Origin: Candidatus Saccharimonadota bacterium
GTDB taxonomy: Bacteria; Patescibacteriota; Saccharimonadia; Saccharimonadales; Saccharimonadaceae
Direction of reading: 5' to 3'
Assembly (NCBI GenBank): GCA_001029695.1
Contig: CP011211.1
Span: forward strand, 270,001-302,000
Length of the DNA stretch: 32,000 bases
The number at the start of each line of letters is the position of its first letter. Position 1 is the stretch's first letter. This document shows positions 1-32,000 of the stretch, piece by piece. The position numbers and the translations under genes are program-made. Below the pieces are notes generated by a model. It worked only from the letters and a program-made list of their open reading frames with translations, was not told the origin of the DNA and made no database searches.

Positions 1-796
1 AGCTTGTAGGGCTAACGATAATAACCTTTTTATCACGAAATGCGTACTCAATAAGATCTCGCGCGCTACTACCCGTTCCGACATCGCCAATCAAAAGATC
101 ATAGTATAACGATTCGCTCGGTATAAACATAAAGGCAAAATCCATTGTATTTTCCGATGGACGTATATACTTACTCGTTTCATCAATTCGGCCTTTTAGG
201 TCTTTTCGGACATCGTCAAGCAGTTGCGCCCGACGTACTTTGTCTTTCTCACCAACCATACGATTATAGTTTTCTAGGCTAAATTTGCTATCGACAGCAA
301 GAATTTGTTTATTATCGAGAAACACAACTGCGTCAACTATCTGACCATCTGCGAACTTATATTGCATCTGATAGTTTTTTGGAGGCAATATGTTATCGAG
401 GACTGATTTCAAATAATATTCACCGAAGACGCCGCGCTGCTTAGGGTTCTGCAGGACATTCTGCAATGTCTTTAGCTCTTCAGCCACGTCTACGACTCGT
501 CGATTCGTTTCATCAAGTTTCGTTAGTCGTTGCGTGACATCTCCCACCAACTTCGCGCTCTCGCTGAGTTGACGCTGTACAGACGTCTGCATCGCCACAT
601 TGCTGCGCTCAAGCTTATCGCCGACTGATTCTTGCATCAGAGATATAGTCCGTGACAACTCAACTACATCAGCTTTCATGAGATCAACCGCATTGGTATT
701 TTTAAACTCACGGAGTCGCTGGTTTAAGACAAAAATCACCACTCCAAAACCAACCACCACTACTATAAGTACGATAAAAAGAATAAATTGCTCCAT
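1..796 (-). CDS. rmuC: DNA recombination protein RmuC, N-terminal ~265 codons (3' end of the gene lies beyond the window start)
   Basis: Own minus-strand translation from the ATG at 796..794: MEQFILFIVLIVVVVGFGVVIF (TM anchor), a long coiled-coil region, then EELKTLQNVLQNPKQRGVFGEYYLKSVLDNILP and FMFIPSESLYYDL. The frame stays open to position 1. It is absent from the ORF track because it is edge-truncated. The layout and the QRGxxGE motif fit the RmuC family. Confidence 0.8.
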   Translation of the reverse strand, partial: MEQFILFIVLIVVVVGFGVVIFVLNQRLREFKNTNAVDLMKADVVELSRTISLMQESVGDKLERSNVAMQTSVQRQLSESAKLVGDVTQRLTKLDETNRRVVDVAEELKTLQNVLQNPKQRGVFGEYYLKSVLDNILPPKNYQMQYKFADGQIVDAVVFLDNKQILAVDSKFSLENYNRMVGEKDKVRRAQLLDDVRKDLKGRIDETSKYIRPSENTMDFAFMFIPSESLYYDLLIGDVGTGSSARDLIEYAFRDKKVIIVSPTS

Positions 797-817
797 ACGT
801 CTAGTATAGCATTAGCA

Positions 818-1309
818 CTACAAGAACGTCGGAAGGATACGTGCAAAGACGACAACAAGAAGAACAAGAATTAACGCCGCGAGGAACATACGAATTCGCG
901 CGAACCATGCAAATGCCATATAACAGATTGCATACATCACGACAGTCCATATAAGCCCCTCAAACCACGCAAGCCCATCTACCCATCCGCTCACGCCCCA
1001 GAGGCAAATGGCAGCTGCAATCGCCACGAGCAATGGTCGATACACACCAAGCCGTACAAGCCCAAGTACACCAGCGATGGTCGCAAAAACAAGAACAATA
1101 TTCCCTGAGATTACGCCTGAATTAAGGCAGATGCTTGTCGTTGACTGGTTGCCGCAAAATACCGCATCCATCACATACTGATTAAGAAGAAGTGTCAGGA
1201 GCCATGCTACTGAACCGATAATGACACCTAAAAGCCCGACCTGGACTACTGTCGAGGGTTGCATATCAATAAATTTTTGCTGACCATCAGACACGACTGA
1301 CTGTTCCAT
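818..1309 (-). CDS. hypothetical polytopic membrane protein (163 aa)
   Basis: The track ORF has about 5 hydrophobic helices and is co-directional and tightly packed with its neighbours. No recognisable catalytic motif. Confidence 0.6.
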   Translation of the reverse strand: MEQSVVSDGQQKFIDMQPSTVVQVGLLGVIIGSVAWLLTLLLNQYVMDAVFCGNQSTTSICLNSGVISGNIVLVFATIAGVLGLVRLGVYRPLLVAIAAAICLWGVSGWVDGLAWFEGLIWTVVMYAICYMAFAWFARIRMFLAALILVLLVVVFARILPTFL

Positions 1310-1368
1310 ACATCATCTCCTGTTTTGCACTATTTTATCACTAAATAGCGTGAAATGCAAAGAACTTG

Positions 1369-1860
1369 TTAGCCTGCTCGCTTCGAGAGAGCTAGGTCGG
1401 CTCTACTGAAGTACCACAGTCCACCTAGCAGCGCGACGCTAATACCACCGATGACATCAAGCGGTGTATGGACAAGCGCAAGCACTCGTCCGATACAAAC
1501 AAGAAGTGTCAACACGACAAGTATACCCGTGAGCCACTTTGAGCGCGTCTCAGCCCAGACAGCAAGAGTAATTGCCGCCGTAAAGAGCGCATGATCAGAC
1601 GGAAATCCCGGATTATCCAAATACGATGCGCCTGGTGTTAGCCCTAAGATCTCAAATGGCCGTTCAGTCGCTGGCTGATACGCAGTACCGAGAAGCTTTG
1701 CGATCAAAAAAGCCGTGAGTCCAGCAAGAAGAATCCTACAATATGCATCATATCGTGAGCTACCTTTTGGCAACTTCCATATAAGCGCATACACTGCAAT
1801 CAGGACAATGGGGATTACCGCACCGTCAGCAATTAGTTTTATTCCTTGCTCAATAATCAT
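1369..1860 (-). CDS. PAP2-family (type 2) lipid phosphatase
   Basis: The three PAP2 motifs are visible: KLLGTAYQPATERP (KxnRP), PSDH, and GRVLALVHTPLD (SRx5Hx3D-like). The protein is a polytopic membrane protein. Confidence 0.8.
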   Translation of the reverse strand: MIIEQGIKLIADGAVIPIVLIAVYALIWKLPKGSSRYDAYCRILLAGLTAFLIAKLLGTAYQPATERPFEILGLTPGASYLDNPGFPSDHALFTAAITLAVWAETRSKWLTGILVVLTLLVCIGRVLALVHTPLDVIGGISVALLGGLWYFSRADLALSKRAG

Positions 1861-1898
1861 AACTACTTAGGTAGTATACGCCCAAAATAACTATTCGA

Positions 1899-2264
1899 CT
1901 AGTTTAAGCGAGCACTTCTAGCGATGACAAATTGATCGATCTTTTGCCGAGTCCACCCGCGCTGAATCAACTCATCACGTAGCTTACCAAAAAGCGCTCG
2001 TTGGAATTCGTATGTGTTTCTAAATCCCCGCGAACGCACTATTTCCTCAAAAGATGACTTTTTCTGCATATAACGAAACTCTATAGGTGAAAGCCCTAGT
2101 AAATCTGCTCGGAGTTCACCCTTACGGTCATGTCGCTGTAAAATCCGCTCAAGTCGCTCCTCTCTATGGCGTCGGTGCGTGTCACGAGCCTTTCGGCTCA
2201 TCGATGCCATCATACTACCGGTCGTCAGTAGCAATGAGCTGAGTGATTTGGTCGATAATTTCAT
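1899..2264 (-). CDS. hypothetical strongly basic protein (121 aa)
   Basis: Track ORF with an AAGGAGG Shine-Dalgarno 7 nt upstream of the ATG (minus strand). It has an Arg/His-rich helical region (RKARDTHRRHREERLERILQRHDRK). No family recognised. Confidence 0.5.
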   Translation of the reverse strand: MKLSTKSLSSLLLTTGSMMASMSRKARDTHRRHREERLERILQRHDRKGELRADLLGLSPIEFRYMQKKSSFEEIVRSRGFRNTYEFQRALFGKLRDELIQRGWTRQKIDQFVIARSARLN

Positions 2265-2363
2265 GCGTCAACCTCCTTTTACAAGCAATCGTTATGTCAT
2301 GCTTATGTCTTTATAATAGCCCGTGAAAACACGTGAAAAAAAAGTGGTTTTTACTACAAGTGA

Positions 2364-2732
2364 CTACCATTCCTCGTAAGTGATTTCTCCGTGACAGGCT
2401 TGTCTTCCGATACGACGAAACCAGCCTTGTTTCCTTATTTGCAAAGCAATCGAAAGTTCAGTTTCGATCAAATACCTATCTTCAATGTCAAAAATCGTTG
2501 CATTTTTAAATAATAGCCCACCAGAAATCAATAAGTTTGATTGATCAAAAATATCAGCATTAATCTGAGCCCACTCATCTCGTGACGGATCTGACCGATG
2601 TCGCTCCATCCACAACTCACCGAGACGTATACTGATTTTCTTTAAATCTTCAATGCATGTCGGCCCAGGGGGCCCAGGGTCCGTTTCATCGGACTGATCA
2701 AGTGACGGCGAAGATACTATTTCCATTGCCAT
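2364..2732 (-). CDS. hypothetical protein (122 aa), acidic N-terminus
   Basis: Track ORF, co-directional with the 1899..2264 gene. No motif recognised. Confidence 0.5.
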   Translation of the reverse strand: MAMEIVSSPSLDQSDETDPGPPGPTCIEDLKKISIRLGELWMERHRSDPSRDEWAQINADIFDQSNLLISGGLLFKNATIFDIEDRYLIETELSIALQIRKQGWFRRIGRQACHGEITYEEW

Positions 2733-2768
2733 GAGTATCTTTTCATTATACTACATATTCATGCATAG

Positions 2769-2796
2769 AAAAAGACAGCCCAACGACTGTCTTTTT
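2769..2796. terminator. bidirectional rho-independent terminator downstream of pnuC
   Basis: AAAAAGACAG-cccaacga-CTGTCTTTTT: a 10-bp stem with an A-run and a T-run on either side. It lies 20 nt after the pnuC stop. Confidence 0.75.
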
Positions 2797-2816
2797 CTAC
2801 ATCAGCTTCCGCACTT

Positions 2817-3539
2817 CTAGCCTTCGACCTTCGCTGTACGCCATTGCACCCAGCCGTATATTGAGTTGAGGAGAAAAACAATCCACATCGCAAGTACAGC
2901 CCAACCCTGATCTTGGTGCTGCAGTACCATCACTACCCACATAGTCACTGCGACAACATTCACGACAATCCACGCGATCCACTGCTCAGCAAATCGTCTT
3001 ACCATCAGGAGTGTCGCCGTGACAGAAAGTATAGCTGTCGCAGCATCCATACCGGGCATAGCGCCCTCTAGAACTCGTAGAAACGCTGCATATCCGACAA
3101 TTGCGGCAATCGTCGCACCGACTGTAAAGAGGCGCTGACGCGTACTAAGTGCCCGCTTGATAACATCCACAATTGCATCACCCACCTGCGAAGAACTTTT
3201 GATCCAGTAGTAGTATCCGATAAACTGCATTGGAAGAAAAACAAGTGTATAAAGAATAGTCTCACCATAGAGCTGATAGCCATACGAGACCCATGCATAC
3301 AATGCCGTCGCCACGACACCCCAGGCATAACTCGAAATCTTACCTTTAGCCACCAGAATTGCCCCTACTATACCCGTGAGCGAACTGATAAGCTCAATCA
3401 TTCCTCCACCCATAACAAGTGACGTCACAATAATTGCAAGGCTAGCTAGCACTAGCCACGCATACTCCTTTACGCTCCATCCGTAAAAATCCGTCCACAA
3501 AGTCTGCATCATCATCTTGATTGAAAAATTACTCTTCAT
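2817..3539 (-). CDS. pnuC: nicotinamide riboside transporter PnuC
   Basis: 240-aa polytopic membrane protein with PnuC-typical stretches: VAKGKISSYAWG, YQLYGE and LPMQFIGYYYW. It sits 4 nt downstream of nadR in the same orientation. Confidence 0.85.
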   Translation of the reverse strand: MKSNFSIKMMMQTLWTDFYGWSVKEYAWLVLASLAIIVTSLVMGGGMIELISSLTGIVGAILVAKGKISSYAWGVVATALYAWVSYGYQLYGETILYTLVFLPMQFIGYYYWIKSSSQVGDAIVDVIKRALSTRQRLFTVGATIAAIVGYAAFLRVLEGAMPGMDAATAILSVTATLLMVRRFAEQWIAWIVVNVVAVTMWVVMVLQHQDQGWAVLAMWIVFLLNSIYGWVQWRTAKVEG

Positions 3540-3543
3540 CGTT

Positions 3544-4578
3544 TTACTCCATTATCTTTTCTATAGCATTTACCGCTTTTTTAAATCGCTCTTCAAACGA
3601 CCCATCTATACAGACGATATTCTTCACACACCTCTCCTTGCATAGATCGAGCAACATCTGGTTTGTCATTTTTCGCTTGTCAGGACTGCCGTTTTGTCGC
3701 AGCCCGTCTGCAACCCACGGCACATCGATATCAAGGTACAGCACCAAGTCATACGATTCACGCGCAGAAAGCATCTTGAGCGTGTCACTTTCGAGTCCCA
3801 TACAAAGCGCGGAAAATTCTGTTATGAGATTATTCGTGTCTGAGAGTACAAACTTTTTTCCCGTACGCTGAGCGCGCTTCTCGGCAAGCTTATGCTCATA
3901 TGCAATCATTACGTAGTCTTGTTCGCTCATATACTTTTCTTGACTAAAGAACCGTTCCTCACATATCGTACGTCCCACTTCTGGGACAGAAACAGTGTCA
4001 AAATACTCCGCAAGATTCTTCACGAGCGTTGATTTACCCGTGCTTTCACATCCAATCACGACAATACTTTTAGTAAAATCTTTCTTCACAGCATCTGCAA
4101 GATACTCCCACTTTCCGTAGATATCATTCCGAACAGCCGTAGCAGAGATTGGTATGTTTTCTCTGTCAGCGTCGATCACAACATGTCGAGCTTCCGGGAA
4201 ATACGCGGCAAAATACTCGTCATACGTAGGCTCAGATGAAAATACCAAGTCTATGGCGTCTTCCATTTGTATATCCTGTAGCTTTGCTCGTACAAGCTTC
4301 GTAAAGTCAGCACCACCTTCGGGATATGGGTCAATCTTCGATTCATCGACGACGATAATGTGAACCTTCTTATTGTCCTTAAATGTCTCTCGCAGCCACA
4401 AATATCGGTTACGTTCACTCAGTACTAAGCTCATCCGTTCTGACTGCATATCGTTAAACTTTTGATCGTAACAAAGCACGACATACAACGCGTCAACCTG
4501 CGAAGCTGCCTGTCGCACCGCATACTCATGACCGGTCGTTAGAGGAGCAAACTTTCCTAGTAATAATCCTGTTGTCAT
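3544..4578 (-). CDS. nadR: NadR-type bifunctional NMN adenylyltransferase / ribosylnicotinamide kinase, lacking the N-terminal HTH domain
   Basis: The N-terminus GKFAPLTTGHEYAV carries the nucleotidyltransferase (H/T)xGH motif. The central VVIGCESTGKSTL is the P-loop of the kinase domain. SD GAAAGGAG lies upstream, and the gene is adjacent to pnuC. Confidence 0.85.
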   Translation of the reverse strand: MTTGLLLGKFAPLTTGHEYAVRQAASQVDALYVVLCYDQKFNDMQSERMSLVLSERNRYLWLRETFKDNKKVHIIVVDESKIDPYPEGGADFTKLVRAKLQDIQMEDAIDLVFSSEPTYDEYFAAYFPEARHVVIDADRENIPISATAVRNDIYGKWEYLADAVKKDFTKSIVVIGCESTGKSTLVKNLAEYFDTVSVPEVGRTICEERFFSQEKYMSEQDYVMIAYEHKLAEKRAQRTGKKFVLSDTNNLITEFSALCMGLESDTLKMLSARESYDLVLYLDIDVPWVADGLRQNGSPDKRKMTNQMLLDLCKERCVKNIVCIDGSFEERFKKAVNAIEKIME

Positions 4579-4617
4579 TTCGGTCTCCTTTCAAGGTGAT
4601 ACTACTCAAAATATAGC

Positions 4618-4660
4618 AAAAATATAACTTAGTGTCAATGATACACTAAGTTATATTTTT
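4618..4660. promoter_or_regulatory. perfect 18-bp-arm inverted repeat in the nadR-pnuC leader (operator or terminator/attenuator hairpin)
   Basis: AAAAATATAACTTAGTGT-caatgat-ACACTAAGTTATATTTTT. It lies about 40 nt upstream of the nadR ATG and overlaps the position where a -35 element for a TATATT -10 would sit. Confidence 0.5.
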
Positions 4661-4669
4661 ACCTCATAA

Positions 4670-4700
4670 AATAACCCCTTAACGAGGAAAAGGGGTTATT
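4670..4700 (-). terminator. hairpin downstream of the SDR gene (terminator, or 5' element of the nadR leader)
   Basis: Minus sense: AATAACCCCTT-ttcctcgtt-AAGGGGTTATT followed by TTATG. It is an 11-bp stem about 25 nt after the SDR stop. Confidence 0.55.
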
Positions 4701-4723
4701 ACTACGTAACGGTGACTTACTGA

Positions 4724-5515
4724 CTACATCTGTAGTCGTCCACCATCGACCACCACTTGGCTACCCGTCATATACGACGACATATCAGAGGCCAAAAACA
4801 ACACTACCTTTGCGATTTCATCCGATTGCCCCATCCTCCTCATTGGGATCCGCTCGATGAATGCCTCATTGCCTGGCGCAGGTACCCCATCTTTTGCTCC
4901 AGTACCCGGCGTCGCAATTCCTCCCGGCGCGATCGCATTAACGGTGATGTTATGCGCGGCCAGCTCGATCGCGATGTTCTTCGTAAACCCCCACACGCCA
5001 TGCTTTGACGCATCATAATGTGCCAACCCTACCATCGAAGGATGAATCGCATCAATCGAAGTAATATTCACGACCTTTCCGCCACGACCACGTTGCTTCA
5101 TATGTTCTGTAAAAAACTTTGTACACAAAAACACACCGCGAAGATTCACATCAATCACACGTATAAAATCCGGCTCAGTCATATCAGCCAAGGGAGAAAA
5201 TGGGAAAATTCCCGCATTGTTTACTAAGATATCGACACCATCAAATTGCTCCAACGAACGACGAAGCGCCTCCTCAACCTGTATACCCTCGCTAATGTCC
5301 AGCGAAACAGCTAGCGCCGAATCACTCCGAATACTGTTAAGCGACTCAGCAACAAGCCGTGCGCCATCCCTGTTTATATCTGTCACGACCACATTTGCGC
5401 CCGCCTCATGAAGACGCCTTGCAGCCGCTTCACCGATTCCACCAGCGCTCCCCGTCACAAATGCAGTCTTCCCCGATAGGTTGAGTAGCGTATCCAATCC
5501 TAATATTTCGTTCAT
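4724..5515 (-). CDS. SDR-family oxidoreductase (FabG-like short-chain dehydrogenase)
   Basis: TGSAGGIG (TGxxxGxG cofactor motif), NNAG and the YDASKHG catalytic YxxxK are present. SD GAGGAGGG lies upstream. Confidence 0.85.
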   Translation of the reverse strand: MNEILGLDTLLNLSGKTAFVTGSAGGIGEAAARRLHEAGANVVVTDINRDGARLVAESLNSIRSDSALAVSLDISEGIQVEEALRRSLEQFDGVDILVNNAGIFPFSPLADMTEPDFIRVIDVNLRGVFLCTKFFTEHMKQRGRGGKVVNITSIDAIHPSMVGLAHYDASKHGVWGFTKNIAIELAAHNITVNAIAPGGIATPGTGAKDGVPAPGNEAFIERIPMRRMGQSDEIAKVVLFLASDMSSYMTGSQVVVDGGRLQM

Positions 5516-5636
5516 GTCACCCTCCTCTTCTACTTCCTGCCTATACTAGCAGGTCTCTACACCTATAATAACACCGTCATCACACCCCTTCCTGCCATAG
5601 GCCAAGTCAAAACCGCAAGCCGAAGAGCTATAGACA

Positions 5637-5645
5637 TGCTATAAT
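5637..5645 (+). promoter_or_regulatory. extended -10 promoter element TGCTATAAT
   Basis: An exact TGnTATAAT. The same 9-mer recurs at 15354..15362 (+) and 20029..20037 (-). Confidence 0.5.
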
Positions 5646-5680
5646 AAATTCATTACAACAAACGATTGGACTATATAATC

Positions 5681-5767
5681 ATGGCTAAGCATAAGAACTG
5701 GCACGGCGCGACACGCAAACGACTTCTAAAAAAGAAGCTCAAATCACAGAAGAAAAAGAACGCCTAA
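5681..5767 (+). CDS. candidate 28-aa highly basic micro-protein (or a non-coding small transcript)
   Basis: Own reading gives MAKHKNWHGATRKRLLKKKLKSQKKKNA*. It lies between an extended -10 promoter (5637..5645) and a 19-bp-stem terminator that starts at its stop codon. It is too short for the ORF track and has no clear SD. Confidence 0.3.
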   Translation: MAKHKNWHGATRKRLLKKKLKSQKKKNA

Positions 5768-5810
5768 ATATGTAAAAGGATCGACAAACGCGTCGATCCT
5801 TTTACATATT
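5767..5810. terminator. bidirectional terminator (19-bp perfect stem)
   Basis: AATATGTAAAAGGATCGAC-aaacgc-GTCGATCCTTTTACATATT. It sits between the small + unit and the convergent NUDIX gene. Confidence 0.75.
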
Positions 5811-5829
5811 ACGCAGACTTACTCACTTA

Positions 5830-6279
5830 TTAACCGATACTTGCGTAGTGATAAATCTTTCGTTCGACAGCCTCATCCGAATCTTTAAACTCGCCCGGAT
5901 CAACAAAAGCGATCTCATCCGCATCTTCGCCGACAGTAAAATCCATTACCTCTGGGGTCACTGCAAAGATCAGCCGTACTTGCCAAAAATCATGCACTTT
6001 TGCATAGGCAGCCTCATCGACATCGATAATCTTATACGTAAAATCGCCCACGAGGCCAACTTCTTCTTTCAATTCGCGTGCAATCGCGAGCTCTATACTT
6101 TCATGGTGATCCATCCCACCGCCCGGAAGATCCCAGTAACCCCTGCCAGACTCTTTGACAACCAGTACTTTACCTTCATTGTTACGTATGAGACTCTTGA
6201 TTGAAATCCTATACAAATAGTCTGTACTCCGCGTGGAGTTTTCGTGTTCAATAGTTCCGAGAGCGTATTCTTGTGACAT
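5830..6279 (-). CDS. NUDIX hydrolase
   Basis: Nudix box GGGMDHHESIELAIARELKEEVGL (Gx5Ex7REUxEExGU). The upstream sequence TATACT-aattact-ATG suggests a leaderless start. Confidence 0.85.
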   Translation of the reverse strand: MSQEYALGTIEHENSTRSTDYLYRISIKSLIRNNEGKVLVVKESGRGYWDLPGGGMDHHESIELAIARELKEEVGLVGDFTYKIIDVDEAAYAKVHDFWQVRLIFAVTPEVMDFTVGEDADEIAFVDPGEFKDSDEAVERKIYHYASIG

Positions 6280-6299
6280 AGTAATTAGTATAGTAGCAG

Positions 6300-6764
6300 T
6301 TATTCTATACGTCGAGCAAACAGCTCCTCGGTTTCTCGCATAAATATTTCGGCTGTCTTAGGTCCAACCCCGTGTAGCTCTTGTAGGCGCCGAGAGAATT
6401 CCTCCTCGTCAGCGCTGCTCTCAAACATATAGAGCAGCGAACCCTCATACTCGCGAATAAGATAATCCATGCATAGATGGAGTGCGCGCGCTGTTACTTC
6501 GTCATACCGCGTATACTTACCTTCATCAAGAAGTCTCACTAAGCTATGGTGAGATGCATCCTTAATCGTCCATGGAGTATCAAGCTTACGATCAACAAAT
6601 AACTGCCATGTACGAGCAGCGACAGCTGACTGAATAGGCTTTCCAAACAAGTATGCAAGAAGAAACCAGCGAAACATATCATCCTCACTCTCAAGAACAT
6701 CCAAGCCAAAATCTTCGGCATGATGCACCGGCTTATCTCGTGGTTTTCTGGCTACCATATACAC
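6300..6764 (-). CDS. helix-hairpin-helix protein (endonuclease III / HhH-GPD-like fold, function unknown)
   Basis: The C-terminal LQELHGVGPKTAEIFMRE is a classic HhH (LxxLxGVGxKTA) element. No Fe-S cysteine cluster or catalytic Asp/Lys was assigned by eye. SD GAAGGGTGGA lies upstream. Confidence 0.5.
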   Translation of the reverse strand: MYMVARKPRDKPVHHAEDFGLDVLESEDDMFRWFLLAYLFGKPIQSAVAARTWQLFVDRKLDTPWTIKDASHHSLVRLLDEGKYTRYDEVTARALHLCMDYLIREYEGSLLYMFESSADEEEFSRRLQELHGVGPKTAEIFMRETEELFARRIE

Positions 6765-6776
6765 TTATCCACCCTT

Positions 6777-7199
6777 CTACTCATGCCGCTTTCCCACCCA
6801 GTCCATAGCGCGCAGCTCTTTGAGACTATTGATCGCAATGACAGCAGGATGCGCATAAAAAACAGATTGCCTCACATGTTCAGCTCCGTTCACTATTACC
6901 ACTTTCTCTGGATTACTAGCTGTACTTGCAATAGCCGCACCTAGCTCAACCGCCGCCCCGAGAATGTTATCCCGAGCAAACAACACAAACACGTCACACT
7001 CATACGCTGCCGTAATCATAGCAGCGGCAGCGCGTGATGAGGTCTCTCTGTTTTCAAGATACGGTGTAGGCAAAGCCTCCTTCGACCACCACTTTTCCAT
7101 AACAGTATGACCGGCAGCTTCAAGCTCTTCAGCAAACGCTTCGACCGAACCTTCATCTGAATTCAACTTGCCAGCAAGGTAGATATGTTTCTCTTTCAT
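6777..7199 (-). CDS. nucleoside 2-deoxyribosyltransferase-like (NDT/Rossmann-like) protein
   Basis: N-terminal HIYLAGKL plus CDVFVLFARDNILGAAVELGAAIA resembles the NDT-family pattern. The start is placed at the ATG at 7199 because TGCTATGAT-gagatat-ATG matches the leaderless promoter pattern. The track start at 7220 is a TTG. Confidence 0.5.
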   Translation of the reverse strand: MKEKHIYLAGKLNSDEGSVEAFAEELEAAGHTVMEKWWSKEALPTPYLENRETSSRAAAAMITAAYECDVFVLFARDNILGAAVELGAAIASTASNPEKVVIVNGAEHVRQSVFYAHPAVIAINSLKELRAMDWVGKRHE

Positions 7200-7279
7200 A
7201 TATCTCATCATAGCAAACAAAATAGACTCAGAGATGAGATCTACTTTAGATGAGACATAAAACTGCCTTATATATGAAA

Positions 7280-7315
7280 AATGCCTACCCGAACATCATT
7301 GTTCGGGTAGGCATT
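7280..7315 (-). terminator. rho-independent terminator of the 7319..7939 gene
   Basis: AATGCCTACCCGAACA-tcat-TGTTCGGGTAGGCATT is a 16-bp perfect stem. On the minus strand it is followed by TTTTCAT, and it starts 4 nt after the stop. Confidence 0.8.
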
Positions 7316-7318
7316 GAA

Positions 7319-7939
7319 TCACTGTTCGTAGTGCTTAAGGATCTGTTCGATCAGATCCTTTGCAGAATTGTTGCTCGACGCTGAGCGGGTGTAATCATAG
7401 TAGTAGATAGACACAAGCTCACTTGCGTCCGGTAGGACAATACGAGCAATCGCGCTCCAGTACATCGACCCCCTTCGCGGATCTTGATTTGTCTCCAATG
7501 TCATAGTTACACCTACTGCAGATGCGAAGTTATTAAGGTGGTTCAAATAATCTGTCTTATGACGACTCTTGCGAAGTGTTCCGACTGCACGCGACACATA
7601 AGGCGCAAGCCGTGCTGCGACGGCTCGGTCCCGATAAAGCTTGCTTCGCGCACTCCCGGCCTTGGGATCGGTCGATACGTTCAGGATGGCGTCACATCCA
7701 TCAATGATATGGCCATCGAGGATCATGTCGCACAAAATTCCTTCGTAAGCAGCATGTTCGGACTTTTTCTTCGACGCACCAAAACCGATACCGTCGTACC
7801 ATCGCTCTACCCCTTCTACCCTAACAGTACACACGAAATCTACTACCATTTTACTCTCGTAAAGGACTCTCTGCTTCGGCATCCGTCGAAGTTCCTTTGT
7901 TAAATAAATCATGACTGCCGCTTTCGCCGCACCTGACAT
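7319..7939 (-). CDS. stand-alone protein with an N-terminal dsRBD-like domain (possibly a second degenerate copy)
   Basis: Residues ~1-75 follow the alpha-beta-beta-beta-alpha dsRBD pattern and end in GIGFGASKKKSEHAAYEGIL, which compares with the G-x-G-x-SKK-x-AE-x-AA-x-x-L consensus. The C-terminal half (DYLNHLNNFASAVG ... SNNSAKDLIEQIL) is weaker. The gene has its own SD (AAGAGGTG) and its own terminator. Confidence 0.45.
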   Translation of the reverse strand: MSGAAKAAVMIYLTKELRRMPKQRVLYESKMVVDFVCTVRVEGVERWYDGIGFGASKKKSEHAAYEGILCDMILDGHIIDGCDAILNVSTDPKAGSARSKLYRDRAVAARLAPYVSRAVGTLRKSRHKTDYLNHLNNFASAVGVTMTLETNQDPRRGSMYWSAIARIVLPDASELVSIYYYDYTRSASSNNSAKDLIEQILKHYEQ

Positions 7940-8174
7940 ATAACACCTCTTTCAAAGATCAATTCGCCCAGATCGCAAATAGGAACAGTGTAATTAATAC
8001 TATATCAGCTTATGACATGAATAGCAAGATAGGCCATTTCACATAACCCCTCGGACTAGTCGCATCTCCTATTAATAATAGTAACTGGGGTGGTGGTTTG
8101 TAACTCGTCATAATATCTACTTAACGCATGGAGCGTTGAAATATTTATAGTGATTGTTTCGTATAATGAGCATG

Positions 8175-8693
8175 ATGGAAGAAAAAGAACGCATAGCTCA
8201 AATAATATCAGGCAATACCGAAATGTATCGCACCCTCGTAGACCGATATCAAACGGGTCTCATTATCCACTGTGAAAATATCCTCAAGGATAGACAGGAC
8301 GGTGAAGATGTAGCGCAAGAAGCATTTATTAAGGCATACAAAAATTTATCAGGATTCGAGACTGAGAAAGCCAGCTTTTCTACTTGGCTATACCGTATAG
8401 CAACTAATCTTTGCATCGACATGCTTCGAAAGAACAAACGAAAAGTACATATCGAAAATATAGAGCTTCATCTTGAGGCAATACTTCCGAAACATATTGA
8501 ACAGGAAGAAGTTGAACACATCCGAAAGCTCGTATCTGAGCTCGAACCACCAAAGTACGCAGAAATCATCAAAGCTTATTTTTGGGAAGGCAAAAGCTAC
8601 CAGGAACTTGCCGACGCCTACGGCACCAGCACCGGAACCATCGGAACATGGATGAGCCGCGCGAAAACACAACTCAAGGGGAAGCTTGTATGA
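8175..8693 (+). CDS. ECF-type RNA polymerase sigma factor (sigma-70 family, group 4)
   Basis: Region 2 reads DGEDVAQEAFIKAYKNL ... FSTWLYRIATNLCIDMLRK. Region 4 reads SYQELADAYGTSTGTIGTWMSRAKTQLKGKL. The start is ambiguous (TTG 8154; ATG 8166, 8172, 8175). 8175 was chosen because TATAAT (8162..8167) + 7 nt + ATG fits the leaderless pattern. Confidence 0.85.
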   Translation: MEEKERIAQIISGNTEMYRTLVDRYQTGLIIHCENILKDRQDGEDVAQEAFIKAYKNLSGFETEKASFSTWLYRIATNLCIDMLRKNKRKVHIENIELHLEAILPKHIEQEEVEHIRKLVSELEPPKYAEIIKAYFWEGKSYQELADAYGTSTGTIGTWMSRAKTQLKGKLV

Positions 8694-9943
8694 AAGATAT
8701 AAACTTCGATACCCTCCTACTAGCTGCCAAGCCAGATCGCTTTTCGGGTGACGCTCAATTTACAGATACGGTTATGCAAAAAGTACAGGATTCTGAAATA
8801 TTATCGTCTACCGTTCGTACTATGAATGTCAATAAAAAGGAGACATTCATTATGAAATTTAAGCATCTGCCGAGAATCGCTATTGTAGCAATCGCAGTAG
8901 GCGCATTGGTTATTGTTTCAACCAGTGCATATGCCGCATATCAATTATTTTGGGCAAAACCTGAAGTGCACATTTTAGAATCGAAAACATCTGTAAGTGG
9001 ACGAGACGAAGTGATACTTTCAACTTCCGGGTGCGACACTGCAAGTTCTACACGATCTGAGCTCAAAAAGGGCGCAACGATTGGAGCAGATCGCATCAGC
9101 GACGTGATACAAGCACACTGCGAGCTACAGGCAATTGAGAATTGGGCTAATCGATCATATGGAGATAAGGCGATGCCCGACCTAGACAGCCTAATAATCG
9201 ACAGCAAGCCGGTCAAACAAACCATTGTTGTTGCATCTATAGCCACGCATCTACAAGCAAAGCAAGGAAACTCATTTACGTTTGCCGGCATAGATACATA
9301 CGGTTGGCCTAAAAGTACACTAAAAGCTGACAACCACGTGAAATATATTGTTGATGGCAAAAATTCAATAGCCGATAAGATAAAAGAAGGTGATCCTGTG
9401 GTCTACGTCGCGACGGGCAATATCACAATGACCCGGAGCCAGGATGGAGGTATCGATGCAGACAATCATCCTAGTCGTACTCTCGTTGCCGTAATAAAAC
9501 TGTCTATGCCTTTTGAAAATTACGACCAACTTGCACGGCAATCATTATCCAAGCGAGAGACATGCTATGGGAATCCAAATGACGATTGTGTTGCAAATGG
9601 AGCATCAATCGACCTGTACACAGGTGGCGGCAATGCCGGGATTTCAGGCAATATGATCATGAGAGAAATCCAAGGAAAAGTTGTCGGACTCAATGGAAAC
9701 AAAACCTCAATCCGATCTTCTAGCGGGACCGTATTTACCGTTACAACACCCACGGATGTAATATCAGATTACAACACGAACAAAGCTGGGCGCTATTACG
9801 ACAATCAGAAGGTAGTAATAGGGAGCAATATCAGCGTAAAATATGTTGACGATAAAGATGCGCAAACTACTGAAATATCAGCGGCATATATGCTATTCCA
9901 GATAGAACTCGTCAGCAAACAAGACCCAACAAAGGCATACTAA
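8690..9943 (+). CDS. putative anti-sigma factor: single-pass membrane protein with a ~330-aa extracytoplasmic domain of unknown fold
   Basis: The ATG at 8690 overlaps the sigma stop (ATGA) and is preceded by SD AAGGGGAAG. A short cytoplasmic N-terminus is followed by a TM helix (IAIVAIAVGALVIVSTSAYAAY). The track start at 8582 lies inside the sigma gene and was rejected. Confidence 0.55.
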   Translation: MKDINFDTLLLAAKPDRFSGDAQFTDTVMQKVQDSEILSSTVRTMNVNKKETFIMKFKHLPRIAIVAIAVGALVIVSTSAYAAYQLFWAKPEVHILESKTSVSGRDEVILSTSGCDTASSTRSELKKGATIGADRISDVIQAHCELQAIENWANRSYGDKAMPDLDSLIIDSKPVKQTIVVASIATHLQAKQGNSFTFAGIDTYGWPKSTLKADNHVKYIVDGKNSIADKIKEGDPVVYVATGNITMTRSQDGGIDADNHPSRTLVAVIKLSMPFENYDQLARQSLSKRETCYGNPNDDCVANGASIDLYTGGGNAGISGNMIMREIQGKVVGLNGNKTSIRSSSGTVFTVTTPTDVISDYNTNKAGRYYDNQKVVIGSNISVKYVDDKDAQTTEISAAYMLFQIELVSKQDPTKAY

Positions 9944-10160
9944 TCGCCCTTAAGTCGCGGCCATATTCAAATAAACCATAGACTAGAGCTAGAGTTTTTT
10001 TGGAGTATTGACCGTAATAGCATTTACCACCGAGGAGATTTAGCCCATCTTAAATAATCCCACTGCCATAAATACACAGCCTCGCAGATAAATGTATTGT
10101 ATAATATTTTAATTTATGTTATAATAATATATGAACCTTAACAGTTTAGCACTCCTTACT

Positions 10161-10207
10161 GAGAACGGCGTTTTGTATACAAACCTTGCATATAATACGC
10201 CGTTCTC
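10161..10207 (+). promoter_or_regulatory. 11-bp inverted repeat enclosing a TATAAT box and a TTGTATACAA palindrome, upstream of the GC-rich gene
   Basis: GAGAACGGCGT-N25-ACGCCGTTCTC. The loop contains the TTGTATACAA palindrome (10173..10182) and TATAAT (10191..10196). A second hairpin, CCGATGCA-agt-TGCATCGG, follows at 10225..10243. Confidence 0.45.
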
Positions 10208-10273
10208 AATCGACAGTTGAGATCACCGATGCAAGTTGCATCGGAGAAGTCTACGGCAAGGAAGAGGGTCATC

Positions 10274-10981
10274 ATGGCCACCACCAAGCAGTTGGTCGGT
10301 ATCACCAGTCAGCACAACGAGATCGTCAAGCGCGTCGGTAACGGCTCGCTCGATCCGACCGTCGTCAAGCAGGCACTCCAAGATATCATCGAGGGCAAGT
10401 TGCCTCAGGTGCAGAATTGGAGTCTGCCAATCTGGTGGCGCACCGCCGAGCAGCAGCTCGAACGAGCCCGTCAGCTCTGGCCGAACGCCGTTCTGCCCGT
10501 ACCACCCAAGGCGTTCACGCCTTGGACAAAGTCCGAGGTATTGCTCCTACACGTGCCGGACAGCTTCGATTCTCTCTGGGACAAGATTGTCGTCCCTGAA
10601 GGCCATGCTGCTAAGTATCGTCGTGAAGATGTCAAGAGCCCTTATCTCACGCCAGTAAAGCATGAGCTTAAAGAGCCTACCTGGCTAGCGTTCGACCCCG
10701 AACACGGCAAGGGTGAGTCCCCTGATTCCTTTTGGGGTCAGAGTGAAGTAAGGCTTGCTGCTAGCGAGATTTTGTCGGCACTGATTCAGTTCCCTAAGTG
10801 GTCGCTCGCGTGGTATGTTAACGACACCTCAGCCCCGTGCCTCTCAGGCTACCAGCTTAGGTACGAGCAGGGTGGACTTAAAGTTCCGTATCTCGATCAG
10901 CGGTCACAGCTGCAACTGCTCGATGTGTCAGCTAGCGAGGGGCTTGACCCCTGGTCGTCTCCCTCAGTCAGGGAGTGCTAA
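10274..10981 (+). CDS. hypothetical protein (235 aa), compositionally foreign (GC3-rich)
   Basis: ATG at 10274 with SD GGAAGAGGG 5 nt upstream (the track start at 10217 is a TTG). Codons are dominated by C/G at the third position (GCC ACC ACC AAG CAG ... ATC GTC AAG CGC GTC). 34 of the first 60 nt are G/C, whereas the flanks are AT-rich. No family recognised. Confidence 0.6.
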   Translation: MATTKQLVGITSQHNEIVKRVGNGSLDPTVVKQALQDIIEGKLPQVQNWSLPIWWRTAEQQLERARQLWPNAVLPVPPKAFTPWTKSEVLLLHVPDSFDSLWDKIVVPEGHAAKYRREDVKSPYLTPVKHELKEPTWLAFDPEHGKGESPDSFWGQSEVRLAASEILSALIQFPKWSLAWYVNDTSAPCLSGYQLRYEQGGLKVPYLDQRSQLQLLDVSASEGLDPWSSPSVREC

Positions 10982-11074
10982 TACTGGAACCTTGGTTCCT
11001 CTAGTGACCAGGAGAGTTTCTATACTTTCCTGGTCACCACACACTCGTCGTACACAACCACCCCAAACTTACCC

Positions 11075-11097
11075 CTCCGCCCTACGGAGTTTTTTTA
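11075..11097 (+). terminator. rho-independent terminator of the GC-rich gene
   Basis: CTCCG-ccta-CGGAG followed by TTTTTTTATTT. Confidence 0.6.
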
Positions 11098-11141
11098 TTT
11101 CCATAAGGATAGATAACACTACTTGATCGTAGTGATTCTCT

Positions 11142-11636
11142 CTACGTCTCAAGAACATGGATTGTAGCCAGTATTTTACGTTGATACGGGTCTCCATCTG
11201 GGAAAAAATCTACTATGCTCAATGCCTTAAAAGTCACTACATCACCTTTGTTGAGGCGTCCGTGAGACTGTACGGTTGCATGAGGAAGGAATCCTTCTTT
11301 TGCGAATTGCGGATCGTTCGGCCTCCAGTCACCCTGCTCCAAGACGTCGATCACATCATTATGCAATTTCGCCAGATCGTCGGTTTTTTCCAGTAAAGCC
11401 ACCCGAGTCTGCCCTTGATCGCCAAAGAATCTGTCATCTCCGACGATAGTACGCACTGGAGCGTATGTAGTCAGCAATCTATCAAGCTTTGTAGTCATCT
11501 CAGAAACGTCCCAGTTGATCGCAAATGTATCTACGACAGTCGCATGAAGCGGCCAGTTATTTGAGGAAAATTGCGTGCCGACGGGCATATCTTCAAAAAG
11601 TTGTATAATAGCGTATTTCTGTGTAAATTGCTGCAT
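11142..11636 (-). CDS. 2H phosphoesterase superfamily protein (LigT / 2'-5' RNA ligase-like)
   Basis: Two H-x-T-x motifs at the expected spacing: WPLHATVV and FLPHATVQ. The 164-aa size is typical of the family. Confidence 0.7.
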   Translation of the reverse strand: MQQFTQKYAIIQLFEDMPVGTQFSSNNWPLHATVVDTFAINWDVSEMTTKLDRLLTTYAPVRTIVGDDRFFGDQGQTRVALLEKTDDLAKLHNDVIDVLEQGDWRPNDPQFAKEGFLPHATVQSHGRLNKGDVVTFKALSIVDFFPDGDPYQRKILATIHVLET

Positions 11637-11805
11637 ATATCCTCGTTCTAGCGCCCCCTCTTTAACGTATACTGTTCGGCCTATCCAGGAACCTGTGCGC
11701 CACTTGAATCTTCTGGGGTCACCAAACCTTATTATAGCTCAAACAGCATACTTAACTTCATACTATTACGACACTCGAATGAGACGTCCAAGATATAGCG
11801 GCATG

Positions 11806-11839
11806 AAAAAGGAGTCAGGTTTTAAGCTGACTCCTTTTT
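11806..11839. terminator. bidirectional terminator downstream of the NADAR gene
   Basis: AAAAAGGAGTCAG-gttttaag-CTGACTCCTTTTT. Confidence 0.7.
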
Positions 11840-11960
11840 CGTTATCATCTCTCCTTCGAGAGTAACGAATAAGATAGGCTAGTCGCCTTTCGCCTCTGAT
11901 GATATCATAAACTTATAAATAAATTTGTCAATTGTTGTCTTGTAAGTTTATGGATACGCT

Positions 11961-12404
11961 TCAGGGAGAGACTGTACCCTTTAACTCCTCACGAATCTTC
12001 ATCAGTATTTTCCCGGTATAATTCCATCCTTTGCCATCCGCCCCACTTCCCCAAAACGAATCTTTAGGGTTCACTTCAACTATTTCTTCAACGCCAGTTC
12101 GCAGCAGTGCTTCCTTTACATCAGGATTTTGGAGCGCCTTTTGGCGGATTATATTCGTTAGAACATCAACTTTCACTTCATTCCAATCTGAACGATGCTG
12201 CGGCTTCAGCTCCTTTCCAAGAGTAAAGGCAGCAATTGGACTTGGACAAGCGACTATCCGGCTACGTAATTCCTCACTTTCAAACTTTTGTGCATGGAAC
12301 GCGTGCTCCGCAGTCGGATATATTACACCATCAATCTTAATTGCATGAGCCGAGAAGTTATGAAAAATAAAGTAAGAGGTTTCGTAATACGGAATAGAAA
12401 TCAT
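11961..12404 (-). CDS. NADAR (YbiA / DUF1768) family protein
   Basis: FHNFSAHAIKIDGVIYPTAEHAFHAQKF (F-S-N-F ... Y-x-x-x-E-H-x-F-Q-A-x-K-F pattern) and the C-terminal DSFWGSG...G.N.TGKILMKIREEL are present. The 147-aa size is typical. Confidence 0.8.
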   Translation of the reverse strand: MISIPYYETSYFIFHNFSAHAIKIDGVIYPTAEHAFHAQKFESEELRSRIVACPSPIAAFTLGKELKPQHRSDWNEVKVDVLTNIIRQKALQNPDVKEALLRTGVEEIVEVNPKDSFWGSGADGKGWNYTGKILMKIREELKGTVSP

Positions 12405-12436
12405 ACCGTTAATAATATCAAATAAGTTAATAACAT

Positions 12437-12462
12437 AAAACGAGCCACTAAGGCTCGTTTTT
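12437..12462 (-). terminator. rho-independent terminator after the NUDIX cassette / tRNA-3'-end relic
   Basis: Minus sense: AAAACGAGCC-ttagt-GGCTCGTTTT followed by ATG. Confidence 0.7.
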
Positions 12463-12464
12463 AA

Positions 12465-12484
12465 TATAATGATCTTGGCTGGGG
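12465..12484 (-). repeat. direct-repeat copy of the tRNA-Gln 3' end plus trailer (18/20 identical to 13072..13091)
   Basis: tataatgATCTTGGCTGGGG compared with taaaataATCTTGGCTGGGG. The 13-nt core ATCTTGGCTGGGG is identical. It covers the last 9 nt of the tRNA (CCCCAGCCA in tRNA sense) and 11 nt of trailer. Confidence 0.7.
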
Positions 12485-12509
12485 CTAGTGGGTGTATTTC
12501 GGGAAAATA

Positions 12510-13022
12510 TTATTTTGCTGCCCGAAGAATCGCGACATCTCGTTTGGACATAAATACAATTCCAATGTCTACGTGTGTTACCCTAGACTCAATCAACCTG
12601 ATCGCCTCATCTAAATTATCGATCCATTGCACTTCAAATCCTTTATCAATTTCACCCTGGGTGAAATCTGGCTCACCTGGTTCACCCTCTAACGACGCTT
12701 TATATGCATACGAAATTTGCTTCATCTTATCAAAATCTCGCCATTCCAGTACTTGGCCTAAAACTTCGGTAACGGTAGCTTTCGAACCCGTCTCTTCTAA
12801 GAGCTCCCTCCTTAGTGCAGCATCTAGACTCTCACCTTCATCAACGCCACCGCCAGGTAGTTTGTAATAGTCACCCTGCCTGACATACATTAAAGCAATA
12901 CGTCCAAAATCGTCACCCAGAACTGCTCTTACCGCCTTTCGCACGTAGTAGCTATCTCTTTCGTCTATTTTTACCGACGAGTCCATTTCATGCTGGTCGA
13001 GTAGTAGAATTGTATTATTCAT
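12510..13022 (-). CDS. NUDIX hydrolase
   Basis: Nudix box GGGVDEGESLDAALRRELLEETG. The upstream sequence TGCTATGAT-atagaat-ATG suggests a leaderless start. Confidence 0.85.
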   Translation of the reverse strand: MNNTILLLDQHEMDSSVKIDERDSYYVRKAVRAVLGDDFGRIALMYVRQGDYYKLPGGGVDEGESLDAALRRELLEETGSKATVTEVLGQVLEWRDFDKMKQISYAYKASLEGEPGEPDFTQGEIDKGFEVQWIDNLDEAIRLIESRVTHVDIGIVFMSKRDVAILRAAK

Positions 13023-13043
13023 ATTCTATATCATAGCAAACAA

Positions 13044-13068
13044 AAAGAACTTCGTTTCGAAGTTCTTT
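13044..13068 (-). terminator. terminator hairpin downstream of tRNA-Gln
   Basis: Minus sense: AAAGAACTTCG-aaa-CGAAGTTCTTT followed by TTG. Confidence 0.65.
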
Positions 13069-13082
13069 AAGTAAAATAATCT

Positions 13083-13157
13083 TGGCTGGGGTGGAGGGAT
13101 TCGAACCCCCGAATGCTGGTACCAGAAACCAGTGCCTTACCACTTGGCGACACCCCA
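13083..13157 (-). tRNA. tRNA-Gln (anticodon CUG), CCA-encoded
   Basis: The reverse complement is TGGGGTG TC GCCA AGTGGTA AGGC A CTGGT TTCTGGT ACCAG CATTC GGGGG TTCGAAT CCCTC CACCCCA G CCA. It folds as a full cloverleaf with a T-loop TTCGAAT and anticodon loop TT-CTG-GT. It resembles E. coli tRNA-Gln as recalled from memory. Confidence 0.9.
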
Positions 13158-13253
13158 CTGGTGTCACGATCAAAATTGCGTGATGGATAATTGATGCTTC
13201 TCATGGGTTTCTGGTATACCTATGATTTTTGCCGCGACGAGCGCGACGGCAGC

Positions 13254-13277
13254 GCCATACCACCTTGGGACACCCCA
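13254..13277 (-). pseudogene. relic of a tRNA-Gln 5' half (acceptor + D-arm only)
   Basis: Minus sense TGGGGTGTCCCAAGGTGGTATGGC compared with the intact gene TGGGGTGTCGCCAAGTGGTAAGGC. Downstream there is no valid anticodon arm and no T-arm. Instead there is a GC-rich segment (GCTGCCGTCGCGCTCGTCGCGGCA) and an A-run. Confidence 0.45.
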
Positions 13278-13326
13278 ATAGCACTACGAATTGTAGCACT
13301 TTTGAGCATTCGGCTCAAGTAGGAGG

Positions 13327-13878
13327 CTACGCTTTTTCGGTTTTTTCGTCAGAAGCTAGCGTTGCGGCTTTTGGTTTAGGAGATTTTTTAGAAACTTTCA
13401 CCTCATAGTACTCACGAATTTCATACAGGAAGTAGAGGCCGACGAGTGCACTTATAAGCGCACCAAGTAGACCACTGAGACTTACGGTAAGTATAATGTT
13501 TGCGACATTTGAGACGATCCCTAGAATCACCGCGAGGAATAAATAATCCCAACCTTTTTTCTCCTGATCTTTCAGTGGCTGCACGGCGAGGCCAGTAATG
13601 ACCGAGATAGCAACCAAGAAAGCAAGCGATAAAATCGATGCAAAAAAGAATATACCACTAAGCGTCGTTACAATCGGCCCGGCAAAGATTGCAACGAGCG
13701 CACCTGCACCAAAGAGCACAAATAGCCCAGGAAGGACCGTCACAGCTCCAACAATAGCTCCGATAAGTGCTATCCACCAAACATTTTCAAACAACCATAC
13801 TCGACCACCCTGTGGCAAATGCGGTACATCCTTAAACCACTGCGCAATTGCACCCTCTAGTTTATGCAACGATTCCAT
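13327..13878 (-). CDS. hypothetical polytopic membrane protein (183 aa)
   Basis: Track ORF with four to five hydrophobic helices and a Lys-rich C-terminal tail. No motif recognised. Confidence 0.6.
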   Translation of the reverse strand: MESLHKLEGAIAQWFKDVPHLPQGGRVWLFENVWWIALIGAIVGAVTVLPGLFVLFGAGALVAIFAGPIVTTLSGIFFFASILSLAFLVAISVITGLAVQPLKDQEKKGWDYLFLAVILGIVSNVANIILTVSLSGLLGALISALVGLYFLYEIREYYEVKVSKKSPKPKAATLASDEKTEKA

Positions 13879-13935
13879 AGCTCATTACTCCCATTTAGAT
13901 ACTTTAAGCATACGCCCAGAATCTCATAAGCGCAA

Positions 13936-14460
13936 CTACGGCTTACGTGAGCGTGCAGCCTTGGCCTTCTGCGAGCCTGATGGCCACATACCCCAAGCAG
14001 ACCATACCGCGAGAACGAAAAGTGCCATCGTCAACAGTACCGCCCACCATCCCACGGGGAGTGAGACCTTTACTCCAAGAAGTCCTATATTATCCAGTAC
14101 ATTGTCCGTAACGTTCGCCCATACAGACAGAAAAATCCATATAAACGCTACGACAATACCCGCATACATACTCACCCACCTCATTAATGGACTAAGTTGC
14201 ATACGGAGAAGGAACGGTAACGCAAATACCTCCAGCGTTACGATAAGTCCAGCGAGCAGCGTAGCAAGTACTGCACTACCCGGCAGCCAAAAACTCTGCA
14301 GTAGCGGTATAAACTTCTCAAAACCATACAACTGTCCAACTGCCATCAGCACTAATAATCCAGCATACACCAGTGCTACAATTCGAACATTTTCGGTCTT
14401 AGGCTCAGAAGGAGGAGTTGTTTGTACAAATAAGCTCATGCCTACAATTATAACACTCAA
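13936..14460 (-). CDS. hypothetical 4-5 TM membrane protein (weak DoxX/MauE-like appearance)
   Basis: Track ORF with hydrophobic helices throughout and a basic C-terminus. The family assignment is only an impression. Confidence 0.55.
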   Translation of the reverse strand: MSVIIVGMSLFVQTTPPSEPKTENVRIVALVYAGLLVLMAVGQLYGFEKFIPLLQSFWLPGSAVLATLLAGLIVTLEVFALPFLLRMQLSPLMRWVSMYAGIVVAFIWIFLSVWANVTDNVLDNIGLLGVKVSLPVGWWAVLLTMALFVLAVWSAWGMWPSGSQKAKAARSRKP

Positions 14461-14605
14461 ACAGAAGTGTTGTTATTTTCAACATTATGCTTGCGCTTTT
14501 GCCAGCCACCATGTATTGTTAAGAACAGCGAAAGTTACAAAAACAAACATACAAACTCCAAAAAAATATGTGTGGCTGTTCGCTCTACGATAACCCACCA
14601 CAACC

Positions 14606-14637
14606 GAAAATACCTTGATGAATATCAAGGTATTTTC
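14606..14637 (-). terminator. rho-independent terminator of trmD
   Basis: GAAAATACCTTGAT-gaat-ATCAAGGTATTTTC is a 14-bp stem located 23 nt after the trmD stop. Confidence 0.8.
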
Positions 14638-14659
14638 ATTTCCAAAAAGTTTCTAGATG

Positions 14660-15313
14660 TTAGTCAGCTTTAAAAGAGTTGTCGGCACGCCATTGAGCGA
14701 TACGCGCATGATTACCGCTCAAGAGCACTCCTGGCACCTTCATACCCTCAAACTCTTCCGGACGAGTATACTGAGGGAACTCAAGCGTTTCACCATCGCT
14801 AAAGCTCTCGATTGCAGCACTCGTCTCACCGCCAAGTACGCCAGGGATAAGTCGTACGATACTATCAATAATCGTCATAGCGGGCAATTCACCCCCTGTC
14901 AGGACATAGTCGCCGACACTCACCTGTTCATCTACAAGCGTGACGATACGCTCGTCGTACCCCTCGTAGCGGCCACATATGAATATGTACCCTTCGCCAC
15001 TATCAGCCCACTGCTGAGCAAGCGATTGCTTCCAGCGCTGACCGCGAGGAGTCATTAAGAGCACTTTCGCTGTCGGATCATTCTCTTTCGCCTTAGCCAC
15101 TGCTGCAAACAATGGCTCCGGCTTGAGTAGCATGCCATCGCCACCGCCATAGGGGGTGTCGTCGACAGTGCGCCTCGGACCTAGGCCAAACTCACGAAGA
15201 TCGATCGTACTGAGCTGTACGATCTCATCTTTTTGGGCCTTCCACATCATAGAATTCTCAAACACACCCGTAAACATTTCGGGAAAAAGAGTAATGACTT
15301 GCAACTTTCTCAT
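14660..15313 (-). CDS. trmD: tRNA (guanine37-N1)-methyltransferase TrmD
   Basis: ITLFPEMF, DDTPYGGGDGMLL, ICGRYEGYDERI and SVGDYVLTGGELPAM are hallmark TrmD blocks. Confidence 0.92.
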   Translation of the reverse strand: MRKLQVITLFPEMFTGVFENSMMWKAQKDEIVQLSTIDLREFGLGPRRTVDDTPYGGGDGMLLKPEPLFAAVAKAKENDPTAKVLLMTPRGQRWKQSLAQQWADSGEGYIFICGRYEGYDERIVTLVDEQVSVGDYVLTGGELPAMTIIDSIVRLIPGVLGGETSAAIESFSDGETLEFPQYTRPEEFEGMKVPGVLLSGNHARIAQWRADNSFKAD

Positions 15314-15320
15314 CTGTTAC

Positions 15321-15349
15321 AGTGTACGCTATATTGACTTATTTGTAAA
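15321..15349 (-). promoter_or_regulatory. trmD promoter (TTTACA-17-TACACT), 7 nt from the ATG (leaderless)
   Basis: Minus sense: TTTACA aataagtcaatatagcg TACACT gtaacag ATG. It overlaps the divergent + strand promoter. Confidence 0.55.
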
Positions 15350-15362
15350 TATCTGCTATAAT
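15334..15362 (+). promoter_or_regulatory. near-consensus sigma-70 promoter of island gene A
   Basis: TTGACT - 17 nt - TATAAT, with an extended -10 TGCTATAAT. Confidence 0.7.
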
Positions 15363-15398
15363 AAAGACGTACGCCTTCACCCCACGAAAGCGGTAGCC

Positions 15399-15713
15399 AT
15401 GAGCTTAGCACTAAGCGTCAACAGTCTACAAAATGGGTCATACGTCGCCATCGTCCTGCCGAAGCCGCACGAAGTACATTACTCTCAAGTGGTAGAGGTT
15501 CACCCTGATGGCTTCGTCCTGAGAGGGCAGAGCGACCTGCTCTTGCCGATCAAAGATATGCAAGAGCTGATATCCGCCAGGTGCGTACATGTCTACAGCT
15601 CACAGGCAGATCTGCCTCCAGCATTCAAAGCACGAATCGATTGGGCGAAGCTCATCGAGACCATCAGTGACGGCTACGCTGACTTACAGAAGCAGGCGCT
15701 ACGCAACACTTAG
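15399..15713 (+). CDS. island gene A: hypothetical protein (104 aa)
   Basis: The ATG at 15399 is the first start downstream of the promoter. The track start at 15156 lies antisense inside trmD and was rejected. No motif recognised. Confidence 0.5.
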   Translation: MSLALSVNSLQNGSYVAIVLPKPHEVHYSQVVEVHPDGFVLRGQSDLLLPIKDMQELISARCVHVYSSQADLPPAFKARIDWAKLIETISDGYADLQKQALRNT

Positions 15714-15764
15714 CTCATCAAAGAAAGCTCGCCGTAGAAGCTAAAATCGCTTTTACAGGCTTGA

Positions 15765-15788
15765 GCTCCTTCGGTGGGCTTTCTTTTT
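15765..15788 (+). terminator. probable terminator after island gene A
   Basis: GCTCC-ttcg-GTGGGC (one bulge) followed by TTTCTTTTTG. It is also enclosed by a 9-bp long-range pairing, AAAGAAAGC (15720) / GCTTTCTTT (15778). Confidence 0.5.
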
Positions 15789-15865
15789 GTTGTATAGTAT
15801 ACGTAAATATTATATAGTGACAGTAACTTTCCGTAGAAAGACGCACCTATCGATAGGAGAATCTC

Positions 15866-16210
15866 ATGTATTCTGACCCAATCATCTCGGGAATTGTCTA
15901 TAAAGATCATCACTTTAAAGATCAATTCGATCAAAGAGAAGATGCTCGGACAGTGGCCCTGCGTCAAGCCGCCGCATATCGTAGAGACATGGGCAGCGCC
16001 CTCGTCCTACTGGGCTTGATCGCGCTTACAGCCTATTTCCTAGAGGCTCTGTCATCTACCCTATTCCTACTCTGGCTGATCATTTGGCTCTTTAGCTCGG
16101 ACAATGTCAGTAGTCTGTGGTTTCACCCACTAAAGGCTTATAAGCTGGCAAGACTCTGGAAGCTCGAAGCAGGACGACAGCAATACATGATCAACCACCC
16201 TTATACATAA
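15866..16210 (+). CDS. island gene B: hypothetical small membrane protein (114 aa, 2 TM)
   Basis: SD AGGAGA lies 6 nt upstream of the ATG. There are two hydrophobic helices (ALVLLGLIALTAYFL, LFLLWLIIWLF). Confidence 0.55.
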   Translation: MYSDPIISGIVYKDHHFKDQFDQREDARTVALRQAAAYRRDMGSALVLLGLIALTAYFLEALSSTLFLLWLIIWLFSSDNVSSLWFHPLKAYKLARLWKLEAGRQQYMINHPYT

Positions 16211-16340
16211 GCCCGAGCCCTCGAAGACTTACGTAGTCGCTCGAGAAATTACTCGGGCGACAACCAGGCATATTTTCTCTGATGATATCTCTGGCTGTTT
16301 CAAAAACGCGAGTAGGCGCCTCTGCGTATACTCTGGCAAT

Positions 16341-16370
16341 TTGACATATTCGCCGAAACAGAGATAATAT
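16341..16370 (+). promoter_or_regulatory. sigma-70-like promoter of island gene C
   Basis: TTGACA - 17/18 nt - ATAATA/TAATAT. Confidence 0.6.
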
Positions 16371-16417
16371 ATTAACTATACACAGCCGTGTATAGCACCT
16401 TCAACAGAGGAAATGTT

Positions 16418-16678
16418 ATGAACGACACTCCATCGTCTGCAAAGGCATCGGAAGTCGTCAGTCAGGTAGAGCAATCGGCGACAGCCCTTGCACTCGAGCA
16501 ACTACAGAAGCACTATCCCCTCGTCACAGCGGATGATATCAATCTGCAAGCGCTCTGGCTTTTACTGCTCATCACTGAGTTTGCGCTTGAAGTACGGCAT
16601 GATGTCGGTCTAGTTCAGCTAGACCAAGATGGTAATGCGCTCGCTGGCACACCAGCGAGAATATCTCTTCCGCAGTAA
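16418..16678 (+). CDS. island gene C: hypothetical protein (86 aa)
   Basis: ATG at 16418 with SD GAGGAAA (the track start at 16388 is an in-frame upstream GTG). No motif recognised. Confidence 0.5.
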   Translation: MNDTPSSAKASEVVSQVEQSATALALEQLQKHYPLVTADDINLQALWLLLLITEFALEVRHDVGLVQLDQDGNALAGTPARISLPQ

Positions 16679-16718
16679 GGAGTCGCCCAGGCACCTCAAT
16701 ACGCCACATCCAGTTGGC

Positions 16719-16751
16719 ACTCCGCATCTAAGCCATAGATGCGGAGTTTTT
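16719..16751 (+). terminator. rho-independent terminator after island gene C
   Basis: ACTCCGCATCT-aagccat-AGATGCGGAGT followed by TTTT. Confidence 0.8.
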
Positions 16752-16772
16752 AATATATACTCTAAAATATAA

Positions 16773-16802
16773 TTGACTTTTTGTATATAAATATATTATT
16801 AT
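16773..16802 (+). promoter_or_regulatory. sigma-70-like promoter of island gene D (very short or no leader)
   Basis: TTGACT - 18 nt - TATTAT. The ATG at 16813 lies 10 nt after the -10, with no SD. Confidence 0.55.
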
Positions 16803-16812
16803 ATACATCATT

Positions 16813-18246
16813 ATGCGCCCATACACAAAATTCGAAAACCCTGTTGCTCTTCACAGAAATGAACACACCGTAAACAAAACCGTCGAAACTCTCTCGGATA
16901 AGAATTATACTCTCAGTAACTACGCAGTTACTCTCGACACCGCCACAGCCCAGTCTATAGGTGACGCAATCACGCGGAGAGATATCAACGGCGTTACCCG
17001 TCCTTTCAAGGATACCCTCAATGCAATTAGTCGTGAGTTTTCAGAGGCCGATCTCAGTGAGTCGCGTGAGGCGATCGAGACTGCCCTACAGGAGCGCCTA
17101 CCTTCATCCCCTAGTAGCCTTCTCGATACACTAACCGACACCAACTCTCGAAATGAACTGTACAATGCGATGCTTGAGACGAACGATCAAACTGAAGATA
17201 ACATCGGACTCACGCGTGCAGAGTACATGCGCCTTCTAGAAACGATCGTTATAGCCGAAACACCTGATAGTATTGATCTTTCGAACAAATATCGCGACAA
17301 TCCCGGCAAGTATCGGGATAAAAAGGCGAGTTTGTATTCCCGAGCACTGACAACACTTGATATATTCGCGACAAACGAGCCAGGTCTTCGCCCTGTTCGC
17401 GAAGGAATGCTCGAAGAAAATTCGAGCGCCTTAGCTGAATTTCTTCAACGCGAATCAAGTCGACGCGTCGCTCAAGACATCCTGAGCGATCACTTTGATT
17501 CGATTCAGCAGGGTACAGCCCTTAGCAAAAAAGCCGAGCTTCGCTATCTTATCGATGAAGACGAACAGCAAGGTGATATTGAAAAATTCCAAATCCTTGA
17601 GTGGACTATGCTTCCAGGAGATGAAGAGTCACGTGAGTCAACTCGCGCTTCCATTCGACGCTCCGTAAAGGCAAATCTCAAAAAGCAGTCGCTAGAAGAC
17701 TGGGACGAAAGTCGTGTCGACCTCCTCTTTGAAGTTGCCGATATCGGACATAAAAATGGCCGTCAACCAGAAGTATATATATCCAACACCTTCAAAAGCA
17801 ACGCAGGTGTCTACCTCGCTGTTTCACTCACCCACCCCCAAGACCCCAATAAGCGTATCGTACTAGCCGACAACCCACTCTACGGCAATGCTATCTATTT
17901 CGTAGATGAAATGCTTACCGAAAGAAGCCCCTCTACAGACACACCGTATAACTGGCGAGAAGTTATGGTCGAAAGCAAACAGGAAGCCCGTCGTCGCGGC
18001 GCATCACGCAGAGTGCACGTCGGTGAATGGGAGGACTTTGCTTACAAAATCTGTAGCTATGAAGGAAAACCGAAGGAAGAAGCTCCAACGACATTTGAAA
18101 CCCCGATCAGTCCTTGTGAGTACGAGTATCAATCAGAGCATAAAGCAGATAGCAACACCGAAATGTCAGATGCAGATCGAGCAATTGCACGCGCCGATAC
18201 CGCACTGCGCGTAGCACGCGAACTGCTCACTAGACTTAGTTCATAG
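16813..18246 (+). CDS. island gene D: hypothetical acidic protein (477 aa)
   Basis: A long track ORF with no competing ORF, Asp/Glu-rich. No catalytic or binding motif was recognised by eye. Confidence 0.6.
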   Translation: MRPYTKFENPVALHRNEHTVNKTVETLSDKNYTLSNYAVTLDTATAQSIGDAITRRDINGVTRPFKDTLNAISREFSEADLSESREAIETALQERLPSSPSSLLDTLTDTNSRNELYNAMLETNDQTEDNIGLTRAEYMRLLETIVIAETPDSIDLSNKYRDNPGKYRDKKASLYSRALTTLDIFATNEPGLRPVREGMLEENSSALAEFLQRESSRRVAQDILSDHFDSIQQGTALSKKAELRYLIDEDEQQGDIEKFQILEWTMLPGDEESRESTRASIRRSVKANLKKQSLEDWDESRVDLLFEVADIGHKNGRQPEVYISNTFKSNAGVYLAVSLTHPQDPNKRIVLADNPLYGNAIYFVDEMLTERSPSTDTPYNWREVMVESKQEARRRGASRRVHVGEWEDFAYKICSYEGKPKEEAPTTFETPISPCEYEYQSEHKADSNTEMSDADRAIARADTALRVARELLTRLSS

Positions 18247-18259
18247 TAGTTCAATGATA

Positions 18260-18288
18260 TTGACTATACTTTAGATACATGTTACAAT
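18260..18288 (+). promoter_or_regulatory. near-consensus sigma-70 promoter of island gene E
   Basis: TTGACT - 17 nt - TACAAT, starting 14 nt after the gene D stop. There is no terminator between D and E. Confidence 0.65.
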
Positions 18289-18374
18289 AGTACTCATGTC
18301 AGGATTAGTCTCTTCGGAAAGCTAATCTTCGCACGTACCTACATTCATTCCCTATCGACGAAAGTGATACGACA

Positions 18375-19388
18375 ATGGCACAAATTGATAGCGATATTTT
18401 ACGCCTCCTCGAAGAGCGAGGACCAATCCATGCCAAGGGCGCGATGATCTTCAGCGACATACGACAAACGCTTGGACGAGAAAAAAGTTCTCAGTCCAAC
18501 GATAACGCCATCACGAAGGCTATCGCCAGGATGGAAAACAAGAAGTCGATCGTCGTGAAGCGGAGAGGCAGACGAATACTTTCGATATGCCTGCCGGAAT
18601 GCTCGAAAAACAATGATGCATCGCAGACATCCGCCCAGAAGGAAGAGACAGTCACCAAGAAGGAAGGTGCACGAGCAATCGTGCTAACGGCTGCCCTTAG
18701 GCGCCTTCAGGAAGTGGCTGACGAAAATGGCGTGATTATCTTCCAAGCTGGAGGATATGTCGTCACACGACTACTCAGTGCAGTCAAAGGAATTCCAGAG
18801 GGAAGTGCAGTCTACAGGCTAGCCCAGCTCAAGGAGCTTGGACTAGTAGCATACGACGGCGCACCTCGGAAAGTAACCGTCACACGTGAAATCACTGAAG
18901 TTACCGTCGAAATGGTACGAGGAGAAAAAATGACTACCATTGAAAAGCCCTCTCATTACACCGAGAGTTCAGCTAGGTCGATTATCGACACCCCTCAGCC
19001 AACACCTGCTATCAGTCCAGAGGAGACGATCGAGCAATTCGTTGCAATCATTGAACAACTTGAAAGTCAGGTTGACGATGAAAAGCGTAGAGCGGACGCC
19101 GCTCTACAGGAACTCAGTAGCGCCCGTGAAGACGTGGCTGCTATGGAAGAACGCATCGTCGCCATCGTCCGAGAAAAGGACGAAGCTGTCGCCGAAACCT
19201 CCAGGGTAGTCACCAAGCTCAACGACGTAACTTCGAGGTTCGAAGAACTCACACGAGCACACACTGAGGTCGCGGACAATCTCGCAGCAGCAGAGTCGCT
19301 GCTCGCTGAGTGCGAAACTCAGCGAGCAGCTCAGGTAAGTGAGCGAGCAGCCAAGGTGCTCGAAAGATATGGAATGAAAAAAAGCTAG
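18375..19388 (+). CDS. island gene E: putative DNA-binding protein with two winged-helix-like modules and a C-terminal Ala/Glu-rich coiled coil (337 aa)
   Basis: The N-terminus DILRLLEERGPIHAKGAMIFSDIRQTL ... KKSIVVKRRGRRILSICL looks like a wHTH. A second similar unit is GSAVYRLAQLKELGLVAYDGAPRKVTVTRE. The last ~110 aa show heptad-like Ala/Glu/Arg repeats. Confidence 0.55.
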   Translation: MAQIDSDILRLLEERGPIHAKGAMIFSDIRQTLGREKSSQSNDNAITKAIARMENKKSIVVKRRGRRILSICLPECSKNNDASQTSAQKEETVTKKEGARAIVLTAALRRLQEVADENGVIIFQAGGYVVTRLLSAVKGIPEGSAVYRLAQLKELGLVAYDGAPRKVTVTREITEVTVEMVRGEKMTTIEKPSHYTESSARSIIDTPQPTPAISPEETIEQFVAIIEQLESQVDDEKRRADAALQELSSAREDVAAMEERIVAIVREKDEAVAETSRVVTKLNDVTSRFEELTRAHTEVADNLAAAESLLAECETQRAAQVSERAAKVLERYGMKKS

Positions 19389-19402
19389 CATGCCTAGCGC
19401 CC

Positions 19403-19430
19403 ACTCCGCACCCACAAGGTGCGGAGTTTT
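19403..19430 (+). terminator. rho-independent terminator ending the island
   Basis: ACTCCGCACC-cacaa-GGTGCGGAGT followed by TTTCTTT. It shares the ACTCCGCA...TGCGGAGTTTT arms with the terminator at 16719. Confidence 0.8.
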
Positions 19431-19462
19431 CTTTCGTGCAAGCATGTTTTATAAAAGCCACC

Positions 19463-19488
19463 AAAAAACCACCCCAAAAGGGATGGTT
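19463..19488 (-). terminator. rho-independent terminator of the KH-protein gene
   Basis: Minus sense: AACCATCCC-tttt-GGGGTGGTT followed by TTTTTGG (one mismatch in the stem). Confidence 0.7.
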
Positions 19489-19581
19489 TCTCGGACATAT
19501 AAGGCTCTCAACAATATATTGTTGCTCGCATAGAGCTTTTGGTCTCGCAGTTGAAGGAATTACCCTTCGAACTGTTTATGA

Positions 19582-19974
19582 TTATATATCAAGGTCATCA
19601 AGTTCTGCAAGCTCTTTTCGAGAGTTTCTTGCATAAGCTGATTCGTTTTCCACAGGTTCATCCGTTAAGTTATTCACAGGCTCGTCACCTCTGTCTTCAG
19701 ATGAGATAGTATAGTTTTCACGTTCATCGTCATTATTGACGATTTTGAGGTTATACCGAGCGTCATTTTTCGTGCCAAGTGCACGGAGAAGTGTTCGGAG
19801 ACTTTGGGCAGTGACGCCTCGCTTACCAATTACTCGTCCAAGATCTTCGGGATTGACCGTAAGCGACAAAAGTACGCCCTTTTCATCGATAACCCGCTCA
19901 ACGACAACGTCGTCAGGATACCCCACCAAAGATTTTACGATATATTCTACAAACTGCTGGTCTATTGTCGACAT
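19582..19974 (-). CDS. KH-domain RNA-binding protein (YlqC/UPF0109-like) with an acidic C-terminal extension
   Basis: IVKSLVGYPDDVVVERVIDEKGVLLSLTVNPEDLGRVIGKRGVTAQSLRTLL contains the KH GxxG loop (GKRG). It holds the canonical position downstream of rpsP. SD GGAGGA lies upstream. Confidence 0.85.
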   Translation of the reverse strand: MSTIDQQFVEYIVKSLVGYPDDVVVERVIDEKGVLLSLTVNPEDLGRVIGKRGVTAQSLRTLLRALGTKNDARYNLKIVNNDDERENYTISSEDRGDEPVNNLTDEPVENESAYARNSRKELAELDDLDI

Positions 19975-20028
19975 GCCTCGTCCTCCATTACCGTCTAACG
20001 GTCGCTACTCACTGATATCGTAGTTCCA

Positions 20029-20037
20029 TTATAGCAT
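20029..20037 (-). promoter_or_regulatory. extended -10 element TGCTATAAT upstream of the KH gene
   Basis: The minus-sense sequence catGCTATAATgg lies about 55 nt upstream of the KH ATG. Confidence 0.5.
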
Positions 20038-20116
20038 GCGATATTTTGATAAACATAATCAATATAGAAATTATCACCCCTGTTGGTTGTTTTACCGAGT
20101 CATTTGCGCTTGGCAT

Positions 20117-20146
20117 AAAAAATAGCGCTCGAGATGAACGCTATTT
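20117..20146 (-). terminator. rho-independent terminator after rpsP
   Basis: Minus sense: AAATAGCG-ttcatctcgag-CGCTATTT followed by TTT. Confidence 0.6.
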
Positions 20147-20164
20147 ATAAGATACAGAAGTATT

Positions 20165-20515
20165 TTACTCTGCTGATTCTTCAGCTGGTGCTTCTTCTTT
20201 TGGCTGGTTCTTGCGAAGCTTTTCAGCATTACGGATAGCTTTTTGCTTATCAGTGCTCGCATCTTTAACCCACTTTGGAAGTGCAACGCCAGCGTCCTTG
20301 AGGAGCTTGACGACACGAGGAGAAGGTTGAGCACCGTTGTTGAGGTACTTCTGCGCTTCTTCTACCTGAACTTTTGATTCTTTAGTGTGTGGGTTGTAGC
20401 TACCAACATAAGCAACCACGCGACCACTACTTGGGTGACGTTGTGCTTCCTGGACAGCTAGTCGGTACACAGGGTAACCCTTACGACCGACACGTTGCAA
20501 ACGAATTGCGAGCAT
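20165..20515 (-). CDS. rpsP: 30S ribosomal protein S16
   Basis: MLAIRLQRVGRKGYPVYRLAVQEAQRHPSSGRVVAYVGSYNPHTKE is the canonical S16 N-terminus. SD AAGGAAG lies upstream. Confidence 0.95.
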   Translation of the reverse strand: MLAIRLQRVGRKGYPVYRLAVQEAQRHPSSGRVVAYVGSYNPHTKESKVQVEEAQKYLNNGAQPSPRVVKLLKDAGVALPKWVKDASTDKQKAIRNAEKLRKNQPKEEAPAEESAE

Positions 20516-20566
20516 ATGTATTAAACTTCCTTAAACTTCATTAGACTTTTTATTAGTTCTTGAACA

Positions 20567-20595
20567 AGTGTACAGTGTTTTATCGATTTCGTCAA
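20567..20595 (-). promoter_or_regulatory. rpsP promoter
   Basis: Minus sense: TTGACG - 17 nt - TACACT. Confidence 0.6.
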
Positions 20596-20636
20596 TCTGT
20601 TTTATAACACAGACATCAGCACTACGCACTACTACA

Positions 20637-20936
20637 TCACCTTCGAGCGCGAGAGTGTTGTATTAATATACCCGTAAGACCAATCAATATAATCAAAAAA
20701 CCTATACCGCTCACATACCCCATCACCTGAAAAATAGGGTGCATATCATGCGTAGACAAAGAGAAACCAAGTGCTTGACGGTCATAATGGGTATTGAAAA
20801 GATTGATGATATCAAACCAAAGCACGCCAATACTCATGTAAAAGCCAGGACTCGCCAAGAGAAATATTCCCAGCCCAACGCTTACAAGCGTCGAGAAAGA
20901 GAACGACGCCTTAGGCACGTCGTCTCGCTTAAACAT
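20637..20936 (-). CDS. hypothetical small membrane protein (~99 aa, 2-3 TM)
   Basis: The track ORF 20637..21005 overlaps the rnc 3' end. The start is placed at the internal ATG at 20936 (MFKRDD...), which gives an 8-nt overlap with rnc. The exact start is uncertain. Confidence 0.5.
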   Translation of the reverse strand: MFKRDDVPKASFSFSTLVSVGLGIFLLASPGFYMSIGVLWFDIINLFNTHYDRQALGFSLSTHDMHPIFQVMGYVSGIGFLIILIGLTGILIQHSRARR

Positions 20937-21642
20937 TCCGTGCCTCATACGCGTTAAGCGCCGCCTTTGCTGCCTCTTGCTGTGCGTGCTGCTTACTCGG
21001 TCCACTCCCCTTGCCCATCATCGTGTCACCGACATATACCCCAAGGGTGAAGATTTTGTCATGGTCAGGCCCAACTTCTTCAAGTACTCGGTAAACCGGC
21101 GTATGATTGTCGATACGCTGAGACACTTCTTGGAGGTGCGACTTTGGATCGCGCCAGCTGCCTGTTTCTAGGATCGTATCAAGCTTACTGAGAATATGCT
21201 TCTTGATAAACGCATCTGCATCGTCATAGCCACGTTCTAGATAGATAGCGCCAATCACCGCCTCGAACGCGTTTGCAAGAATCTGCTGACGCGCACGTTG
21301 ACTACCGTTTTTTTCACCGCGACTCATACGGAGTAGCGGCTCATAGCCGAGTTTATCACCCGCTTCACCGATACTTTCGGTACGCACGAGTGATGATCGC
21401 CAGCTAGTCAAAATACCCTCTGGCTCACTGTGGTTGTTGAACAAATAATCCGTGACAGAAAGCTCAAGTACAGCATCACCGAGGAACTCAAGTCGCTCAT
21501 TGTGCTCATTGACACTCTTTTTATGTTCATTGACATAACTACGGTGCGTCAATGCCGTTACAAGAAGATTGATATCTTTAAATTCATACCCGAATGTCTC
21601 ACGGGCAAAATCTTGATAGGGGGTGACTTGCATACCACTCAT
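20929..21642 (-). CDS. rnc: ribonuclease III
   Basis: RNase III signature NERLEFLGDAVLELSVTDYLF, and a C-terminal dsRBD (GKGSGPSKQHAQQEAAKAALNAY). Confidence 0.93.
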   Translation of the reverse strand: MSGMQVTPYQDFARETFGYEFKDINLLVTALTHRSYVNEHKKSVNEHNERLEFLGDAVLELSVTDYLFNNHSEPEGILTSWRSSLVRTESIGEAGDKLGYEPLLRMSRGEKNGSQRARQQILANAFEAVIGAIYLERGYDDADAFIKKHILSKLDTILETGSWRDPKSHLQEVSQRIDNHTPVYRVLEEVGPDHDKIFTLGVYVGDTMMGKGSGPSKQHAQQEAAKAALNAYEARNV

Positions 21643-22133
21643 AAGTTTTCTTGTCGTATCCTTTTCATGGCAAGCAGCATAAGCTTACCGATATCTTCAT
21701 ATTCTATAACATCAATTGCATCGTGAAATTTAAACCACTTAATGTCATTCATCCACTCTTCCTTCTGGATCGCGTCAGTGTCGCCAAGTGCCCGCACGAG
21801 ATAGATTTGGGTTGTCATGAGGACAAGTTTGTCGATACGGCGATAACGGAAGTGGATTTTGCCAAGCCAGCCAAGCACTTCGGTCTCTTTAAGACCTGCT
21901 TCTTCGCCAATTTCACGCTTTGCGGTCTGTTGAGCTGTCTCACCTTCTTCGATATGACCTTTTGGAATCGTCCAACGATCTTTTGCGTCTTGGATCAAAA
22001 GAATTTCGACACCACCTTTTTCGTCACGACGAAATACAATGCCACCAGCTGTTGGCTCACGGACAATTTCCTGAATAGACGGCTTGCGGCGATTAAAATA
22101 CTGCTTGAACTTATTAAACTTCGGCGCTGGCAT
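21639..22133 (-). CDS. NUDIX hydrolase embedded in the nusB-rnc operon
   Basis: Nudix box GHIEEGETAQQTAKREIGEEAGL. ATG at 22133 with SD GGAGGA 8 nt upstream (the track start at 22172 is further inside nusB). Its stop overlaps the rnc start (ATGA). Confidence 0.8.
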   Translation of the reverse strand: MPAPKFNKFKQYFNRRKPSIQEIVREPTAGGIVFRRDEKGGVEILLIQDAKDRWTIPKGHIEEGETAQQTAKREIGEEAGLKETEVLGWLGKIHFRYRRIDKLVLMTTQIYLVRALGDTDAIQKEEWMNDIKWFKFHDAIDVIEYEDIGKLMLLAMKRIRQENL

Positions 22134-22572
22134 CTGGTTGTTCCTCCACAAGCGTTCGATACGCTGTGCCAAGCACGCCGTTTATGAACTTGCTTGAATT
22201 GTCAGAACCAAACGCTTTTGCAAGCTCTACCGCTTCGTTGATCGCCACCTTTGGAGGGACTTGATCTTTACGATATAGCAGTTCGAACAATCCAAGTCGA
22301 AGGACATTGCGGTCAATGCGAGCGATCTGCTCAATTGGCCATTCTGGAGCAAGCGGACGAATCCGATTATCGAGGTCCTCTTGAGCGGCGATAACGCCGT
22401 GCACGAGCTCGGTAACGAAACTTGTATCGTCAATCTCTTCGCTATAACGTTCAAGATTGCGCTCTAAAATTTCGTCAATAACAACAGACGTATCTTCCGA
22501 TTGTGTACGAAACTCAAATTCATACAGCGATTGGAGTGCAACAATCCTACCTAGGTGACGATTTGATGCCAT
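22114..22572 (-). CDS. nusB: transcription antitermination factor NusB
   Basis: RIVALQSLYEFEF ... RIDRNVLRLGLFELLY ... PPKVAINEAVELAKAFGSDNSSKFINGVLG matches the NusB pattern. Confidence 0.87.
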   Translation of the reverse strand: MASNRHLGRIVALQSLYEFEFRTQSEDTSVVIDEILERNLERYSEEIDDTSFVTELVHGVIAAQEDLDNRIRPLAPEWPIEQIARIDRNVLRLGLFELLYRKDQVPPKVAINEAVELAKAFGSDNSSKFINGVLGTAYRTLVEEQPDASAEV

Positions 22573-22625
22573 TCGTGTTGGTTCTTTCTTGTTATGGTTT
22601 GTTTATAACTGTACAGAAATACAGA

Positions 22626-22775
22626 CTATTTTGCGAGCTTTTTGCCGGTTTCTTTTGTCGTTGTACGAGCCTTCACTGGTGAAGTGCCGTTAACGCGACG
22701 TGCAAGCTTAAGAACAAGATGGCTACGGCGCAATCCTGTTTTTCGTGGGCTACTTTGTTTCTTTGGTTGTCCCAT
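22626..22775 (-). CDS. rpmF: 50S ribosomal protein L32 (short, cysteine-less form)
   Basis: Own reading gives MGQPKKQSSPRKTGLRRSHLVLKLARRVNGTSPVKARTTTKETGKKLAK*. The N-terminal PKKxxSxxKxxxRRSH pattern is L32-like, and a strong SD AAGGAGAA lies upstream. It is below the ORF-track size cutoff. Confidence 0.65.
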   Translation of the reverse strand: MGQPKKQSSPRKTGLRRSHLVLKLARRVNGTSPVKARTTTKETGKKLAK

Positions 22776-22820
22776 GGTAAAGTTCTCCTTTTACTAGGTG
22801 TTTATACTAAAACTGCAAGT

Positions 22821-22849
22821 ATTATAACTGATTTTTTCTGTTTTCTCAA
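22821..22849 (-). promoter_or_regulatory. promoter of the rpmF-nusB-NUDIX-rnc operon
   Basis: Minus sense: TTGAGA - 17 nt - TATAAT. Confidence 0.6.
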
Positions 22850-22856
22850 TAGGGTA

Positions 22857-22885
22857 TTGACATTTTAAAGCATAAGTGGTATTAT
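22857..22885 (+). promoter_or_regulatory. divergent promoter of the 22893 gene
   Basis: TTGACA - 17 nt - TATTAT with an extended -10 TGG. The ATG at 22893 is 7 nt downstream (leaderless). Confidence 0.65.
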
Positions 22886-22892
22886 GTTAAAT

Positions 22893-23462
22893 ATGAAACA
22901 CATTGATTCATCACCACGCACAACTACCGAAATCGAAGACACTCGATATAATAGCTCGACAGCCAAAAAGCTTGTCGCAGTAGTCGCGCTTTCAGGCGCG
23001 CTCTTCGGCGGTGCATGCGCCAAGGAAGTAGTGAGTACCGAACCGACAGCACGGATACAGGCTACTATGGAGATGCCTCAAATTAACAATACGTCTTCTC
23101 AGGACCCTACTGTCTATGACCTTAGCCATGAGGAGATCGATTCACTGAACGCCGCCAGAGAGACGCTTCGCAACAGCCCTACTGACGTACCCTTCACTCA
23201 GTTCACCGTTAACGCTGGCGAAACATTGATACAGGCAGCAGGCGAGTCGGTCGCGAATGATCCAACTATTGGACTGAATTACCTATCCCCTCTTCAGAAA
23301 AACCAAATCACCGTCACCGCAAACTCCCTCTCTCAAGAGCTCGGCGGTGTGATTCCCGCTGGATACAATGCAGTCGCCTACATTGCTGATTTTGACGAAG
23401 ATGGGCGAAAAGATATTATCGTTGACCAAGCTCCAAAAGAACACCCCGCAACCATAAACTAG
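22893..23462 (+). CDS. hypothetical secreted protein / putative lipoprotein
   Basis: Signal-like AVVALSGALFGGAC with a Cys in a lipobox-like context. The start is placed at 22893 because the track ATG at 22884 lies inside the -10 box. Confidence 0.55.
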   Translation: MKHIDSSPRTTTEIEDTRYNSSTAKKLVAVVALSGALFGGACAKEVVSTEPTARIQATMEMPQINNTSSQDPTVYDLSHEEIDSLNAARETLRNSPTDVPFTQFTVNAGETLIQAAGESVANDPTIGLNYLSPLQKNQITVTANSLSQELGGVIPAGYNAVAYIADFDEDGRKDIIVDQAPKEHPATIN

Positions 23463-23463
23463 T

Positions 23464-25971
23464 CTATACGACGATGTTTACAAGCCGGCCAGGTATATAA
23501 ATTACCTTGGTCGGCGTTTTGCCTTCAAGGAATTTCGCAACATTCTCGGACGCAAGCGCCTGCGCCTCAACGACATCTTTTTGAGTATCTTTGGCAATAT
23601 CTAGCTTGGCACGAAGCTTTCCGTTCACTTGTACGATGATTGTCATCATATCAGATGTCAAAAATGCACTATCCCATTGTGGCCAGTTATCCTTATGAAT
23701 CGTTGTCGTATGCCCTAGGTCGCTCCACAGCTCTTCGGTAATATGCGGGGCAAATGGAGCGAGGACCTGCAGTAGACTCTCGAGCGCAAATGTCCACGCT
23801 TCCGACCGACCAATACCGTGCGTCTCTTTTAGCTTAAAGTACGCGTTGACCGCTTCCATCATCGAGGAGACGGCAGTATTGAACTTGTCATCTTCAATGT
23901 CCTGCGTGATCTTTTTTGCGGTCTTATGGGCAATGGCAAGAATCTCTCGGCTTGCATCGTCTGAAAGAGCCACCTCACCCGCCTCAAGATACTCCTGAAC
24001 GAGCGTCCATGCACGATTAAGGAAGCGATACGCACCAGGCACTCCACGCGTGTCCCATGGAGCGTCAAGATCGTAGGGAGCGATAAACATTTCGTAGATG
24101 CGAAGACTATCAGCGCCATAGCCACTATTCATGATTTCAAGCGGATCGATTGTATTGCCCTTTGACTTGCTCATCTTTGTACCGTCTGACGCGAGAATAT
24201 AGCCGTTATACATCATTCGCTTGAACGGCTCTGGTGTCGGCACAAGCCCCTGTTTGTAGAAGAATCGCATCCAGAATCGAGAGTATAGTAAATGCGCAAC
24301 AGCATGATCGCCGCCATTGTAAAAATCAACTGGCTCCCAGTGCTTCGCAAGTTCTGGATCCCAGGCCTGCTTGTCATTGAATGGGTCGATATAGCGAAGG
24401 AAATACCAGCTACTACATGCATAGCCGTCAAGCGTATCAGTCTCTCGGTGACCCTCTTTCCACTGATCACCCTCAGGCTTACCGGCGGAGAATGGTACCG
24501 TTTCAGTCGTCTCGAGATTGAACCACACATGCACCCAATCTTCGACTGTCGCAAGCACGGACGTTGCACCGGTGCCGCTGTTCTTCTGAGGCGTATAGTC
24601 ATCAACATCTGGAAGAACTACCGGAAGCTGACTATCTGCAATCGGCAAAGCACCGTGACCCTCAACATGAACAACAGGTATCGGAGCACCCCAATAGCGC
24701 TGTCGACTGATCAACCAGTCACGCATCTTGAACGTCACCTTTGATCGTCCAGCTCCTTCTTGCTCTAACCACGCAACCACCTCTTCACGCGCCTGCTCGC
24801 TTCGCATGCCATCGAAATGACCGCTATTTACGAGCACTCCCTCGCCATGATACAAGCCAGCCTCGCCATCATCTTCTGGCTTTTCCACCACTGTCACGAT
24901 AGATAGACCAAACTTTTCAGCAAAGGCGAAGTCTCGCTCATCATGCGCCGGAACCGCCATAAGTGCACCCGTACCATAACTTGCAAGTACATAATCGGCA
25001 ACCCAAATCGGTACACGCTGCCCGGTTGCAGGATTGATTGCATAGCTGCCCGTAAATACACCAGTTTTATCGCGCGTTTCATTCATGCGCTCAATCTCGG
25101 ACTTTCGTGCTGATTCTGCCACATACGCATTCACCGCTTCTCGTGTCTCTGCAACTGTCAATGCCTCTACGAGCTCGTGCTCAGGTGCTATAGCAAGGAA
25201 CGTCGCCCCGAACACAGTGTCTGGTCGTGTCGTAAACACCATGATAGTTTTATCGCTGTCCTCAACAGAAAACTCGATCTCGGCACCCTGTGATTTACCA
25301 ATCCAGTTCTTCTGCATCGTCTTGACCATTTCCGTCCAGTCAAGATCATCAGTGGCTTCCAGCATCTCGTCTGCGTATGCCGTAATACGGAAAAACCATT
25401 GCTTGAGATTCTTTTTTACAACTGGATTACCGCAGCGCCAACATTTACCACCTTCAACCTGCTCGTTTGCAAGCACAGTCTGGTCTGTTTCACACCACCA
25501 TTGCGGGCTTTCTTTTTGATATGCAAGATCATTTTTGTAAAGCTGATTAAAAATCCACTGTGTCCACTTATAGTACGAAGGATCAGCCGTACTAATCTCT
25601 TTTGTCCAGTCGTAGCTGTAGCCAAGCCGCTTGAGCTGAGTGATGAAGTTAGCCTTGGCCTCGTCGTGAGCTTCACGTGGCTTTTTGCCGATTTTGATCG
25701 CATAGTTCTCAACTGGCAACCCAAATGAATCCCAGCCAATTGGATGATAGGCATTGTATCCCTGTTGCCTTTTAGCGCGTACTTTTATGTCGCTGAATTG
25801 AAAGGTTCGGCCATGGCCGGCATGGATTCCCGCTCCAGTGATGCCAGGCAGCATACTAAATCCAAGATACTTCGGCTTTGAGTGATCAGCAAGGTCAACG
25901 ACATACGTTCCTTCTTGCTCCCAAGTTTGTTGCCATTTTTGTTCAATATCAGTAGGATTATAGCGCTTCAT
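23464..25971 (-). CDS. leuS: leucine--tRNA ligase
   Basis: 835 aa. A HIGH-type motif (HAGHGRTF), KMSKS (TKMSKSKGN), the CP1 editing region and the C-terminal PGRLVNIVV are present. Confidence 0.96.
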   Translation of the reverse strand: MKRYNPTDIEQKWQQTWEQEGTYVVDLADHSKPKYLGFSMLPGITGAGIHAGHGRTFQFSDIKVRAKRQQGYNAYHPIGWDSFGLPVENYAIKIGKKPREAHDEAKANFITQLKRLGYSYDWTKEISTADPSYYKWTQWIFNQLYKNDLAYQKESPQWWCETDQTVLANEQVEGGKCWRCGNPVVKKNLKQWFFRITAYADEMLEATDDLDWTEMVKTMQKNWIGKSQGAEIEFSVEDSDKTIMVFTTRPDTVFGATFLAIAPEHELVEALTVAETREAVNAYVAESARKSEIERMNETRDKTGVFTGSYAINPATGQRVPIWVADYVLASYGTGALMAVPAHDERDFAFAEKFGLSIVTVVEKPEDDGEAGLYHGEGVLVNSGHFDGMRSEQAREEVVAWLEQEGAGRSKVTFKMRDWLISRQRYWGAPIPVVHVEGHGALPIADSQLPVVLPDVDDYTPQKNSGTGATSVLATVEDWVHVWFNLETTETVPFSAGKPEGDQWKEGHRETDTLDGYACSSWYFLRYIDPFNDKQAWDPELAKHWEPVDFYNGGDHAVAHLLYSRFWMRFFYKQGLVPTPEPFKRMMYNGYILASDGTKMSKSKGNTIDPLEIMNSGYGADSLRIYEMFIAPYDLDAPWDTRGVPGAYRFLNRAWTLVQEYLEAGEVALSDDASREILAIAHKTAKKITQDIEDDKFNTAVSSMMEAVNAYFKLKETHGIGRSEAWTFALESLLQVLAPFAPHITEELWSDLGHTTTIHKDNWPQWDSAFLTSDMMTIIVQVNGKLRAKLDIAKDTQKDVVEAQALASENVAKFLEGKTPTKVIYIPGRLVNIVV

Positions 25972-26016
25972 ATCTTTCCATTATAACAGATACGACGTTG
26001 AGTCACTGCGCCTCTT

Positions 26017-26943
26017 TTATCGACTACGTATAATCTGCACAGCCGCTTTCTTTTGAATCGATTCGAAGCTTTCGCTTGTAGATGGAGGGTTTATCGGTGC
26101 AGACTCGGTAAAACTGAAATCGACGATATAGACCTGTTTTTGCGTTTCGCTGTCGATAATAGCCAGTGTACGAAGTGTTCGCGCAGTATCAATCGTCAAC
26201 TCTAGCGTCATATGCTTAGATGCTGGTTCAATCAAAGGAAGCGTACCGTCGTGGCAGCTGATCACACTCCTGAAAAAGGAGGTCTTGCCAAGAGCTGTAC
26301 GAAACTCCTTTATCTTTGTGTCCTCAATAGAGATGAGGTATGTCATGTCAGCTTTTTTACTTATAATCAGAAATGGATGCGCGGTGTATATGTTTTTTAA
26401 CTCCTGCACCGCTGCTTGATCGTTGCGGAGTATCTCTTGAAGACCCTGGCTACATCTCATCGTTCCAACGCTCGCGTTTGTCGCGAGCTGAGAAACTGGG
26501 AATTCGATCCATTTGCCATTGTAGCCAGCGAGAAGTGAGCTCATAATCACGCGATATGATGGCGGGAGATTCTCGCCAATCTGATCCATCGCGACACTGT
26601 CGAGCATATCGGATTTTGCGTAGAGCGACTCACCTATCAGCCGCACTTCACCCTTCGCAGGGTTCGTAGCTGATGAGACAGGAAGTGCTCCATCGAGTCG
26701 CACATTTCCATCTTTTATCTCACCCTTAAACGTCGCGTGAGACGGCGTAGTGGCAGTAAACTGTACCGCCTCGGCATGTACTGCCTTTGAAAGAGCATCA
26801 AATACCACTTTTTCTGGAGTCTGTAGCGAGAAATAATAGCCATAGACCGCAGCAGCACTGACGCTCATAATAAATATAACCGTACCAAGGATCATGAAAG
26901 TACGTTTTTTGTTTGAAGCGGACTTATTGGAGGTACTTTGCAA
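26017..26943 (-). CDS. hypothetical N-terminally membrane-anchored protein (308 aa)
   Basis: TTG start with SD AAGGAAG, overlapping the murF stop by 20 nt. One TM helix (FMILGTVIFIMSVSAAAVYGYYF) is followed by an extracytoplasmic domain of unknown family. Confidence 0.55.
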   Translation of the reverse strand: MQSTSNKSASNKKRTFMILGTVIFIMSVSAAAVYGYYFSLQTPEKVVFDALSKAVHAEAVQFTATTPSHATFKGEIKDGNVRLDGALPVSSATNPAKGEVRLIGESLYAKSDMLDSVAMDQIGENLPPSYRVIMSSLLAGYNGKWIEFPVSQLATNASVGTMRCSQGLQEILRNDQAAVQELKNIYTAHPFLIISKKADMTYLISIEDTKIKEFRTALGKTSFFRSVISCHDGTLPLIEPASKHMTLELTIDTARTLRTLAIIDSETQKQVYIVDFSFTESAPINPPSTSESFESIQKKAAVQIIRSR

Positions 26944-28237
26944 AAAAGTCTTCCTTGTGCGCTAGCCATGCCGGTGATTGACGAACGAGTTGATTGTTCT
27001 GCTCAGGGTGACGCAAGATAACTTTGACTGTTTCCTCTGTAAATACACCACCTTGAGAACCTTTCACTAGGATAAGCATGCCCTCCTCGTTGAGCGTACT
27101 CCGTACAAAAGCACCCGCCTCAACGGCATTTCGAAAACTCTTCACTTGGCAGCCGTTGGACTTTGCAGCAGGCGCTAGAAACTTCTCAGCCTCTTCACCT
27201 ACAGTTACCACCCACTCAACAGTATGCGGCGAGAACATACGGCCAATCTTTTCATGCTCGAACTGCGAACCCTCACCTAGTTCATTCATACTTCCCATGA
27301 CCGCCACACGCTTGGTCGCAGGCAAACTAAGAAATGTCTCAACAGCAGATGCAGCCGCAACAGGGCTCGAGTTGTAAGTGTCATCGATAATCATACTCCC
27401 TCGCGCGCCCTCAAGCAGATTCATTCGACCAGGAATTGCCTTTACCTGCGAAAGGCCATTCGCAATTTCCTGAGGAGAGAAGCCGAACTTTACGGCAACC
27501 GCAGCTGCAGCCACCGCAGGACGAAGATTATGAACACCAAGCACCTTTACGACAGCCGGCACCTGCTGGCCAGCAAATTCACGTGCTGTAAATGCACCCG
27601 TATGCCCCACCTCAGGACTAAACTGCTGAGAGCTAAACGAATAGTGTGCCGCTGGATTAGTACCGTACGTCGAAACGTTTTGATTTGTAAGAAGTTGTCC
27701 ATACTGTAGCTCTATGTCGTCAAGGTTAATAAGTGCTTGCTGGCTAAAGTTTGCTGCAGCCATTTCTTCGCGTGCCACTGCATCCATAGTCTTAAAAAAC
27801 TCCATGTGTTCAGGCGTAATCGCAGTGACCACCGCCATGTCTGGCTTGAGGTATGTACCAAAGTGAGCAATATCGCCAGGATGATCAGCACCTAGTTCTT
27901 GAATGATAAAATCAACATCTCGCGGCGCTAAGATGCGCTCCTCTGCTTGGCGAAAAACAGCACGCCAAGCGCTAAAGCTTTTAATGTTATCTGGATATGG
28001 TATACCGAGGATAGCAAGCGGCGCACTCATGTGTGTATTATGATTACCCTCATGCATGCGAACACGATATTTCTGACCAAGCATTGTCGCTATCGATGTC
28101 TTCGTACTTGTCTTGCCAACACTACCGACGACAACAATAAGTTTTATATCAGGATGGGCAGCAAAGTAACCACTGACGTAGTTTTCCATTTTTTTCTGTA
28201 CGCGTTGTTTGAATTTTGAGAATAAGCCGTTAAACAT
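26924..28237 (-). CDS. murF: Mur ligase family protein, MurF-like (UDP-MurNAc-tripeptide--D-Ala-D-Ala ligase)
   Basis: ATP-binding P-loop VVGSVGKTSTKTSIA, central and C-terminal Mur ligase domain blocks (DDTYNSSP, MGSMNELG). Confidence 0.75.
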   Translation of the reverse strand: MFNGLFSKFKQRVQKKMENYVSGYFAAHPDIKLIVVVGSVGKTSTKTSIATMLGQKYRVRMHEGNHNTHMSAPLAILGIPYPDNIKSFSAWRAVFRQAEERILAPRDVDFIIQELGADHPGDIAHFGTYLKPDMAVVTAITPEHMEFFKTMDAVAREEMAAANFSQQALINLDDIELQYGQLLTNQNVSTYGTNPAAHYSFSSQQFSPEVGHTGAFTAREFAGQQVPAVVKVLGVHNLRPAVAAAAVAVKFGFSPQEIANGLSQVKAIPGRMNLLEGARGSMIIDDTYNSSPVAAASAVETFLSLPATKRVAVMGSMNELGEGSQFEHEKIGRMFSPHTVEWVVTVGEEAEKFLAPAAKSNGCQVKSFRNAVEAGAFVRSTLNEEGMLILVKGSQGGVFTEETVKVILRHPEQNNQLVRQSPAWLAHKEDFFAKYLQ

Positions 28238-28331
28238 GATCTATATACAATAGTACACCAGAGCGCTCTGTCGTACGAGTGATTTTTTACCTTTCGAATA
28301 AGCTAGTCTGTAGTATAATCAATGCATAATT

Positions 28332-29027
28332 ATGCCGTTACAACTCACCGACTACATAAAACAAAATATAGCAGCAGGCTACTCTGAGGAAACCATCCGC
28401 GCATCCCTCCTCGGACAAAACATAGAGCAGTCTCTTATCGATGAAGCATACGCCAAGCTGCGCGGCCATTCAGCCTCAACAACCCCCGCCCCTATACAAC
28501 CTGCTTTCGTACCTGCAAATACTCAAGCGAATACGCCACTTCAACCGAACATAAACGCGCAGCCCGCACATGATGGTCCATTTGACCGCCGCATTGACCG
28601 TATAGGGTTTTTTCTTGGGTTTGTATATTGGTTTGGCTCATTCACCGTACTAATAATCCTATTCATGATCGGTATGGCATCGGGCGTCGCCCAGACGGTA
28701 CCCGCCCTATATACCCTTATTAATATTTTCATTTTTGTCATTGGCGCAGCGGTTATCATAGCTATGCTCCCTGTCATGGTATCGCTTTATGTGCGACGAT
28801 TACATGATCTTGGTCAGCCATGGATATTTATATTATTTCATCTAATACCCGTCGTTGGACCTCTCGGACTCTACTGCTACTTACAGTTCGCCCCAGGAAC
28901 GACAGGAGAGAATCGATACGGAAAACCAACTAAGAGCTATGATTTCTTCGTTGTTCTCGGGTTCAAACGACCAAATCAGCACACTACCCCAATCGACGGT
29001 GCCGCTTATCGATCGCCGACACTGTAA
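28332..29027 (+). CDS. DUF805-family inner-membrane protein with an N-terminal soluble extension
   Basis: YVRRLHDLGQPWIFILFHLIPVVGPL ... GTTGENRYG is the DUF805 hallmark (RRLHD..G...W ... G.NR[FY]G). Confidence 0.75.
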   Translation: MPLQLTDYIKQNIAAGYSEETIRASLLGQNIEQSLIDEAYAKLRGHSASTTPAPIQPAFVPANTQANTPLQPNINAQPAHDGPFDRRIDRIGFFLGFVYWFGSFTVLIILFMIGMASGVAQTVPALYTLINIFIFVIGAAVIIAMLPVMVSLYVRRLHDLGQPWIFILFHLIPVVGPLGLYCYLQFAPGTTGENRYGKPTKSYDFFVVLGFKRPNQHTTPIDGAAYRSPTL

Positions 29028-29181
29028 TAAACATAAACATCTCCCTCAGTCCTAGCGCGTGATTTATTTAATTACCTTCAAGCATAAGCTTGACGCCACC
29101 TTGTCGGTAAACCATACTACATATATAGATTTCACAAAAATAAAACTTTAGGATAATTCCTTAAGGAGTAAGGCTTCAGAT

Positions 29182-31251
29182 ATGGCACGATTACCACAAC
29201 CTGGCGGAGATAGCGGTAATTGGGGGGATATCCTCAACGATTACTTATCTCAAGCGCACTCTCCCTCTGGTCAGCTAAAAGCAGGCTCAGTCAGTGCAAC
29301 CAACGTTATCGACGGAAGCCTTCCTCAGGCAAAACTCGATACCAATACCCAGAATCTACTTGCTCGTGCTGCAACCGCCACCCAACCCGCCGACCTTGCC
29401 TCGAAACTTGATCAACCTGCTGTTGATATAAGAGTACGAGCCGTCGGAGATAGTGTCTATTCATCAAAGATAGTTATTGATGCAGAAGATTATAAACAAG
29501 CAAATGATCAGTACGATCACCAGCGAGTGCAGCGCGCAGTAAATGCTGCGTCGGCACTTGGTGGTGGCGAAGTGCTTTTGAAATTACCAAACTACACCTT
29601 TCGTAGAGGTATAAATATGAGTGGCTGCAATAACGTTACCATACGAGGAGCTGGTCGAACGAGTACGCAGATCTACGTACCTGGCAATGAGGCTAATGCT
29701 CAAGTAGATTCTGTTTTTTGGACAAATGGCGCATGCTCCAATCTTACTTTCGCAGGATTTACCATAAAAGGCACGGTCGTCGACGACGCCACGGGGCCTC
29801 GACGATCACGCACATTCGCACCAACTCCGGGATATTCCCAGGCATTCACCTTTAGGGGAGACATGATCCCCGACAGTAATGGCGCAACTCCTAATACAGC
29901 CTACCCACGAGTTGAGAATATCTTTATCAAAGACGTAAAAATAGACGGGTCCCGTACGCTGCCATGGTTATTCTCGGGAGTCGCCGGCACAGCACAAGGA
30001 ACTAACTGTGAATTTAGAAACACCATGGATCCGGGATGGATCTTTTGCGATCGAGTCGTAGCGACAGACCTCACATCGGTTTTATCAGCAGACAATGGCT
30101 TCTCTTTTAGTCGCGGAAACAAGTCTGTCATCGCTGCAAATCTCTACGCTATAAACCCAGCATATTATGGACTATGGGTTGCGGGATTTCTTACTTCGGA
30201 TGGTCCCACTAGCCGAGGACCCGAAAATTTCATCATCTCAAATGTGAATATCATTAATGCAGGGATGGGTGGAGTTTTACTCGATAATGCACCTCGTAAC
30301 GGCAAGATAACAGGACTTTTTATCAATGGAGTTAGTCGTGGTCCATCTGACGAGCCGGATGTAAACGGTGGAGTTGGTATTCGATTTGGCGGATACCCGA
30401 GCGATAACCGCGTGTCGCCAAGTGAATACGCAAGTCGTATTGAGATTAGCGACTTCGTCCTAATAAACTGCGCAAAAGGCGGCGTGCAGCCCACCGGCAC
30501 CCAGGATTGTGTCGTACGCAATGGCTTGATCGTCAACCCAGGATCAGAGTTTGACCATACGGGCACGACCACGATAGCCGACACCGATACAACTCAAAAC
30601 TTCGGAATCGCAACAGCTGGAATAGCCGCAAGTACTGTCGTACGCTTTACGGCATCTGATATTCGTGTTGTCGATGATCGCTCAACGCCACGCGCCAATT
30701 ACCCCGTCTATCTCGAAGGCACTACTGGAGTTGAATATACCGGTATCACCTCTCACGGCACTCGAAGAACCGCAGCAACTGACAGCGTTGCCGTAGAGCG
30801 TCGCCTGCTCGGGTCGACAGTCATACAATCCATGCTGATCGTTCCGAGCGGTATTCGTTCAGGTGCCAATGCAGCAACAGGAACAATTCGCGGGTCGGAC
30901 GTCAATGGCGCTGCAGGCTCACGTCGCCAAATTGGCCAAGCACTTACTGCAGGGACTGCCAGGTGGGACGTCGCAGCATCTGGTGATGTAGAGTCAGGTG
31001 CTAACGCCGGCTCTAATCTTGTTGTCGCTGGCTACTCCGACGCAGGTGTAAAACTTGCAGACTACCTGGTTATCCGACGTACGGATGGACGAGCCGCATT
31101 TGGAGGCGCTGTTCAATTGAAATCTTACACCACAGCAACACGCCCAACCCCGGCATCGGTTGGTGCGGGCGGGCAAATATATGATTCAACTCTTGGCTAT
31201 GCCATCACGTCCGACGGCACAAATTGGAAGTTTGGACCAACGGTAGTGTAA
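29182..31251 (+). CDS. right-handed beta-helix (pectate-lyase-fold) protein resembling phage tailspike/tail-fibre depolymerases
   Basis: The N-terminus is LPQPGGDSGNWGDILNDYLSQAH. The middle region has repetitive Gly/Asn/Val-rich coils (NVTIRGAG, NLTFAGFTIKG, FIISNVNIINAGMGGVLLDN). The C-terminus TTATRPTPASVGAGGQIYDSTLGYAITSDGTNWKF resembles the RP...G..YFDTTLGKPIW..G..W tail-fibre terminus. SD AAGGAG lies upstream. Confidence 0.65.
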   Translation: MARLPQPGGDSGNWGDILNDYLSQAHSPSGQLKAGSVSATNVIDGSLPQAKLDTNTQNLLARAATATQPADLASKLDQPAVDIRVRAVGDSVYSSKIVIDAEDYKQANDQYDHQRVQRAVNAASALGGGEVLLKLPNYTFRRGINMSGCNNVTIRGAGRTSTQIYVPGNEANAQVDSVFWTNGACSNLTFAGFTIKGTVVDDATGPRRSRTFAPTPGYSQAFTFRGDMIPDSNGATPNTAYPRVENIFIKDVKIDGSRTLPWLFSGVAGTAQGTNCEFRNTMDPGWIFCDRVVATDLTSVLSADNGFSFSRGNKSVIAANLYAINPAYYGLWVAGFLTSDGPTSRGPENFIISNVNIINAGMGGVLLDNAPRNGKITGLFINGVSRGPSDEPDVNGGVGIRFGGYPSDNRVSPSEYASRIEISDFVLINCAKGGVQPTGTQDCVVRNGLIVNPGSEFDHTGTTTIADTDTTQNFGIATAGIAASTVVRFTASDIRVVDDRSTPRANYPVYLEGTTGVEYTGITSHGTRRTAATDSVAVERRLLGSTVIQSMLIVPSGIRSGANAATGTIRGSDVNGAAGSRRQIGQALTAGTARWDVAASGDVESGANAGSNLVVAGYSDAGVKLADYLVIRRTDGRAAFGGAVQLKSYTTATRPTPASVGAGGQIYDSTLGYAITSDGTNWKFGPTVV

Positions 31252-31291
31252 AAACCTTCCAGTAGCTCTAAAGGAGACACGTACCGATCTC

Positions 31292-32000
31292 TCATACTTT
31301 TTGGGTAGCCCATGTATTCAGCTCGCCAGCAATACGGCCGGTCAATTCGGCGAGTCGCTGCTCCATCTCTTCGAAGTCTAGCTGAAAAACTTGCTCAACC
31401 ATGCCATATAGCGGACGCCCTCGTGTCAGCCCAGTTAGATCAATGCGCGTATCTAGCCCGTAGTGCATCAGTGTATTTCTGAGTGGTTTTTTTGCAGGAT
31501 CAACAATCAAGATAGCGTCTGGATCAGCAAGTAATCCGTCAATATACTGATGAGATTGCAATGTCAAAACCCTCACTTTCTCATCCTTAAGGATACTTAG
31601 ACTGCGCAGTACCTGATAAACGGTAAGATAGCGAAGCTTAAATATAGTTTGCCGAGAGGCTTCGGAGGTATCGAGTCCAAGCAATTGATCGCAAGTGTTT
31701 ATAAGTCCTTGAAAGGTGCTTAGTAGCATATTGATCGTCGGAGTCATCTTACCATTAAACCCATTGCTATACTGGACCACCGAGCGAACATCTTGGTTGG
31801 CAATCCCAGATACATCCATCGCACTGACAAATGATTGAGCCGTCGGATCAGGTACCGCACCTAAATGACGGAAGTACCTTCCGTACTCCTGCGAGATATT
31901 TTTGAGTGTCTCGCCAGTACCGTCGAGAAACAGCTTCTCTGGTGGATGCCCAAGCGTAAAAGTCGTAGCAAACGTTGACGTTATGAGTTGATCTTCATAG
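31292..32000 (-). CDS. hypothetical protein, C-terminal 235 codons (5' end beyond the window), with an RNxxxH HEPN-like motif
   Basis: My own translation shows the frame stays open from 31819 up to position 32000, so the track Met at 31819 is internal. The motif KPLRNTLMHYG lies about 55 aa from the C-terminus. Confidence 0.5.
   Translation of the reverse strand, partial: YEDQLITSTFATTFTLGHPPEKLFLDGTGETLKNISQEYGRYFRHLGAVPDPTAQSFVSAMDVSGIANQDVRSVVQYSNGFNGKMTPTINMLLSTFQGLINTCDQLLGLDTSEASRQTIFKLRYLTVYQVLRSLSILKDEKVRVLTLQSHQYIDGLLADPDAILIVDPAKKPLRNTLMHYGLDTRIDLTGLTRGRPLYGMVEQVFQLDFEEMEQRLAELTGRIAGELNTWATQKV

Follow-up and report, generated by a model that had tools for sequence, protein, structure and literature searches.

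An uncharacterised conserved gene pair of Candidatus Saccharibacteria in a variable spacer between trmD and a KH gene

The island that separates trmD from a KH gene in the 32,000-nucleotide stretch of DNA analysed here (the window), which comes from a lineage of Candidatus Saccharibacteria (CPR), is shown to be a slot cassette of 4 kb that combines variable small genes (A and B), a clade-specific acidic gene (C) and a conserved two-gene operon (D-E). D-E is an uncharacterised conserved gene pair confined to few Saccharibacteria lineages. On balance we favour, as an explanation of the whole, an old variable slot in an operon already without rimM, now holding a relocated D-E pair with a possible DNA-associated role.

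Results and discussion

Gene content of the island

The usual bacterial operon order is rpsP-KH-rimM-trmD-rplS. In the window, trmD and KH are about 4.2 kb apart, and the DNA between them carries five ORFs on the plus strand, opposite to the flanking genes. All five are present at the sizes given in a preliminary description of this DNA, and Pfam agrees with its naming of the three minus-strand genes around them:

14660-15313, minus strand: trmD (tRNA m1G37 methyltransferase), left flank of the island; Pfam tRNA_m1G_MT, E=1.7e-52
15399-15713, plus strand: gene A, 104 aa
15866-16210, plus strand: gene B, 114 aa
16418-16678, plus strand: gene C, 86 aa (96 aa from an alternative GTG start at 16388)
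16813-18246, plus strand: gene D, 477 aa
18375-19388, plus strand: gene E, 337 aa
19582-19974, minus strand: KH gene (KhpA/YlqC type), right flank of the island; Pfam KH_KhpA-B, E=6.2e-22
20165-20515, minus strand: rpsP (ribosomal protein S16); Pfam Ribosomal_S16, E=2e-13

Genes A-E have no significant match in Pfam, NCBIfam, PHROGs or PADLOC, which bears out, at the sequence level, the earlier view that their products belong to no known family. About 15 of the approximately 32 other ORFs of the window likewise have no Pfam match, orphan genes being the norm in this host genome. This detracts from the proposal that the island is the best candidate in the window for an undescribed system, which is supported by the conservation of the uncharacterised D-E pair and by a D protein without a structural neighbour.

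The spacer between KH and trmD in relatives

The absence of rimM and rplS from the window was borne out by a tblastn search that took the RimM and L19 of E. coli as queries and gave no match, and by the RimM and L19 Pfam families, which matched none of the scanned window ORFs. Our comparison set was 80 further trmD loci at species level, of which almost all carry a Saccharibacteria label; the TrmD of the window is 63-93% identical to those of more than 80 related loci. Of the 80, no locus with a Saccharibacteria label has rimM or rplS next to trmD, and the single L19 match is in a locus labelled Nomurabacteria (L078). Most CPR genomes lack RimM (PMC6744442). The loss of the two genes can therefore not be read as a consequence of the island, as had been suggested. 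The Saccharibacteria operon is shown to have been reduced already to nusB-nudix-rnc-rpsP-KH, followed by a separate trmD.

Among the 68 of these loci that have both genes, the gap between KH and trmD ranges from 121 to 2300 bp and contains unrelated small ORFs, and the spacer is shown to be an old permissive slot whose content varies between species. Only three lineages, the window species and two relatives, have the island there (identity 88-93% for TrmD and about 50% for D), and none of the 80 other species-level loci does. The island is thus extra DNA relative to the ancestral layout of the lineage, and its presence at this position as a host-like fixture applies to a narrow clade only. What stands of the proposed insertion into a core operon is an opposite-strand island of orphan genes; the interrupted operon does not stand, since the gap is old and variable and rimM was already gone.

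Transcription signals of the island and its flanks

The promoter-like sites proposed for A, C, D and E were found at the positions claimed (15334, 16341, 16773 and 18260) and are the best plus-strand matches in the region, agreeing with the consensus at 10-11 of 12 positions; the region holds 19 promoter-like sites, against 8.2 ± 2.9 in shuffles. Gene B has no upstream site above the scan threshold. The two plus-strand terminators described as having common arms were likewise recovered. The signals are as follows:

15321..15349, minus strand: trmD promoter-like site, TTTACA-17-TACACT, ending 8 nt before the ATG; same site in loci L005 and L009
15334..15362, plus strand: divergent promoter-like site, TTGACT-17-TATAAT with TG extension (11/12 positions)
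15763..15781, plus strand: weak terminator-like hairpin after A, then a T-run; an identical hairpin (CCACTCCTTCGGTGG GCTTTCTTTT) lies behind the first small gene of L005
16341..16370, plus strand: promoter-like site before C, TTGACA-16-GATAAT (11/12) or TTGACA-18-TAATAT (10/12)
16719..16747, plus strand: intrinsic-terminator-like hairpin after C, arms ACTCCGCA/TGCGGAGT, then TTTT
16773..16802, plus strand: D promoter-like site, TTGACT-18-TATTAT, ending 10 nt before the D start codon
18260..18288, plus strand: promoter-like site before E, TTGACT-17-TACAAT with TG; window species only
19403..19427, plus strand: intrinsic-terminator-like hairpin after E; arms identical to those of the hairpin after C
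19461..19494, minus strand: terminator-like hairpin behind KH, 15 pairs and a T-run

The distance of the trmD site from its start codon implies a leaderless mRNA, and that of the D site a near-leaderless one. The D site is kept in position and sequence in L005 (9962-9990) and L009 (4659-4687), and the site before E was not found at the equivalent place in either. In no lineage does a terminator stand between D and E. The shared hairpin arms occur exactly twice in the window and never in 100 shuffles; terminators of different sequence are present at the after-C position in L005 and at the after-E position in both L005 and L009.

The site at 15334..15362 would, from its place in the sequence, drive gene A, and its -35 lies back to back with that of trmD. 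The same pair (trmD TTTACA, opposite-strand TTGACT) is also kept in relatives with other cargo: the motif atatTTTACAaaaaaGTCAAta is found in L011, L013, L016, L033, L047 and L064, and in reduced form in L060, with differing genes behind it. In many species the small opposite-strand gene in the slot, whichever it is, is shown to be driven by a divergent promoter that lies back to back with that of trmD.

The preliminary description had KH acquire its terminator, and trmD its leaderless promoter, through the island. Neither claim survives the comparison, as almost every one of the 26 loci inspected has a -10 box 7-8 nt before the trmD ATG and the KH-type hairpin recurs in island-free relatives (L020, L035, L039, L044, L050, L059, L077 and L082); their occurrence where the gap is only about 120-200 bp means that both features are older than the island.

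Origin of the island

These results bear directly on the possibility that a recent mobile element or prophage remnant broke an rpsP-KH-rimM-trmD operon, displaced rimM and rplS and forced new signals on KH and trmD. Such an event would fit the opposite orientation of the island, its own promoter-like and terminator-like signals and a site that is without it in 80 other species, and it would fit the mildly deviant composition: by tetranucleotide distance (0.224 vs 0.175 ± 0.017), no other 4.3-kb segment of the window deviates as much as the island. It is nevertheless largely refuted, and we regard it as very improbable, given that RimM is missing in most CPR genomes, that no relative labelled Saccharibacteria has rimM or rplS at the site and that the KH and trmD signals predate the island. 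The island contains no recombinase or integrase, is flanked by no repeats and has no tRNA at its borders, and its genes have no relatives in IMG/VR, among GenBank phages or among PLSDB plasmids. Furthermore, D identity is only 50% between the lineages that share the island, which must therefore be old. Each of the eight contigs retrieved for the species (L001-L004 and L104-L107) has the island genes within the stretch it covers. Between strains, the A-C part has diverged less than the flanks, from which the island may differ in its history.

The pair D-E at other genome positions

An E-type protein follows D in every canonical member of the D family with readable downstream sequence. At least five other lineages have the pair immediately behind groES-groEL, two have it upstream of dnaX-dnaB and one has it beside another gene; its genome positions number at least four. 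None of the 80 species loci has it within ±10 kb of trmD. From these other positions we conclude that D-E is a relocated, clade-restricted pair, and neither a recent mobile insertion nor a replacement of rimM. Five lineages have kept the groEL-proximal place at a D identity of only about 30-45%, which argues for long vertical inheritance. The distribution is sporadic, with about 10-19 clusters compared with at least 588 TrmD relatives among species-representative genomes (nearly all from Saccharibacteria among the matches listed), and the D family numbers 19 representatives among 1.84e9 proteins.

That one or more island proteins might be a non-orthologous RimM substitute, kept at the old rimM position, we consider scarcely credible. 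Only its position speaks for it, the island being at the usual place of rimM and close to the RNA-related KH, trmD and rnc genes. However, about 70 Saccharibacteria species have neither rimM nor relatives of D, E or C at the site, D-E stands behind groEL or before dnaX in other lineages, the island proteins resemble neither RimM nor PRC-barrel families, and the orientation is opposite, with independent transcription signals.

Proteins D and E

D is an acidic, cytoplasmic protein with a fast-diverging N-terminal half, in which lies an all-helical domain (approximately residues 10-246), a conserved C-terminal alpha/beta domain (approximately 295-415) and a terminal amphipathic helix (453-476). 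Family alignments identify as invariant R317, H341, D353-N354-P355, N359-A360-x-Y362, D365-E366, W381, R393, G396-A397, R399, H402 and W406, a pattern from which we would guess that D is an enzyme or a ligand-binding protein. No homologue of known function was detectable, and the AF2 model (pLDDT 84.1) found no match in PDB or BFVD with Foldseek. Within the species, pN/pS is 0.06-0.09; D is under strong purifying selection.

E appears to consist of two winged-helix-like domains and a coiled coil: a basic first domain (residues 1-75, pI 10.3), a linker, a second domain (approximately 101-185, pI 8.3), a second linker and an acidic coiled coil (approximately 216-325), with a conserved tail ending in VLERYGMKK. 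The coiled coil matches SMC models (E=2.7e-4), while the winged-helix assignment draws on sub-threshold matches (best E=0.018-0.03) together with charge and a reading of the alignment. A leave-out profile built from the partners of D in the groEL and dnaX clades matches E over its full length (E=3.3e-19); the same profile does not recognise the proteins at the E position in the two closest island-bearing relatives. Identity of E between lineages is at most 27%, where TrmD is 93% and D 50% identical, and pN/pS within the species is 0.24-0.27.

We read D-E, tentatively as far as its mechanism is concerned, as a clade-restricted pair of DNA-associated proteins. The conserved, strong, near-leaderless promoter would express D; E would dimerise through its C-terminal coiled coil, and its two basic winged-helix-like domains would bind nucleic acid. 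D would dock on E, as is weakly suggested by a distant D-like domain fused to a coiled-coil tail (P0016), and would contribute its alpha/beta domain, in which the invariant Arg, His, Asp, Asn, Glu and Tyr residues resemble an active or ligand-binding site. The two would thereby make up a stable DNA-associated complex that is inherited with the chromosome and has a nucleoid-associated or regulatory role.

A conflict or accessory system would be no worse a fit to the sporadic spread, the four or more positions and the fast divergence of E and of the N-terminal half of D. In such a conflict module (anti-phage, toxin-antitoxin-like or an epibiont-host factor), made up of D-E or of the whole island, E would be the DNA-binding sensor or autoregulator and D the effector, and the module would spread among Saccharibacteria into permissive intergenic sites. 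The deviant composition of the island and the low divergence of A-C are in keeping with it, as is a distant D-like gene that lies between ruvB and ruvA in the opposite orientation. We nonetheless hold it to be unlikely, because PADLOC, PHROGs and Pfam are without a match, phages, plasmids and viral contigs hold no relatives, mobility genes and repeats were not found, and the island shows no presence/absence variation among the eight contigs of the species; the long vertical inheritance beside groEL and the purifying selection on D also count against it.

Small genes of the island

Gene A encodes a soluble, species-specific orphan protein, and gene B a predicted membrane protein whose hydropathy profile shows a long hydrophobic stretch (approximately residues 41-77). 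Neither has detectable relatives beyond the species. In L005, a 52-aa membrane peptide takes the place of A, and a 129-aa hydrophobic protein without detectable similarity to B is found at the position of B. There is some small chance that some of the small ORFs, A above all and perhaps B, are not functional genes but chance ORFs or decaying remnants behind the conserved divergent promoter: besides this lack of relatives and the different ORF in L005, A has an atypical GC3 (0.63, host mean 0.44) and a poor ribosome-binding site, and the few changes between strains are mostly non-synonymous (1-3 vs 1 synonymous in A, too few for a selection test; 3-4 vs 1 in B). Against this, each has a promoter or ribosome-binding site before it (AGGAG in B) and a hairpin after it, the membrane-like stretch of B is clear, and the ORFs are intact in all sampled strains, with 8 members in the cluster of A (all named hypothetical) and 20 in that of B at ≥90% identity.

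The profile of gene C, an acidic protein (pI 4.3), matches nothing in the other trmD loci. C is kept in the three island-bearing lineages only, where C89 of L005 matches C91 of L009 at E=1.4e-8 to 1.6e-8 and the L009 protein matches that of the window at E=0.011.

Gene content and signals of the island

The island of plus-strand genes between trmD and the KH gene is a clade-specific cassette lying in an ancient, variable and promoter-equipped spacer, and the operon that hosts it was already split and already without rimM. Its conserved core is the D-E gene pair, passed on in a few Saccharibacteria lineages, where it occupies different places on the chromosome. Taken at its strongest, the preliminary description has a recent insertion breaking the operon and displacing rimM; this is not supported, as both the signals and the loss of rimM are ancestral. 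The layout described there, five plus-strand ORFs with the sizes below, was recovered in the ORF map, and the three flanking core genes were confirmed by Pfam.

Genes of the island and its flanks
14660-15313, minus strand: trmD
15399-15713, plus strand: gene A, 104 aa
15866-16210, plus strand: gene B, 114 aa
16418-16678, plus strand: gene C, 86 aa
16813-18246, plus strand: gene D, 477 aa
18375-19388, plus strand: gene E, 337 aa
19582-19974, minus strand: KH/KhpA-type gene
20165-20515, minus strand: rpsP

An identical 477-aa D is encoded on Candidatus Saccharibacteria assembly contigs (e.g., GCA_003508055.1), and all five island proteins are named 'hypothetical protein [Candidatus Saccharibacteria bacterium]' in public records. 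None of A-E had a significant match in Pfam, NCBIfam, PHROGs or PADLOC, which upholds at sequence level the orphan status first given to them. B contains a long hydrophobic, membrane-like stretch and C is small and acidic. The island and its flanks had no Rfam match at E <= 1.

A consensus scan recovered the four promoter-like sites previously assigned to A, C, D and E, at 15334, 16341, 16773 and 18260 (10-11 of 12 positions), within a region holding 19 such sites vs 8.2 ± 2.9 in shuffles. The same scan placed three terminators of the hairpin and T-run type.

Predicted terminators
16719-16747, plus strand
19403-19427, plus strand
19494-19461, minus strand

The arms ACTCCGCA...TGCGGAGT, said to be shared by two of these, do occur exactly twice in the window and in none of 100 shuffles. 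The two plus-strand hairpins bracket the D-E operon, with identical 8-nt arms and a T-run around differing loops. A conserved operator or att site was considered for the arms and rejected, because only the window species shows the identity: in the two other island-bearing lineages, L005 and L009, the hairpins at these positions are unrelated. The identical arms may stem from gene conversion, duplication or chance. In composition, no other 4.3-kb segment of the window deviates as much as the island (tetranucleotide distance 0.224 vs 0.175 ± 0.017), whose GC content is slightly higher (0.48 vs 0.463), and GC3 is clearly atypical in gene A only (0.63 vs 0.44 ± 0.04).

The trmD neighbourhood in related genomes

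A TrmD-seeded scan of species-representative genomes provided 80 loci, nearly all labelled Saccharibacteria and with TrmD 63-86% identical to that of the window, onto which the window proteins were mapped. The order nusB-nudix-rnc-rpsP-KH-trmD, followed by two membrane proteins, is kept in these relatives. With E. coli sequences as tblastn queries, RimM had no match in the window or in 89 related loci, and L19 had none in the window or in any Saccharibacteria-labelled locus, the sole L19 match being in L078, a locus labelled Nomurabacteria. Pfam likewise detected no Ribosomal_L19 among the window ORFs scanned and no RimM/PRC-barrel domain in A-E. RimM is reported missing in most CPR genomes (PMC6744442). 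The absence of rimM and rplS from the window, as claimed at the outset, thus stands, while its attribution to the island does not: both are missing from the Saccharibacteria-labelled loci too, so that their absence is a lineage trait rather than an effect of the island.

Compared with the canonical rpsP-khpA(ylqC)-rimM-trmD-rplS operon, the window keeps rpsP, KH and trmD in canonical order and orientation. The Saccharibacteria cluster differs in being without rimM and rplS (PMC6744442), and in that KH is followed by a terminator and trmD has its own leaderless promoter even where there is no island, and hence the transcription unit was split before the island arose.

The KH-trmD spacer as a variable slot

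In the 68 of the 80 loci that hold both genes, the KH-trmD distance ranges from 121 bp to 2.3 kb. The cargo of the spacer consists of unrelated genes on either strand, including an inositol-monophosphatase-like gene, a GNAT-like gene, a CPBP-like membrane protease, a TM2-like protein, a 583-aa orphan, many small ORFs and, in eight loci, members of a single family (110-160 aa) whose C-terminus forms a hydrophobic anchor. Nothing within ±10 kb of trmD in the 80 loci matched the profiles of C, D or E.

The 60 nt upstream of trmD were read in 26 loci, nearly all of which have a -10 box (TACACT, TATAAT, TACAAT or similar) 7-8 nt before the trmD ATG, implying a leaderless transcript. A G+C-rich hairpin with a T-run stands right after KH in loci where the KH-trmD gap is only ~120-200 bp (L020, L035, L039, L044, L050, L059, L077 and L082). 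A back-to-back -35 pair, 'atatTTTACAaaaaaGTCAAta', combines the trmD -35 (TTTACA) with an opposite-strand TTGACT (window 15321-15362); it is kept in L011, L013, L016, L033, L047 and L064 as well as the window, in reduced form in L060, and the cargo behind it is different in each locus. With its changing opposite-strand gene, the pair acts as a fixed site of expression at which the cargo can be swapped. Since these features are found in island-free relatives, the terminator of KH and the promoter of trmD predate the island, as does the first promoter assigned to it, and the KH and trmD signals can no longer be read as its consequences, as had been proposed. In this class rpsP-KH and trmD already form separate transcription units, and the KH-trmD spacer is a permissive slot, often supplied with a ready-made divergent promoter.

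In several respects this resembles flexible genomic islets, the small slots of changing content that separate conserved genes in streamlined genomes: the conserved flanks of the slot are syntenic across >60 species, its content (0.12-4.4 kb) is made up of unrelated, mostly orphan genes, and it is without mobility genes. It differs from them in that the cargo of many species lies behind a conserved divergent promoter directly adjoining that of trmD, and in that the largest cargo holds a gene pair conserved elsewhere in the class.

Age of the island and constraint between strains

A comparable island at trmD was found, via three distant D homologues, in only two other lineages. The first, L005-L008 (GCA_032153715.1; TrmD 93% and KH 92% identical), has a gap of 4.4 kb encoding a 52-aa membrane peptide, a 129-aa hydrophobic protein, a C-like protein (89 aa), D (488 aa) and a 336-aa protein. 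The second, L009 (TrmD 88%, KH 93%), has a gap of 4.0 kb with a C-like protein (91 aa), D (497 aa) and a 402-aa protein. Between the island-bearing lineages D has only about 50% identity, and the island is therefore old when set against the divergence of the species. The membrane proteins encoded beside trmD (13327-13878 and 13936-14460), syntenic across many Saccharibacteria and very fast-evolving, show 39% and 55% identity in a comparison of the window with L005, so the divergence rate of D is not unusual for the non-housekeeping genes of this genome. The D promoter (TTGAC[T/C]-17/18-TATTAT), which stops 10-11 nt short of the ATG and is thus near-leaderless, is kept in all three trmD-slot lineages; behind C and behind E, L005 and L009 have terminators in the same positions as the window, with other sequences.

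Within the window species, which is present in groundwater and sludge samples, the island genes lie within the span of all eight contigs retrieved (L001-L004, L104-L107). Substitutions were counted between the window and three other strains at 95-100% nucleotide identity.

Substitutions in island genes between strains
D: 5-13 synonymous, 1-3 non-synonymous, pN/pS 0.06-0.09
E: 14-16 synonymous, 12 non-synonymous, pN/pS 0.24-0.27
A, B and C: 0-1 synonymous and 0-4 non-synonymous each, too few changes for pN/pS

These ratios indicate purifying selection on the D-E pair, and strong purifying selection on D. The stretch holding A, B and C (15399-16678, compared with L104-L106) is 98.6-100% identical in nucleotides between strains, against 95-98% for trmD, rnc and the membrane genes; recent recombination or a sweep is possible there.

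The D-E pair at other chromosomal addresses

Searched exhaustively with a profile of aligned D proteins, 1.84 billion cluster representatives contained a family of only 19, of which 10 are full-length (450-490 aa); a word-indexed profile search added one protein only. The window D is the seed of this family and bears its C-terminal signature, ADNP..GNAxYxVDE..W.EV..AR.RGA.R.YH, the residues of which are invariant in 13 aligned members.

Locations of D away from trmD
Directly after groES-groEL: L090-92, L096, L098, L099, L100/L102
Upstream of dnaX-dnaB: L095, L109
Next to a ribonucleotide-reductase-like gene: L108
Context not recoverable, D present: L103

At every one of these loci with readable downstream sequence, D is followed by a same-strand protein of 257-365 aa. 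These E-type partners align as one family, with a first domain, linker, second domain, linker, coiled coil and a tail of the form ..VLxRYGxK. A partner profile built from the groEL and dnaX clades only, leaving out the window, L005 and L009, matches the window E over its full length (E=3.3e-19). The L005 and L009 proteins in the E position are relatives of one another (E=2.5e-10), and that profile recognises neither; in both (L005 11565-12575, L009 6312-7520), clusters of Cys and His (e.g., HCCTCDPQDC, CDH...CPQC) stand in place of the first winged-helix-like domain of the window E, a domain that may have been replaced in these lineages. In a comparison of relatedness, a sigma factor was the only window gene matched in the groEL-type genomes.

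Distant D-like proteins without E are found before tsaD in L110, and in L093 and L097. That of L093 (P0021; L093 2024-3529) is a 501-aa protein encoded on the opposite strand between ruvB and ruvA, a second case of the D family splitting a classically co-directional gene pair. In that of L097 (P0016; L097 1400-3277), a 625-aa protein, a distant D-like C-terminal domain is joined to a long C-terminal coiled coil like the E tail, and this fusion is a possible clue to an interaction between D and E. A 311-aa protein upstream of D in L099 was considered as a D paralogue, on account of an apparent D-like motif near its C-terminus, and rejected, the D profile failing to detect it.

Predicted properties of D and E

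D is acidic (pI 4.9) and has no hydrophobic segment. A first model from 4 sequences was too poor to use (pLDDT 64.6) and its Foldseek result meaningless; the AlphaFold2 model from a 21-sequence alignment reached a mean pLDDT of 84.1 and a pTM of 0.60.

Organisation of the D model
About residues 10-246: all-helical N-terminal domain
Following stretch: poorly modelled linker
271 to about 414: alpha/beta domain, with helices at 271-314, a four-strand meander at 320-365, then short helices and a strand
Following stretch: disordered
453-476: terminal helix

In the alignment, the alpha/beta domain holds almost all invariant residues of D (R317, S324, F327, Y334, H341, D353-N354-P355, N359-A360, Y362, D365-E366, W381, A392-R393, G396-A397, R399, H402 and W406), and it is also found as stand-alone proteins of 106-154 aa. 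Foldseek gave no match to the model at E <= 0.001 in either the PDB (best 0.36, TM <= 0.13) or BFVD, the D sequence profile found nothing significant in PDB or Pfam, and a Pfam scan of 21 D-family and 10 E-family members yielded coiled-coil noise only.

E changes in charge along its length, from a basic N-terminal domain (pI 10.3) through a mildly basic second domain (8.3) to an acidic C-terminal third (4.6), the last of which scores as a coiled coil, with matches to SMC models (E=2.7e-4) and to numerous coiled-coil chains of the PDB. Profiles of E and of its two domains found nothing significant in the PDB. The globular domains had sub-threshold matches only, consistently on winged-helix proteins.

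Sub-threshold matches of E (E-value)
MCM4_WHD: 0.018
GntR (3ihu): 0.028
SmtB: 0.28
RepA_N: 0.38
MarR-like: 0.45
PadR: about 1

Like the winged-helix DNA-binding proteins (GntR, PadR, ArsR/SmtB and MarR, and the RepA_N plasmid initiators), E has basic N-terminal domains, and its best matches, all sub-threshold, fall on the recognition-helix and wing parts of such proteins. It differs in that no match reaches significance, in its architecture of tandem domains with a long C-terminal coiled coil and the conserved tail, and in being always paired with D.

To judge from their sequences, D and E appear to lie outside every described family, and D has no structural neighbour in the PDB or BFVD; both would be genuinely uncharacterised. 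However, about 15 of the about 32 other window ORFs are also without a Pfam match, and the variable slots of CPR genomes often hold orphan genes.

Kleisin-KITE pairs (ScpA-ScpB, MukF-MukE, MksF-MksE/JetA-JetB) are adjacent, co-oriented genes for a larger, mostly helical protein and then a smaller one with two tandem winged-helix-like domains. D-E was compared with them, as a lead, on the grounds of its adjacent and co-oriented genes, a mostly helical larger protein and the putative tandem winged-helix-like domains of E. The analogy fails on the fold of D, which had no kleisin-like match in the PDB, a library that includes MukF and ScpA, and on the SMC gene, no SMC-type ATPase lying within ±10 kb of D-E in the window species or at other D-E loci. 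Furthermore, E has a coiled coil of about 110 residues, which KITE proteins are not known to have and into which its only PADLOC JetA match falls (E=0.019).

Mobility, defence and the role of the pair

No recombinase, integrase or transposase was detected in A-E (Pfam, NCBIfam, PHROGs) or at the island border, the called genes next to the island encode housekeeping or membrane proteins, and no flanking direct repeats of the att or target-site-duplication kind were found at its boundaries. Nor does the island sit at a tRNA gene, the nearest being 2 kb off. D relatives were absent from IMG/VR, GenBank phages and PLSDB plasmids, the IMG/VR result resting on the second D alignment as the first was too diverse to use. 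A-D matched no known defence system in PADLOC, and E had coiled-coil-type matches only (E >= 0.0036, 7-14 bits).

The sporadic distribution of D-E, its multiple addresses and its fast evolution speak for a conflict system. Against this, or a mobile module, there is no presence/absence variation between strains, and the position behind groEL is retained in five deeply diverged lineages. For these two reasons we consider a conflict system unlikely, and prefer to see in D-E a DNA-associated complex, either regulatory or nucleoid-associated, that is inherited stably rather than a module for defence or mobility. In such a complex E would be a dimeric, coiled-coil, nucleic-acid-binding protein and D, which would bear a conserved site, its partner; the partnership is suggested by the strict adjacency of the genes, the lack of a terminator between them and the distant D-like protein fused to a coiled coil. 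A bolder reading, which we regard as doubtful, is that D-E is an undescribed, CPR-specific, DNA-targeted two-protein system with a new enzyme fold, in which a dimeric E with tandem winged helices and a coiled coil would recruit the enzyme D to DNA. If true, D-E would be either a novel conflict system or a new kind of machinery by which ultra-small epibiotic cells organise the nucleoid or maintain the chromosome, and the KH-trmD spacer with its back-to-back promoter would be a general 'expression slot' for acquired genes in Saccharibacteria.

D-E is a defined and testable gene-pair family, with a confident D model without known relatives, a clear motif and strong purifying selection. About half of the genes in these genomes are uncharacterised, which makes conserved pairs reasonable entry points for experiments. 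The 'broken core operon' appearance is the normal state in Saccharibacteria, and the missing rimM, separate trmD transcript and variable spacer should not be taken as insertion damage. With its fixed divergent promoter and changing cargo, the trmD slot illustrates, on a small but concrete scale, how room is made for new genes in very reduced genomes.

Other features of the window

Past the pair of membrane genes that lie downstream of trmD, gene content varies between strains of the window species. The window has its sole tRNA there, a tRNA-Gln (13083-13157) 2 kb outside the island, and then a NUDIX gene; two other contigs (L104 1-626, L106 1-627) have the end of a 499-aa large serine recombinase with Resolvase and Recombinase domains, and a third (L105 1-583) an AAA_15/AAA_21 ATPase. 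The pattern suggests an integration site, at or near the tRNA-Gln, that varies between strains.

Three separate NUDIX genes are present in the window (5830-6279, 12510-13022 and 21639-22172). A gene for a PnuC-type nicotinamide mononucleotide transporter (2817-3539) adjoins a NadR-like gene with cytidylyltransferase-like and AAA_28 domains (3544-4578), so that together they resemble a pair for NAD salvage. A 453-aa orphan ORF (8582-9943) begins within an ECF-type sigma-70 gene (8154-8693), and the two may form a sigma and anti-sigma pair.
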